Source: a virus (lineage: Duplodnaviria > Caudoviricetes). From it: a stretch of DNA of 64,000 bases. How positions within the stretch are numbered: position 1 is the stretch's first letter; each line of letters opens with the position of its first letter. A model generated the notes under the pieces. The model worked only from the letters and a program-made list of their open reading frames with translations, was not told the DNA's origin and made no database searches. Below, one piece after another: positions 1 through 64,000 of this stretch. The position numbers and the translations under genes are program-made. Where the stretch lies: IMG/VR virus record IMGVR_UViG_3300011008_000999. One strand, given 5' to 3'.

Positions 1-96
1 TTCTTTTTCTCTATCTTTAATATGACAGTCATCGTCAATATATTCTTCTCTAATTATTATTTTACTTGGTTTCACTGGTGGCAATTTTATGTCCAT
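1..96 (-). CDS. hypothetical protein, runs off the window edge
   Basis: ATG at 96 with GGAGG RBS at 101-105; frame open to position 1. Confidence 0.5.
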   Translation of the reverse strand, partial: MDIKLPPVKPSKIIIREEYIDDDCHIKDREKE

Positions 97-125
97 ACTA
101 CCTCCTATATATTATTTCCTAATAG

Positions 126-150
126 AAAAGACGCCTTTAAGGCGTCTATT
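126..150 (-). terminator. intrinsic terminator
   Basis: AGACGCCT-TAA-AGGCGTCT hairpin followed by TTT on the minus strand. Confidence 0.7.
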
Positions 151-177
151 CATATTTCTTATATTTTGAGTAAGAGA

Positions 178-471
178 CTATCTCCTACAACATTTCTCTT
201 TTCTAGGACCTCGTTTCTTATTAAGCTTTCTAATAGCTTTACTTTCAAGCTTATTTGGAATATGCTCTCGAGTATCTAATTCAGCTTTAATTACTTCGAC
301 ATTCTTATGAGCAACCTCTACACACCTTTGATACATTACACATTCATAATCACTACATGCACGATGATTTGCCCAACTACGATATACTTCTAATAAAACT
401 TTAGTTGGTACTATTTTTAATTCATCTTCAGTAATAGGTGTTATCTTAGATCCGCAAATATGATCTGACAT
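178..471 (-). CDS. hypothetical protein
   Basis: 97 aa ORF overlapping the upstream gene, basic C-terminus. Confidence 0.6.
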   Translation of the reverse strand: MSDHICGSKITPITEDELKIVPTKVLLEVYRSWANHRACSDYECVMYQRCVEVAHKNVEVIKAELDTREHIPNKLESKAIRKLNKKRGPRKEKCCRR

Positions 472-784
472 AGTATTCTCCTACAATAGTATTTTTAGTA
501 TCGTAATTTTTACCGTTCTTAATAACCTTTTTCATATACTGGATAATCTGATCAATATTATTAGCTCTAAGAATAGCCACTCGATCTTTAGCTAATCTAT
601 CTGCACTAATCTGATGTCCAGTATTTCTAGCTTTAACAATCTCAGTAATGCAAATATCCTGTGCTTTATGCAACTTATCTTCCATATCTAAAGAAGAATC
701 CTTTTTAATAGATTCTATATCAGGAAGCAATCTTTCAAATAACTCAGTCACGCTGTTCTCAACTTCAGATAAATCTTTTTTCAT
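446..784 (-). CDS. hypothetical protein
   Basis: 112 aa ORF, AAGGAG RBS. Confidence 0.65.
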   Translation of the reverse strand: MKKDLSEVENSVTELFERLLPDIESIKKDSSLDMEDKLHKAQDICITEIVKARNTGHQISADRLAKDRVAILRANNIDQIIQYMKKVIKNGKNYDTKNTIVGEYYVRSYLRI

Positions 785-988
785 TATATATCTCCTTACT
801 GAATAGACATATCTAAATTATTCACGAAATCTTCAAACTCTTTCGCTTTCTTTTTCTTCAGAATCTACATATTTGTTAATATACTTTTCTACAATATTTT
901 CAAGTTTACTTATAGAAATTCTAACTGCATTTCTACCACCGACTCTAAGTTTTGCATCATCGTTGATAAATCTATTCATAAATTCTCC

Positions 989-1828
989 TTAGATTAATTT
1001 CATAAAATCTTCTTCAGTAATTACTGGAATACCAAGATCTTTAGCTTTTTTAGATTTGCCGGAAGTAGAGGTCTTATCATTACAAATGAGATATGTAAGA
1101 TTCTTACCAACAGAAGCAATTTTACCACCATTAGCTTCAATAATCTTAACCATATCTTCTCTCTTCATTGAAAGAGAACCGGTAATACAAAAACTCATGT
1201 TATCGAGCTTACCGCCAACAACCTTCTGCTTAACTGTGATGTATTTCATAACGTCATTGATCTCAGTGTAATCGAATTCAGCAATAAACCTTGCAGTAGT
1301 AGCACCAATACCATTCATTGAAGTGAAATCAAACTTAGTATTAATTGCATTCATGAAATTTTCCCATGTCTCAAACTTATCTGCAAGAAGTGTAGAAGTC
1401 TGTTTCTCAACATTAGGAATACCAGCTGAAGCGATGATCTTCCAAAGTTCAAGTGAAGTAGGAATACCTTCAAGGATCTTATCTACAGAACCTTCTCCGT
1501 AACCTTTCATATGAATCCATTCATCTCTATGTTCCTTAAGAGTGAAGATATCACTCATCTGAGTAAGCCAACCAACTTTAATGAGATCTCTTACAGTTGC
1601 AGTGGACATAGATTCAATATCAAGTCCATGTGCACCAATGAAATGAAGAAGTTTTCCTTCGATCTTAGCACCGCAATTAGGATTCTGACACATAAGAACC
1701 TCAGTATTATATTTCTTCTCAATCTTTACATCACCACCACATCTAGGACAAGTAGTAGGAAGAAGAATTGGATTACCGTAAGCGGCCTCAAGTTTTTTAT
1801 CATTAACTTTCTTCAAAAGAGTGTTCAT
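989..1828 (-). CDS. ligA: NAD-dependent DNA ligase, C-terminal half (Zn finger, HhH, BRCT)
   Basis: CPRCG...CQNPNC zinc finger, HhH motifs (GYGEGS, GIG), BRCT FCITGSL...KAKDLGIPVITEEDF; own GGAGG RBS and promoter. Confidence 0.93.
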   Translation of the reverse strand: MNTLLKKVNDKKLEAAYGNPILLPTTCPRCGGDVKIEKKYNTEVLMCQNPNCGAKIEGKLLHFIGAHGLDIESMSTATVRDLIKVGWLTQMSDIFTLKEHRDEWIHMKGYGEGSVDKILEGIPTSLELWKIIASAGIPNVEKQTSTLLADKFETWENFMNAINTKFDFTSMNGIGATTARFIAEFDYTEINDVMKYITVKQKVVGGKLDNMSFCITGSLSMKREDMVKIIEANGGKIASVGKNLTYLICNDKTSTSGKSKKAKDLGIPVITEEDFMKLI

Positions 1829-1860
1829 TGGTTGACCTCCATAATTTTTATTATGTAATA

Positions 1861-1894
1861 ATTATAACACAGGTAGAATCATTTGTAAATAGTT
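1861..1894 (-). promoter_or_regulatory. conserved sigmaA-like promoter AACTATTTACA-N17-TATAAT
   Basis: TTTACA at 1884-1889, TATAAT at 1861-1866, 17 nt spacer, TG extension. Confidence 0.85.
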
Positions 1895-1895
1895 T

Positions 1896-3440
1896 TTAGT
1901 TTAAACTATTCACCAAAATATCAGTAATTCGATCATACAACTTCTTATTTTCTAAATGATTCTTAACATAAGTATCACTTGAAAGATGCTTTTTACAACA
2001 TTCTTTGATAATCAGCTCATCATCAAAAATCTCATTAAGTGTTTCAACTTTAAGATCTTTCTGATCATCACTATTAGGAAGTCTACGAATACGACCAAGT
2101 GTACGAATTATAAAGTTTTCAATTTCATTTGCAATATTACGATCATATTTATGATCTCCAGATGACACCAGAGGTAACTCATTAAGGATAATATATAAAT
2201 CATTAATGGTATGTTTATGACGTCTCAGTGAGTCAGTTATGGACATCTGGGTATCACCTAAGTTATATTTATAGTAGTCACCATCAAAATCATAAGTATA
2301 AAATACAGCAAGAATATCTGAATAGTATCTAATATTTGAATAGTGCTTATATGCAATTTCAGGAATTTCAAATCCATATCTTGTTTTAAGGGCAAACAAG
2401 TAACCTCTATCATGGAATGCTATGTCTCTATTTTTAGCAGTATATTTCCATAAGTTTGCTGCATATAAGAGTGATAAGAATCCAATATCATCAAGATCAG
2501 TGAATACTCTTATAGGTGCAGTATAATCAAGAAGAGTCTGGTTAGCAATATAGAGCAGTCTCTTATATCCATCAATAAGTTCTACTCTACCAGTCTTAGT
2601 ATTCATATTGATTGTGATAGGCTGTGCTTCAAGATTCTGGAAATATGCTAAAGTTCCCATTTTATTGTTAGCATAAATGATAGCATCAATAGCGTTGTTA
2701 AATGCAGATTCAGCTTCTTCTTTTGCTAAATGTCTATACATAGTATCTACACAAACGGTAAATACATTTTTTACATGATTAACATAAGAATTGACTTTTA
2801 TAGATATAGAATCTAATCCACCATAAATATGACTATAAGGTGAATTAACTGCAACATATATATTATTAAAGTCAATATTATTTACTTCATTCAGTTCAAT
2901 ATCTCTAGGAAGTACTTTATATTTGTAATTTGCAATTGTATATTCAGGATAATGCTCAGCTAACCAGTTATTAACAAATGTTTGTACCGCTTCAGTAACA
3001 GCGTCTTGAATACTACGATCATACTGTAAAGTATGAATTAAATGAAATTTAGCATTACTAAGTGCTACCTCACGTTCAGGTCTAATACCAAGTTTCTTAG
3101 AATCATATTCACCATCGTTTATCTTCTCAACTGTGACTGTAGAATCAATATCAGTCATTTTTTTAAATAATTCGTTGAATAGATTATCATACAGTTTTTG
3201 TGCTAAAGCAGTAGCATCAGTTTCTGCATATTTAAGTAAAGCTGCATGAATTTCAGCAATTACTTTATCATCATCTTTACCAGGCTTAATATCATATTCA
3301 GGCTTGATATTCGATCTTGTATGAAAACCTTTAAGAATGTCAAGAGGAGTTAGCTGATTCTCTTCAATAATTCTATTTCTAAGATCAGCTAACTTCATCT
3401 CTTTATATTCATAATTGGCATTTGCTAATAAACTAAACAT
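1896..3440 (-). CDS. hypothetical protein with a ParB/Srx-like motif
   Basis: 514 aa; PITIN...VELIDGYKRL resembles the ParB N-domain DGxxR motif. Confidence 0.5.
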   Translation of the reverse strand: MFSLLANANYEYKEMKLADLRNRIIEENQLTPLDILKGFHTRSNIKPEYDIKPGKDDDKVIAEIHAALLKYAETDATALAQKLYDNLFNELFKKMTDIDSTVTVEKINDGEYDSKKLGIRPEREVALSNAKFHLIHTLQYDRSIQDAVTEAVQTFVNNWLAEHYPEYTIANYKYKVLPRDIELNEVNNIDFNNIYVAVNSPYSHIYGGLDSISIKVNSYVNHVKNVFTVCVDTMYRHLAKEEAESAFNNAIDAIIYANNKMGTLAYFQNLEAQPITINMNTKTGRVELIDGYKRLLYIANQTLLDYTAPIRVFTDLDDIGFLSLLYAANLWKYTAKNRDIAFHDRGYLFALKTRYGFEIPEIAYKHYSNIRYYSDILAVFYTYDFDGDYYKYNLGDTQMSITDSLRRHKHTINDLYIILNELPLVSSGDHKYDRNIANEIENFIIRTLGRIRRLPNSDDQKDLKVETLNEIFDDELIIKECCKKHLSSDTYVKNHLENKKLYDRITDILVNSLN

Positions 3441-3465
3441 ATAGTTACCTCCATATTATATTGTA

Positions 3466-3499
3466 ATTATAACATGGAAATAGGATAATGTAAATAGTT
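3466..3499 (-). promoter_or_regulatory. conserved sigmaA-like promoter
   Basis: AACTATTTACA-N17-TATAAT. Confidence 0.85.
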
Positions 3500-3506
3500 T
3501 TTATTA

Positions 3507-4577
3507 CTAAAATTCAACTAATTCGTCATTAAAGTATAATTCAAAATCATTTTGGAATATTACTTCATCGCCAGTAGGATTATCAATACTGTAACTACAT
3601 ATTACTACAAATGCATCTGAATGATAGTCAGTATATAATGAACTAGTCATAGTTAAAATATTTTCAATATCTCCTATATAGTTACACTTAAACTTTTTAT
3701 CACCATCAATTCCTAAAGTATCTTTTAATAGTGTAGTCGATCCATCTAAAGTATAGATTGCATAAGTAATTTGTCCTGTAGCAGTATTGTTTTCAGGATC
3801 TATTCCAAATGAAGATACAGTTGTCCATACCTTATACTGTTTACCATCAATAGTCACTTCAGTTGCATGCTCACGTTCAAATTCATCGTCATCAAGAGAG
3901 AATCCAATCATATTTGAAGAGTCAGTCTTTTGAATTGAACCATCTGGAACAAATGTACCAGCATAAAATTCTTGTAGTTGCTCTTCAGATCCAACAATCT
4001 GAGTCATAAGTAATTGTAATCCAATAATTCCATCTCTAGCAGTATCGCTAAGTTCAATTACTTGTCCTTCTTCATCTAAAACTACATCTTCAATGTCACT
4101 GATTTCCCAGCCAGACTGTAACATAGAATTAAGACTATCTATATTAAGTTTATCTAATGATTCAATAAATTTTTCAGGACTTGCACTTTCAAGTTGTGCA
4201 AAAGTAGTTTCATATGAATTAGATTTTAGTGCAGCATATTTAAGTCCTAAATATACTGAAGAAAGTGGTGCTGAGCCGTACTTATAGTTTTCATAGTCTT
4301 TAGGTGCAGATAAAGTACCTACATATGAAAAAGGTTCTTTTTCTTCTACAGGTTCCTCTATTACTTCTTCATTATTTTCTTCCTCAGTATTATCTGTAGG
4401 CACAGGTTCTTCTTCCTTTGCTTGAGGACCATTAACTGCATAATTGTGTTCAGTAGTAACTTCAGATTCAGGTTCTTCTGTAACTGGATTTACAAAGTCA
4501 TGAATAGCTCCACTACATCCAGTAAGCATACTTATTGTAAGTATACTGCATATTCCTATTAAAAGTTTCCTTTTCAT
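3507..4577 (-). CDS. putative lipoprotein, acidic linker
   Basis: MKRKLLIG...MLTGC lipobox; start placed at 4577 (GAGG RBS, overlaps upstream stop). Confidence 0.75.
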   Translation of the reverse strand: MKRKLLIGICSILTISMLTGCSGAIHDFVNPVTEEPESEVTTEHNYAVNGPQAKEEEPVPTDNTEEENNEEVIEEPVEEKEPFSYVGTLSAPKDYENYKYGSAPLSSVYLGLKYAALKSNSYETTFAQLESASPEKFIESLDKLNIDSLNSMLQSGWEISDIEDVVLDEEGQVIELSDTARDGIIGLQLLMTQIVGSEEQLQEFYAGTFVPDGSIQKTDSSNMIGFSLDDDEFEREHATEVTIDGKQYKVWTTVSSFGIDPENNTATGQITYAIYTLDGSTTLLKDTLGIDGDKKFKCNYIGDIENILTMTSSLYTDYHSDAFVVICSYSIDNPTGDEVIFQNDFELYFNDELVEF

Positions 4578-5197
4578 GATTTTACCTCTCCACATTTTAT
4601 TGTCATATTTTTATCTACATTATGTGTTACATAATAGTCAATAATATGTTTAGGAAAACCTTTGTTAGTAGAAAAGATCAATTCATAAGTTTGGTCTTTT
4701 TTATAGCCTAATTCCTTCATATCTGCAGCAATTCGTTTAAGTACTTCAATATAAAGCGGAAAACGTTCTTCTACATTTGCAGATACAATCTTATTCCAGT
4801 CTTCCTTAGTTGATTGTTCTATATAATTATCGTTAAGTTTGGTTATAAGTATTTTAGGACCACCTTTGAAATAACCAAACAAGTCGTTATTTTCATTATT
4901 CAGTTTTGCAATTTTAGCATGCAAGATTAAATGCTCAATACGGTTACAGTACACTAATCTATCTGCTTTTTGACATTCAGGGTACTGTCTTTCCGCGCCT
5001 CTATTACTAAGTCCGGCAATGTGATCTTCATCTATATGATGACATTCTAAACCTTCTTTTGTTCTAGAAGCCATGATCCTACCATTAACGAAATAATCAC
5101 TAGTGGCAGGTCCGTACTTCTTCAATAGTACCTGAACATATTCGTCATAACTCATATTCCAAACTTTGTTCAGTAACATAATTTTTTTATTCCTCAT
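4574..5197 (-). CDS. HNH-family endonuclease-like protein
   Basis: ECHHIDED...LVYCNRIEHLILH. Confidence 0.65.
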   Translation of the reverse strand: MRNKKIMLLNKVWNMSYDEYVQVLLKKYGPATSDYFVNGRIMASRTKEGLECHHIDEDHIAGLSNRGAERQYPECQKADRLVYCNRIEHLILHAKIAKLNNENNDLFGYFKGGPKILITKLNDNYIEQSTKEDWNKIVSANVEERFPLYIEVLKRIAADMKELGYKKDQTYELIFSTNKGFPKHIIDYYVTHNVDKNMTIKCGEVKS

Positions 5198-5263
5198 AGT
5201 AGCTACTAAATAATTGATTCTTGTGTTTCATTAATGATTGGATTTATTTTTCTCTCCTTTTAT

Positions 5264-5647
5264 TTAGCATGCACAAAGTTTGTTATACTTAAGCATGAAA
5301 ATACCTACTCCATCTTTACTAATCTTGACTACATTATTATCTTTTATGTAAAACTTGTCAATATTAGTGTCACTGTTAAATGTATAAATGTTAAACTCGC
5401 CTTCGGTACATTTATCATAAGGAGTATCTTCCATTACAAACAAAAGCTCAGATAAATTTACATAGTCATAATCATCATCTACATTATTGTTATATAGTAG
5501 AAATAATCTATCTAGTATATCAAATTTTCTTTCTAGTATTTTTCTTTTATATTCTACATAAGAACATATTAACAAAACTGTTATTATTAAAACAATAAAT
5601 ATTACGCATGATAAAATATTCATGTTGTCATTCCTTTCCATAAACAT
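5264..5647 (-). CDS. membrane-anchored hypothetical protein
   Basis: N-terminal hydrophobic helix. Confidence 0.55.
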   Translation of the reverse strand: MFMERNDNMNILSCVIFIVLIITVLLICSYVEYKRKILERKFDILDRLFLLYNNNVDDDYDYVNLSELLFVMEDTPYDKCTEGEFNIYTFNSDTNIDKFYIKDNNVVKISKDGVGIFMLKYNKLCAC

Positions 5648-5682
5648 AAATAAAGGCTGTAACCTTTGATTAGGCTACAGCC
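5648..5682 (-). terminator. intrinsic terminator-like hairpin
   Basis: GGCTGTAGCC/GGTTACAGCC stem followed by TTTATTT. Confidence 0.65.
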
Positions 5683-5701
5683 GTATTATTATTAAATAGC
5701 T

Positions 5702-6247
5702 CTATAATGGCTTATCACTAAATCTAAACGTCTTATACTCTGCCTTAGCGACCATTTTAGAAGTACTATATAGTATTGGTACAGCAAATTCGTCATATCC
5801 AAGTCTAGGATTATATGTCTTACCTAAGTCATATAACTGTTCTCCAGTTAGTTCTGGAATATCCTGGAATGACGACCTGTAAATAGAACTATACGCATTT
5901 GTAATATTATATTCAATAGATGGAATTACATCTGGGAGATTAATAAAGCACCATTTATGTTCTATAAAATCAATATCATGATCGTATTTAATACACCAAT
6001 AATTTCCAACTTCGCTCAAAATACAAAAAGCTTTTCCGGCTTCTACAATAAACATAGTTTTAGAATTATTATTAGGTAGTTCTTTTGCATTTTGACTACA
6101 AGTCGACCATCCAGTGGTACCAACTATACTTTTTTCAAAATAGTTTTCGTCATTAGCTGCATACACTTTGAAACTAAACAGTAAACTAATAATACCTACC
6201 ATGATTATAACAATAATCACAGTAGATATGATTTTCTTAATTTTCAT
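5702..6247 (-). pseudogene. secreted protein, probably a C-terminally truncated M15 (D-Ala-D-Ala dipeptidase-like) precursor
   Basis: signal peptide, SH3-like segment and INLPDVIPSI...YNPRLG segment that I recall preceding the M15 catalytic domain in clostridial proteins; ORF stops before any Zn motif. Confidence 0.4.
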
Positions 6248-6273
6248 AATTTCCTCACTTTGTATAGCTTGTA

Positions 6274-6765
6274 TTACGATTCACTTTCGTAATTATGTCT
6301 ACGCAAAAACTTGACTAAATCATCAAGCATATCGTCTGCTTTTTGAATATCCTCTTTAGTAACATAAAGTTCTTTATATCTACCTAAAGCAGACCATCTA
6401 CATAACATAACAGAATAACCTGTCTGTAGATCTGTTAATGTACCAGAAATTTCACGTAATTCTGGATTCTTTTCAGATAAAGACTCAAGAATTTTGGCAT
6501 TATTTGCTACAAAATGTCCTTCTCTAAAATTCTCATAATAGTATTTTATTAGACCTTTTAATGATAATTCTATAGATTGTGCTAACATATAACAAGCCCA
6601 GTTAATGTCAGCTGCTTCAGCTTTATTACAATAAATAGTGTCTAATAAAGGCTCGGTAATGTTCCGAGCCTTGCAAGCATTTTGTATAAGCATTCTGCCT
6701 TCGTTTCGTAAGTCTTCATCACTTCTTTTAGGTGGTGGTCCACCTCTATGATGTGGCTTACCCAT
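6274..6765 (-). CDS. HEPN-domain protein
   Basis: ACYMLAQSIELSLKG...GH...GRY pattern of the HEPN family. Confidence 0.7.
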   Translation of the reverse strand: MGKPHHRGGPPPKRSDEDLRNEGRMLIQNACKARNITEPLLDTIYCNKAEAADINWACYMLAQSIELSLKGLIKYYYENFREGHFVANNAKILESLSEKNPELREISGTLTDLQTGYSVMLCRWSALGRYKELYVTKEDIQKADDMLDDLVKFLRRHNYESES

Positions 6766-7069
6766 AGATAATGTCTCCTTTGTTGACTATATTCATAATG
6801 TTACTTGAGTTATGCTGGCAGTTAATAATAACAAGATCGAATTTACCATCAGTAATATCATCTACCTTACAGAAAAGATCAAGTAGAGCATTATCATCAT
6901 CTGCGTCTTTAGGATTAGTCATTTGAACAGCTATCTCTAAATAATCATCTGCTGTAGTTTCTTCTGTAATGCTTTTACCGAATACGATCAATTTATTATA
7001 TCTGTCAGGATGCTTTTCGATGTAATCTTTAATTGCATCTACCTGAGGTTGTTTAATAGGATTTACCAT
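6758..7069 (-). CDS. minimal nucleotidyltransferase (MNT)-like protein
   Basis: LIVFGKS...DDYLEIAV...FDLV; 103 aa, overlaps the HEPN gene. Confidence 0.6.
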   Translation of the reverse strand: MVNPIKQPQVDAIKDYIEKHPDRYNKLIVFGKSITEETTADDYLEIAVQMTNPKDADDDNALLDLFCKVDDITDGKFDLVIINCQHNSSNIMNIVNKGDIIYG

Positions 7070-7072
7070 GCA

Positions 7073-7252
7073 TTACTCCTTATCTACGGCAGTAATATCA
7101 ATCTTAATCATCTGACCGTCTTCGTAACTAATTTCTTTAAGACCTTCTTTCTGAACATATACAGGTCCAATAAGAACTTTACCGTCTACAGGAACTTCCT
7201 GAAATCTAACAGTATTTTTAGTTTCTTTGTCGAACTCGAATAGTCTTTCCAT
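7073..7252 (-). CDS. small hypothetical protein (59 aa)
   Basis: manually translated MERLFEFDKETKNTVRFQE...; AAGGAG RBS; absent from the ORF track. Confidence 0.7.
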   Translation of the reverse strand: MERLFEFDKETKNTVRFQEVPVDGKVLIGPVYVQKEGLKEISYEDGQMIKIDITAVDKE

Positions 7253-7263
7253 ATTTGTCTCCT

Positions 7264-7845
7264 TTACTGATCTAGTAATCTGTTATCAACATTAGGTAAT
7301 ACTCCACCGCAATTTTTACAACTTGTATATTTAGGTGGATTCATAGTACCACAGTATGGACACTGAACTGGTTTATACTTTAATTTTAATGTATTAAGTT
7401 CAGTTTCTTTATTTTCTTCTATTTTATTTTGTGCATTAATTGCCTTATCTGCAATTCTTTCATCATGATGTTTTACTACACCAACAATAACACGTATAAT
7501 TATGACTGGTAGAATCAGCATAATAAATCCTAAGATGCTAACTACAACTATCCACCAAAGGATATATCCATCTTTTTCTACATTAAATTCTGGTTGTTGT
7601 GCAATTCCGCTAACTGCACATAATGCTCCATATCCTATAAACATGACTGGTAGAAGCCATCCAAAAATTCTAGACCAAATATTACGTGGTGCACCTCTTT
7701 TTCGTCTGACTTCAGTTCTGCCTATAGTACTATCATAGTATTTTTCAGTGTATTTGTTATGATGAACAATTAAACTTATGATAAGTGCAATAATATCAGC
7801 TAAAATAATATAGCCAAAAATATTTGTAATTAAATCAAAGTTCAT
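7264..7845 (-). CDS. membrane protein with C-terminal zinc ribbon
   Basis: three hydrophobic helices; CPYCG...CKNCG. Confidence 0.7.
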   Translation of the reverse strand: MNFDLITNIFGYIILADIIALIISLIVHHNKYTEKYYDSTIGRTEVRRKRGAPRNIWSRIFGWLLPVMFIGYGALCAVSGIAQQPEFNVEKDGYILWWIVVVSILGFIMLILPVIIIRVIVGVVKHHDERIADKAINAQNKIEENKETELNTLKLKYKPVQCPYCGTMNPPKYTSCKNCGGVLPNVDNRLLDQ

Positions 7846-7850
7846 TTTGT

Positions 7851-8789
7851 TTATCCTTCATAATTTGAAATAAATTCGATTATAGGTGTATCGATATACT
7901 TAGCGAGAAATCCTTCATTCTCAAATACAAGATCAGACTGTCTAATCTCTTCGTTCTGAAGCTTTCTCATGACAAGCAGAAGATCCTGATTATTGAAACA
8001 CTTAAAATCGTAAGAACCATCAAACAATTCCTTAATATATCCAATAATCTTGTTATTCTTCTTAACTGCACTAAGTGTAAATTGCTCAACTCTGATAGGA
8101 ACTTCTACTGTAGGAAGTACTTCTTCAATATGAGCAAGGATCACAAGAGGATTCTTATTTACGTCAATAACGATCTCATCATTACTGAAGAATACTACAC
8201 TTTCAACATCAATTCCAGCAGCAAGCAGTTTAGTAAGAATAGTATCAGTGATATGTTTCTCGTATGTGATAACTCTAGAAGGATTGCAGTTACCCATAAT
8301 AACTTCTCTGATGTACTTACTGCTAACGATATACTCACTATCAGTAAACTTACGTATGAAATCCTCCCACGTCTCAGCATTACCAAAGATAGTTGGATCA
8401 TAAGCCTTAAGTGAGCTGAAGTTTGCCTTCTTCATATCAAGACTGATAAAAGACTTACCAATATTATTAGGCTTATAAATATCCTTAGATGGAAGATTCT
8501 TATTCTTAACTGCAAACAGATTCATGTCAAGTGCATTAAATTTATTGAAACCTTCACTTGACTTAATAAAGTCCATTGCTGCTTCCTTAGTAGACTCATA
8601 CATATCAAAGTATTCCTTTTCATTAGGAAACTTTTCTACTCCATTACAGAAAGCTAGCCATTTAGATTTGGTACCATAGAATTTATCAAGCAGTTCAAGA
8701 CGCTCAGTAAAATAAGGTTCTGCATAAAGTCTTATCGGAATCTTACAATCTCTAACAAATCTTTCTTTAAGTTTATCAGTCATTTTCAT
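7851..8789 (-). CDS. hypothetical protein with polymerase-palm-like motifs
   Basis: FISLDMKKANF / SKYIREVIMG / FSNDEIV. Confidence 0.5.
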   Translation of the reverse strand: MKMTDKLKERFVRDCKIPIRLYAEPYFTERLELLDKFYGTKSKWLAFCNGVEKFPNEKEYFDMYESTKEAAMDFIKSSEGFNKFNALDMNLFAVKNKNLPSKDIYKPNNIGKSFISLDMKKANFSSLKAYDPTIFGNAETWEDFIRKFTDSEYIVSSKYIREVIMGNCNPSRVITYEKHITDTILTKLLAAGIDVESVVFFSNDEIVIDVNKNPLVILAHIEEVLPTVEVPIRVEQFTLSAVKKNNKIIGYIKELFDGSYDFKCFNNQDLLLVMRKLQNEEIRQSDLVFENEGFLAKYIDTPIIEFISNYEG

Positions 8790-8826
8790 ATTTATCTACC
8801 TCCATAGAGTTTTTTAGATTATATTT

Positions 8827-8860
8827 AATATAACACAGATTTATTAGTTTGTAAATAGTT
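8827..8860 (-). promoter_or_regulatory. conserved sigmaA-like promoter
   Basis: AACTATTTACA-N17-TATATT. Confidence 0.8.
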
Positions 8861-8870
8861 TCTAAACATA

Positions 8871-8906
8871 GTTTAAGCCAGACCTATAAAAGCATCTGGC
8901 TTAAAC
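8871..8906. terminator. 12-bp perfect hairpin, probable terminator
   Basis: GTTTAAGCCAGA ... TCTGGCTTAAAC. Confidence 0.6.
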
Positions 8907-8941
8907 ATTTATGGAGGTATTTTAAATGAAAGATGGTAAGC

Positions 8942-9358
8942 TTAGTTATATTCCTGAAGTTTGTATCGTTTTCCAAACCAACCTTCAGTAAATGGAGATT
9001 TTTTAATATCAGCTATAAAAGCTTTAATCTCCTCATCTGTAGCATAAATATATATATCACCATATTCATGCCACGAAATATCTTCATCTTCTTCAAGATC
9101 ATCTGTGTATCTATCTTGCCATTCTTCTAAAATATAGAGCATACCGCCTGTATCTAAGAAGAAGTTATACATATCACATTCTTCTTGAGTATTAACGTCT
9201 TTAGCTACTAAATGAAGTGATCTACCTAAACCATCTATTTGACATTTAACCATATCATCATAGCTAAGATTATAATATCTATTAAATAGATCATCTTCTG
9301 TAGCATTAGGTGTATTAAAATAAATTCTAAGTTTTTCTATTTCATTTATCATAAGCAT
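8942..9358 (-). CDS. hypothetical protein
   Basis: 138 aa acidic ORF in operon. Confidence 0.6.
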   Translation of the reverse strand: MLMINEIEKLRIYFNTPNATEDDLFNRYYNLSYDDMVKCQIDGLGRSLHLVAKDVNTQEECDMYNFFLDTGGMLYILEEWQDRYTDDLEEDEDISWHEYGDIYIYATDEEIKAFIADIKKSPFTEGWFGKRYKLQEYN

Positions 9359-9708
9359 TCTCCGCAGCAGCCATAATCAACATTTTCATTCATAAGATCA
9401 AGACAATCTAATACAACTTGATGTGGATCGTCAACAATATCAGTTAGTGCTTTATATACATCGTCAACATGATATTTATTGAGTACCCAAGGTAATGTTT
9501 GTACATCACCAGTATCTGTATTATAGTAACCACCGGAAGACCAAAATCTAGGAAAATCACAACTATTCTTAGAACCAAATTTCCAAGTGTTACCATCTAT
9601 CATTACAGTAAGAGTACCATCACAGTACATCAAACCTTCTTCGTATTTTATGAATTGAATATTCATCTCTTTTCTGCCTTTGCAATCTGAGGAATTATCA
9701 TATTTCAT
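9349..9708 (-). CDS. hypothetical phage protein (C-terminal GCCGEC)
   Basis: FWSSGG...NENVDYGCCGECL. Confidence 0.6.
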   Translation of the reverse strand: MKYDNSSDCKGRKEMNIQFIKYEEGLMYCDGTLTVMIDGNTWKFGSKNSCDFPRFWSSGGYYNTDTGDVQTLPWVLNKYHVDDVYKALTDIVDDPHQVVLDCLDLMNENVDYGCCGECL

Positions 9709-10408
9709 AATATTTCCAATGTAAATTATTAGTTTTATTACGTGTACCTAAACAACATTCACTTATTTTAGAACTATTGCTATTAGTTTCTTTTGCTGCT
9801 TGTGTTATAGAATCATATACTATTCCAGTATCTATACATATAACTTTATGTCGTTTCTTGACTGCAGCAGCTTCAATTCGTTTTTTATGAATAATTTTCA
9901 TTTCATCTGGATGTTCTTTTTGCCAATTTAAACAATCCTTAACTTTCTCCTTTGACCATTCTGGATTATTTTTCATTTTAATCTTCATAGCATTTGTAGC
10001 ATTCGGAGAAATTATTTTTATTCCACGTGTAAATTTATTATATTCTGGTTTTAAAGTCTTAATATAATGTTCTTCTATATTTTTAGCTTCACTAATAGTA
10101 CAGGTAGCTTTAGATAGTTCAATATGAGTAAAACAATTTTCTCCATATTTTTCAATGTCTCGAGAAAGTTCTAAATTAAATCCGTACCCTTTTCCATTTT
10201 TCCATCTAGCTTCAATAGATTTTTGAGTAGTAGCTCCAACATACCGTTTATTATTAACTGTACATGTGTGCGTATAAAATATAAAATCATATTTATTAGT
10301 ATCTTCATCAGATTTTAATATAGGTTTTTCATTATGTATATGCACTAAATGTCTATTTAATGAAGTTCTACAAGAAAAACATTTATTACAAATCAAACAT
10401 TTTTCCAC
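9698..10408 (-). CDS. GIY-YIG homing endonuclease with N-terminal C2H2 finger and C-terminal NUMOD1
   Basis: CLIC..F.....LNRHLVHIH; FIFY...KRYVGAT...RW; VICIDTGIVYDSITQAA...HWKY. Confidence 0.85.
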   Translation of the reverse strand: MEKCLICNKCFSCRTSLNRHLVHIHNEKPILKSDEDTNKYDFIFYTHTCTVNNKRYVGATTQKSIEARWKNGKGYGFNLELSRDIEKYGENCFTHIELSKATCTISEAKNIEEHYIKTLKPEYNKFTRGIKIISPNATNAMKIKMKNNPEWSKEKVKDCLNWQKEHPDEMKIIHKKRIEAAAVKKRHKVICIDTGIVYDSITQAAKETNSNSSKISECCLGTRNKTNNLHWKYYEI

Positions 10409-11502
10409 TAGTTATTCCTTTCAGCTTTTATTACCTGTGGTATAATACAATTAGCTTTTATTACCCAAATCTTCTGACCAATAAATGGTTTCTCACCAAG
10501 GAGTTCTTTCATAATAGAAATATTATGCATTGATGCATTCTGAACAGTAGTACCATCAATAATTACTGGTTTGAAAGTAGCTACAGGTGTAATAGCACCA
10601 GTACGTCCAACTGACCAAGTAATTCCAGTAAGTTCAGTTTCAAACAGTTCATCATAGAACTTGAATGCAAAACCACCGCGGAATGAATGTTCATCATGAC
10701 CTTTTGCCATGTAAGAAGCATAATCATTGATCTTATATACAAGACCATCAATAGGATATTTCTTAGCGGCTGCTTTCTGTCTCATTCTTTCCTGTTGAGC
10801 TTCAAGATTCTCAGTATTAGTATATTCCCAATCAACTACTACAAACTTGAGATCTGCAAGTTTCTGAAGCTTAACATCAAGATCATCTTCACCTGTGATC
10901 ATATCCCATGCAACAAATGTAAGCATTCTTCTCTCGCATTCATCAGGATTATCAAGTCGAATAGATCCAGATGCAAAGTTTCTAGGATTCTTAAACATCG
11001 AGCTGAACTCTTCAAAGTCATCATACTTACAAATAACTTCACCATCTATAACGATTGTATCTTTAACGGAAATTGTCTTAGGAATCGAAGGAAGTCTCTT
11101 TGCATTTTCAGTGATGTCTTCACCAACTTTACCATTTCCACGAGTTTCAGCAGAAACAAGCTTTCCATTCTCATACTTAAGAGAACAGGTAAGGCCATCC
11201 ATCTTCAACATAGTAATTGACTTTTCCTTCAACCACTTCTTAAGAACGTTATTATCTTTGGTTTTATCAAGAGAGAGCATCAGATGGTTATGAGTAACCT
11301 TCTTAAGAGAGTTCTGAATATCAAACTGAATTGTTGCTGAAGGAGACTTAGGATCAATATAACCAGTCTCTTCCTCATAAGCACAACACTCAAAGTAAAG
11401 AGCGTCCCAAGCTTCATCACTAATCTCAGGATTTCCTTCATCATACCTCTTAGTGTAATAATTCAGCTTCTCAATATTCTGAGTATATTCTTCTCTCGTC
11501 AT
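10408..11502 (-). CDS. ligA: NAD-dependent DNA ligase, N-terminal half (adenylation domain and OB fold)
   Basis: ISDEAWD, MLSLDK, KMDG, TRGNG, NPRN, DGLVYK, VGRTG, NASMHN, IIPQV; start placed at 11502 by RBS. Confidence 0.95.
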   Translation of the reverse strand: MTREEYTQNIEKLNYYTKRYDEGNPEISDEAWDALYFECCAYEEETGYIDPKSPSATIQFDIQNSLKKVTHNHLMLSLDKTKDNNVLKKWLKEKSITMLKMDGLTCSLKYENGKLVSAETRGNGKVGEDITENAKRLPSIPKTISVKDTIVIDGEVICKYDDFEEFSSMFKNPRNFASGSIRLDNPDECERRMLTFVAWDMITGEDDLDVKLQKLADLKFVVVDWEYTNTENLEAQQERMRQKAAAKKYPIDGLVYKINDYASYMAKGHDEHSFRGGFAFKFYDELFETELTGITWSVGRTGAITPVATFKPVIIDGTTVQNASMHNISIMKELLGEKPFIGQKIWVIKANCIIPQVIKAERNN

Positions 11503-11541
11503 TGTAAAACCTCCGTACAAGTTATTATTTATTATAGTATT

Positions 11542-11575
11542 ATTATAACATAGACTTATATAATTGTAAATAGTT
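11542..11575 (-). promoter_or_regulatory. conserved sigmaA-like promoter
   Basis: AACTATTTACA-N17-TATAAT. Confidence 0.85.
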
Positions 11576-11576
11576 T

Positions 11577-12014
11577 TTAGCTATTTTGTAATTCAATGTC
11601 AATATTTGAGAAGAAATTTGCACCGAATACTTTTTCACGTCTACTCTTATATAATATATATGCGTCAGTTCCTGCAGGTAATCTAGAGTCAACTGAACCA
11701 AGTTCAATTTCAGGAATTTCTTCAAGTTCTACTCTAAATCCATGCATATCAAGTAGTCTTTTCTTATTATTGGTAGTATTCCAAAGATCATCAGTATTAA
11801 GATAGATATTTACAATGAACTTAATACCTACATCATACGCCATAATATCATCATACAAATAATCCGCGTCTAATCTTTGTATTACTGCACAGTGTAATTT
11901 AGTTAAATCTCCTTGAGTTTCATAAGATCTAACTGTAATATTAATGGACTCTCCACCATACGTAGATGATTCAGAGAAAATAATCTGTGCGCTTGTTTGT
12001 TTAGTAATTTCCAT
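11577..12014 (-). CDS. hypothetical protein
   Basis: 145 aa, GAAAGGAG RBS. Confidence 0.65.
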   Translation of the reverse strand: MEITKQTSAQIIFSESSTYGGESINITVRSYETQGDLTKLHCAVIQRLDADYLYDDIMAYDVGIKFIVNIYLNTDDLWNTTNNKKRLLDMHGFRVELEEIPEIELGSVDSRLPAGTDAYILYKSRREKVFGANFFSNIDIELQNS

Positions 12015-12073
12015 AGGTCAAGCTCCTTTCAAATAATAATTGATTGTTTTCATCTGAATAATTTCCATACATA

Positions 12074-12113
12074 AAGAAAAGAGACTAACATAACTTTGTA
12101 TATTAGTCTCTTT
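12074..12113 (-). terminator. intrinsic terminator
   Basis: AAAGAGACTAA...TTAGTCTCTTT stem with T-tract. Confidence 0.7.
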
Positions 12114-12120
12114 GTTTAAT

Positions 12121-12279
12121 TTACTTATCAATTGTCTGTACTTCACCAGTATCACGATGAACTAATTCAATGAATGTGGGAGTATTTTTAGTGACCAACC
12201 ATACATAAGTATCATAACCATTTGCAATTAAAATCTTTCTTTCCTCATAGGTTGGTTTTCTTCCACGTATTCTGCTCAT
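12121..12279 (-). CDS. small phage protein (DUF6906-like, 52 aa)
   Basis: manual translation MSRIRGRKPTYEERKILIANGYDTYVWLVTK...; AAGGAG RBS. Confidence 0.65.
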   Translation of the reverse strand: MSRIRGRKPTYEERKILIANGYDTYVWLVTKNTPTFIELVHRDTGEVQTIDK

Positions 12280-12297
12280 TTTTGAATTTAATCTCCT

Positions 12298-12696
12298 TTA
12301 ATTTTTCTCCTGTCTAAAAGATCTTTCGTCTTCAGGATAATTGTCTACATCCTCAATCATCATATCGATTGCAGCGGCAATTTCTTTACCATTAAGACGA
12401 GTTTCACCGTCCTTAACTAAAGCTATCATGTCTTTCCAATAAGTATTAAAATCACTTCTTGGATCAATAAGCCAGTCTTTGTATTCGTTGTAATTAGCTT
12501 CACATTTCTTTTTGCTAATTCTCTTATTGCCTTTTTCATCAACCTGTCTAGCTTCAGGGTCAGAAGGATCGTAATAATCCTTTCTTACTAACTTTCTACC
12601 CCATAAATACATTGCTGTACAGTTCTCTGCAACGATAGCTGCAATTAAAGATTCAAATCCATCAATTGTGCAGTTAATATCATTTACGTTTGCCAT
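12298..12696 (-). CDS. hypothetical protein
   Basis: 132 aa, GAAAGGA RBS. Confidence 0.6.
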   Translation of the reverse strand: MANVNDINCTIDGFESLIAAIVAENCTAMYLWGRKLVRKDYYDPSDPEARQVDEKGNKRISKKKCEANYNEYKDWLIDPRSDFNTYWKDMIALVKDGETRLNGKEIAAAIDMMIEDVDNYPEDERSFRQEKN

Positions 12697-12779
12697 GACT
12701 TTCTATTCCTTTCTACAATATAAAAGTTAATTCGCATCATATTGTAAAATTTCCATACATTATTATAATTAAATAGCTT

Positions 12780-13319
12780 TTAATTATTATATAACTCGGA
12801 TAATTTGCTCCAGTAATCATTAATTCTAACCATTAACTCATCCTGGATCTGAAGCCATTCATCTTTAGCTGTATTGAATTTGATCTCTCTACGATCATAT
12901 AAAAGTGCTTCAATTGAATCAGCTAAATTTACAATAAGTTTAGCGGTTTCATCATCTTCACATTTTTCCATAGTATCGTAGAAAGCAGGAACAGTCTGCA
13001 TAGCAAGCTTTTCTTGTTTCTTAACAATAGCTTTAAGTTCTGGATTCTTTTCCTTAACCATGTAGTTAACATCACCAAGTGATTCCTCAGTAGATTCTAC
13101 ATAGTCATGGCAACATCCATAACTAAGAGCCTTTAATGCTATATGATCAGGAATATGAAATAGATTTATAAGAATAACTATAATCTGAGTAACATATAAC
13201 TGATGTTCAGCATCATTTTCCTCAAACATAAAATCTCTTAACTGCCAACGCTTTACACGTGACTGTCTATAGAGTTTTAATGATTCAAGGTAAGTTACAA
13301 ATTCATTTATATTTTTCAT
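12780..13319 (-). CDS. HD-domain deoxynucleotide phosphohydrolase (YfbR-like)
   Basis: VKRW, ENDAEH, CHDYVE, GDV, ADSIE. Confidence 0.8.
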   Translation of the reverse strand: MKNINEFVTYLESLKLYRQSRVKRWQLRDFMFEENDAEHQLYVTQIIVILINLFHIPDHIALKALSYGCCHDYVESTEESLGDVNYMVKEKNPELKAIVKKQEKLAMQTVPAFYDTMEKCEDDETAKLIVNLADSIEALLYDRREIKFNTAKDEWLQIQDELMVRINDYWSKLSELYNN

Positions 13320-13330
13320 TTATGTTTCCT

Positions 13331-13870
13331 TTACTCGATCATACCATTATATGCAACCTTAGTACCTTTTTCAATCCACTCAGGAAGCTTATCGAGACGA
13401 TCAAATGCTTTTTCTACAAGAGTATCACCATCATAGATATCAGTGATAGTAATATCTGCAGACTGTGAAAGCATAAGATTGAATGATGCTTTACCTAAAG
13501 TCTCTGCATAATAGACCATAATAGGTTTCTTACCAGATAAGCGTCTTGCATGATATGCATATCCAACTTCTACCATTGTACCAGCATCAATTGCCTGCAT
13601 AGGCTGACCTTCCTTATCAGGTTCAGTACAAGTACCACGCTTACCATCAGTAACTGCAAAAAGAATATCTGCATCATCTATATTTACAATATTACCTTCA
13701 AATGTAGCCTTCTGAACTGCAGGATCTGCAAATGAACCAGTAATATTAGAACTCTCTCTAGGTGAAAATACCTCGAATCCAAGTTCTCTAAGACGATTAA
13801 TAAGTCTCTTTTCTCTTTCTGCTTGTGCAGCAGTAAACCAAGGTGATGCAAAATAAATTTTCTTTGCCAT
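13331..13870 (-). CDS. nucleoside 2-deoxyribosyltransferase / nucleotide N-glycosidase family
   Basis: KIYFASPWF, DAGTMVEVGYA, FNLML. Confidence 0.88.
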   Translation of the reverse strand: MAKKIYFASPWFTAAQAEREKRLINRLRELGFEVFSPRESSNITGSFADPAVQKATFEGNIVNIDDADILFAVTDGKRGTCTEPDKEGQPMQAIDAGTMVEVGYAYHARRLSGKKPIMVYYAETLGKASFNLMLSQSADITITDIYDGDTLVEKAFDRLDKLPEWIEKGTKVAYNGMIE

Positions 13871-13909
13871 TGTCTAATTTCCTTTCATTTTTTTTTCGTG
13901 CTTTGGTTT

Positions 13910-14797
13910 TTAGATACCTTCAATAACACCGTTCTTAATCATATACTCATATACTTCAGGTTTTCTACCTCTAGTAGCATTATGTAAATATGCATACTTC
14001 TTAAGAGTATTATGATAATTAGGCGCAAATTTCTCAGGAGCAGAAAGAATTAAGTGTACGTATTTTCTCAACTCCTTATTAGATCTGTTTATAAAATAGA
14101 AAGTCTCAAACTTCTCATCAAGTCCCCAAGAAGTATGAACACGTCTATTTGTCCAGAACTCATATAAAACTTCGCTCTCATAAAAAGCTTTCATCATCTT
14201 TTCATAATCTGCAATGTCTTCTTCTGCAGCAACAATTAACTTATTACCTGCAGATTCATAGTTCTTAAGATACTTATTAGTCCAAAAGCTCTCAGTAAGC
14301 TTATAACCAAATATCTTACAAAATTCACGATAATATCTCTTAGCATTATCAGAAAGATCAGATACATGTGAAGGACCTGCAGATAATCTAATATGCATAA
14401 ACATATTATGATCTGATTCAAATACCTTACTGAATCCATCTCTAAAGATAACATCTTCATCAGATACAAACATCTTATCTAACTTAAGATACTTAATACC
14501 ATACCAGTGCGCTAAGTTCTTAGTAGACATACAATACTCTTCAACAAAAGAATTATCAATAACGTCCTTCTTGAACTTATCAACAATCTTGCGACTAGTA
14601 AGAATAGATGCTTTCTTAACTCTTTCAGAAATATTATACTTATCGTAAATCTTCTGTATTTCGTCAGTCTTATCGCCAATTCTAGTCTCATTAATGGCGA
14701 TAAACTGAATATCTTTCAAATCTGTTTTAGGCAGGTTCTTAACTAACAACTCGAAAAAATACATATTGTTAGCTAAAACCATTATTGCATTCTTCAT
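13910..14797 (-). CDS. putative GT-A fold glycosyltransferase-like protein
   Basis: FVSDEDVIF DxD motif after a beta strand, later DEK and YLH motifs. Confidence 0.5.
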   Translation of the reverse strand: MKNAIMVLANNMYFFELLVKNLPKTDLKDIQFIAINETRIGDKTDEIQKIYDKYNISERVKKASILTSRKIVDKFKKDVIDNSFVEEYCMSTKNLAHWYGIKYLKLDKMFVSDEDVIFRDGFSKVFESDHNMFMHIRLSAGPSHVSDLSDNAKRYYREFCKIFGYKLTESFWTNKYLKNYESAGNKLIVAAEEDIADYEKMMKAFYESEVLYEFWTNRRVHTSWGLDEKFETFYFINRSNKELRKYVHLILSAPEKFAPNYHNTLKKYAYLHNATRGRKPEVYEYMIKNGVIEGI

Positions 14798-14822
14798 CTA
14801 AGTTTCTCCTATTTTATTCATA

Positions 14823-14853
14823 TAGGAGACATCTAAATGAATAGATGTCTCCT
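14823..14853. terminator. strong hairpin between the thyX-like and GT-like genes
   Basis: AGGAGACATCTA...TAGATGTCTCCT. Confidence 0.6.
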
Positions 14854-14862
14854 TATAATTGC

Positions 14863-15831
14863 TTATCTATTGTAATAAGGCATGTTCTTAATTCTCTGTC
14901 TTGCAACAAGAGGATCATTAGGATCGTAATCAGCAGGAAGTTCCTTTCCTTCAGCTTCAAGCTTAAGCCAATTCTCAATCATTTCCTTCTCACCAGGAAG
15001 AAGAAGTTCAGGTCTCTCATGATACATCTTCTCAAGCTCGATCTTCCAAGAAGAAGTTCTCCAATCATTGTGTGCCTTTTCTCCGAAGTCGTATCCTTCA
15101 GGAGTAGGATAACGTGAGAAGTCATTGTTGTATGTATGGTCTCTCTTATAGAACTGCTTTCTATCAGAGAACTGAAGCAACCAAGTCCAAAGTTTCTTAG
15201 AAAGAGGATCAGTAAGCTCATCAATTGCTTTAACAAGCTCGTATCTCATAAGTCTGTAAATGTAGTTAATCTCATCCGCGAAGTTATTCTCAGTTCTTGC
15301 ATTACATGAGTTCATCCACTGCATTACATCAGCGGTATAGCAAAGAGAGATTGTCTGTGCATGGAAACCAAAGTATCTAGCATCCATATAAGATACTCCA
15401 CCTTCGCACATATCAATGTAAAGATCTTCAATATCTCTCTCAATCTTCTCAAGACGATCCATCCAATCCTTATTCTTATAAATGAATGCAGGAGTAATGA
15501 AGTCCTGAGTAAGAGGTCTTGTATCACCAGACTGTGAACAGAAGAATCCCTTCTCTCTAGTAAGCTGCGCAAGACATACGCGAGAAATGTTGTTTACCTG
15601 GAATGAAAGCTTAGAACCTTCAAATGCAAACTTTGCAAATGTCTTTCCGTTGATGATCTCATCAACTACTTTCTGGAAATGTGGATGATCAGGACTATAC
15701 TCGATATCCTCTGCACCTTCGTAAAACTCACCAAGCTTACCAAAAGAAGTAACCGCTTTAGCAAGATCGTTACCTTTCCAGTCAATGAGCTTTACATTGA
15801 TGTTCTCATAACCATTTCTAAATGTTCCCAT
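14863..15831 (-). CDS. divergent ThyX (flavin-dependent thymidylate synthase)-like protein
   Basis: FE...SF...ISRVCLAQLTREK..CSQSGDTR, YIDM...G....DARY, AR; the RHR and S-x-RY signature is altered. Confidence 0.75.
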   Translation of the reverse strand: MGTFRNGYENINVKLIDWKGNDLAKAVTSFGKLGEFYEGAEDIEYSPDHPHFQKVVDEIINGKTFAKFAFEGSKLSFQVNNISRVCLAQLTREKGFFCSQSGDTRPLTQDFITPAFIYKNKDWMDRLEKIERDIEDLYIDMCEGGVSYMDARYFGFHAQTISLCYTADVMQWMNSCNARTENNFADEINYIYRLMRYELVKAIDELTDPLSKKLWTWLLQFSDRKQFYKRDHTYNNDFSRYPTPEGYDFGEKAHNDWRTSSWKIELEKMYHERPELLLPGEKEMIENWLKLEAEGKELPADYDPNDPLVARQRIKNMPYYNR

Positions 15832-15911
15832 AATTTTGTAATTTCCTTTCTAAAATTAGTCTTTTAGTTACATTTTGCATTTTATAATAATAAATAGCCC
15901 TTAAACTATTA

Positions 15912-16940
15912 TTATTTCTTACTGATCTTTACGAACTTTACTTTATCAAACTCATTGATCTTAGAGATCTTACCTGAGTCATTGTACAAGTAAATAACGT
16001 AATAGTTACCATCGTCTCCAATAAGGAAGTCATAGTAATACACCGGAGTTCCATCATAAACCTGACGATACTTATATCTGATATAAGTCATATAATCACC
16101 TAACATCTCGAAATTAGGTAATTCATCATCAAGTTCTTCTGACTTATAGTCATCTGATACATTAATACCAACAGAATTATGATATGTAGGAAAACCTAAA
16201 CATGTTTTATCAAAAATTCTATTTGCATCATAAACCATAGGTTCTACTGCTTTATTATTAACAGTAATAGGTGAGAAGTCAGAATCTGCAGGTACTACAA
16301 AGTTCTTAACAATATCTGTCATCTCATCTACATGACGCTCACATTCAGGTTTAAGAATAACAATATCAGCATAGTGTGCTGCAAAGCTAATCATATAAGG
16401 CATAGAAAAATCTGCAAGATTTCTAACAGCTTTATACTTACCACCAAACACACCGTATGAAATAATCTTAATACCTTTTTCCTTACAATACTTTACAGTA
16501 TCAAGATCTACATAATAAGGATTGATTTCAATCTCATTGTATGCAGGATAGAAACCAGTAATAGACTTATATTCTTCAATATCAGCTGCAGTAAAGTTAC
16601 TAACACCTTTCTCAATAAATCTATCATCAGTTGCCATCAACTTAGCAACCTTCTGCCAATTACCACGGTTACTATGAATAAGCATAATATCGATCTTATC
16701 TGTATTCAAACACTTAAGATGATTTGATACGAAAAATTCATAGTTATCTCCATGATATGATGAGATCTTACTAATCAACTTATATCTCTTTCTTATGTCT
16801 TTAAGAAGATAGTCGTTGTTATAGTCAATTGCTGTATCTACAAACTTACAAATCTCAATCATCTTATTCATAATCATAGATTGTTCAGATTTAGTCTGTA
16901 AATGCAATTCCCAAGTACCAACTGCAATTTCATTACTCAT
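15912..16940 (-). CDS. aldo-keto reductase family protein
   Basis: GTW, DTAIDY, ISKI, IDIMLIH, GVSNF, NEIEINPY. Confidence 0.85.
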   Translation of the reverse strand: MSNEIAVGTWELHLQTKSEQSMIMNKMIEICKFVDTAIDYNNDYLLKDIRKRYKLISKISSYHGDNYEFFVSNHLKCLNTDKIDIMLIHSNRGNWQKVAKLMATDDRFIEKGVSNFTAADIEEYKSITGFYPAYNEIEINPYYVDLDTVKYCKEKGIKIISYGVFGGKYKAVRNLADFSMPYMISFAAHYADIVILKPECERHVDEMTDIVKNFVVPADSDFSPITVNNKAVEPMVYDANRIFDKTCLGFPTYHNSVGINVSDDYKSEELDDELPNFEMLGDYMTYIRYKYRQVYDGTPVYYYDFLIGDDGNYYVIYLYNDSGKISKINEFDKVKFVKISKK

Positions 16941-17459
16941 TTATTTACTTTCCTCCGGTTTGAACTCATAGAAGACATCTTCATTTTTAAGATCATCTTC
17001 ATTATAAAAGCCTAAAGGTTTAATTACAACAGGTTCTGTCATAAGATAATCTTCAGCTTTAGTAGTTTTAAGATACTCATTTACTTCCGTTGCGATCTGC
17101 ATAGGAGTCTTTTCAGACGTGTTGAATTTAAGAACTGTAATACCAAGTTTCTCAAATTCTTCAATATATCTATAGTAAGCTTCTCGATCTTTATTGATGT
17201 TAATCTTAGGTTCATGACTAATTGCACAACGAATCTGATGATCGTCATTAGATACATCAAGAAAAACAACAAGAGGTTTATAAAGCATTACGTAATCATG
17301 ATTTCTATGGAACTTATCATTATATACTACCTGTGTCAATGCACCACGACAGTTAACTGCGTATGCATAATTAGTGATAGTAGTAATGTAAGGCCCAATA
17401 GTATCTTTACCTGCTTTATCTACCCCTTCAATTTCAATCGCAATATTATTGATTGTCAT
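16941..17459 (-). CDS. P-loop nucleotide (dTMP kinase-like) kinase
   Basis: IEIEGVDKAGKDT. Confidence 0.7.
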   Translation of the reverse strand: MTINNIAIEIEGVDKAGKDTIGPYITTITNYAYAVNCRGALTQVVYNDKFHRNHDYVMLYKPLVVFLDVSNDDHQIRCAISHEPKININKDREAYYRYIEEFEKLGITVLKFNTSEKTPMQIATEVNEYLKTTKAEDYLMTEPVVIKPLGFYNEDDLKNEDVFYEFKPEESK

Positions 17460-17476
17460 TTATTAAATATCCTTTC

Positions 17477-17977
17477 TTAAATATTTACACCTTTACTTCT
17501 AAGCCATTCATCAAGCTTTTCATAAGCATTAGGTTCAGCTATATCAATTACATAATATCTGTCATAGTTGAACTGTTTGAAATATTCTGCATATAACTTA
17601 AATAGCTCATTCTGATAATTAATTTCTTTTAGATAGTCATATTCACCTCTAGCAATAAGACGTTCATTAAGAATATCCATATTTGAAGTCAAAAAGATAA
17701 CAAAGAACGTATCTGTAGCGATAAGTTCTTCAGTTATCTTCTTAAACTCTTGATAAGTCAACTTAAAAGGTCGACCATAAATCTGTGGAAAAATATACTC
17801 GCTTAAGTGAAAGCGGTCAAAGATTTGATTATCTTTATTTAATAAATCAAGATAATACGGAAGATCGTTAGGTGTTTTAGCTGTTCCATGAATAGTATCA
17901 AGTTCATAATTAGCTAAGATCTTTTCTGCTAATGTAGTTTTACCTGTTGCATCAGGTCCTTCAATAATAATATTCAT
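17477..17977 (-). CDS. P-loop dNMP (thymidylate-kinase-like) kinase
   Basis: IIIEGPDATGKTT, FDRFHLSEY, RLIARGE. Confidence 0.8.
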   Translation of the reverse strand: MNIIIEGPDATGKTTLAEKILANYELDTIHGTAKTPNDLPYYLDLLNKDNQIFDRFHLSEYIFPQIYGRPFKLTYQEFKKITEELIATDTFFVIFLTSNMDILNERLIARGEYDYLKEINYQNELFKLYAEYFKQFNYDRYYVIDIAEPNAYEKLDEWLRSKGVNI

Positions 17978-18010
17978 GCCTAAAATCCTTTCATTTTATA
18001 ACTTAATTAT

Positions 18011-18044
18011 ATTTTATCACGATCTTCCGTAAATGTAAATAGTT
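18011..18044 (-). promoter_or_regulatory. conserved sigmaA-like promoter driving the nucleotide cluster
   Basis: AACTATTTACA-N17-TAAAAT. Confidence 0.8.
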
Positions 18045-18045
18045 T

Positions 18046-18420
18046 TTAATTGGCAACTTTTTTATATTTTCCAGGATTACGTCTCCACGCACAATATGTT
18101 TCAGTACTGAACCAACAGCAAGTATCATACATCATAACATTTGCATTAGGTATATAAGGTACAGACATTACTGTTTGAACTTCGTAGAACTTAACATTTT
18201 CTGGCTTAATAACATCTTTCTTATCATTAAGATAATTAGTTAAGAACTTATCTGCATCTTCTTTAGATTTGAAATACAATGCAAATCTTAAATCATTCTG
18301 CGATACATCTGTAAAAGTATCATTCTTTGCATTAGCTCCATGTGTAAATCCTAAGAACCAATTGTTCTTCTTATTTGCACGTACAACATACATTGCTGTG
18401 GTTAACTTGATTTCATCCAT
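18046..18420 (-). CDS. hypothetical protein (paralog of the adjacent gene)
   Basis: SQNDLRFALYFKSKEDA...YL. Confidence 0.6.
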   Translation of the reverse strand: MDEIKLTTAMYVVRANKKNNWFLGFTHGANAKNDTFTDVSQNDLRFALYFKSKEDADKFLTNYLNDKKDVIKPENVKFYEVQTVMSVPYIPNANVMMYDTCCWFSTETYCAWRRNPGKYKKVAN

Positions 18421-18422
18421 AA

Positions 18423-18827
18423 TTACTTCTCCTTTTCTGTTAAAGCGTGATAAACATCTGCACTAAGAAGTACAAAATGTTCAAACTCGCCGTATTTAAG
18501 ATACGCACTTCTAAATACACCATTAGAAGCTTTTAGTTTTTCAGTATTCACCATAATGAATTTGTTAGTAAATGGAAATGTTACCATATCATAATCAAAT
18601 TCTACAGGTTCAACTGAAATAAACTTTTCATTACTTTTGAGCATTTTACAGTTCGGGCTGCTTAAATAAGCCTTTATTGCAGAAGCAGCCAGGTCTTCTG
18701 TCTCAAAGAAAAGCGCATAATCAAAATCAGATTGAGCTAATGTTGCAGGTCGCATTTTAATGTTTGCTGCAGACAAATATCTACCTGCTTTTTGATTGAG
18801 CTTTACGCAGTAAAATGTTTTTCTCAA
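18423..18827 (-). CDS. hypothetical protein (paralog of the adjacent gene)
   Basis: AQSDFDYALFFETEDLA...YL; TTG start with AAGGAG RBS. Confidence 0.6.
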   Translation of the reverse strand: MRKTFYCVKLNQKAGRYLSAANIKMRPATLAQSDFDYALFFETEDLAASAIKAYLSSPNCKMLKSNEKFISVEPVEFDYDMVTFPFTNKFIMVNTEKLKASNGVFRSAYLKYGEFEHFVLLSADVYHALTEKEK

Positions 18828-18846
18828 GATATTTCTCCTTTGTTAT

Positions 18847-20172
18847 TTATTCTTCATAAGAACCACCAAGGAATGTTACTTCCTCACCGTTCTCAAGAGC
18901 AATGTTAATATAGTCCATACATAAGTCAATTTCTTCCTGAGTCATAGATAAGTTATACTTACTGCAAATCATCAACCAAGAATAACAATAATCTTCTACA
19001 TTGATGTCTGGAAGATAATCACAAGGACCTTTGTCAGACTTACTACGATTAGCAGAATTGAGCACATCTACACCAACCCACTGATCATAAGCATAAGCAT
19101 TTCTTTGTTCTTCAGTCCAATCTTTTGCACCTCTTAAATAAGCAGATTTAAGTGGTACAATATGATCGTAATCAAGATTACCAAAATCATTATCTTCTTT
19201 CTTATCGTCTAAATCATGAATGATAGTTCCTGTATAAGGACACATATAAGTATTGTCTTCAGCATTATACCAAGGACTAGTCTTCCAAGCGTAATCATTA
19301 CGATTTACTTTCTTACCATTTAAGGTATAGCTTTGAGTTGGTTTCTCATAAGTGTTTCTATCGTAATCATCATATTCAGGTAAAGCGTCGATAACATTAA
19401 TTGAATTTACTAATGCATTAAGATTAGCAGTATTAGATAATGTTGTATCATAAGTTAATTCACCAGTAGTTTCAGTAGATTCAGATCCTTCAGTAGGAGT
19501 AGGTTCTACTTTATCTACAGTATACGAAATTTCTGCATCAGCATGCCAATGATTATTTAACCATCTTACAAATTCTACAGTATTCTTAGAAGTAACTTCG
19601 ATTTCAGTATCATCAAATTTAATTTTGAATGATCTAGCATAAGAGATTTCAATAGTATCAGGAAGCTTAATATCTTTCTTGACAATATTTCCATTCTCAT
19701 CTACATAAGAGTCATTTCTAGTAGGAGTAGTTTGATTACCAGGATCACTAATTCCAGGATTTTCTGTACTAGGTCCATCAATAGGACTACCTGGATCAGT
19801 AATTTCAGTATTGTTATTATTACCACCGCTAAATGGTCCACCAGGATCACTAATTCCAGGATCAGTAGTAAAATCTGGTAAATCAATATTATTACCACTA
19901 TTATCAGAATCTGCAACCTGATTATCTGAAGGATTAGTTAGAGTATTACCGCCTACAGTACCACCATTTTCAGTTTCATACGTAGGAAGTGAACCAATAA
20001 TATCGTGTCCTTTAGGCAACTCTGGAAGTGCCTGGATTAAAGGAGACATAACTGATTTTGGATCTCTAAGGTGTACCTCACTCTTAAATGAATTAAGAGT
20101 ATATCCACCTAGACTTAAGAGGCCCATAAACAGCAAACCTATAAAAAGTATTTTAATAATTCGTTTAATCAT
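18847..20172 (-). CDS. membrane-anchored/secreted HNH nuclease (DUF1524-like)
   Basis: N-terminal signal/TM, DPG-rich linker, CPYTG...DYDHIVPL...ANRSKSDKGP. Confidence 0.8.
   Translation of the reverse strand: MIKRIIKILFIGLLFMGLLSLGGYTLNSFKSEVHLRDPKSVMSPLIQALPELPKGHDIIGSLPTYETENGGTVGGNTLTNPSDNQVADSDNSGNNIDLPDFTTDPGISDPGGPFSGGNNNNTEITDPGSPIDGPSTENPGISDPGNQTTPTRNDSYVDENGNIVKKDIKLPDTIEISYARSFKIKFDDTEIEVTSKNTVEFVRWLNNHWHADAEISYTVDKVEPTPTEGSESTETTGELTYDTTLSNTANLNALVNSINVIDALPEYDDYDRNTYEKPTQSYTLNGKKVNRNDYAWKTSPWYNAEDNTYMCPYTGTIIHDLDDKKEDNDFGNLDYDHIVPLKSAYLRGAKDWTEEQRNAYAYDQWVGVDVLNSANRSKSDKGPCDYLPDINVEDYCYSWLMICSKYNLSMTQEEIDLCMDYINIALENGEEVTFLGGSYEE
19739..19862. repeat. intragenic direct repeat encoding PGISDPG
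   Basis: CCAGGATCACTAATTCCAGGAT occurs near 19739 and 19841. Confidence 0.7.
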
Positions 20173-20195
20173 GGTTTGCCACCTCCTTTTTCATA

Positions 20196-20972
20196 TTATT
20201 TGTATTCAACATCGATAATGTAAAGACCATCATTATATCCGACGAAGTTTATATCATATTCTTCAAATGAATAATACAACATAAAACTACCCTTCTTTGC
20301 ATAACTTCCAGACTTAGTATTCTGACCAAACTGCTCATAAATAGATTCTTTTGCACTACCAAAGTTAATCCAATTAGGTAATGCACAAGTCATAAGTTTG
20401 TCACCAGAATTATTACCTGCCTGAAGTTTGTAACCTACACATTTCGTATTAGAAATAGTAGTTTCAGTATCAGACTTAAACTTAAAGATAATATTACCAT
20501 CACCAGTAGTAGGTGTAGCATGTACTTCAAAATATGTACCTACTTCTTCACCAGTAACATCTTTCTTTATAAGATACTTACCAACTTCTTCAATATAGAA
20601 CGGTCCAAACTTTTCAGATAAATACATATAATCACAAGGAAATGCAGTTAATTTTCCATCAATAGAAATAGTATTCATGTCAATAACTTCATTCATATTG
20701 ACATCGTCTACTACATTATACATCATTTCCTTTGGAACAATATCTAAATGTTCCCAAGTATCTTCTTCCTCTTCTGGTTCTTCTACAACTACAGTAGTAG
20801 GAGTTACGTCTTCAGTAGTTTCCTCTTCTACAGGTTTTTCTACAACTTCATTCTGAGCATAATTATGTTCTTCAGGATAGATTTCTTCAGGTTCATCATC
20901 TTTCTTACCACACGCAGCCATCGAAACTGCCATAAGAAGAGATAGACCTAATATTAAGATCTTTTTCATCAT
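20196..20972 (-). CDS. putative lipoprotein
   Basis: MKK...SMAAC lipobox, acidic linker. Confidence 0.78.
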   Translation of the reverse strand: MMKKILILGLSLLMAVSMAACGKKDDEPEEIYPEEHNYAQNEVVEKPVEEETTEDVTPTTVVVEEPEEEEDTWEHLDIVPKEMMYNVVDDVNMNEVIDMNTISIDGKLTAFPCDYMYLSEKFGPFYIEEVGKYLIKKDVTGEEVGTYFEVHATPTTGDGNIIFKFKSDTETTISNTKCVGYKLQAGNNSGDKLMTCALPNWINFGSAKESIYEQFGQNTKSGSYAKKGSFMLYYSFEEYDINFVGYNDGLYIIDVEYK

Positions 20973-22930
20973 TTTCCTCCATTCTTCTTACTCTTTTTAC
21001 GAGTAGGCTTAGTGGCCTTGATTTTGTCTTTTAATGCTTCAATAAATGTAAAGTTCGAATCTTTTTCAGATGATAAATCAAATGTATTATCAACATTATC
21101 TACAACAGTATCAATATTTGCAGATTTATCACTAATCATTTCAATAAACAAACTGTCAAGAATAGAACTCATACAATATACATAATAAATCATACAACTT
21201 TCAGTCTGACCAGTTCTACAGATACGATCCTCTACCTGAACCATATCAGAAGGTACCCAAGCATAGTCAATAATAATCATTGTATGTGCAGCAGTAAGTG
21301 TAATACCTACACCACCAGCTTGCATATTTAAGATACATACAGTTTTCTTTTTAGCCTGAAAATCATCAATAGCTTGTTGTTTTGCTTGATCAGACATACC
21401 ACCTCTAATTTCACAACAAGTATCTTTGAAATGATCTCTAAGAATATCAGCAGAATCTACAAAATTAGTTACAATAACTACACTTTCTCCAGCATCTATA
21501 AGAGTCTCAGCTAAATCAATTGCTGCATCAATCTTATACAAACTTAACATCTTTCTACCAGTCATAGCAAGTCCCATGTAAGTATCACCATCTTCTGGTT
21601 CATAAAGACGTTTTTCAATATTCACATATTCTCTCTTAAAATGAGGATCAAGAGGAATAAACTGTCTTTGTTTCTTAAGGTTAGGAAGTACATCTTTCTT
21701 AAGACGTCTAACCATTAAGTTACTAAGTAAAGCATGTAACTGATCTGAGTTAGAATTACCAGAAAAGTCCTTACCAAAGTAAGTTTCCTTAGGATCACAG
21801 AACTTATTTGCATAATTAAGGAATGCCCACTTACTATTAAAGTCAAAAGCTTCACACTTGAGCATCTTTAAGATATTATACAAATCAAGATTGTGAGAAG
21901 GAAGTGGAGTACCACTAAGAAGATAACAGTATTCAACTGCATCTGCAAGTTCAAGTACTGCTTTTGCTCTCTTACTAGTAGGATTTCCCCAGTTATTTAC
22001 AGCTTTACAAGCATGACATTCATCTACAAAGATACAGTTAAAGTATTTCTTAAAGTCGTCTAAGAACTTACTTACTGAACCATAGCCAATAATTGTCCAA
22101 TCTTTACCAAAATGTGGTGCATCAGCATTAAGCTGAATCTGTACATCTGCATCAGGAGTTACATTCTTGATTTCTCTATACCAGTTTAATCTAAGAGATG
22201 CAGGACAAATAACCAATTTTGGTATATTTAAACTAGTTCCAACTAAGACTGAAATAAATGTCTTTCCACAACCCATTTCATGTCCAAGTAGAACTCTTTT
22301 CTTTTTAATGATCTTTGTAGCATCTTCAATCTGGAAGTCATAAGGTGTAAAAGGTAAAGATAACTTACTTAAATCTACCAGACTATTCTCAGACTTATTC
22401 AAGTAGAATAATCCAGCTTCAATATCATCAGGATCATACTTAATCATAAGTCTATCAAGTAATTTAGTAAAGTTATCTAGCTGATCTCTTGAAATAGATA
22501 TAACTAACTTATCAGGATCAGTTTTACTATCCACATACTTAAGACAATTCTTATTCTTTGCATCCCAAAGATCAGATACAAGATTTTTGTCATTAATATT
22601 AACTTCATACTCATAGAGTCCAAACTTATTGACTCTACCTGTATTCTTACATTCAACACTTGTAACAGTCTTCTTATAATCTGTTACTGGATGTTCAAAT
22701 CCAATAATAGAACCACCATTAGTAGCTCTAAAATATTGCATACGAAGTTCTCTTGCTTCTGCCTTCTCGTCTATAGGATAGTTACAAAGACAACAAGCAA
22801 CCAGATATAAGTCATAATCATTTGGATTGTCTAAAGATGCTATCTTAAGCATCATACGCTCATCAGCTAATTTGTATACTTTAGCATCTAGCATCTCCTT
22901 ATTTTTCTTTAACAAATCTAACATGACCAT
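20969..22930 (-). CDS. SNF2/HARP-like DExH helicase
   Basis: HEMGCGKT, DECH, LSGTP, RRLK, GGVGITLT, QVEDRICRTGQ. Confidence 0.92.
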   Translation of the reverse strand: MVMLDLLKKNKEMLDAKVYKLADERMMLKIASLDNPNDYDLYLVACCLCNYPIDEKAEARELRMQYFRATNGGSIIGFEHPVTDYKKTVTSVECKNTGRVNKFGLYEYEVNINDKNLVSDLWDAKNKNCLKYVDSKTDPDKLVISISRDQLDNFTKLLDRLMIKYDPDDIEAGLFYLNKSENSLVDLSKLSLPFTPYDFQIEDATKIIKKKRVLLGHEMGCGKTFISVLVGTSLNIPKLVICPASLRLNWYREIKNVTPDADVQIQLNADAPHFGKDWTIIGYGSVSKFLDDFKKYFNCIFVDECHACKAVNNWGNPTSKRAKAVLELADAVEYCYLLSGTPLPSHNLDLYNILKMLKCEAFDFNSKWAFLNYANKFCDPKETYFGKDFSGNSNSDQLHALLSNLMVRRLKKDVLPNLKKQRQFIPLDPHFKREYVNIEKRLYEPEDGDTYMGLAMTGRKMLSLYKIDAAIDLAETLIDAGESVVIVTNFVDSADILRDHFKDTCCEIRGGMSDQAKQQAIDDFQAKKKTVCILNMQAGGVGITLTAAHTMIIIDYAWVPSDMVQVEDRICRTGQTESCMIYYVYCMSSILDSLFIEMISDKSANIDTVVDNVDNTFDLSSEKDSNFTFIEALKDKIKATKPTRKKSKKNGGK

Positions 22931-22961
22931 TTTACTCCTATTATATCTTACAATTTATGAA

Positions 22962-23195
22962 TTATTCAATTTCAAAATTGACCATATTGTTCACACAATC
23001 AATAGATATTACTTCTCGATCAAGTACTTCACCTTTTAATGATTCATCATATCTATCGCATACTTTAAAATTACCAGGTCTAAGTTTAAGCTCTGGAACA
23101 TGTAAATATGCGGTAATCATGAATTTTTGTACTGATCTTGGATTTAGATAATTAATAGCCTGTCCTAAACGCATAATAAATACCTCCATTGACAT
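22962..23195 (-). CDS. small hypothetical protein
   Basis: internal GGAGG suggests the true start is MRLGQ (about 23174). Confidence 0.55.
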   Translation of the reverse strand: MSMEVFIMRLGQAINYLNPRSVQKFMITAYLHVPELKLRPGNFKVCDRYDESLKGEVLDREVISIDCVNNMVNFEIE

Positions 23196-23236
23196 ATTAG
23201 GGAATTAGTATTGTTTAATTTTCTTATTGTATAATA

Positions 23237-24670
23237 TTAAATAGCCCTTGTCCCAATACCATTTTTCATATTAGTTTTAAGTTCTTGTACACATTCATCA
23301 TAAATCCAACTAAATTCGGCTTTAGATAATTGACTCTTTACTACATAAAATCCATCATATACATTCACACATTTAATTCCTTTATCTAAAAGCTTTCTTC
23401 TAATTAGAATATGCAAATTAGATTCTAAAGTGAATATATCAGATTTAATGAATTTCTTAGTATTCAATGTCAAATACATTGCATCTCGTACATGTTCAAG
23501 AAATGTTTTCACATCAATATTAAGTGATGTAGTAAATAATTCAAATCTCTCATAAATTTCTTGATCTTCTTTATTTAACTTCTGATATTTTCGTGGATGT
23601 CCTGCATAATATTTGTTTAAGTAGTCCCAATGACTTGCAGTATATCCAATAGCATGAGGTTTCATATAGATAGGCATCAATACTAACTTAAATGCTTTTC
23701 TAAATTTCTCTCTATTTCTACCAGACCAAGGAATAGGAAAACCACAGTTATTCCATATTTGTTCATAAATATCAGTATCAAATGGAAGTAACTTATCATG
23801 ATTTAGATTATATGTTAATCTATAAATTGAACCATTTACATCATATTCTGTTATATCTTTCATATTAGCACTAAGCATAGATTCCAACATATCAGATCTT
23901 GCTTTACTACTTCGCCAATAGTTACTTTCATTGATCTTATCCGTATGTTCAGGATTTACAGTTGTACAGATTTCATGAGTAAGTCTTAAACAGCCTTCTT
24001 CTAAATATCTACATGTAAATTCAGGAAAGTCAGTGTCCAAAGTCCTTTTTATATCAAGATAATATCTATTTTCTTCTATTTTATCATGAATCTTGAGTAC
24101 TTTCTGTAAAGTCTTTTTATCTTCTTTACTTAAGGTTTCTGTAAATTCTTTATCTAGATTATCTAAGTCTAAACTAGTAAAGTCGTTCTTTTTACTACGA
24201 TTTGACAAAAATGAGATAAAATCATTAAATGTGCCTTTATAGTCAGTAATATTATTAAGAACATCAATCTCTACATGATCTATCATATATTGATTAAGCC
24301 CTTTCTGGTCTAAAGAATACACATTCAAAAACTTTATCTCATTCGGTTCTCCAATTCGAATTTTCTTATATTTTGGAATAGTATACGGTACTTTATTACC
24401 TGCTCTATCTTTATAATATACAGACTTACCTGCATTATCTCTTTCTACATATTTAAGGAATCCTAAATCTCTTAATTTAGCACACCATCTTTTTACAGTC
24501 AAAACTGTACATCCAAAGTAATCAGATAAAGTAGTCTGTGGAATTGAAAATTCATTTGATACATTTGAACTTCTATTATAATAAGAATAAGCCAAGATTA
24601 GAATAAAAAAGTCTTGCATTCCTGGTCTATGTCTAGCAGGTCTAGATACTTTTTTAAGATCTTTTAGCAT
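23237..24670 (-). CDS. winged-HTH plus family-A-polymerase-like palm protein (possible replication protein)
   Basis: N-term IPQTTLSDYFGCTVLTVKRWCAKLRDLG; C-term YDVNGS / RKAFK / LES / VYDGF. Confidence 0.55.
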   Translation of the reverse strand: MLKDLKKVSRPARHRPGMQDFFILILAYSYYNRSSNVSNEFSIPQTTLSDYFGCTVLTVKRWCAKLRDLGFLKYVERDNAGKSVYYKDRAGNKVPYTIPKYKKIRIGEPNEIKFLNVYSLDQKGLNQYMIDHVEIDVLNNITDYKGTFNDFISFLSNRSKKNDFTSLDLDNLDKEFTETLSKEDKKTLQKVLKIHDKIEENRYYLDIKRTLDTDFPEFTCRYLEEGCLRLTHEICTTVNPEHTDKINESNYWRSSKARSDMLESMLSANMKDITEYDVNGSIYRLTYNLNHDKLLPFDTDIYEQIWNNCGFPIPWSGRNREKFRKAFKLVLMPIYMKPHAIGYTASHWDYLNKYYAGHPRKYQKLNKEDQEIYERFELFTTSLNIDVKTFLEHVRDAMYLTLNTKKFIKSDIFTLESNLHILIRRKLLDKGIKCVNVYDGFYVVKSQLSKAEFSWIYDECVQELKTNMKNGIGTRAI

Positions 24671-24859
24671 TCTAATCTCTCCTTTCTTAAAATTTTCTTC
24701 AAAAAGTTCAAATTTAATATTTTGTATTTATTATATATAGCATATTAGGGTATCATTTTTTGCAATAAATAAGGAACGCCTCATACAAGCAAAAAGACTG
24801 CTTGCATAAGGCTTAAAAGTATTTAGTTGATTGGTCTACAGACTGAACCTTCCAACATA

Positions 24860-25588
24860 TTAAATGTTACTAAAATAGTGTGCGCCCCACTGGAAAGCAG
24901 GTGTTCCCAGGTTTTCATGATAATGACCAGTTCTGAAATAATATACTTCATAATTAATCTGTGAAATGGACTCTTCATACGCTATTTGTAACTCTTCCTC
25001 TGTAGGTGTATTATCAGCATTATACAAGATAGGTGCTGTAGAGAACTGATCTTTAGCATATACAATAGAATGTATATCAGCATTGTTATGCGCCATTCTA
25101 TTAAGAACTGTATCTGCTACAAGTCTCTTACCTTTCTCATCCTGATTACCAGACTCAGCATGAATTACTCTTGCAAGTAGATCCAATTCTTCATCTGTTA
25201 AAGGTGATTCAGGTACATAATTCTCTGCAATATATGTAGCTTCTTCAATAACTGAATTTTCTACATTTTTTGCAATGTCTACAGGGTTTACTGACACTAA
25301 ATCAGAGTCTACTTCTGAAATAACTTCAGAAGGAACTAGCTCTGTAACAGTAAGTACTGATGAAGTTACTGTTAATACATTTGGTGCAGCATACTTATTC
25401 GGTTGTACGATTTCAATTGTTTCAACTTCAACTTTGTTCTTTGAACATTCTTGGGCTGAAGCTTGTATTGTGTTTGTTCCAAACATTATTGCTTGTGAAC
25501 TTAAAAATATAAGTGCAGCTGCAATATATGCTAAACACAATCTAGTATTCAGTTTTCGAACATTTTTTAACATTAATCTTTCTCCCAT
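24860..25588 (-). CDS. SleB/Hydrolase_2 cell wall hydrolase
   Basis: LARVIHAESG...VADTVLNR...QFS...HYF; N-terminal signal peptide. Confidence 0.85.
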   Translation of the reverse strand: MGERLMLKNVRKLNTRLCLAYIAAALIFLSSQAIMFGTNTIQASAQECSKNKVEVETIEIVQPNKYAAPNVLTVTSSVLTVTELVPSEVISEVDSDLVSVNPVDIAKNVENSVIEEATYIAENYVPESPLTDEELDLLARVIHAESGNQDEKGKRLVADTVLNRMAHNNADIHSIVYAKDQFSTAPILYNADNTPTEEELQIAYEESISQINYEVYYFRTGHYHENLGTPAFQWGAHYFSNI

Positions 25589-25648
25589 TTTAGAGACTAA
25601 ATAGCCTCGTCTCCATCATGTTTGATCGAGATAAAATACCTCTTGAGC

Positions 25649-25942
25649 TTAATTGCTCCCGTCTGTTACCGTGATGTCTTCTACAAAAGTATAACATCTG
25701 CAGTACTTACATCCACAAGCTTCCATATCTGCATAGGTATCGAAGTGTCTGTAATATGGATGTCCGCACTTGCACATACGATCGTCACCATAATTAGGAT
25801 TATACCTTCTTATAGTTTCGATCTTTTTATATTCAATGTAGGGACCACTTGTATCACCTACCTGAATAGCGTTGTTTATATCGCCAAAGAATGTATGTAT
25901 CTTTGACTTGTAACCTTCAATTGTTACCTTTATCTTTTTCAT
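25649..25942 (-). CDS. Cys-rich hypothetical protein
   Basis: CKCGH...H...CGCKYCRC. Confidence 0.6.
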   Translation of the reverse strand: MKKIKVTIEGYKSKIHTFFGDINNAIQVGDTSGPYIEYKKIETIRRYNPNYGDDRMCKCGHPYYRHFDTYADMEACGCKYCRCYTFVEDITVTDGSN

Positions 25943-25950
25943 TTTTCTCC

Positions 25951-26451
25951 TTATATTTCTACTTTATAATGCTTTTCGAAAAATCCAGGAGCAATAGCGT
26001 CAAAACCTTTATCTTGACACTGAGCAGTAACTCCATATCCATCGTCAATAACCAAAGTCCGAACGATTTCATAATCTGCAGCTACTTCCTTATTGTACGC
26101 CAGAATCATAGGTAACTTTGCATCCTGAGTCGATACACTAAAGTAGTTATCAAATAAACCAGGTGTAGCATTATCAAGTAGATCAGTCTTAGACTTGAAA
26201 TAGATGCTAGTCTGGCAACCAGTTAACAAGTTCACAAATGGCTTAATGCCATTATTTTGAAGATAAGCACAAATCTGTCTAACCTTCTCAATAAGTTCAT
26301 GATTCAGATATTTCTCATCATATTCAATCTTTCCAAATCCGAACATTACATTGTATTCAAAATCTTCATCATATCTCCAATGAAACTTATGATCATAAAT
26401 AGTATCATCGAAGTCGATATATATCATAAATGCTTTTTCTTTCTTTTTCAT
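25951..26451 (-). CDS. HAD-superfamily phosphatase-like protein
   Basis: IYIDFDDT motif I, LT, K, VIDD motif IV. Confidence 0.65.
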   Translation of the reverse strand: MKKKEKAFMIYIDFDDTIYDHKFHWRYDEDFEYNVMFGFGKIEYDEKYLNHELIEKVRQICAYLQNNGIKPFVNLLTGCQTSIYFKSKTDLLDNATPGLFDNYFSVSTQDAKLPMILAYNKEVAADYEIVRTLVIDDGYGVTAQCQDKGFDAIAPGFFEKHYKVEI

Positions 26452-26454
26452 AGA

Positions 26455-26931
26455 TTATCTCCTTTTACTAAAATAGTCTTCCAAAATCTGTTTGTGATCA
26501 AATGCTAAATTATCCATATCAATATCCTTAATAAACTTAGCATCTGCTGCGTCGTCATCAGGTTTGACCATGGAGATATACTCTTGTGATAAGTTAATAG
26601 AATATACTATACTCACCACATGATCTCTAGGGTCTCTCTGAGGATCACTGTAGACTCCTTCTAGAACTATATTTGTAGGATCTATATCCAAACTAGTTTC
26701 TTCTTTTAACTCTCTGATTGCTGCTTGAAGAGTATTTTCTTTACCTACATCAAGGAAACCACCAGGAAGTGCCCATTTTCCACGGTAAGGAAAATTCTTA
26801 CGTTTTACAAACAAAATACCTTCATTATCAATATGAACTATAAAGTCCACAGTGACTGAAGGCTTTGGATATTTATTTGAGTCGTACTTTTCAAGGTATA
26901 ATCTTTCTTCTTCACTTTCAGGTACGTACAT
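26455..26931 (-). CDS. Nudix hydrolase (ADP-ribose pyrophosphatase-like)
   Basis: YPKPSVTVD, WALPGG...AIRELKEETS, RDPR, DDA, LAFDH. Confidence 0.9.
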   Translation of the reverse strand: MYVPESEEERLYLEKYDSNKYPKPSVTVDFIVHIDNEGILFVKRKNFPYRGKWALPGGFLDVGKENTLQAAIRELKEETSLDIDPTNIVLEGVYSDPQRDPRDHVVSIVYSINLSQEYISMVKPDDDAADAKFIKDIDMDNLAFDHKQILEDYFSKRR

Positions 26932-26989
26932 TTTAATAAATTCCTTTCATATATATTAAATAGCTCTTGATGTAACAATTGTGTAATAA

Positions 26990-27292
26990 TTACTTCCAGC
27001 TGTAACCATCTTTACAGATCATCTTACCAAGTACTACGCTTGCAGGACCATCGTCAAAATCAATCATCTCTTCAATATACTTCTCATGATCTATAGTTCT
27101 AGTCTTCTGAGCTACATAATACTCAGTATCATCCTGAGTATTATTCTTATGATTTTCATCAATGATCTTAGTATACTTTTTAAACATCTCATTATACTGC
27201 TTCTGAGTAATCGTCATTGTAGTGAAGTCCATATTATAAGTAGAAAATCCGATAAAATACTTTACTTTCTTTGCCATGATAAATACCTCCAT
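26990..27292 (-). CDS. hypothetical protein
   Basis: ORF downstream of a promoter; internal GGAGG favours a start at MAKK. Confidence 0.6.
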   Translation of the reverse strand: MEVFIMAKKVKYFIGFSTYNMDFTTMTITQKQYNEMFKKYTKIIDENHKNNTQDDTEYYVAQKTRTIDHEKYIEEMIDFDDGPASVVLGKMICKDGYSWK

Positions 27293-27310
27293 AATATTTA
27301 TTATGGTTTA

Positions 27311-27344
27311 ATTATAACAAGTTTCTATCGGATTGTAAATAGTT
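27311..27344 (-). promoter_or_regulatory. conserved sigmaA-like promoter
   Basis: AACTATTTACA-N17-TATAAT. Confidence 0.85.
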
Positions 27345-27379
27345 ATATTAAGTTTTTTATTTAAAGATACTATTCTTCG

Positions 27380-28282
27380 TTATTCTTCATCAAATATAAG
27401 TGTTAGTGTCATTCTATCTTCACCTACTACTGTGTTAGAAAAGATCTTATTAAGAGATTTTTCATACTGCTTAGGATTAATCATTGAAGGTGAAAAATGT
27501 GTAAGCCAAAGTCTTTTAACATTAGCAGTAGCAGCAATATCTGCAGCTTCTGTCATAAGCATGTGTTTTTTCTGTCTAGCTTTTGTCTTAGTATCTTCAT
27601 CTGTTTCACCATACATACCTTCACAAATGAAAAGATCTGAATCTTTTGCATAATCTATAATGGATTCAGTAGGTCTTGTATCTGTGCAATAAGTAACCTT
27701 AAGACCTTTACGAGGAGCACTCATAACCATATCAGGTGTAAAATTATCAATAGATTCACCATGCTGTAACTTATTCCAGTATTTAAGTGGAATATTAAGC
27801 TCTTTTGCTCGATCAGGATTAAACTTACCAAGTCTATTAAGTTGGAATGTATATCCAAAGCAAGGCATACCGTGCTTTACTTTAAATGCTGAAATATTGA
27901 GACCGTATAAATTAAGACTGGTATTATCACTCAATTCTATAAATTCAATCTCAAAAGAAATTTCCGGAGCAATAACTCTAAGACAGTTAACTATTCTACT
28001 AATTCCCTTAGGTCCAATAATTGTAAGAGGCTCTGTTTTACCTGAATTAGTCATTGCAAGTAAAAGACCAGGAAGACCTGAAATATGATCAGCATGAAAG
28101 TGTGTTATCATAAGAACATCAATATCCTTAAATGACCAACCATGTATTCTAATACTTGTCTGAGTAGATTCACCACAATCTATAAGAAAAGAATGACCAT
28201 TATATCTTAACATACAAGATGTCAAGAATCTCTCAGGTAAAGGCATCATTCCGCTTGTTCCTAATAAACATATATCTAGCAT
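27380..28282 (-). CDS. rnz: ribonuclease Z
   Basis: LGTSG..P..R, DCGE, THFHADH, flexible arm, TDTRP, LTHFS. Confidence 0.92.
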   Translation of the reverse strand: MLDICLLGTSGMMPLPERFLTSCMLRYNGHSFLIDCGESTQTSIRIHGWSFKDIDVLMITHFHADHISGLPGLLLAMTNSGKTEPLTIIGPKGISRIVNCLRVIAPEISFEIEFIELSDNTSLNLYGLNISAFKVKHGMPCFGYTFQLNRLGKFNPDRAKELNIPLKYWNKLQHGESIDNFTPDMVMSAPRKGLKVTYCTDTRPTESIIDYAKDSDLFICEGMYGETDEDTKTKARQKKHMLMTEAADIAATANVKRLWLTHFSPSMINPKQYEKSLNKIFSNTVVGEDRMTLTLIFDEE

Positions 28283-28311
28283 AAAAATACTCTCCTTGTT
28301 AATATATTGCT

Positions 28312-28345
28312 ATTATAACAAAGAGAGTTTAGTTTGTAAATAGTT
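28312..28345 (-). promoter_or_regulatory. conserved sigmaA-like promoter
   Basis: AACTATTTACA-N17-TATAAT. Confidence 0.85.
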
Positions 28346-28356
28346 TGTTTGCAGAC

Positions 28357-28389
28357 AAATAGGGAACCATATTTCTATGATTCCCTTTA
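28357..28389 (-). terminator. terminator-like hairpin
   Basis: AGGGAA..CATA...TATG..TTCCCT. Confidence 0.55.
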
Positions 28390-28395
28390 GTTTAA

Positions 28396-28956
28396 TTACC
28401 AGAAATTTACAATGGTGTCATGCATAGCCTGATTATCAGATATTTGTTTTTCATTAGGACCTTTATCACTACCAGGATCACCAATAAAATCATCATTAGC
28501 CACGATCATATTACCAGTTACGTAAAAGAACTGAATATACTGTAATCCAATTGCTTCAGCTCTCTGACCTACTACAGTATTATCAGTAACTGTAGTATCA
28601 GTTAATACCTCAGTTTTGATATACTCAAATGTAGCATTTGCTGCATCCACATCGTCAAATGTATAGAAAGTAATAGTTGGCATACTATCAAATCTGTATA
28701 CATTTGCAGTGATTTCACCAAATTTCTCAGTTGTAGCAACACCTTTACTAAAAATCTTACCTTTTGTTTGAATAGATTCTAATGTCATCTCATTAGGATC
28801 AATTACTACTTCAGCAGGTGCAGAAGTAGGACTTGCTGCATTTTCAGATACAGTAACAGTTGCAGATTCTGTTACATCTGTGTCTTTTGCAGTGCATCCA
28901 GCTGTCATAGTTAGTACCATTACTAAAGTAAAGACAGCAATTAATTTGTTCTTCAT
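28396..28956 (-). CDS. putative lipoprotein
   Basis: MKNK...MTAGC lipobox. Confidence 0.75.
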   Translation of the reverse strand: MKNKLIAVFTLVMVLTMTAGCTAKDTDVTESATVTVSENAASPTSAPAEVVIDPNEMTLESIQTKGKIFSKGVATTEKFGEITANVYRFDSMPTITFYTFDDVDAANATFEYIKTEVLTDTTVTDNTVVGQRAEAIGLQYIQFFYVTGNMIVANDDFIGDPGSDKGPNEKQISDNQAMHDTIVNFW

Positions 28957-29169
28957 TCGTCTACTTTCCTTTCTCTAGGTGTTCTCCAGAGGTTCTAGGA
29001 TGACATCTGGAGACTTGGACTTAATGTAATATATGTTTTATTAACCATCAAACCAAGTAATATCTGGATGTCAATCTCAAATATTATAACAATATTAGCT
29101 GAGACTACAACTATTCCAAATACAAATAAGGTCTGATGTAAAACATCTTTTTTATCTAACCATTTACTC

Positions 29170-29679
29170 TCATGGATTTCTTTTCTTACGTTCTAATAAT
29201 GATATAACTACAAAATTTATCATTAGAGCTACTACACATCCTAAACAATCTATTCCTACATCAAGGATCGTGCAACCTCTTCCATTCACAAAATATTGAT
29301 GTAATTCATCAATTCCTGCATATACAAGAGTAAACACGAACGCTAATACATAATACTTAATCTTAGACTTAAATCCATACATAAATCTTAAATGTGTAAA
29401 TATACTAGCACCTAAAAGTCCAAATAACGTAAAATGTGCAAGTTTTCTAATGTTTATAAAGGTAAATAGCTTATTGTTCATTGTAATGAACTCATAGAAT
29501 TTACCACTTAACTTTCCAGATTCCTCTCCAGTTTGTGAAGAAAATAGAAAGATTAAAATCATAAGTAGAATCGATATAAATAAAAATCGATTATGCCTAA
29601 TAGTATGAAATACGTGTCTAACCTTATTACGTGTTTCATTTCGTTCAGCTAAATTCCTTTTAGCAAACTTAAAGTGCAC
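29170..29679 (-). CDS. VanZ-like membrane protein
   Basis: IFLFSSQ..E.S, IRKLAHF, DELHQYFV.GR...DVGID. Confidence 0.85.
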   Translation of the reverse strand: MHFKFAKRNLAERNETRNKVRHVFHTIRHNRFLFISILLMILIFLFSSQTGEESGKLSGKFYEFITMNNKLFTFINIRKLAHFTLFGLLGASIFTHLRFMYGFKSKIKYYVLAFVFTLVYAGIDELHQYFVNGRGCTILDVGIDCLGCVVALMINFVVISLLERKKRNP

Positions 29680-29705
29680 GAGTCATATTCTCCCTTCATA
29701 ACATC

Positions 29706-29740
29706 TAATAGGGTACCAATTAGATATTGATACCCTATTA
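29706..29740 (-). terminator. intrinsic terminator-like hairpin
   Basis: TAATAGGGTA...TACCCTATTA. Confidence 0.65.
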
Positions 29741-29749
29741 TTTACATAT

Positions 29750-30034
29750 TTAATTTTTTCTTACTGCGTCTAATCGAGCTCTACACTCAGCTTTCTGCTC
29801 TTCAGTTAATACTCTAGGCTGTCTAAACGAGAGTAACTTTTTAGGAAACTCATACGTTTTAGATAATTCATCTTCTTTAACAACCTTATAAGTATCTGGA
29901 AATTTCTTAACTAGAGCATCAAGTTTACGTATGTACACAGGATCAGCAGTATAAACAGAAGCAATTTTCGTTTCAGCATCTGTTGTTACAATAGTTTCCT
30001 GCTCGCATCTTAATAAATGATGTACCATACGCAA
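29750..30034 (-). CDS. hypothetical protein
   Basis: EQETIV...ASVYT.D...RKL; AAGGAG RBS. Confidence 0.65.
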   Translation of the reverse strand: MRMVHHLLRCEQETIVTTDAETKIASVYTADPVYIRKLDALVKKFPDTYKVVKEDELSKTYEFPKKLLSFRQPRVLTEEQKAECRARLDAVRKN

Positions 30035-30041
30035 CTCCTTA

Positions 30042-32135
30042 TTATACTGAATGTACTTCTACAATTTCTTCACCCTTTTTGAGGTAAATTACTTTCTTAC
30101 CACCAGCTCCTCTTCCCTGAGGCTTACCAGTTTCAATTACCTCTTTGCGACCATTATTTGTAGTAATTTCAATCTTCTCATTTGTATCTTTCAAAAGCTT
30201 GATAGAGAAAATTTCGTCTGTATCAGACTTAAGACCACAAATAGTAGTACCAATTACCTTACTAAGCTTGAGTGTTGACTTAACTTCACCCATCTTACCA
30301 AGACCTTCTTTAGTAACGAAGTAGATGTATGGAAGATCAACATCTTCTGAGTAGATTGCAATAATCTTCTCATCTCCAATTTCAGGTCTAATAGTATTGA
30401 TTACTGTACCAGATGCAGTAGGCATACACTTATCAATCATATTTGAGAATACCTTATACATCTGACCTTTATTAGAAACAAGTACAATCTTCTGATTACC
30501 AGAAACCTTAACAGTCTTCTCATCTTCTTCTGTCTGACGGAACTTCATAACATCAATTCTCTTCAAGCAGTTTTCAGAAGTAAGAACAACCATAAATTCT
30601 TTCTTAGGTTTAAGTGAATCAGGCTTAGCAATCTTAGCAGGTCTATTTTCATCAGAAGAATTATCAACTACTACATCAATAACCTCAGTCTTACGTTCCC
30701 AAGCATATTTTTCAATAAGTGCATTGAATCTGCCAAGGAAGTACTTTTCCTGAGATTTCTTATTTACTAACAGATCTTCATTAAGTTTCTTCTGAGTTTC
30801 AAGAGTCTTCTTTTCATCATGAAGCTTAACCTGTTCAAGATTTGCGAGTCTACCAAGAGGTGTATGTACAATGTAATCTGCCTGACGTTCAGAGAACTTA
30901 TATTTCTTCATTCCCATAATAGCGAGCTTAGCATCTTCCATTGACTTGGACTTCTTAATAGTAGCAATGATTTCATCAATAATCTCAAGAGCATTAAGTA
31001 AGCCATCAAGTAGCTCAAGTCTAGCATTAATCTCATCAAGATTAAACTGAGCTTCTTTAATTACCATTGCAATATTACCTTTAACGAAGTTTTCCATATA
31101 ATGCTGGAAGGTAATAAGTACAGGCTTACCATTCTCATCAACAGCTTTATGCTCATCAGAGATATTGATCTGAAGACATGTCTTCTTGAATAACTGATCA
31201 AGTGTATATTCAGCAGTACCATCTTCACATTCAATTTCGATCTTAAAACCTTTCTTACCACACAAGTTACTTACATCTGTAATTGTGTTGGCATTATTAT
31301 TAAGATACTTCTTAACATCGTCAATGAACTGCTCAGGATAAACCTGATAAGGAAGTGAAAGAATACGAATAGTATTTCCATCAATTTCAGTCTTACCTCT
31401 AAGACGAATAGTACCTTTACCAGTCTCATAAAGAGCCTTCATCTTAGACTTATTGATAATAACACCACCAGTAGGGAAGTCAGGGTACATATTAGAACAA
31501 TCAGTTTTACCTGTCTTAAGATAATTCTCTAACTGTTCTTTGAATTCATATAAGTTACCAGAACTCCAAGAGTTAGAAACTGTATAACCCATACCAGAAG
31601 TATTTGTAATAAAGAGAAGTGGAAGTAATGCCTGCCAGTTTTTAAGAATAGGCTCATCTTCCTCTTCCAAATAGTTGAGACCCATATCAAGAAGCTTCGT
31701 ATTATAGAACAATACATCTTCAGTGAACTTAGAAAGTCTCATTTCAGTGTATCTTGCAGCACCAGGTGTAGGACCACCAATTGCAGAACCAAATGAACCA
31801 TGTCCATCAATATACGGAATATGATAGATATAGTCTGCTGCCATACGAGCAAGAGCGCCATAAGATCCACCATGAGGTGAGAATGACATTACTTCACCTT
31901 CAACTTTAGCGGACTTGGTGTAGGGTTTATTTGATCTACGACCATTAACCCACATTGCCCATAAAGCATGACCAGCAATAGGTTTAAAACCTGGAGCTAA
32001 ATATGCAAATGCACGGTGTAAGTTAACTTCATTAGCATATACTACGAAGTCTTTACACATTTCATCTTTAAGATTCATCTGGCGCAACTTAAATACACCA
32101 GTTGAAGTCTCTTCAGTATGTTTTGCTCTCGCCAT
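30042..32135 (-). CDS. type II topoisomerase subunit A (GyrA/ParC-like)
   Basis: GFKP, KSAKV.GEV, PHG, GSFGS, AARYTE catalytic Tyr, PDFPTGG, shortened C-terminal pinwheel. Confidence 0.93.
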   Translation of the reverse strand: MARAKHTEETSTGVFKLRQMNLKDEMCKDFVVYANEVNLHRAFAYLAPGFKPIAGHALWAMWVNGRRSNKPYTKSAKVEGEVMSFSPHGGSYGALARMAADYIYHIPYIDGHGSFGSAIGGPTPGAARYTEMRLSKFTEDVLFYNTKLLDMGLNYLEEEDEPILKNWQALLPLLFITNTSGMGYTVSNSWSSGNLYEFKEQLENYLKTGKTDCSNMYPDFPTGGVIINKSKMKALYETGKGTIRLRGKTEIDGNTIRILSLPYQVYPEQFIDDVKKYLNNNANTITDVSNLCGKKGFKIEIECEDGTAEYTLDQLFKKTCLQINISDEHKAVDENGKPVLITFQHYMENFVKGNIAMVIKEAQFNLDEINARLELLDGLLNALEIIDEIIATIKKSKSMEDAKLAIMGMKKYKFSERQADYIVHTPLGRLANLEQVKLHDEKKTLETQKKLNEDLLVNKKSQEKYFLGRFNALIEKYAWERKTEVIDVVVDNSSDENRPAKIAKPDSLKPKKEFMVVLTSENCLKRIDVMKFRQTEEDEKTVKVSGNQKIVLVSNKGQMYKVFSNMIDKCMPTASGTVINTIRPEIGDEKIIAIYSEDVDLPYIYFVTKEGLGKMGEVKSTLKLSKVIGTTICGLKSDTDEIFSIKLLKDTNEKIEITTNNGRKEVIETGKPQGRGAGGKKVIYLKKGEEIVEVHSV

Positions 32136-32160
32136 GTTTAATTCTCCTTGTTTTTATGAT

Positions 32161-32194
32161 ATTATACCACAATCTGTTTTACAAATAAATAGTT
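32161..32194 (-). promoter_or_regulatory. variant of the conserved promoter
   Basis: AACTATTTATT-N17-TATAAT. Confidence 0.7.
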
Positions 32195-32205
32195 CTTCAT
32201 AAAAT

Positions 32206-32233
32206 TCTCAGAGAGATTTTCATCTCCCTGAGA
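32206..32233. terminator. hairpin between the topoisomerase genes
   Basis: TCTCAG.GAGAT...ATCTC.CTGAGA. Confidence 0.5.
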
Positions 32234-32240
32234 CTTTGTT

Positions 32241-34154
32241 TTATTCATCGTAATCTGTGCAATGATCTTCAAGATATACACGTCTAGGTTCAACGTCTGC
32301 ACCTTTGAACATTTCAAGATACTCATTAAACTCTTCCATATTGTCAGTAACTAACTGAACAAGATCACGAGTTTCAGGATTTACTAACTGCTCATAAGCC
32401 TCTTCCTGAGTCAACTCACCAAGACCTTTTGCACGAGCCAGTTTGTAAGGTTTCTTGTTATTCTTTTTCCAATTCTCAAGTTCAGCATCAGTCTGGAATA
32501 ACAAGTATGAATCATCACTGAATGTTACTTTATACAAAGCACCATGTACACGATAAATATGTCCATTAGAAATAAGTTCAGGACATAACCAGTTAAATAC
32601 TGTAAGCAGAAGTAATGCAATATCATAACCATCAGCATCTTCATCAGTAGCGATAATTATATACTGATATCTCAACTTCTTAGGATCGTAAATAATCTTA
32701 CCAGTAGATTTATCAATGTCAAGACCTAATGCCTTAACAATGTTTGCGATTTCTGCATTACCGAGAACCTTATCTGGTGCAGCTTTCTGACAACAAAGAA
32801 TTTTACCTCTAATAGGGAAGCAAGCCTGGAACTCAGAATCTTTAACTGCATTAATTGAAGATCCAGCAGAATCACCTTCTACTATATATAACTCACATTT
32901 AGATCTATCTTTCTTGTTCTTAGGATAAGCATCTGAAAGCTTAGACGGAAGATCAACAAATATAGATTTCTTATTTACTTTACCTGCATCACGAATCTTT
33001 TCCTTTGCTTTCTGAGCAGCTTCTCTAGCACGTCTTGCCTGAAGAGCTCTTTCAACAATAATCTTCGCATCAGCAGGATTGTTAATAAGCCAAGTAGCAA
33101 AATCACCACCAACAACTGAGTTGATAATCTTTGCATCAATATCATCGATACGAGATTTATTCTGCGCATCATACTTAGCAGTTGTTGTAGTCATATTACA
33201 TACTACATAAAGACCTTCTGCAATTTCAGCATTATTGAAGTTTCTGTCATTCTTCTTAAGAAGACCAACATCTGTAGCATACTTATTAACCGCCTTAACG
33301 AAAGCTGTATGGAATGCTTTAATATGTTCACCTGCATCAGTAAGACCGAGGTTTACATAAGCATCAATACTTTCAGCGTAGTCAGAAGTATAAGTAATAC
33401 AGATATTAAGTCTGTCTTTACCAATAGCACGATTCATTACAAATCTATTAGAGAATAATTCTTTTCCCTTAACCTTACGATCAACATAAGCATTGATTCC
33501 GCCAGGCTCAGCAAAAGTCATCTCTGTTCCATCCATAGTGAACTCAATTGTAAGTTCAGGACAAAGTGCTGCGATTACTTCAAAATGTGATTTGAGAAGA
33601 GTATCATCTGGTACATTCTCTCCAAAGAACTGTGGATCTGGATGCCATGTAACAATTGTACCAGAATCATGTTTAATCTTACCAACTTTTCTCTTCTTAA
33701 AGATACCATCTACGAAGTCAAGTTCCTCATATTGACCATCACGATAGGTAATAACATTAAGACTAGAACTTAACCAGTTAGTAAGTTTAGCACCAATACC
33801 ATTAAGACCAAGTGCAGTACCTTCATAAACACCGTCCGCTGAAGTCTTACCAGAAGTATTGAGCTTGTCAAAGGATCTCTGAAGAATTGTTTCTCCATCT
33901 TCATCAATACCTGCATTAACGATGAAACCTTGGCCGTTATCTTCAACGATATAGGTATTTGATTTTGTGTCGATAGTAATCTTTATCTTATTACCATGAC
34001 CAATTGCATGTTCATCGACTGCATTGGCAAAGATCTCTTTAACGAGGTTAGTATTTTTCTTACTAGAACCAAGATAAGTACTTGGTACTCTTCGAGTAAA
34101 CTCTCTCGGAGTTTCAGTAACAATACTGTCTTCGGTATATAGATTTTTACCCAT
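32241..34154 (-). CDS. type II topoisomerase subunit B (GyrB/ParE-like)
   Basis: EIFANAVDE, DNGQG, GLNGIG, EGDSAG, PIRGKI, TDEDADG, KGLGE. Confidence 0.95.
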   Translation of the reverse strand: MGKNLYTEDSIVTETPREFTRRVPSTYLGSSKKNTNLVKEIFANAVDEHAIGHGNKIKITIDTKSNTYIVEDNGQGFIVNAGIDEDGETILQRSFDKLNTSGKTSADGVYEGTALGLNGIGAKLTNWLSSSLNVITYRDGQYEELDFVDGIFKKRKVGKIKHDSGTIVTWHPDPQFFGENVPDDTLLKSHFEVIAALCPELTIEFTMDGTEMTFAEPGGINAYVDRKVKGKELFSNRFVMNRAIGKDRLNICITYTSDYAESIDAYVNLGLTDAGEHIKAFHTAFVKAVNKYATDVGLLKKNDRNFNNAEIAEGLYVVCNMTTTTAKYDAQNKSRIDDIDAKIINSVVGGDFATWLINNPADAKIIVERALQARRAREAAQKAKEKIRDAGKVNKKSIFVDLPSKLSDAYPKNKKDRSKCELYIVEGDSAGSSINAVKDSEFQACFPIRGKILCCQKAAPDKVLGNAEIANIVKALGLDIDKSTGKIIYDPKKLRYQYIIIATDEDADGYDIALLLLTVFNWLCPELISNGHIYRVHGALYKVTFSDDSYLLFQTDAELENWKKNNKKPYKLARAKGLGELTQEEAYEQLVNPETRDLVQLVTDNMEEFNEYLEMFKGADVEPRRVYLEDHCTDYDE

Positions 34155-34188
34155 TACTACATTCCTTTCTACATTAATCTACTATTTT

Positions 34189-34222
34189 ATTATATCAAGT
34201 TATATTCAATTTGTAAATAGTT
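34189..34222 (-). promoter_or_regulatory. conserved sigmaA-like promoter
   Basis: AACTATTTACA-N17-TATAAT. Confidence 0.85.
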
Positions 34223-34750
34223 TTACGCAAAAACCGCTTTAGGTTCAGTCTCATTCTTAAAAGCGAGTATCATGTCTATAATTGTAGGAATATCTTGAGT
34301 AGCATCAATAATAATATCACATATTTTATTGAAGTCTCTAAACATGTACCAATCATTATCAAGTCTACCTAAAATATCTGGACCTTTATCACCTCTAGCT
34401 AACATTCTAGATGCACAATCACAAGGTTCGAGATCAAGACCAATAACCTTAAAGTTCTTATAACCATTTTCTTTAAGAGTCTCAATACCTGCCGGATCTA
34501 CAATGTAAAAGTCACAACCATCTAACATTTCACCAGTAACACAATAATCGTATCCATTAAAGTGTGTATAAGCTACTTTGTTAACAAGCTTATCAAACTC
34601 TTCTATTGTGATATAAGTATGTCCACCTTCTCCAGGATAGCGTGGAGGTCTAGTTGTATAACTGTCAGGTGATTTATATCCAAGCTTATTAAGCTCAGAT
34701 ACTACTGTACTTTTACCACAACCACTCGGTCCAATAATACAATATAACAT
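34223..34750 (-). CDS. gmk: guanylate kinase
   Basis: GPSGCGKST, SYTTRPPR..E, RM..RGD; start placed at 34750 by AGGAG RBS. Confidence 0.85.
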   Translation of the reverse strand: MLYCIIGPSGCGKSTVVSELNKLGYKSPDSYTTRPPRYPGEGGHTYITIEEFDKLVNKVAYTHFNGYDYCVTGEMLDGCDFYIVDPAGIETLKENGYKNFKVIGLDLEPCDCASRMLARGDKGPDILGRLDNDWYMFRDFNKICDIIIDATQDIPTIIDMILAFKNETEPKAVFA

Positions 34751-34915
34751 ATACATTCTCCTTTTTAACCATAAATAGTTCTTCGTTCGCAAACTAATAA
34801 AATTAACTACTTTACCACTATTATTTTGATGGTAAAATAGTCAATTTTTATTTATTCATTAAATAGATTTTCGATCTCTTTTTACTTCGAAAGTCTCCTC
34901 TCTAAAAATATAAAT

Positions 34916-34954
34916 AAAAGAGAGCTAGCATTCAAAAAGAATACTAGTTCTCTT
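34916..34954 (-). terminator. intrinsic terminator
   Basis: AAGAGAACTAGTATTC...GAATGCTAGCTCTCTTTT on the minus strand. Confidence 0.6.
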
Positions 34955-34974
34955 CTTATATTATTAAATAGCCT

Positions 34975-36363
34975 TTAAAGATTGTTAATTTTGCCAATAA
35001 AGAGACATTCATGAGTCTCAGTATCATAGATCATAAATACAAATGGACGATCGAGAATAATCTCATGTACTTCTGTATTTCTAACAGGCATAACACTCTT
35101 CTCAAGTGTAATTGCAGTTACTGCTGCTGCTTCAGTTCCAGTAGGATTAACATCTATAAATGTCTTCTGAATAACATCTGATACAGAAACAGGTGTATCA
35201 CAAAGACAATTTGTATAGTCATTATTTCCTGCTCTAAATGCTGGAGCTAATCCATTATTGTAAAGTGCATTAAAAATATGGTTCTCATCTTCGATTCTAA
35301 ACTGAGGAATACCAATATTTACATCATATCCATATACTGCATTACTAAGCATATCATCAAGATCAAGCTCAGATACAGAAAAATCAGTATCAGCCTTAGG
35401 AAGAATACCAACAAATACCATATTAGAATTTGCATAAGGCTTCATAAATGCCTCGCACCAGTTACTCTCATAATATGTATCAAGACCATATTCATACATC
35501 ATAGTTACATTAGAAGTAGATCCATCTGCATTTGTAAATACTGCATCTCTGCAATTGTTTTCAGTAAACTCTGTTTCCCAATTACTAAGGAAATAAATAG
35601 AATTGATGAGAACTCCATCATTCATTGCAAGAGTTTCAGGTGTAATAATAAAAGGAATCTTTCCGTCAGTAGCGCCTTCACACCAAGAATTGATTATATC
35701 TGCGCTTGCAGGATCAGTAAAATCTAAAGACTGAGTTCTACCATAATAATACTGACTAAGAATTGTTCTGTAATAATCAGTAGGAGTAGTTCCATAATTA
35801 AACCATGCACTATTTGCTATACTAAGAGGCGTAGTATCATCTGAAAACATATATCTTGAAATAAGCGCATTGTTTCTAGCTCTAATTCCAAGAAGTGTAT
35901 TAGGATAATTCGCACTGCTTAGATACTGAATAAGCGCATTATATGATTCTGTATCATCATTTGCACCTTCGAGCAAAAGTGAAAGTGCCATATTCAAACT
36001 TGTTTCACTGAGAATAGTATTTCCCATAGGATCATTATTCTCACGATCTACATAATCAAGAATTTTTGTAATATTCTGAAGAGAATAATCATCATTAAAT
36101 TCGTAATCAGTATTGACAATAAAATCAAATTCATTATCATTTAATGCAGATACAACACTATCATCTGCAGATATTTTTTGCGTCTTATTATCATCGATAA
36201 TCTGCTTTGGATTTGTGTTATTGTTTACATCTGTATCTGATATAATTGTATCTGATATAGGCTCCGGCTCATCTGGAAGTACTCTAGCATTATTTCCACA
36301 TCCAGTAAGCATAGAAAATACCATTGCGACACAAAGTGTAATTGCTGTAAAACGCTTTTTCAT
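34975..36363 (-). CDS. serpin (serine protease inhibitor) lipoprotein
   Basis: MLTGC lipobox; INSW...TDGKIP, NSIYF..W..F, GTEAAAVT hinge, DRPFVFMI, LFIG. Confidence 0.92.
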   Translation of the reverse strand: MKKRFTAITLCVAMVFSMLTGCGNNARVLPDEPEPISDTIISDTDVNNNTNPKQIIDDNKTQKISADDSVVSALNDNEFDFIVNTDYEFNDDYSLQNITKILDYVDRENNDPMGNTILSETSLNMALSLLLEGANDDTESYNALIQYLSSANYPNTLLGIRARNNALISRYMFSDDTTPLSIANSAWFNYGTTPTDYYRTILSQYYYGRTQSLDFTDPASADIINSWCEGATDGKIPFIITPETLAMNDGVLINSIYFLSNWETEFTENNCRDAVFTNADGSTSNVTMMYEYGLDTYYESNWCEAFMKPYANSNMVFVGILPKADTDFSVSELDLDDMLSNAVYGYDVNIGIPQFRIEDENHIFNALYNNGLAPAFRAGNNDYTNCLCDTPVSVSDVIQKTFIDVNPTGTEAAAVTAITLEKSVMPVRNTEVHEIILDRPFVFMIYDTETHECLFIGKINNL

Positions 36364-36378
36364 AAATCTCTCCTTTAG

Positions 36379-37089
36379 TTAACTAGTTACAAATAATTTT
36401 TTATAATCACACCAATCAGGTGGATTTAACTGTGGAAGTGTAGTAGGGAAACCATTAATATCATTGATTTCTTCAATAAGATCACTATCTTTTTTAGGAA
36501 CTTCAACACCACACGCAAGTTTAGCAATCCTATCTACATATTCATTTCCTTGAATATCTGTGTGTCCATAGACATGTCTAAAAGAAATGTGATAACCTTG
36601 ACCACGGAGTTTATCTACAAATGTAGCATAATTACTATTATAGAACTTTTTAGCGGACCACACTTTATCTGCCCAATTAGCAATTCCTTCATAATCATAA
36701 TAGATCACAATTTCTTTGTATTGTTTGATTTTAAGGTACTTAAGCGTTTCGTATGCAGCACGTACTTCTCCTTCAACATTACGACCGCTATCAGTCATCT
36801 TAAATCTACCACAAATAATTTTCTTTTTGTTTCCGTGCATTAAAAAAGAAGCATATCCGCAGGTTTCATCAGAAGGATTATAACTACCATCAACATAAAC
36901 TATAATCGCATCTTCTGAAGTTTCATCTGGTTGAACCTGGGTTCTATTCAGATATGTCTCAGCTTCTTCTTTTGTCATAAAAGACTTATATTCAGCACAT
37001 GGAAAATGCTTGATCTGAGCTTCACACTCAGACCAAGTATTAAATAATCCAGTTTGTCGTCCAACACGTACTGCATAAACTTTAGACAT
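36379..37089 (-). CDS. rnhA: ribonuclease HI with N-terminal hybrid-binding (viroplasmin) domain
   Basis: YAVRVGRQTGLFNTWSEC; YVDGS, RNVEGE, YYDYEG, HVYGH..GNEYVD. Confidence 0.9.
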   Translation of the reverse strand: MSKVYAVRVGRQTGLFNTWSECEAQIKHFPCAEYKSFMTKEEAETYLNRTQVQPDETSEDAIIVYVDGSYNPSDETCGYASFLMHGNKKKIICGRFKMTDSGRNVEGEVRAAYETLKYLKIKQYKEIVIYYDYEGIANWADKVWSAKKFYNSNYATFVDKLRGQGYHISFRHVYGHTDIQGNEYVDRIAKLACGVEVPKKDSDLIEEINDINGFPTTLPQLNPPDWCDYKKLFVTS

Positions 37090-37619
37090 TAAAATCTCTC
37101 CAATTCTTTTGTTATTACAATATGATAGTTTGAATCTACAATGGTACGATAATTACGATAATTAGCATCTTTAATAGGATCAAAACTCAAAATAGTGGAA
37201 ATGATAAGATCATTAGACTTATATTCTCTATTTGTATATGTGTATATATTAGACTCGCGTTCAAATAAAGTATTTAATTCATACTCACAAGCATCTCGAA
37301 TAAGTTTAACTATATCATCATCAATATTAATTTCTTTAAGAGCTTGCCAGTTAGGCTGAACTACTACTGATTGAAGTAAATATTCTTCTGGAGTGAAATA
37401 AAGAGAAATATCTGCATAATCTATTCCGTAGAAATTATCAGTTACAGTAAGAATACCAGCTCGCTTAGAAAATAATCCATTACGAGGAGCTTCAAACTTA
37501 ATAAGTCTATCCTTAAGTTTATCATAAGCGGTTTCATACGTATCTTTTCTTACCGTAATTTCTATTTCTGGAAGTAAGTTAATAGCGTCAAATATTACTG
37601 AATTCTTTTCAATTCTCAC
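37089..37619 (-). CDS. hypothetical protein
   Basis: 176 aa, translationally coupled. Confidence 0.6.
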   Translation of the reverse strand: MRIEKNSVIFDAINLLPEIEITVRKDTYETAYDKLKDRLIKFEAPRNGLFSKRAGILTVTDNFYGIDYADISLYFTPEEYLLQSVVVQPNWQALKEINIDDDIVKLIRDACEYELNTLFERESNIYTYTNREYKSNDLIISTILSFDPIKDANYRNYRTIVDSNYHIVITKELERF

Positions 37620-38212
37620 TTTGTCTCCTTATCTGCCTGCCATACTTCAAGGCCACTCATATACTTTCTAGATGCGATATAATCTGCAATATGGATCATT
37701 TTTTCAAAATCTGTTCTAGGTTTACTCATAGCTACACTAGAATACTTAGATGTACACCACTTACCCATGTGAGTACGAATTGCATCACAAATCATTGTAA
37801 CTGTAAGATCATCAATCTTATCAGCTTCAAGATGTTCTCTTACAAAATCCGCCGCACAAAGAGGATGCTCAAAGACTGTATGGTCACAATAAGAACCATC
37901 TTCCTTTACCTTACCATGTTTAAGACCATCATGGAAAAGCGCGGCCACTCTTGCAATATCTCTATTTGCAGGAGTATCTCTCACAAACATTTCAGTCTCT
38001 ACAAGATCCATAGCACATCTGCAAACCATAAGAGTGTGTCTCAACAGACCACCTTCACCAAGGCTAATTGATGGATGATACTTACCAGAAGAACTTGCAG
38101 CTACATGCCAAAAATAATCCGGCAGATCCTCAGTCATCTTTTTAGTAGACTTCTTAAGTTTGTCATTAGTGATCTGCTCAATCTCATTCATAAATTGTTT
38201 TTTGTAGTCCAT
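37616..38212 (-). CDS. HD-domain phosphohydrolase (phage YhaM-like type)
   Basis: ASSSGKYHP, GGLLRHT, FHDGLK, HP, HMG.W, HIADY. Confidence 0.8.
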   Translation of the reverse strand: MDYKKQFMNEIEQITNDKLKKSTKKMTEDLPDYFWHVAASSSGKYHPSISLGEGGLLRHTLMVCRCAMDLVETEMFVRDTPANRDIARVAALFHDGLKHGKVKEDGSYCDHTVFEHPLCAADFVREHLEADKIDDLTVTMICDAIRTHMGKWCTSKYSSVAMSKPRTDFEKMIHIADYIASRKYMSGLEVWQADKETK

Positions 38213-38236
38213 TTATTTACTTATCTCCTTCTACAT

Positions 38237-38563
38237 TTATTTATCTCCTTCTATAAAGTTATCTATTTGTTCCATTAGATCTGAATCAATACAGCGACTA
38301 TCTAGATCTTCATAAAGACTGGATAAGTAGTCGCTTTCAGCCATATAACCGCCTTCATCATCAAATGCGACCGCATTACGACGATTAACAGTGTTTATTA
38401 TATTTTGTATTAATGAATCACACGTAGAACAAACCTAAAATCTACCTTCAAATTTTGGGTTTATTGTACGTACTTCACTTCCTTTAGGTATAAATTCATT
38501 GCAGTATTTACACCTATGATCAGTTCTTGTAGTTGTATAATAGTTGTTTTTATAGTTTTTCAT
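38237..38563 (-). pseudogene. zinc-ribbon protein interrupted by an in-frame TAG
   Basis: manual translation HRCKYC...GRF*VCSTC..., TAG at 38435-38437, frame continues to TAA at 38237. Confidence 0.65.
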
Positions 38564-38565
38564 AA

Positions 38566-39123
38566 TTATGCGATCTTTGCATGTCCTGAACGAAGTAGAT
38601 CTACAAAATCCTGTACATAATACTCTTCATGAGAGCAAGTACTTCCATCATACTCATCAGGTACAAAATTAAATTTATAGTTATCTACCACATTTCTATT
38701 GAAACCTTCTTCAATATGGCAGACTTTGTCAATTCTACTAGTAGGATCACAAGTTACTATTCCCATAAATCTACCACTTACTGCCATCATAGGAACAATA
38801 AAGCGCACATTTTCTACACCTTCACTCATAATTGCCTGACAAAGTTCATCATTTGTGATCCATTCGCCATTAACAAGCTTATCTTTAATACTCTGAATTG
38901 AGATCTTCTTGAAGTTATCAATATAGATCTTATTCTTATTCCAGGTAAAGAACTTACCCTTCTTATCTTCTCTTACTGTACGCTTAAACTCACGATACTC
39001 ACCATTAACAGTAGTTTCTACACATACAGTAGTTTCACAAAGATTATTTCTCCAAACTTTAATTACTTCATTGCCACAGTCATACAAATAAGTCATGTTA
39101 TCTACCTCCAATAGAATAAACAT
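38566..39123 (-). CDS. hypothetical protein
   Basis: 185 aa; GGAGG RBS suggests a start at MTYLY. Confidence 0.65.
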   Translation of the reverse strand: MFILLEVDNMTYLYDCGNEVIKVWRNNLCETTVCVETTVNGEYREFKRTVREDKKGKFFTWNKNKIYIDNFKKISIQSIKDKLVNGEWITNDELCQAIMSEGVENVRFIVPMMAVSGRFMGIVTCDPTSRIDKVCHIEEGFNRNVVDNYKFNFVPDEYDGSTCSHEEYYVQDFVDLLRSGHAKIA

Positions 39124-39142
39124 TAATTGTTCCTATAGTGAT

Positions 39143-39176
39143 ATTATAACATGACTCTTATGTTTTGTAAATAGTT
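39143..39176 (-). promoter_or_regulatory. conserved sigmaA-like promoter
   Basis: AACTATTTACA-N17-TATAAT. Confidence 0.85.
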
Positions 39177-39195
39177 TTTGTTCATATTGAGTTTT

Positions 39196-39405
39196 TTATA
39201 ACTCTACTTTCATAGTCTCTTGGTCGACCCATTTATCTGGTTCTAACCATAATATTGTTCCAGTTTTAAGATTAACTGCATTAGAGTGTTCACCATAACA
39301 TTCAACAAATGGTGGCAACTTCATTACTTGTTTATCTTTATAAGTAAACTTAGTACCTTGTTCAAGTTCGTCTATAGTAATATATCTCTCATCAGGACTA
39401 AACAT
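39196..39405 (-). CDS. small hypothetical protein
   Basis: 69 aa, GAAAGGAG RBS. Confidence 0.65.
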   Translation of the reverse strand: MFSPDERYITIDELEQGTKFTYKDKQVMKLPPFVECYGEHSNAVNLKTGTILWLEPDKWVDQETMKVEL

Positions 39406-39432
39406 AGTTTATCTCCTTTCTTAAACAATTTT

Positions 39433-39466
39433 ATTATATCATTATTTGTTTAATAAGTAAATAGTT
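39433..39466 (-). promoter_or_regulatory. conserved sigmaA-like promoter
   Basis: AACTATTTACT-N17-TATAAT. Confidence 0.8.
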
Positions 39467-40532
39467 AAACTACTTTTATTCCATTACGTCCATTTTGCTT
39501 TACGTAATAAAGTTGCTCATCTGCAATCTTAATACTATTACTATAATCTGAAACTTCATCATACATACAACCGCCAATTGATACAGTTATGCTGTAATCA
39601 CTAAGTTCAGTTTGAATAGCTGATTTAATTCTAATTGCAGTATCTTCTAGAATTTCTTTACTTACATTAGATAAAATTACTACAAATTCTTCACCACCAA
39701 ATCTAACAAGATAATCATCAGATCTAATAGTTCCTTCTACAGATTTAGATAATCTTTGTAAAATTACATCACCTACATCGTGTCCATAAGTATCATTTAC
39801 TTTCTTAAAGAAGTCAATATCTAATATTAAGAGACCTGCATTTTTAATATTAATCATATTAGTGCCTGGATAACAGATAGTCTTGAATATATTTCTATTA
39901 TAAGCTCCAGTCAATGGATCATGTAAAAGTACATGATTCAACCTAATATTAGATACAAATCTATCTTGGAAAACTTTTTCAATATATGCGATTAATATTT
40001 CTGTTCCTATAATAAGAATAAAATGTAATGCTATAATTGTTAAGAAATCACTATAATGAATAAATAGATCTGCAATAATAATATCTATAAGCATCCATAA
40101 GTGAAATAAAATAGAATAATGTTTTGGTGCAGCAAAACCTAGAAATATAAAGATGCACTCAATAACCATTAATCCTTCATTAGCATGTGTGCGATTTTCT
40201 AAATGAAGTACTGCCCAAGACGTACAAAATACGACAAGATGTGCCATAATATACGCGGCAGGTATACATAATTTATAGTTATTTGATTTTCGTACAATTA
40301 CTATATAAATAGCTAAAAATACGAAAATAGATGCACGCGGTAGAAGAGTTTCCCAAGCAATTCTACCATATAGCATACAGTCTGTACCCCAATAAAAGAA
40401 CGATGCTATTGACGAAGTCAGTATAAGATAAAATACCATTTTTTCATAATATTCATACTTAGACTGATAAAACTCTTCTTTACGCTCTTTTATAATACTG
40501 TTAACACTCGCGTTTAGATTCATTCTTCTCAC
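39465..40532 (-). CDS. membrane-bound diguanylate cyclase (GGDEF)
   Basis: about 6 TM helices; DPLTGAYNR, DIDFFKKVND.YGH..GD, RSDD I-site, RFGGEEF. Confidence 0.92.
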   Translation of the reverse strand: MRRMNLNASVNSIIKERKEEFYQSKYEYYEKMVFYLILTSSIASFFYWGTDCMLYGRIAWETLLPRASIFVFLAIYIVIVRKSNNYKLCIPAAYIMAHLVVFCTSWAVLHLENRTHANEGLMVIECIFIFLGFAAPKHYSILFHLWMLIDIIIADLFIHYSDFLTIIALHFILIIGTEILIAYIEKVFQDRFVSNIRLNHVLLHDPLTGAYNRNIFKTICYPGTNMINIKNAGLLILDIDFFKKVNDTYGHDVGDVILQRLSKSVEGTIRSDDYLVRFGGEEFVVILSNVSKEILEDTAIRIKSAIQTELSDYSITVSIGGCMYDEVSDYSNSIKIADEQLYYVKQNGRNGIKVV

Positions 40533-40535
40533 CCT

Positions 40536-40571
40536 TAAAAAACAACGGATAGACTTTACATCTATCCGTTT
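40536..40571 (-). terminator. intrinsic terminator
   Basis: AACGGATAGA...TCTATCCGTT followed by GTTTTTT. Confidence 0.75.
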
Positions 40572-40599
40572 CTTTCATAAGATTTTTTTTGTTAATTTG

Positions 40600-40842
40600 T
40601 TACCATAAAGACTTAGCTGTATTTACGATCCACTGACCAATAGCTAAGAAGCTTGGCATGGTGATACCAAACAAACCAAGTAAGAATCCAATTAGAATAT
40701 ATCCAATTATGACTCTTATACAGTCTTTAATTGAAGACTTAAAGAGGAATTTCATAATAAGACATATAATACACAAAATTACTAAGTTAGTTGGCATTGA
40801 TATCGCAAATGCTATTAAATTGTTCAAAATTGTACTAACCAT
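40600..40842 (-). CDS. small membrane protein
   Basis: 80 aa, 2-3 hydrophobic segments. Confidence 0.65.
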   Translation of the reverse strand: MVSTILNNLIAFAISMPTNLVILCIICLIMKFLFKSSIKDCIRVIIGYILIGFLLGLFGITMPSFLAIGQWIVNTAKSLW

Positions 40843-40911
40843 CTCATCTATCTCCTTTACATATAAACCGTAAGTTAACTATCAGTTCCTTACTATATTA
40901 TTATTAAATAG

Positions 40912-42321
40912 TCATTCATTATGTATATAGACGGTATATGTATCATCTTCAAAAATAAGCTCCCATTCATCAGAATGTCTTGCTAAAGTTCTATTGACAT
41001 ATTGGATTCTTTGTGCTACTACATATCTATAGTCTTGAACTAAAGCTAAAACTTCTTCATCTGTAGCTAAAGACTTAATAGAATTATTCTCTATTACATA
41101 TCCTTGAGATAATATGATATAGTCTTCCATTACATGAGGTACACCACTAATCTCTTCTGAGAATGCTTCACATCGACTATCTAACTTAATATGAGTACAT
41201 CCATTATACTCTAACCATCCACCTAAATCCATTGCAGTATTGTATATAGGTGCGTCTTTATCTTCTATCGCATTAACTACTGGACCATAATTATATCTAA
41301 TATCCATATTATGCTTTATAAATAATACACATAATCCTATACATAGTAATGTTATACAACTATATGAATATGTATTATTAAGAATATGAAAATCTTCTAT
41401 GATACAAATTAAGAAGATCACTGCAATATACATAATACTAATATGTCTAACATTTATAAGTGCTAAAACTGCTATAGTAAATACATAAAAGTTTATAAAA
41501 TGGTTAGATTTATGCAGATAAAGGTATATAATTGTCACGACCACTAATAAGAATAGTTTAATACCTACATACGTAGTAATTCCTATAGGACCCAACTCAT
41601 TAATGTTAATGATTTTATATGTATTAGCTAAAAATGTTCTAACTATATATAATGATCCATCTATACCATAAGGAGTAAGTAAACTACAAGCCATAAATAA
41701 TGGTGTAAACGTAACTAACTTCCAATCTATATATGGTTTCTTTGGTTGAATAATATATGGAATCATTACTAAACCATGATATAAGAATACTGCTTGATGC
41801 ATATTAGCAGATAAGATTAAAATAGGAAAGATGGGAAGTAAGTATTTAATTGAATCCTTTTTCCTATATAATTCTATAAATATTAGTTGTGCTAATAGAC
41901 AAATAACTGTTATGATCTGTGGTCTAATATTTATCATATAATCATGACAGTATAAAATAGCCGCTATAGAACCAATAAATGCTTTCTTCTTATCATGTGT
42001 TTTCATCATAATAAATACACATGAAAGTCCATATAAAATAAGATTTTGTGCTAATACAAATAGTATATTTCCAACAGTTCCAAATTTATCGATCAATGCT
42101 AAGCATACTGCATATAACCATTGCTGAACTACAATTGGAAAGTCATTTAGATGACTAATAGTATGGAAATTTCCATTAAGTATATCTCTACCACTCATGA
42201 TCTCGAAGAACATATCATTATCTTGAGATTTAAGTAAAAGTATTATATAAAGTATTAACATAAATAGACTAAGTAATGCTATTGGTACGTACTTAATCAT
42301 CTTATTGCAAAAGTTTTTCAT
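40912..42321 (-). CDS. polytopic membrane protein, GT-C-like glycosyltransferase
   Basis: DNDMFF...GR, QWL, IRPQ, ANMH, PYG, GGWL, DSR.E; about 11 TM helices. Confidence 0.65.
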   Translation of the reverse strand: MKNFCNKMIKYVPIALLSLFMLILYIILLLKSQDNDMFFEIMSGRDILNGNFHTISHLNDFPIVVQQWLYAVCLALIDKFGTVGNILFVLAQNLILYGLSCVFIMMKTHDKKKAFIGSIAAILYCHDYMINIRPQIITVICLLAQLIFIELYRKKDSIKYLLPIFPILILSANMHQAVFLYHGLVMIPYIIQPKKPYIDWKLVTFTPLFMACSLLTPYGIDGSLYIVRTFLANTYKIININELGPIGITTYVGIKLFLLVVVTIIYLYLHKSNHFINFYVFTIAVLALINVRHISIMYIAVIFLICIIEDFHILNNTYSYSCITLLCIGLCVLFIKHNMDIRYNYGPVVNAIEDKDAPIYNTAMDLGGWLEYNGCTHIKLDSRCEAFSEEISGVPHVMEDYIILSQGYVIENNSIKSLATDEEVLALVQDYRYVVAQRIQYVNRTLARHSDEWELIFEDDTYTVYIHNE

Positions 42322-42325
42322 TTAC

Positions 42326-43471
42326 TCAGTCCTTTCTTACTTTTATTTCTAGAATACCTAAAAAGAAACTACTAAACATAAGTTGTATTCCACATACAAA
42401 TAAGATCAACATTGGAATAGTGAGTCTTAACATTCTAGATGATTCTAAATCGCCAAAACCAGTATTATACCAAATGATTATAGCAATTATAGAACCAATT
42501 AATCCTATTAAAAACGAAATTGCGCCAATAAAAATTCCTCGATTCATAGTAAACTTAATCAAACGTTTATCAATTTTGGTTATTGGTATAAGTTTTGTTT
42601 TAGTTGCATATTTTATAGTCAATACATAAAATAATACTAGCTGAAAACCAATTATTGTTGCTATAGCTGAATAAACCAATGTATTGACATCAAAAGTAAT
42701 ATCATTTATAATAATAGGATCAATTATTATTTTTGCACTTAAAAATATTCCTACAAGAAATAGTAATATTCCTGGATATAAAAACAACCAGTTAGGTGCA
42801 TGCATAAGTAAGAATGTAAGATGTCTCCAACCATCAGACCAACTTCTTAAATGAGGTGGACGATCTCTACCGTCTTTTTTAAGAGTAGTAGGTACTTCAC
42901 ATATCTTAAGTTCGTGTAAAGTAGCTTGAACTACCATTTCACTGGCATATTCCATACCAGTTGTATGTAAGTTTAGTTTTTGAATACTTTCTTTATTATA
43001 TCCACGAAGACCACAATGAAAGTCTCTTATTGGACTTTTATATAAGATTCTGCCAATAGTTGAAAGTACTGGATTTCCTAAATACTTATGAAGAGGTGGC
43101 ATAGCACCTTTTTCTATACCACCTTTAAATCGATTACCCATAACCAATTCATAACCTTCACGAAGTTTTTCTACAAAAAGCATTAAGTTTGAAAAATCAT
43201 AAGAGTCATCTGAATCTCCCATAATTACATATTTGCCTAATGCAGCATTACATCCACCTATTAAAGCTGAACCATAACCTTTTTCCTCAATATCTACTAC
43301 TCTTGCTCCTGCATTTCTGGCAATGTCTTGAGAACCATCTGTACTACCATTGTCTGCAATAAGTACTTCACCGTCAATATTATTGTCGGCTAAAAATTTC
43401 TGTGCCTTATCAATACAGCTCTTAAGAGTTCTTGATTCATTCAAGCAAGGCATTAGAATAGTTAGTTCCAT
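42326..43471 (-). CDS. GT2 polyprenol-phosphate glycosyltransferase
   Basis: LMPCLNE, ADNGSTDGS, GYGSA, GDSDDSYD, C-terminal TM helices. Confidence 0.92.
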   Translation of the reverse strand: MELTILMPCLNESRTLKSCIDKAQKFLADNNIDGEVLIADNGSTDGSQDIARNAGARVVDIEEKGYGSALIGGCNAALGKYVIMGDSDDSYDFSNLMLFVEKLREGYELVMGNRFKGGIEKGAMPPLHKYLGNPVLSTIGRILYKSPIRDFHCGLRGYNKESIQKLNLHTTGMEYASEMVVQATLHELKICEVPTTLKKDGRDRPPHLRSWSDGWRHLTFLLMHAPNWLFLYPGILLFLVGIFLSAKIIIDPIIINDITFDVNTLVYSAIATIIGFQLVLFYVLTIKYATKTKLIPITKIDKRLIKFTMNRGIFIGAISFLIGLIGSIIAIIIWYNTGFGDLESSRMLRLTIPMLILFVCGIQLMFSSFFLGILEIKVRKD

Positions 43472-44088
43472 TTGCTAGTTTCCTTTCTTTTTAGCAAAGC
43501 TATAAAATGAAGATTTGAATCAAAGAATAAATGACATAAGAATGTATAAAGATCTAATTTATCTGCATAGTAAACTATTTCAAGATTATTGTCTTCAAAC
43601 ATTTTATTCCACTGTTCTTCAGTCAGATAGTTATAAGGCAAGTTAACTGAGTATTGTTTATTGCCTACATAATCCATCATTTTTAACTTTAATAATGACC
43701 ACCATCCATGAAGAATGTGATCTTTTATTAGGATGTATTCATCAGATACTCTAACTACTTCTGAAAACACTCTTTCAGGATCATCAGTGTGATGAAGTAC
43801 ATCGATCATCATAGTTGTTTGTTTTTCATTTGAATGGTATGGAATAGTACGACCATCATATTCTGTTACTGGAATAAACGTCTTATCTCTAACTAAAACA
43901 TCTATTCCTGTAATTTGAACATCATTTTTCTCCATCAAAATATTGTCGATCTTACCATCACCAGCTCCAACATCTAAAATTTCAGATATATGGAACATAT
44001 TTATGATAGTAGAGATCCACATACTAAGCTGAGACATTCGACGATCATAAATAAACCAATCATGAAAAGTGCTTAATAATGTTTTCAA
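43462..44088 (-). CDS. class I SAM-dependent methyltransferase
   Basis: ILDVGAGDG, GIDV, DVLHH. Confidence 0.85.
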   Translation of the reverse strand: MKTLLSTFHDWFIYDRRMSQLSMWISTIINMFHISEILDVGAGDGKIDNILMEKNDVQITGIDVLVRDKTFIPVTEYDGRTIPYHSNEKQTTMMIDVLHHTDDPERVFSEVVRVSDEYILIKDHILHGWWSLLKLKMMDYVGNKQYSVNLPYNYLTEEQWNKMFEDNNLEIVYYADKLDLYTFLCHLFFDSNLHFIALLKRKETSKWN

Positions 44089-44470
44089 TTGTCGTGCTCC
44101 ATTCTATCATATATAAATAAATCATACATGCTATTTCTAATGAGACCATTAGACATAGTTTTTCTCGTTTACTTATTATAATTTGTATAAATACTGGGAA
44201 TAGACACAGAATAGCCATAGAAGGTCTCAGGATGACCAAGGAGATACCTAAAGCTAAGATATAAATAATGTCTATTGGCTGATTTTTATATTTTAACAAG
44301 AATAACCCTAGAGTTCCAAAAAGTAGTATAGGATGTACTAATAAGCAAAAGCTACTATAGTTTAAGATTACCAACCAAAATGGCATTTCATTCTTTTTGT
44401 AGTCAAAAACCATAATAGCAATTGCAGATAGTACAAATATTATACTACAGACAAGATTCGTCATGCTCAC
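44060..44470 (-). CDS. membrane protein, A24 prepilin-peptidase-like
   Basis: hydrophobic; AIMVFDYKKNEMP resembles the first Asp motif of A24 peptidases; GxGD motif not evident. Confidence 0.4.
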   Translation of the reverse strand: MSMTNLVCSIIFVLSAIAIMVFDYKKNEMPFWLVILNYSSFCLLVHPILLFGTLGLFLLKYKNQPIDIIYILALGISLVILRPSMAILCLFPVFIQIIISKREKLCLMVSLEIACMIYLYMIEWSTTIENIIKHFS

Positions 44471-45485
44471 CGATATACACCTTAAGTGGAATCTTGCTCA
44501 TCCAAATAGTATTATCATTCATAAGAGCTCTATACTTCTTAGCATCATCTGAAGTGAAATATCCTTCATCAGTGAATTCATACTCACGATTACGATTATC
44601 TCTCATAAAGCCTTTATAGAAAAGATCAATCTGTTGAGCAAGCTTCTCTTCATTTTCCTTTGAATAATCAAGCTGTAAATATTTCTTAGAAGCGGAATTT
44701 CCAGGACAAATGAGATAACCTTTATTGATTGTAGTATTAAGCTCATTTTCCATTGCCCACTTATAAAGAATCATAGATCCAAGATAACCATTAAATGTTA
44801 CTGCTTCATCAGTAGGATGACCAGTCTTATAGTCGAGAATAATTACATCATTTCCTCTATAATCAACACGGTCAGCAACATAAGATACTGCACAAGGAAC
44901 TGTATATCCAATAGATTTTGCATAAAGATTTTCTGCTCTACCTCTATGTTCAGTTACACACTTAAGAGTCTTTTCATTAAGTTCAGATCTTGGATGAAGA
45001 TAATCTTTAATGTCATAGTAACCAGTAATATATTCATCGAGCTTGGCTTTATCCATATCAGGATTTGTAGCTAACACTTGAGCTTCAAGTTCCCAAAGCT
45101 TATCACGAGTTCTCTCTTCACCAGGAAGAAGATAATAATCTTCAAGGACTTTATGGAATGCCGTACCAATTGCAGTAGCATCATTAGCACCTTCTTCAAA
45201 GAAGTTCTGCATTAAACTGAGGGCAGGATTTGTTTTATATCCTTTCATAAATGATGGTGAAAAATAGTCACCGCTATACCTATTTAACAAGGACTGCAGG
45301 TTAGACCCGTAGCCCTTGTAAATAGCAAGATTTTTAGTTTTATGTTTATTATTGTATGCCTTGATAATTTTAGCAACAGCTTCCTGTACATCAGTAAATA
45401 AAGCCTTAGCATCTATTGAGCTGTTATCAATCTTGGCAACGTAAGTGACTAAAAAGTCCTTACCATTTTCAGTAATGATTTCCAT
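44445..45485 (-). CDS. PD-(D/E)XK nuclease (RecB/Cas4-like)
   Basis: SPS, GTAFHKVLE, E...ADRVD...ILDYKTG, LY. Confidence 0.82.
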   Translation of the reverse strand: MEIITENGKDFLVTYVAKIDNSSIDAKALFTDVQEAVAKIIKAYNNKHKTKNLAIYKGYGSNLQSLLNRYSGDYFSPSFMKGYKTNPALSLMQNFFEEGANDATAIGTAFHKVLEDYYLLPGEERTRDKLWELEAQVLATNPDMDKAKLDEYITGYYDIKDYLHPRSELNEKTLKCVTEHRGRAENLYAKSIGYTVPCAVSYVADRVDYRGNDVIILDYKTGHPTDEAVTFNGYLGSMILYKWAMENELNTTINKGYLICPGNSASKKYLQLDYSKENEEKLAQQIDLFYKGFMRDNRNREYEFTDEGYFTSDDAKKYRALMNDNTIWMSKIPLKVYIGEHDESCL

Positions 45486-45498
45486 TGCTTACATCTCC

Positions 45499-46476
45499 TT
45501 AATATCTGTCGAAAGCAATTCTAGTCTTCATACTATTTGCTTCGAATGAATCAGCCAAAAGCAACTTAGTAAATGTACTTGTGCCAGGCTTATAAATAAA
45601 CGCACCAAGTAAATCAGGCTGTCTAAGGAATGATGTCTGAAGCGCAGAAAACTGTCCATCACGCCATCTAGAAAGAAGAGCAACTTCATAAAATCTAGAT
45701 TCTACACCTACATTTCCGATTGTATCAATGATCTCCTGAATTTTATCTTTTGCAGCAATAATATCCTTAATATCAGGAATTTTCTGCTCAAGAGTAACAT
45801 TAACCTTTTCAGCAGTACCTTTATTCATAGAGTCGAGAGATGCCTGAGTTGCGTGCTCAGTAATCATTAAGGTAGAATAAATACCAATATTCTTAGGTGT
45901 GAACTCAGTATCATATGAACGTCTATAAAGACCTGCACATTTCTTACAGAAATGTCTAATACCATGATTACATGAGAGGAAAGTTCTTACATGAATCTTA
46001 CTTCTCTTAGGTAACTTCTGGATATCAGCATAATCTTCAACATACTTATTAAGTTCCATAACCCAATGATTACGAACCTTATAGTTGAAAGTATCTTCAT
46101 CAATATCTGATACCTTCATTTCAGTTCCTTCACTTCCACAATCATCGATCTCAATAGTCATATCATCACATGAACTAATGAGTTTCTTATAGAAGTAACC
46201 TGATTCTGTAATATCAGTTACATTAGCGGCAATAACTGACTGCATGAATTTCTTTGATTCCTGCTCAGAATAGTTATTATTACGTCTTGCAGCTGATTTC
46301 TTTATATCATCTGTATTCTTTGTAAAAGAAGTAATTTTTTCGATCTTTGCCATAGCTTTGTCATCATTATCAACAAATGCTGAAGCAAAATCACCAACAG
46401 TAGGTACTACGCAGTGTTCAAACATTGCTTCACCTAACTTATGGTATTTCTTAACATACTCTTGTCTTGTTATCAT
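45499..46476 (-). CDS. rpoC: RNA polymerase beta' subunit, C-terminal part
   Basis: bridge helix DITESGYFYKKL, DDCGS, RTFLSC...CKKCAG zinc site, trigger loop NIGIYSTLMITEHATQ. Confidence 0.85.
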   Translation of the reverse strand: MITRQEYVKKYHKLGEAMFEHCVVPTVGDFASAFVDNDDKAMAKIEKITSFTKNTDDIKKSAARRNNNYSEQESKKFMQSVIAANVTDITESGYFYKKLISSCDDMTIEIDDCGSEGTEMKVSDIDEDTFNYKVRNHWVMELNKYVEDYADIQKLPKRSKIHVRTFLSCNHGIRHFCKKCAGLYRRSYDTEFTPKNIGIYSTLMITEHATQASLDSMNKGTAEKVNVTLEQKIPDIKDIIAAKDKIQEIIDTIGNVGVESRFYEVALLSRWRDGQFSALQTSFLRQPDLLGAFIYKPGTSTFTKLLLADSFEANSMKTRIAFDRY

Positions 46477-46925
46477 TATTTCTTCTCCTTAAGAACGATT
46501 TCTGATCCATCATCATAGATTAATGTTAAAGTATCATCTACAATTAGGATATTAACATGAGTTTCAGTTTGCTCTCCAGTGAGTTCATCTTCTGATACGA
46601 AGTTTGCACTGAAGTTGTTGTCTATATCATCGTCTTTTATCTCTTCATACGTACCATCCTGAATAATTCGATCTTCACCAGCATCTATAGCAATATCAAC
46701 TTTATTATTGCTATAGATTTCAACTGCGACAGTAAACTGTCCGTAGTCTTTGGTGTAGATTTTGCTAGTTGGTTTAGTAAGAAGAATAATGGTAAGAACA
46801 ATAAGACCTACAATCATAACTACAAAGAAAATCACAGAAGGAGTATCAATCTTACTGTTCTTTTTCTTTTTAGGCTTTGGTTTAGTATCTTTCTTTTCTT
46901 CCATTGTTTTACACCTCTTCACCAA
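46476..46925 (-). CDS. single-pass membrane protein between the beta' parts
   Basis: Lys-rich N-terminus, one TM, acidic C-terminal domain. Confidence 0.65.
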   Translation of the reverse strand: MVKRCKTMEEKKDTKPKPKKKKNSKIDTPSVIFFVVMIVGLIVLTIILLTKPTSKIYTKDYGQFTVAVEIYSNNKVDIAIDAGEDRIIQDGTYEEIKDDDIDNNFSANFVSEDELTGEQTETHVNILIVDDTLTLIYDDGSEIVLKEKK

Positions 46926-48144
46926 TCAACGTTGCAACATATTCGAACTCTTCAAGAATACCATTTCTGATACTTGAGTTAGAACCTTCAATATAGTTAT
47001 TACTTGCAAGAAGTTTCTTAGCTTCCTCACATGCTTCTCTTGAATAAAGAACAATTACATTAAGTGAGTCACCATCAACGTCTGCAGCAAGTCCATCGTA
47101 TACGATAGGGTTTGCCTGAATAACGAACTGTTCCTGTTCTAACTTAGAGAATACAGGCTTCATAGCGATAATTGACTTAGCACCGATGGTAGGCTGTCTA
47201 TTGAAGAGTACAAGATATTCTTCATCTTCAAGTTCCTGATTGATTCCATCGATATCAGTCTTACCATTCTCATCTGTATACTTAGCAAACAGACTAGGAT
47301 AAAGAGTAGGAATGAAATAATAACCGATCTTAAGAGTGTCTTCATCAAGACCAAAGTTATTGGTCATAACTGCACGGATCATACCTGTTTCAGGCTGACC
47401 TTTAAGCTCTGCATCAATGATGTTTCTCTTATTCTTTGCAAGGATCTGGAATAACTCGTGATAAAGCTTATCGAGTTCCTTACATACAATAAATCTAAGA
47501 TTGATCTCGTTGAAGATAGTAAGCTTACTATTCTTCTGAAGGCTCTCATATCTATTGTTCTGACGAAGCATATTGATGTAGATAGTATTCAGATTACCAA
47601 TGAAGTATTTATCACCCTGGAAAGTAATCTGTCTAAATGAAGTATGAGGAATACTTACAAGTCTATACACGTTTTCATTGTACCAAGACTCAGAAACGCC
47701 AATACTCATAAGTGCTTCCTTACCGATAAGAATCTTTTTCTCATCGTACTTAGAGAGATCTGCCTTAAGGTCGAATTCTACATATTCACCTTCATAAAGG
47801 AAACCTCTACTATTGAGAAGATTATCTACCATGACCTTATCATAAGATTCATAGTTGATAACTCTCTTAGGAAGATCAAAGTTGAACTTAATGTAAAAGT
47901 TAGGAATATTACGTTTGTTCAGTACTCTGCAGTTACATTCAGGACAAATTCCAGGTTTTGTCTGCTTACCACAGTAGCATTTACCAAACTTACCAAAAAT
48001 CTTTTCAGAGAAAATTCCATCTTCATGAAAGAGGTAACGATCACCATCCTTGATCTTTCTTGCCTGAAACAACTTATCAGACGTTACCTGATTCATAGGA
48101 TTCTCTACAATATGTACTGGTTTAATCGTCGCTCTCAGAGGCAT
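46909..48144 (-). CDS. rpoC: RNA polymerase beta' subunit, N-terminal catalytic part
   Basis: DGIFSEKIFG..CYCG...CPEC, RAV, FNRQPT, AADVDGD. Confidence 0.9.
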   Translation of the reverse strand: MPLRATIKPVHIVENPMNQVTSDKLFQARKIKDGDRYLFHEDGIFSEKIFGKFGKCYCGKQTKPGICPECNCRVLNKRNIPNFYIKFNFDLPKRVINYESYDKVMVDNLLNSRGFLYEGEYVEFDLKADLSKYDEKKILIGKEALMSIGVSESWYNENVYRLVSIPHTSFRQITFQGDKYFIGNLNTIYINMLRQNNRYESLQKNSKLTIFNEINLRFIVCKELDKLYHELFQILAKNKRNIIDAELKGQPETGMIRAVMTNNFGLDEDTLKIGYYFIPTLYPSLFAKYTDENGKTDIDGINQELEDEEYLVLFNRQPTIGAKSIIAMKPVFSKLEQEQFVIQANPIVYDGLAADVDGDSLNVIVLYSREACEEAKKLLASNNYIEGSNSSIRNGILEEFEYVATLIGEEV

Positions 48145-50374
48145 TGTTATCTTTCTCCTTTTTGATTATACTATTGAAGTTATCTTCATCAAACTGATCA
48201 TATACAGCTTCATCAGTTGTATCAATATCTTCGATCTCATCTTCAAGTGTAAGCACATATCCGATGGACTTAAGAATCTCAATAAACTGCATTGATAACT
48301 TCGGATTCTTAGGAAGAGTACGTTTCTCTTCAATATCAGTTACAAGCTTATGTGAACCAACATACTTAGTAATAGAACGAATACCAAGTTCCTTAAGAAT
48401 GTTAGGACAATCATTAGCTACAAGGTTAAGTTTCTCCATCTCACCAAAACGAAGAGTTCTAGTATAACCGTGATCAGCAGAAGAACAACTAACCTTTGTT
48501 GAAGCATGGTGATAAAGTCTCATGATATGGTTGATACCTACAGGAATGATGTTCTTAATTCCCTTGTACTCAATAATAGAGTTTTTAGAATAAGTAGCCA
48601 TCTGTTTCTTATACTTCTCAATCATAATTGAGATATAATCTTCACCATCAAACTTAATTCCTGATGCTCTGGCCCATGCTTCAAAGATCTGACCTAATGA
48701 ACCACGTCTCATAGTTGAGAAACCTGAGATAACAACTTCAAGAGGACCTGCTTCCATATTACCAACTTTCTTGGTAAGTCTAGGCATCTGATCATCAGGA
48801 AGAATAAGACCTACAGTACCTTTAGCACCATGAAGATTAGTGATTTTATCTCCAAGTCTGAAAGGAATTTCCCAAGTAATAAATACACGAACATTGTTTA
48901 CATCAACATCATCAATCTTAGAGATCTTAACGTTTTCATAACCAAGTAAAATCGCATAGTTCTTAGTAGGGAAAATCAACTGAAGCGTATCTATATCAAT
49001 TTCATTAGTGGAATTGTAGATCTTTTCAAGAGCAGTAAATACCTTGGACTTCTTGTTAAGATATAAGATTGTGCTGTCGTATGTTCTAAGTCTCTTTGCA
49101 AAAGATTCAGAAATAACGATTGAGTCAGCAGATGTATATCCTTCAAGATCAGTAAATCCAACTCTTGCTTCAATACGATGTGTAATATCATCGATCTCAT
49201 CTGCAAGAGGCACTGCCTGAGAAGTCATCTTCGCATTCATCATGATTCTCTTAGGTTTGTCGTTGTTACAGAAAGGTGACTCAGACAAACACGAAAGACG
49301 TTTAGTCTGAGGCATATCTACATATTCATACATATTATGCAGATTACCCTTATCATCAACAATCCAAAGAAGACCGTCTTTAACTACTACATTATCGAGC
49401 AACAGTCTCTGACGACCTGCAGCTTTAGATGTAACAGTCTTAAATGAATCGAAGAATCCATTTGTATCTTTGTATGTGAATGCAGGCTGGAAAGATCCGC
49501 CGCTATTATAGATATTTGCACAAGTTCTGAAGTTCTCAAGAGCGAAAATCTTACTTTCAGAACGAACGAGGCAACCTTCAAGGTGTTCACCAAGATCATT
49601 GTATCTCTTACTCTTACTTACAATGATTGTGTTTACTCCTAAGAGAATTCCTTTAGTAGGCTGTGCATATTTTCCAGATTTAAGAACTGCTTCCTCGAAG
49701 TATTCAAGTCTAGAAAACTTGTAGTTGAAAATACTATCTGAATCGAACATAGGAAGCTTTCTAAGAGCTTTAGTAAAGTTCTCAGTAGTTAACTTCTCAC
49801 CGATAGTAGTTTCAAGAAGCATCTTCGATCTCTTAGAAAGATGATTATTGAAGATCTCTTCAATGGTAGGCTCGAACTTGTACTCTTCTTTAGTAACTAC
49901 ACATTCGAATTTATCCTTACCAATATCGTATTTCCAACCTTCACCTCTAACAGTTTCGAAGTCAAGCTTACCTACACAACTGTAATAATCCTTTACTGCT
50001 GTAACACGAGTTACATAATGTGATCTATTAATGATCCAACAAAGGTCAATGGAAGGTGTAGGCATAGCACCAATAAGGTACTGCTTTCCATTGTAATCTC
50101 CTAATATGTCGATACACATATTATGGAAATTAAGTCTCAGCTTATAACTATTAGGTGTCTGTTTGTCGGCTTCTGCATTAAGAAGTCCTGTATTAAGATT
50201 TTTTGCCAGCTTACACGGCTCTGCGGTGTTCCAGTACTTTGCACAATCGGCATCAATCTGCGCCTGAATTGTAGCAAAGTCATCTTCTTCATTGATTGGA
50301 CTCACACCGAGAAACTTTTGATTTGCCTGTGTCCAATATACAAGCTCGTTTTGGTATAATTCCTGGATAATCAT
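48122..50374 (-). CDS. rpoB: RNA polymerase beta subunit (compact, 750 aa)
   Basis: PF..ND..RIMMNAKM..QAVPL, GYTSADSIVISE, GDKITNLHGAKG, MP, RFGEMEK. Confidence 0.9.
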   Translation of the reverse strand: MIIQELYQNELVYWTQANQKFLGVSPINEEDDFATIQAQIDADCAKYWNTAEPCKLAKNLNTGLLNAEADKQTPNSYKLRLNFHNMCIDILGDYNGKQYLIGAMPTPSIDLCWIINRSHYVTRVTAVKDYYSCVGKLDFETVRGEGWKYDIGKDKFECVVTKEEYKFEPTIEEIFNNHLSKRSKMLLETTIGEKLTTENFTKALRKLPMFDSDSIFNYKFSRLEYFEEAVLKSGKYAQPTKGILLGVNTIIVSKSKRYNDLGEHLEGCLVRSESKIFALENFRTCANIYNSGGSFQPAFTYKDTNGFFDSFKTVTSKAAGRQRLLLDNVVVKDGLLWIVDDKGNLHNMYEYVDMPQTKRLSCLSESPFCNNDKPKRIMMNAKMTSQAVPLADEIDDITHRIEARVGFTDLEGYTSADSIVISESFAKRLRTYDSTILYLNKKSKVFTALEKIYNSTNEIDIDTLQLIFPTKNYAILLGYENVKISKIDDVDVNNVRVFITWEIPFRLGDKITNLHGAKGTVGLILPDDQMPRLTKKVGNMEAGPLEVVISGFSTMRRGSLGQIFEAWARASGIKFDGEDYISIMIEKYKKQMATYSKNSIIEYKGIKNIIPVGINHIMRLYHHASTKVSCSSADHGYTRTLRFGEMEKLNLVANDCPNILKELGIRSITKYVGSHKLVTDIEEKRTLPKNPKLSMQFIEILKSIGYVLTLEDEIEDIDTTDEAVYDQFDEDNFNSIIKKEKDNNASESDD

Positions 50375-50408
50375 TAGCTAAATCCTTTCATAATATTTTA
50401 TATAGAAA

Positions 50409-51037
50409 GTGGATAATGGTGTCTCTTAATATTTTTTATATCTTACAATTTAACTTAATAATTACTGCTGATTTTCTGCAGCAGCCTGGCGCTCCGCCTC
50501 ACACTGACGAACAATCGCGTTAACCATGTGAGGAAGATAACCATTTACTGCGTCATGAGTAAAGATCATAAGTGAGCGGAACTTATCGATAGTCATACCA
50601 ACACCGATCTTAAGATCTGGCGAACCATCAGGAGCAATTGCTCCAGTTTCAGTAATCTTACCTTTTCCGCGAGACATATTGATGAAGATCTTGTCCCCAG
50701 ATCTGCCCAAAGAGAAGATGCGTGATTCCGGTGCACCATTATAATTCTTAGAACTCTTTGAACCACCCATAGAGATAGTCTTCTGACCAGCTTCCAACTC
50801 TTTAATAAGACGTCCACTAGCTGCATCTGTTGCGAGCAATGCTACCTCTTCAAAATCGAGATAACAATCAATGGACGTCTTATCTGTGTAGTTTGCATTC
50901 TGAAAACGCACCTTTTCGATTCCGAATGCATCATAATATACATTTGTAACTACCTTATTGGTACTAGCCTTGGTGATTTTAGATTTTTCAAATTTATCAT
51001 TACGATTCATATTTTCTCCTTAATCACCATTATCCAC
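50409..51037. repeat. 13-bp perfect inverted repeat flanking one gene
   Basis: GTGGATAATGGTG (50409-50421) and CACCATTATCCAC (51025-51037). Confidence 0.75.
50462..51010 (-). CDS. hypothetical protein
   Basis: 182 aa, AAGGAG RBS, first gene downstream of the promoter preceding the RNAP genes. Confidence 0.75.
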   Translation of the reverse strand: MNRNDKFEKSKITKASTNKVVTNVYYDAFGIEKVRFQNANYTDKTSIDCYLDFEEVALLATDAASGRLIKELEAGQKTISMGGSKSSKNYNGAPESRIFSLGRSGDKIFINMSRGKGKITETGAIAPDGSPDLKIGVGMTIDKFRSLMIFTHDAVNGYLPHMVNAIVRQCEAERQAAAENQQ

Positions 51038-51049
51038 CACTATATTACT

Positions 51050-51083
51050 ATTATATACTGTTTATCTAAATTTGTAAATAGTT
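51050..51083 (-). promoter_or_regulatory. conserved sigmaA-like promoter upstream of the RNAP cluster
   Basis: AACTATTTACA-N17-TATAAT. Confidence 0.85.
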
Positions 51084-51102
51084 TCTTGTTCAAAAAGAAT
51101 AA

Positions 51103-51141
51103 AAATTTGCCAGAGTTAATTACTTAACCCTAGCAAACTTT
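51103..51141 (-). terminator. intrinsic terminator
   Basis: TTTGCTAGGGTTAA...TTAACTCTGGCAAA then TTTTT on the minus strand. Confidence 0.65.
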
Positions 51142-51144
51142 ATA

Positions 51145-52125
51145 TTAATCTACAACTGTGAAATTAGAATCAGGATGATTCTCTAAGTACTCAGCAAAAG
51201 CTGATTTTGTACTAATATGAAGTGTAACTGTATTACAATCTTTAAATAAAGTACTATATGCATCAACTTCTTCTCCAGAATTATCACTAGTTTCAACTAC
51301 TGTTGCATCAAAATCCTTGTTAGCATAGAAATCTGTAAGTGCTGTACACTCTCTACACATTTCCTGATTTACAGATTCTACATTATTTATATCTAGATTA
51401 GTAAGATTAGCACATCTAAAGAATACAATTGAACCAAGTGTTTTGCAAGTATCTGGAAGCTTAACTTCAGTTACACCTGCTGCAAAGAACGCTGCGTCTC
51501 CAATACTTTCTACCTTAGTCCAAGTAAGATTATTGAGTCTTACACAACCTTGGAAAGCATAACTCTTAATCTCAGTTACATTATTGAAATCAACTGAAGT
51601 GATTGAAGAACATCCAGAGAATGCACCATTACCAATAGAAGTAATACCATCAGGAATAGTAATAACTCCCTTTTCACTACCAAAAGTAGTAAGTCGTGTA
51701 CATCCATTGAACATATTATCAGGGATCTCAGTAAATGTGGTAGGGAAGTTCAAAATTTCCTCAACTCTAGAATTTGCAAAAGATACATTCTCGAGAACTA
51801 CATCTGTATTCATAAAGTATACTGTATGAAGTAAAGATTCTGCAGGAACATATACATTTGAAATCTTAGTTACGTTCTCAGGAAAGATAAGATCCATTGC
51901 TGCTCTACCATTTTCAGATAAACCGATGATCTCAGTCTTATTTTCATTTCGATAAATGAAATCACCATCAGTTACTGGACTATCCTGCTCTTCAGCCTGT
52001 GCAATTACTTTCTCAGTTGGAGTAGGAGTAATATCTGTAGACTGCTCTACTTTTTCCTTTCCACATGCGGCTAACATAGTTGTCATTGCAACAAGACAAA
52101 TTGTTACTAGTGTTCTTTTCTTCAT
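51145..52125 (-). CDS. BspA-type leucine-rich-repeat lipoprotein
   Basis: MLAAC lipobox; repeats of IPDGITSIGNGAFSGC type. Confidence 0.9.
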   Translation of the reverse strand: MKKRTLVTICLVAMTTMLAACGKEKVEQSTDITPTPTEKVIAQAEEQDSPVTDGDFIYRNENKTEIIGLSENGRAAMDLIFPENVTKISNVYVPAESLLHTVYFMNTDVVLENVSFANSRVEEILNFPTTFTEIPDNMFNGCTRLTTFGSEKGVITIPDGITSIGNGAFSGCSSITSVDFNNVTEIKSYAFQGCVRLNNLTWTKVESIGDAAFFAAGVTEVKLPDTCKTLGSIVFFRCANLTNLDINNVESVNQEMCRECTALTDFYANKDFDATVVETSDNSGEEVDAYSTLFKDCNTVTLHISTKSAFAEYLENHPDSNFTVVD

Positions 52126-52146
52126 TTTATAATTTCCTTTCTTTAT

Positions 52147-53160
52147 TTAGACACCAAACTTACGCTTAATGCTGTCTACATCAAATGAAATATTTTTCTC
52201 TTTCTTAATCTGAGCTTTTGCTATTTCTGTAAGCATCTTAAGCGAAAGAGTGTTATCTTTACCTTTAACCCATTCATGTAAGATTTTATTAAGTTCACTT
52301 ATATGAATAAGTTTAGTATTACTTTCATACCACTCATCTGTACGAATAATGTCTACTGGCATATCACCAACTATACATACATAACCATCAATAGAATCCA
52401 ATTGAATTCCATTCGACTTCATTACTTCTTGCCAAATATGAGTAGATGGATGAACTTCAATGATCTCTTTACCTTTATCTGCATCAACTACACACCCATT
52501 CATGAGCATTAATGACTGACCTTGTTTGATCTTAAGATTCTTAGCATCTACTACTAAAAGATTATTTCCATATACTAATAGAGTATCAGTATCAGGTATA
52601 TAGTCTTTTTCTGATTGTTTAGGTGGTTCATCTACACTTATTGAATAATCTCTAATAACTTCACTTGCAGGACTACTTTCAATAAGTAGTTCATTACCAA
52701 AATAATCATTTGCACTTACATGAATAATCATTCCATTTGAGTATTTCAGTAATACTTCATCACCATTTTGTTCTGTATTAGCTAAAGTTGCATTTTCAAG
52801 TGAATTAACAAATTTTGCTCTTTCTTTGTCTTCGAACCTATATGCAAGACTAGCAAATGCTACTAATCCGTTAAGTTCATCATCGTATTTAACTAGTCTA
52901 GTTAAAAATTCACAAAGATCTTCTTCACCTTTAATGCCGGCTTTTGTTTTAGATATTTGACCTTCAAGTTCAGGATCTTTCATTTCCCAATCAGTTTTGC
53001 CAAATTCTCTACTATCTCGTTTTTCTTCTAATTGTGCTAAGGTTTGTCTTAAACCTTCACCAGGATCTCCAATTACTCTATTACCAGCAACTAGATAGTT
53101 ACGTACGTTAATAGCTAATTGTTTATCCTCAGGTCTTATACCATCCTGATTTAGTTTCAT
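52147..53160 (-). CDS. NERD-like PD-(D/E)XK nuclease domain protein
   Basis: GIKGEE...PDTDTLLVYGNNLLVVDAKN. Confidence 0.6.
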   Translation of the reverse strand: MKLNQDGIRPEDKQLAINVRNYLVAGNRVIGDPGEGLRQTLAQLEEKRDSREFGKTDWEMKDPELEGQISKTKAGIKGEEDLCEFLTRLVKYDDELNGLVAFASLAYRFEDKERAKFVNSLENATLANTEQNGDEVLLKYSNGMIIHVSANDYFGNELLIESSPASEVIRDYSISVDEPPKQSEKDYIPDTDTLLVYGNNLLVVDAKNLKIKQGQSLMLMNGCVVDADKGKEIIEVHPSTHIWQEVMKSNGIQLDSIDGYVCIVGDMPVDIIRTDEWYESNTKLIHISELNKILHEWVKGKDNTLSLKMLTEIAKAQIKKEKNISFDVDSIKRKFGV

Positions 53161-53173
53161 ACTTAACCTCCAA

Positions 53174-53617
53174 TTATAATATCTGACAAGCTATTTGCTC
53201 AATATTTTTTATTATATCTTCTAAATAATCATTGCGTGTTTTTAATTCTCTAATCTGTTGTTCGAGCATAGCTATTTTTGTATTATCGCTACATTCAATA
53301 TACGATTTATTACAAACTTTTCTATTTAGATCATTTTTAATTTCTGTATCAGATTTACTTTTTATTATATCCACAACAGAATTGTGTTCTGAATATAATA
53401 AGTCATTTTCACTACATTGTAAATAATTGCATAATAGACTTAATTTTTGCCTATCTATAATACCAGTTTTTATTACACTATCTATATATGGTTTACGTTC
53501 TCCAATTGCATGTGCTATTGATGTTAACGTTAACTTATATACATACGCATAATATTTAATAACATGTATATTGATAGCAACTATATCTTTAGTTAAATCT
53601 GAATTATGTTTTGTCAT
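53174..53617 (-). CDS. Cro/CI-like HTH protein with coiled-coil tail
   Basis: LTLTSIAHAIG..KPYI...KTG...LCNYL; C-terminal heptads. Confidence 0.6.
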   Translation of the reverse strand: MTKHNSDLTKDIVAINIHVIKYYAYVYKLTLTSIAHAIGERKPYIDSVIKTGIIDRQKLSLLCNYLQCSENDLLYSEHNSVVDIIKSKSDTEIKNDLNRKVCNKSYIECSDNTKIAMLEQQIRELKTRNDYLEDIIKNIEQIACQIL

Positions 53618-53639
53618 TATTATTTTTTCTTATACTTAC

Positions 53640-53683
53640 AAACAAGAATGCAATTGATCTAAATCAACTACATTCTTTTGCTT
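53640..53683 (-). terminator. terminator-like hairpin
   Basis: AAGAATGTAGTTGAT...ATCAATTGCATTCTT then GTTT. Confidence 0.55.
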
Positions 53684-53714
53684 CTATAAACTTATAGAAT
53701 TAAATAGCACTTCG

Positions 53715-54485
53715 TTAGCTATTCTTCGATGTAAGTTCATTGAGCTTAAGTTGTAGCTGACTAATCTGACTAAATGCAGAATCCATAAGATTAAGAAGAT
53801 CACTAAGCTGATTATTAAGATCATCAAACTCTTCTTTATCAATAAGAAGCTTTACATGAGATTTACCTTCAGCATCAGTTATCACTAACTGAGAATAACC
53901 AACAGGAGTAACTTCTTTCTTTGCTACTTTAGGTTCGATCTCAGGCTTAAGTTCTTTCGTTTCTTCTTTAATTTTAGGCTTAACTGAAACTTTTGTTTTA
54001 GGTTTATCTGTCTTAGGCTTCGGTGTATATTCATATTTAATGAACTTAGACTTACCGACACGAAGAATTTCACACATTTTGTTAAAAGATTCTTCGTTCA
54101 TTTTACCAGTCTTTACACATGAACCTACGTAATTATAAGTATAACCCATCTTAGTACTTAATGAATCCATAGAGAGTCTAATCTCTTTAAGATACTTTTT
54201 AAGGGCGGTACCTTTGATCTTTACTGTATTACCAATAGATACTTTAGTGCCTGTATGATACATATTCTTTTCATCATCAACAGTAAGAATATTATCATCT
54301 GTACCAAGTAAATTACACATAGTCTTGTAAGCATCAGCAGACATCTTGCCGTTCTGCAAACAATTGTAAATGTAACCATCAGAATAACCAAGAAGCTTGG
54401 ATAAAGAAGACATATTATATCCATTAAGCTCCATGTATTCTTTTACCTTAGTGGTGTCTATATTAACGTACGTATAGGTTTCCAC
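53715..54485 (-). CDS. double Cro/CI-like HTH protein
   Basis: two repeats of MxSLS..MG(Y)...Y...C...GKM......MC..L. Confidence 0.7.
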   Translation of the reverse strand: METYTYVNIDTTKVKEYMELNGYNMSSLSKLLGYSDGYIYNCLQNGKMSADAYKTMCNLLGTDDNILTVDDEKNMYHTGTKVSIGNTVKIKGTALKKYLKEIRLSMDSLSTKMGYTYNYVGSCVKTGKMNEESFNKMCEILRVGKSKFIKYEYTPKPKTDKPKTKVSVKPKIKEETKELKPEIEPKVAKKEVTPVGYSQLVITDAEGKSHVKLLIDKEEFDDLNNQLSDLLNLMDSAFSQISQLQLKLNELTSKNS

Positions 54486-54502
54486 TAATTATCCCTCCTT
54501 TT

Positions 54503-55615
54503 CTATTGAGTCTCACGACTAATATATTCGAGTATCTCTGTTGACATTTTAAGACCATCAACAAGTCTATTAAATTTATCTTCTTCGACAAGAACATAAT
54601 TCTTTCTGTCGATTGAGATCTTAACTAAATCAATCTGTGCAGGAACTATTTCATTAAAGAGGGGAATAATAGTCTTTGCTGATTCACTAAGATTTACTCC
54701 AGAATGATTATTCTTGTCACTTTCGGATGACATATTAAGTACTTTATTATCATCTGTTTTGGTATTCTTTGGTGACATTCTGGGAACTTCTGGAGTATCA
54801 TCAATTACAGCATTTTCATTAATACTACTAAGCTGAATAATATAGTTTTCTACTTTATTATTAAGACGCTTTCCGTTAGACAAACAGTATGATACATAAG
54901 TGGGACCCATTCCACATTCAATAGAAATATCTTTAGAAGTCTTTCCTGTTTTCTTAATTAGATCTTTCATCTTAGCTTTATAATCAGCATCGCTAAGAAT
55001 ATTTTTATCTTCAGTCTCTGGAACAGTTATAACAGGTACAGAATCGATCTTCTTTACTACCACTGGTCTTACATCATTAAGTACTTTCATAAGTTCATTA
55101 TAAAATGACTCATGCATTCTACCAGTCTGCATACAAGAATTGATATAACCTGCACTCTTACCATGGTTAATACAAAACTCTGCTCTCTTAATATTAGACG
55201 CCTTTAACTTAGCCTGAAGTTCTACCTTATCAAATTCAACTATACCAATAACTTCTCTTTTTCTTCCTGATTTTGTTTTAGGTTGATTTTCTTCATTATA
55301 TTTAGGAACATTGATTTTTGTAGCAGTCAGAACATGCTCAACATCCTGTGTGTTATTTTCATGATTCTGCGCAAATACATATTTACCATCAGTAGAGAAT
55401 GTAGGATATAATACTCTAAAGAAATCACATAACATGATATATGTAGCCTTAGGCATTTTCTTCTCTGCTAAACACTTATCAATAAAACCTTCTTCTTTAA
55501 AGACAACTTTAGACTCAATATAATTATTATTAAGTCCAGCTGCAATTATAGTCGCCTTAATTACATTTACATCAAGATTTACTAAATACTCACATTTTTC
55601 TTTTCCCATAATCAA
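54503..55615 (-). CDS. triple Cro/CI-like HTH protein
   Basis: three degenerate repeats of the same HTH unit. Confidence 0.6.
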   Translation of the reverse strand: MIMGKEKCEYLVNLDVNVIKATIIAAGLNNNYIESKVVFKEEGFIDKCLAEKKMPKATYIMLCDFFRVLYPTFSTDGKYVFAQNHENNTQDVEHVLTATKINVPKYNEENQPKTKSGRKREVIGIVEFDKVELQAKLKASNIKRAEFCINHGKSAGYINSCMQTGRMHESFYNELMKVLNDVRPVVVKKIDSVPVITVPETEDKNILSDADYKAKMKDLIKKTGKTSKDISIECGMGPTYVSYCLSNGKRLNNKVENYIIQLSSINENAVIDDTPEVPRMSPKNTKTDDNKVLNMSSESDKNNHSGVNLSESAKTIIPLFNEIVPAQIDLVKISIDRKNYVLVEEDKFNRLVDGLKMSTEILEYISRETQ

Positions 55616-55666
55616 TGTCCTTTTATAAAAATAAATATAAACGCTACAATAAACAGAGGCTAAGTC

Positions 55667-57154
55667 TTATGACTTAGTCTCTGCATAAAACATTTTTCTA
55701 AGAGTTACTGCATCTCTAGGAAGTAAGTCTCTCTTTTCAGCAGTATTCTCATTATAGAGCTTCTTACAAAATTCATAGAACTTAAGCGCAAGCTCATCTT
55801 CAATAAGGTCTTCTCTCTTGTACTTTCCATACTTAAGAGTTCCCTGCGCAATAGATCTCATAAACTTCCAGAATTTATAGAATGCAAGCTTAACCTTAAC
55901 CATATAACCATCAGCAGCTTCTACTACAAATCCTTCGATCTGACGACCTTCGTATAAGTAATCATTTGCAGTAACAGTTTTGTACCAATCTACAAATTCT
56001 TCGTAAGTATCAATTACACACGCCTTAGTCTTATACTTAAGACCAAGATCCTTTGCTATATCTACAAGCTGCTCATAAGGAAGCTGTTCAAAGTCCATCT
56101 TATTCTTAATAATTGCTATCAAGAAAAGCTGATTTTCAGCATAATCAATAATGTGAGGATCATTCTTCATATCTACATTTTCAAAGACAAAAGTAACATT
56201 CTCATTTTTAGAGAAGTTTTTCATCTTTTCAATGTTTTCAGAAGTCATATTTCTCTCAATTGCTTCTCTTAACCATACTGAGAAATCACCTTCAGGTGAA
56301 GACTTAGTAGTAACAAAAAGATCATCAGTCTCTTCATTATATGAAGCAAGACCAAGATAACCATTTTCCTTTACATAGCAAGTTACAGGAAACTTCATAG
56401 TCTTAAGGTTACCAAGCTGAGTAGATTCCATTTCACCGATATTAAAGAACTTATTAAAACCACGCGCAACGATCTTACCTAACTTAGTGTTAATGTAAAG
56501 ACCTCTTGCAACTATAGTCTGATTATCCCATACACCAGAATAGAAAGCTTCTCTAGTAAAGTTAAATGATGAGATATTTCCATAAGACTTTTCAGCCACA
56601 CAAGGATTAGATCTCATATTGTCAATAACTTCATCTATATCATCAAGCTTTACTTCTGATTTAACAGTAGAAATCTTATCAAATTCTTCAGGCTTAATAA
56701 CCTTTACATATGAAGGAACTTCACACTGTTCAAAGTTATGATACATTCTATCAATAACTTCTTCAGGAACACGTCTAAATGCTTCACGAGATGCATTTCT
56801 TCTCTTGCACTCTTCAATAGGAAGATCAGTGAAATCAATCACAAATGCATGATAATTGTATCTCTCAACAAGTGACTTATAAGAGTTAATTTCTCTAGTA
56901 GTTGAGTGAGTTGCGTCTATAATAGTATAAAGACCAAATGACATACGAAGTTCAAGTAACTGATTAAGATACTTGAATACCTTGCCATTATATTCCTGAG
57001 AAATTTCAGATACTTCAGTAGAACCTGAATAAGAGTACATAAACTGAAGTCTAAGATCATCAGTTGAAATGGTATAAGGTTCTAACTTGTTGTTCTTTAT
57101 GAAAGTTGATTTTCCGCAACCAGGTGCACCACGAAGAATTATTAATGATCTCAT
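55667..57154 (-). CDS. polynucleotide kinase-RNA ligase (Rnl1-like) fusion
   Basis: GAPGCGKS, STDDLR, IDATH, RN..R..VP; ARGL, KFFN, KENG, FE, EGFV, KVK. Confidence 0.88.
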   Translation of the reverse strand: MRSLIILRGAPGCGKSTFIKNNKLEPYTISTDDLRLQFMYSYSGSTEVSEISQEYNGKVFKYLNQLLELRMSFGLYTIIDATHSTTREINSYKSLVERYNYHAFVIDFTDLPIEECKRRNASREAFRRVPEEVIDRMYHNFEQCEVPSYVKVIKPEEFDKISTVKSEVKLDDIDEVIDNMRSNPCVAEKSYGNISSFNFTREAFYSGVWDNQTIVARGLYINTKLGKIVARGFNKFFNIGEMESTQLGNLKTMKFPVTCYVKENGYLGLASYNEETDDLFVTTKSSPEGDFSVWLREAIERNMTSENIEKMKNFSKNENVTFVFENVDMKNDPHIIDYAENQLFLIAIIKNKMDFEQLPYEQLVDIAKDLGLKYKTKACVIDTYEEFVDWYKTVTANDYLYEGRQIEGFVVEAADGYMVKVKLAFYKFWKFMRSIAQGTLKYGKYKREDLIEDELALKFYEFCKKLYNENTAEKRDLLPRDAVTLRKMFYAETKS

Positions 57155-57185
57155 AATTAAGTATCTCCTTAAATATTATGAGTTT

Positions 57186-57219
57186 ATTATAACATGATTA
57201 GTTTTATTTGTAAATAGTT
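57186..57219 (-). promoter_or_regulatory. conserved sigmaA-like promoter
   Basis: AACTATTTACA-N17-TATAAT. Confidence 0.85.
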
Positions 57220-57220
57220 T

Positions 57221-64000: not shown

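Follow-up and report, generated by a model that had tools for sequence, protein, structure and literature searches.

A rumen-phage operon with an altered ThyX-fold protein probably encodes a previously undescribed way of making a non-standard DNA pyrimidine

What does a phage make with seven adjacent genes that resemble enzymes of nucleotide and sugar metabolism? The genes in question lie on the minus strand at positions 12780-17977 of the window, the 64,000-nucleotide stretch that we analysed from IMG/VR record IMGVR_UViG_3300011008_000999. They belong to a rumen phage (G000; bovine and sheep gut) whose genome is a 331,944-bp record with terminal repeats and a G+C content of ~32%, and which encodes elsewhere a canonical ThyX whose RHR..S.RY motif is intact; no ThyA was found in it. 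The original prediction had read the locus as seven consecutive genes for two P-loop kinases, an aldo-keto reductase (AKR), a ThyX homologue, a GT-A-like protein, a nucleoside 2-deoxyribosyltransferase-family protein (NDT) and an HD phosphohydrolase, and both the ORFs and the family assignments were borne out by concordant profile, motif and structure matches. We conclude that through this operon the phage probably makes a non-standard pyrimidine for its DNA in a way not previously described. As had been anticipated, no description of this gene combination was found in the literature searched.

The signature gene encodes a 322-amino-acid ThyX-fold protein, P0001 (14863..15831, minus strand; Thy1, 6e-11). 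Its motif was correctly read in the original prediction as R-E-K ... S-Q-S-G-D-T-R-P where canonical ThyX has RHR...SxRY, leaving a single arginine of the RHR. An AlphaFold model of P0001 (pLDDT 93) matched ThyX and PolB structurally, and P0001 has in common with canonical ThyX (TIGR02170) the fold, the oligomeric interface and the arginines that hold dUMP. With a score of 22.9 bits against the TIGR02170 cut-off of 87.9, it is nonetheless not a thymidylate-synthase equivalog, which agrees with its having been called altered. We compared the family alignment with Mycobacterium tuberculosis ThyX, taking residue roles from the literature (PMC6514825, PMC11940539). Five of the six dUMP-contact residues are kept and are invariant or nearly so (R87, R95, S105, R172 and R199, corresponding to R84, R92, S101, R152 and R179 of P0001). 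Four of the five FAD contacts are gone (H96, R97, S71 and R190, M. tuberculosis numbering), which makes the predicted role as a flavoenzyme doubtful. Gone as well is the catalytic Arg-Tyr pair R107/Y108, equivalent to R90/Y91 of T. maritima ThyX, in which Y91, with R90, is strictly conserved and critical for activity (PMC6514825, PMC11940539). The S-x-R-Y element has become S-x3-R-P in the near clade and is lost in distant members. Newly invariant in the family are Y153, D186, N189 and P114; E187, also invariant, corresponds to a glutamate kept in canonical ThyX. Because the flavin site is degraded and the family has no invariant cysteine, no known mechanism of uracil-C5 activation fits P0001, which also carries a C-terminal extension of ~100 amino acids.

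Modelled as a homodimer, P0001 scored 0.74 (best control, 0.00) and passed a mark that, among proteins of solved structure, 20 of 30 pairs and 1 of 23 single chains also reached. The runs agreed on at least 88% of contacts with a partner pLDDT of at least 84, and placed S83-R84, L87, R92, P114, D150-Y153 and D186 at the predicted interface. This pass may mirror the likeness of P0001 to solved ThyX tetramers. The best structural match was PolB of polyoxin biosynthesis (4p5b; Foldseek E 4e-9), a neofunctionalised ThyX paralogue that took on an altered role beside a housekeeping ThyX (PMC5954106). PolB, however, still methylates UMP/dUMP at C5 in an FAD- and folate-dependent reaction, whereas the P0001 family is without the FAD contacts.

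The P0001 family is rare (91 representatives in 1.84 billion proteins), and its members keep the same company. Beyond the window, the four-gene core of NDT, HD, ThyX-like protein and thymidylate-kinase-like kinase recurred in one cultured phage and in no fewer than 12 further phage contigs, with the gene order shuffled between loci and the genes often overlapping; it is a real, conserved functional unit, as the operon had been supposed to be. At the 13 other loci, the ThyX-like gene had an NDT as neighbour in 12, an HD gene in 11 and a kinase of the second (K2) type in 10, most commonly in the order NDT-HD-ThyX-like-kinase, and two phages with a canonical ThyX lacked these neighbours beside it. 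Conservation is highest in the ThyX-like protein, at 61-72% identity across cassettes versus 25-38% for NDT, HD and K2. Further genes join at particular loci: a dUTPase in L004 and L009 (and a dUTPase-HD fusion in L011), a dCMP deaminase in L013 and L022, and glycosyltransferases within the cassette or next to it in the window, L012, L008 (two DXD enzymes) and the cultured phage, with a weak TAGT match in L009. NAD(P)H-type reductases near the ThyX-like gene comprise an AKR (window, L004, L007 and L012), a nitroreductase (the cultured phage) and an SDR (L013); at least five loci are missing a reductase, and the flanks of several yielded neither reductase nor glycosyltransferase. The AKR (4 loci) and the glycosyltransferase (about 5 loci) are accessories outside the core. 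Of the predicted ThyX-like, AKR and NDT combination, then, the link to NDT holds and the AKR is optional; likewise glycosyltransferases do recur beside the cassette, but only as accessories to the pathway in which they had been placed.

The two kinases are paralogous, with the same proteins linked to both by jackhmmer. K1 (166 amino acids; 17477..17977, minus strand) matched Pfam Thymidylate_kin (2.7e-8), phrog_761 (1.7e-13) and, under the cut-off, TIGR00041 (8e-8), and is nearer to canonical dTMP kinase than K2 is. The cassette-specific K2 (172 amino acids; 16941..17459, minus strand), which gave no Pfam or PHROG match, has a Walker A motif of the thymidylate-kinase type (E-G-x-D-x-x-G-K), which 10 relatives share without exception, together with G12, D14, G17, K18 and R38; its orthologues adjoin the ThyX-like gene in L004-L007, L009, L011-L013, L016 and L022.

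P0005, the core NDT (179 amino acids; 13331..13870, minus strand; Nuc_deoxyrib_tr 1.4e-17, phrog_7995 1.9e-21), had been proposed to act as an N-glycosidase that releases deoxyribose-5-phosphate. Its best solved relatives, by weak matches, are true nucleoside deoxyribosyltransferases (6evs, 7m5h), and its N terminus reads Y-x-A-x-P-x-F where Rcl/DNPH1 has its phosphate-binding motif. This resemblance to true transferases, together with the missing Rcl/DNPH1 phosphate motif, tells against deoxyribose-5-phosphate being released from dNMPs. The core HD phosphohydrolase P0006 (179 amino acids; 12780..13319, minus strand) is YfbR/DatZ-like (YfbR-like 5.9e-11; phrog_7076 3.4e-18; NF003009 1.4e-7, under the cut-off; weak PDB matches to DatZ and YfbR), and its gene is single-copy, with no other such HD protein in G000. 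The two accessories are a divergent AKR (342 amino acids; 15912..16940, minus strand; Aldo_ket_red 5.3e-12, over residues 4-167 only) and the GT-A-like DxD protein P0002 (295 amino acids; 13910..14797, minus strand). The predicted intact AKR tetrad (D35, Y40, K58 and H89) is indeed invariant in four orthologues, as is G-V-S-N-F, and the PDB matches are aldose and diketogluconate reductases. P0002, a putative glycosyltransferase, belongs to no sequence family that we could find; it has five homologues at 43-47% identity, in all of which the DxD aspartates D113 and D115 are kept, and the L012 cluster contains an orthologue. With a structure model of pLDDT 71, Foldseek matched its N-terminal half to GT-A glycosyltransferases only (TarP, XXYLT1, glycogenin and LgtC; E 3e-5 to 1e-3, TM ~0.3).

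The reading that we favour, and regard as an even call, is that the seven genes, built on the four-gene cassette, form a pathway that works on the nucleotide pool and leads to a dUMP derivative modified at C5. P0001 would still bind a dUMP-type nucleotide at its subunit interface and could no longer methylate it with FAD and methylene-folate; we infer that its substrate is dUMP, from dUTPase or dCMP deaminase, and its product a non-canonical C5-substituted deoxyuridylate. K2 would phosphorylate this product into a form usable by the phage polymerase. HD and then NDT, if they run in that direction, would convert a dNMP to a deoxynucleoside and exchange or remove its base, depleting or recycling the competing canonical nucleotide. 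In the G000 phage the AKR may supply a reduction step, and P0002 may decorate the base after incorporation, with DNA as the presumed acceptor. The ordinary dTMP branch would be left to the canonical ThyX and K1, working alongside, so that replacement of thymine would be partial and not complete.

In pathways such as that of RB69/DLP3, ThyA paralogues yield hydroxymethyl- or 5-hydroxy-pyrimidine nucleotides that are glycosylated afterwards (PMC13326640). The cassette follows the logic of these pathways and of those of T4 and SPO1: a paralogue beside a normal synthase, a kinase of its own, a hydrolase that acts on the competing nucleotide, and later glycosyltransferases. Unlike P0001, the paralogues there (dCMP/dUMP hydroxymethylases and a flavin-dependent 5-hydroxy-dCMP synthase) have the ThyA fold, which is unrelated to ThyX; they have no NDT or AKR as partner, and their products are known.

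A possible though less probable alternative is that the cassette rebalances or salvages deoxynucleotides for an AT-rich phage and makes no modified base. HD would free deoxynucleosides from surplus host-DNA dNMPs, NDT would shift deoxyribose to the bases that are needed, and the kinase and the thymidylate-synthase-like protein would feed dTTP, with P0001 as an atypical synthase whose cofactors are arranged differently, or as an accessory that binds dUMP. An NDT of the true nucleoside type beside a 5'-deoxynucleotidase-like HD protein suits this scheme, as do the dUTPase, dCMP deaminase and thymidylate-kinase-like kinase, the usual companions of dTMP synthesis, and no other thymidylate synthase was found in two of the cassette phages (G001 and G004, 86% and 92% complete). 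Geobacillus phage GR1 (OK896991.1), the sole cultured phage with cassette relatives among 50,697 records, also speaks for it. At 23.9-29.7 kb GR1 holds in one block homologues of the NDT, HD (the sole phage-database match to P0006), P-loop kinase and 322-amino-acid ThyX-like protein, together with a glycosyltransferase, and an NAD(P)H oxidoreductase adjoins the ThyX-like gene; this reductase is a nitroreductase, whereas that of the window is an AKR. Its ThyX-like protein has merely 23% identity to the P0001 family profile, scores 69.5 bits on Thy1 and, unlike P0001, keeps RHR, with Cys replacing the second Ser (R-H-R-T-F-S-F-S-A-Q-C-T-G-D-R-W), so the ancestral cassette may have held a functional thymidylate synthase serving ordinary dTMP supply. 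The G+C of GR1 (32%) is about as low as that of G000. G000 is depleted of six-base palindromes (median observed/expected 0.886 versus 0.999, p = 2.6e-7), which suggests that its DNA is unshielded and remains exposed to restriction enzymes, and fits partial modification or none. Against salvage, P0001 lacks the equivalents of the critical T. maritima Y91/R90 and four FAD contacts and falls far under the equivalog cut-off, and G000 already has a canonical ThyX and a second kinase. P0001 is moreover the most conserved cassette member, odd for a relic or an accessory, and four independent versions of the cassette have glycosyltransferases within them.

An improbable variant, by analogy with the MilA/MilB and BcmA/BcmB pairs of nucleoside-antibiotic biosynthesis, would have the thymidylate-synthase-like enzyme modify a pyrimidine nucleotide and HD and NDT strip it of phosphate and sugar, the free base then serving as an inhibitor, signal or base-exchange substrate. 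In the biosynthesis of mildiomycin and bacimethrin an NDT-fold N-glycosidase partners a thymidylate-synthase-like enzyme, and hydroxymethyl-dUMP is a substrate of DNPH1; both precedents, and the almost constant linkage of ThyX-like gene and NDT, count in its favour. The dedicated kinase and dUMP-supplying enzymes, however, point to a nucleotide meant for polymerisation, we saw no enzyme for base exchange, and the NDT stands nearer the transferases than the hydrolase branch.

We think it very unlikely that, as originally modelled or in a variant like that of Bacillus phage SP-15 (dihydroxypentyluracil), the ThyX-fold enzyme joins a five-carbon unit from deoxyribose phosphate to uracil C5, with an AKR, SDR or nitroreductase reducing it and a dihydroxypentyl-type uracil nucleotide then being glycosylated. 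The lead was apt in part: like G000, SP-15 has two Thy1 proteins (canonical gp9 and divergent gp130), with an NDT (gp127), an SDR reductase (gp129) and gp130 side by side and a YfbR-like HD protein (gp90), and six cassette loci have some reductase near the ThyX-like gene (window, L004, L007, L012, GR1 and L013). Orthology of gp130, however, was not detected: this 413-amino-acid protein has no detectable relation to the P0001 family beyond the Pfam fold (hhalign probability 0.7%). The SP-15 NDT is a 316-amino-acid two-domain protein, as against 179 amino acids in the window, and the layout differs from the NDT-HD-ThyX-kinase cassette; the triad is analogous. The SP-15 authors guess that gp130 is a hydroxymethyl-dUMP synthase and assign side-chain synthesis to genes 146-155, not 127-130. 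The chemistry would be without precedent, the loci without a reductase do not fit, and an NDT that looks nucleoside-specific makes release of deoxyribose-5-phosphate unlikely.

It is equally hard to credit that P0001 is catalytically dead, a dUMP/dTMP-binding regulator, or acting on host ThyX as poison subunit or decoy, among ordinary nucleotide enzymes: the lost flavin contacts and tyrosine would allow it, as would a mixed, inactive oligomer given that ThyX active sites are assembled from several subunits (PMC6514825), but at the predicted interface the new invariant Y153, D186 and N189 lie grouped with the nucleotide-binding arginines that were retained, conservation is very high, the gene is tightly coupled in the operon to three enzymes, and G000's own canonical ThyX would be poisoned too.

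As for the operon's boundaries, a single promoter had been placed ahead of the seven genes, and a sigma-70-like site does lie upstream of K1 (18011..18039, minus strand; TTTACA, 17 nt, TAAAAT, with a TG extension). Such sites occur in this AT-rich region at chance frequency (36 found versus 35 expected), so this one is no evidence for a single promoter or for function. Beyond the seventh gene, HD, a terminator-like hairpin (12078..12113, minus strand) has a 15-bp stem followed by a T run, with two further small ORFs upstream of it, and the transcription unit may therefore extend past HD.

The window corresponds to positions 186,971–250,970, reverse strand, of a 331,944-bp IMG/VR virus record (G000), whose direct terminal repeats indicate a complete jumbo phage genome. 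The G+C content is ~32%, and almost every gene is on the minus strand of the window; genes close to the cluster encode an SNF2-type helicase, both topoisomerase II subunits, an NAD-dependent ligase and a replication initiator, so that the cluster falls in a region of the genome concerned with replication and nucleotide metabolism. The cluster itself comprises seven minus-strand ORFs arranged head to tail from 17977 to 12780, with gaps of 0 to 80 nt, and family searches of these ORFs bore out the seven families listed in the original prediction. The promoter placed upstream of them fared less well, in that a sigma-70-like site is present at 18039–18011, but such sites are not above chance frequency here. 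A strong terminator-like hairpin occurs only past the seventh gene, at 12113–12078.

The fourth ORF, the ThyX-like gene (14863–15831, minus strand), belongs to the Thy1 family (42.9 bits against a Pfam cut-off of 24.8) and scores below the TIGR02170 ThyX equivalog cut-off (22.9 vs 87.9 bits). As had been pointed out from the sequence, its signature motif is altered, reading L-T-R-E-K-G-F-F-C-S-Q-S-G-D-T-R-P where ThyX has RHR-x2-S-x4-S-x-R-Y. When 1.84 billion representatives were searched exhaustively with HMMER, only 91 relatives emerged, ~25 of them full length. Across a 25-sequence alignment, S83, R84, L87, P114, R152, Y153, D186, E187 and N189 are invariant, and conservation is 90% or higher at T91, R92, S101, D150 and R179. 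We aligned the family profile to the ThyX proteins of M. tuberculosis and H. pylori, taking residue roles from published work (PMC6514825, PMC11940539). The dUMP contacts R87, R95, S105, R172 and R199 (M. tuberculosis numbering) are kept and R107 is lost, with two of the dUMP-binding arginines invariant in the family (R84, R152) and two at least 90% conserved (R92, R179). Also lost are the lid and acid tyrosine Y108 (T. maritima Y91) and the FAD phosphate and ribityl contacts H96, R97, S71 and R190 of the M. tuberculosis enzyme (PMC6514825), positions that are variable or non-polar across the 25 members. Only the first arginine of the RHR motif is conserved (R92), and the S-x-R-Y loop (T. maritima S88, R90, Y91), reported to be critical for ThyX activity (PMC11940539), keeps its serine (S101) and is missing its arginine and tyrosine at the canonical spacing; the near clade of the family has R105-P106 three residues farther along.

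Modeling against ThyX, one of the checks suggested at the outset, gave a confident structure (pLDDT 93) for which the best 50 of 156 Foldseek matches at E ≤ 0.001 were all ThyX or PolB, the closest being PolB and T. maritima ThyX. The modeled fold is thus clearly that of ThyX despite the score below the equivalog cut-off, with ~100 extra C-terminal residues. The homodimer prediction scored 0.74 (best control, 0.00), which may reflect likeness to the ThyX tetramers already solved; 20 of 30 proteins with solved pair structures attain this mark, as does 1 of 23 solved as single chains. The predictions agreed in at least 88% of contacts, with partner pLDDT of at least 84, and the predicted interface holds family-invariant residues, as expected of a ThyX-type composite site. 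We conclude that the protein very probably still binds a dUMP-type nucleotide and is excluded as a canonical flavin-dependent thymidylate synthase. PolB, a known neofunctionalized ThyX paralogue, still uses FAD (PMC5954106), whereas the ThyX-like family has lost the FAD contacts. Because the flavin pocket is degraded and the family has no invariant cysteine, the known ways of activating uracil C5 do not apply.

We then compared 13 further loci with a member of this family: five from IMG/VR (L004–L008), Geobacillus phage GR1 (L016) and seven ENA, JGI or Logan contigs (L009, L011, L012, L013, L022, L023, L024), identifying neighbors by tblastn, jackhmmer, Pfam and a K2 profile. The ThyX-like gene has an adjacent NDT gene in 12 of the 13, an adjacent HD gene in 11 and an adjacent K2-type kinase gene in 10; L024 alone lacks all three. 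Most commonly the genes run in the order NDT-HD-ThyX-like-kinase, and the stop codon of one often overlaps the start codon of the next; the order is rearranged in the jumbo phages. The ThyX-like protein is by far the best-conserved member (61–72% identity, compared with 25–38% for NDT, HD and K2). Of the seven families whose co-occurrence was originally proposed as a check, the NDT, HD and kinase genes recur in most loci, whereas the AKR and the glycosyltransferase proved to be variable additions. The AKR is found in the window, L004, L007 and L012, with other reductases in GR1 (nitroreductase) and L013 (SDR), and glycosyltransferases occur in the window, L012, L008 (two DXD enzymes) and GR1, with a weak T4-alpha-glucosyltransferase-like match in L009. 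Other companions are a dUTPase (L004, L009, and fused to HD in L011), a dCMP deaminase (L013, L022) and a methyltransferase (L022). The fusion, a 312-aa HD-dUTPase directly after the ThyX-like gene (L011:1942–2880), suggests that its two activities serve one pathway.

None of the cassette neighbors was found in PBC1 or phiCP34O, two phages with canonical ThyX. In ruminant and human gut samples, the phages that carry the cassette range from 45 kb to >300 kb. Among 185,579 species genomes, a narrower alignment located the ThyX-like gene in just two bins from gut metagenomes, one of Bacilli and one of Clostridia; the family is therefore essentially restricted to viruses, with Firmicutes as the probable hosts. 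Among 50,697 phage records, neither the cluster DNA (megablast) nor the ThyX-like protein (tblastn, E ≤ 1e-5) had a match, and relaxing the protein search to E ≤ 1 brought up canonical ThyX genes only. In G002, the 188-kb record of L005, we noticed a second and very weak Thy1 match (22.5 bits; C1:84563–85006, minus strand) in a 307-aa ORF, which may encode another divergent ThyX paralogue.

The partner proteins are likewise all encoded on the minus strand. The NDT (13331–13870) scores 64.4 bits against Nuc_deoxyrib_tr (cut-off 28.8), and its catalytic-Glu motif, of the D-x-G-T-x-x-E-x-G type, reads D-A-G-T-M-V-E-V-G-Y-A and aligns with that of the SP-15 NDT. True NDTs are the only solved structures that it matches at E ≤ 0.01; judged by these matches, it leans toward nucleosides as substrates rather than nucleotides (Rcl/DNPH1, MilB type). 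The YfbR/DatZ-like HD hydrolase (12780–13319) scores 42.8 bits against the YfbR-like family (cut-off 25.9) and has the H...HD...D metal-binding residues, its sequence showing A-E-H and C-H-D motifs, with weak PDB matches (DatZ, E 0.02; YfbR, E 0.55). K2 (16941–17459) has no family match, and its thymidylate-kinase-type Walker A is invariant in ten relatives; G12, D14, G17, K18 and R38 are invariant in K2 and its relatives, which fits the E-G-x-D-x-x-G-K type of Walker A and the conserved arginine after strand 2 that mark thymidylate-kinase-like P-loop kinases. K1 (17477–17977) is likewise thymidylate-kinase-like (Pfam 34.1 bits, cut-off 27) and does not reach the dTMP-kinase equivalog cut-off (32 vs 83 bits). 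The AKR (15912–16940) resembles aldo-keto reductases over its first 167 residues, and the intact Asp-Tyr-Lys-His tetrad that had been read from its sequence held up, with D35, Y40, K58 and H89 invariant in four orthologues and H89 aligned with the AKR L-I-H motif; Pfam and PDB matches span only residues 4–185 of 342, leaving unmatched the C-terminal 160 aa, where the NADPH-binding half of a complete (alpha/beta)8 barrel would be expected. The GT-like protein (13910–14797, 295 aa) matches no sequence family and has an invariant DxD (D113, D115). Its model (pLDDT 71, with the N-terminal 120 residues well modeled) has top Foldseek matches that are all GT-A, at TM ~0.3, its N-terminal half resembling only GT-A glycosyltransferases. 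A 298-aa ORF of L009 was considered as a homologue of this protein and rejected at 14% identity.

Among the 50,697 phage records, the one cultured phage that shares the cassette is GR1, which holds the only relative of the HD protein and the best NDT match in that collection. Its NDT, HD, K2-family P-loop kinase and ThyX-like genes form one block with a glycosyltransferase and an NAD(P)H nitroreductase. The 322-aa ThyX-like protein of GR1, its sole Thy1 gene product, is related to the family (hhalign probability 99%) and differs in keeping RHR while the second half of the motif is altered. A parallel had also been drawn with Bacillus phage SP-15. That phage, which carries 5-(4',5'-dihydroxypentyl)uracil, encodes two Thy1 proteins, of which the divergent gp130 has an SDR reductase (gp129) and an NDT (gp127) as flanking neighbors, with a YfbR-like HD protein (gp90) located elsewhere in that genome, but we rejected a direct relationship of gp130 to the ThyX-like family (hhalign probability 0.7%). 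Because gp130 has no specific similarity to the family, SP-15 offers an analogy rather than an orthology.

Elsewhere in G000, outside the window (L001, L003), a canonical ThyX of 337 aa, its R-H-R-L-A-S-F-A-Q-E-S-T-R-Y motif intact, is encoded on the plus strand (G000:C1:23196–24209), preceded by a CheY-like receiver-domain ORF (G000:C1:22794–23165); no ThyA was found in this genome. G000 therefore has, as in T4, SPO1 and RB69, a thymidylate-synthase-family paralogue besides a canonical synthase, as well as two thymidylate-kinase-like kinases, of which K1 is the more canonical and K2 travels with the cassette. This layout matches that of phages running normal and modified pyrimidine branches side by side. 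A second NDT paralogue (155-aa ORF, Pfam 58 bits) lies outside the window and far from the cluster (G000:C1:160238–160546, plus strand).

G000 also encodes, outside the window, a 370-aa PurZ-like protein of the adenylosuccinate-synthetase family (G000:C1:108614–109726, plus strand; L020:4615–5727), which matches phrog_1211, annotated as 2-aminoadenine pathway PurZ, at 5.9e-50 and Pfam Adenylsucc_synt with 87 bits over the first 283 of 416 positions. The phage may make 2-aminoadenine DNA. The cluster HD is the sole YfbR/DatZ-like gene in G000, and we considered whether it acts as DatZ in that pathway and so explains the cassette. We rejected this explanation, since three related phage records (G001, G002 and G004, 79–92% complete) carry the cassette without an adenylosuccinate-synthetase homologue; in G000, HD may have a double role.

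Taken together, the best-supported reading, which we hold to be about evenly poised, is that the cluster encodes a nucleotide-pool pathway to a non-canonical C5-substituted nucleotide. In such a pathway, dUMP would be supplied by dUTPase or dCMP deaminase and converted by the ThyX-fold enzyme into the C5-substituted nucleotide, which K2 would phosphorylate; HD and NDT would remove or recycle the competing canonical nucleotide, and the reductase and glycosyltransferase would add lineage-specific tailoring. A bolder version, which we regard as unlikely, has the ThyX-fold enzyme dispense with flavin and folate chemistry and perform a new C–C or C–heteroatom substitution at C5 of dUMP, possibly with an external NAD(P)H reductase and a multi-carbon donor, sugar-phosphate-derived or other. 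If true, this version would mean that Firmicutes phages of gut and rumen, as well as GR1, have a modified replacement for thymine in their DNA that was not known before, and could also explain the origin of SP-15-type long-chain uracil bases.

The main rival, less probable but a serious contender, is a cassette for deoxyribose reallocation and thymidylate supply in AT-rich phages. The nucleoside type of the NDT, the RHR in the GR1 homologue and the fact that G001 and G004 have no further thymidylate synthase all speak for it, as does the avoidance of six-base palindromes in G000 (median observed/expected 0.886 vs 0.999 for other hexamers, p = 2.6e-7; 0.25–0.46 for CATATG, GGATCC, GATATC, CCATGG, TTTAAA and GAATTC), which suggests that the DNA is not fully shielded and, if anything, argues against complete shielding. 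A free-base pathway of the MilA/MilB type is improbable, with an NDT that leans away from the MilB type. We give very little credence to the mechanism of the original prediction, alkylation with deoxyribose-5-phosphate, and equally little to a catalytically dead ThyX-like protein serving as a regulator or decoy.

If the cluster does act in a C5-substitution pathway, it would be a phage pyrimidine replacement built on a thymidylate-synthase paralogue, with a real chance of new chemistry. The closest precedents are the ThyA-paralogue pathways of T4 and SPO1, together with the flavin-dependent 5-hydroxy-dCMP synthases of RB69 and DLP3, whose products are subsequently glycosylated (PMC13326640). 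To our knowledge, every characterized phage system that replaces a pyrimidine at the nucleotide level begins with a paralogue of the ThyA fold. A counterpart of the ThyX fold, with NDT, HD and kinase as obligatory partners, would add a second, independently evolved route to modified DNA, probably yielding a new base. Among 8.1 million open papers and 0.36 million preprints, searches turned up no account of the four-gene cassette or of the ThyX-like subfamily, the sole related remark being the SP-15 authors' guess that gp130 makes hydroxymethyl-dUMP. As a cultured carrier with a type-strain host, GR1 opens the question to direct test, and even without a modified base the cassette would be informative as a pathway that reallocates deoxyribose and includes a protein derived from ThyX. 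Whether a phage resists restriction and CRISPR is decided by modified bases, which also make sequencing harder and are a source of enzymes for biotechnology, and the spread of the cassette across gut phages means that it could affect the reading of gut viromes.

Bovine and sheep gut metagenomes, drawn from 15 studies, contain words sampled from the cluster; in one DNA read run (X1), the matching fragments were only 21–34 nt. Bovine metatranscriptomes (three runs or studies) contained contigs of 168–625 nt with 97–99% identity to parts of HD, NDT, GT, ThyX-like and AKR, some spanning gene boundaries, which only hints at expression because DNA carry-over is possible. Upstream of the cluster lie two adjacent small minus-strand ORFs without family matches (18046–18420, 124 aa; 18423–18827, 134 aa), which both match one and the same 117-aa gene of the related jumbo-phage contig L012 and look like a tandem duplication. 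Within 9698–11520 (minus strand), the NAD-dependent DNA ligase ORF (370 aa) has the adenylation and OB parts only and is abutted by a 236-aa ORF (9698–10408); the HhH/BRCT part is a separate 263-aa gene in L012, so the ligase of the window may be split.
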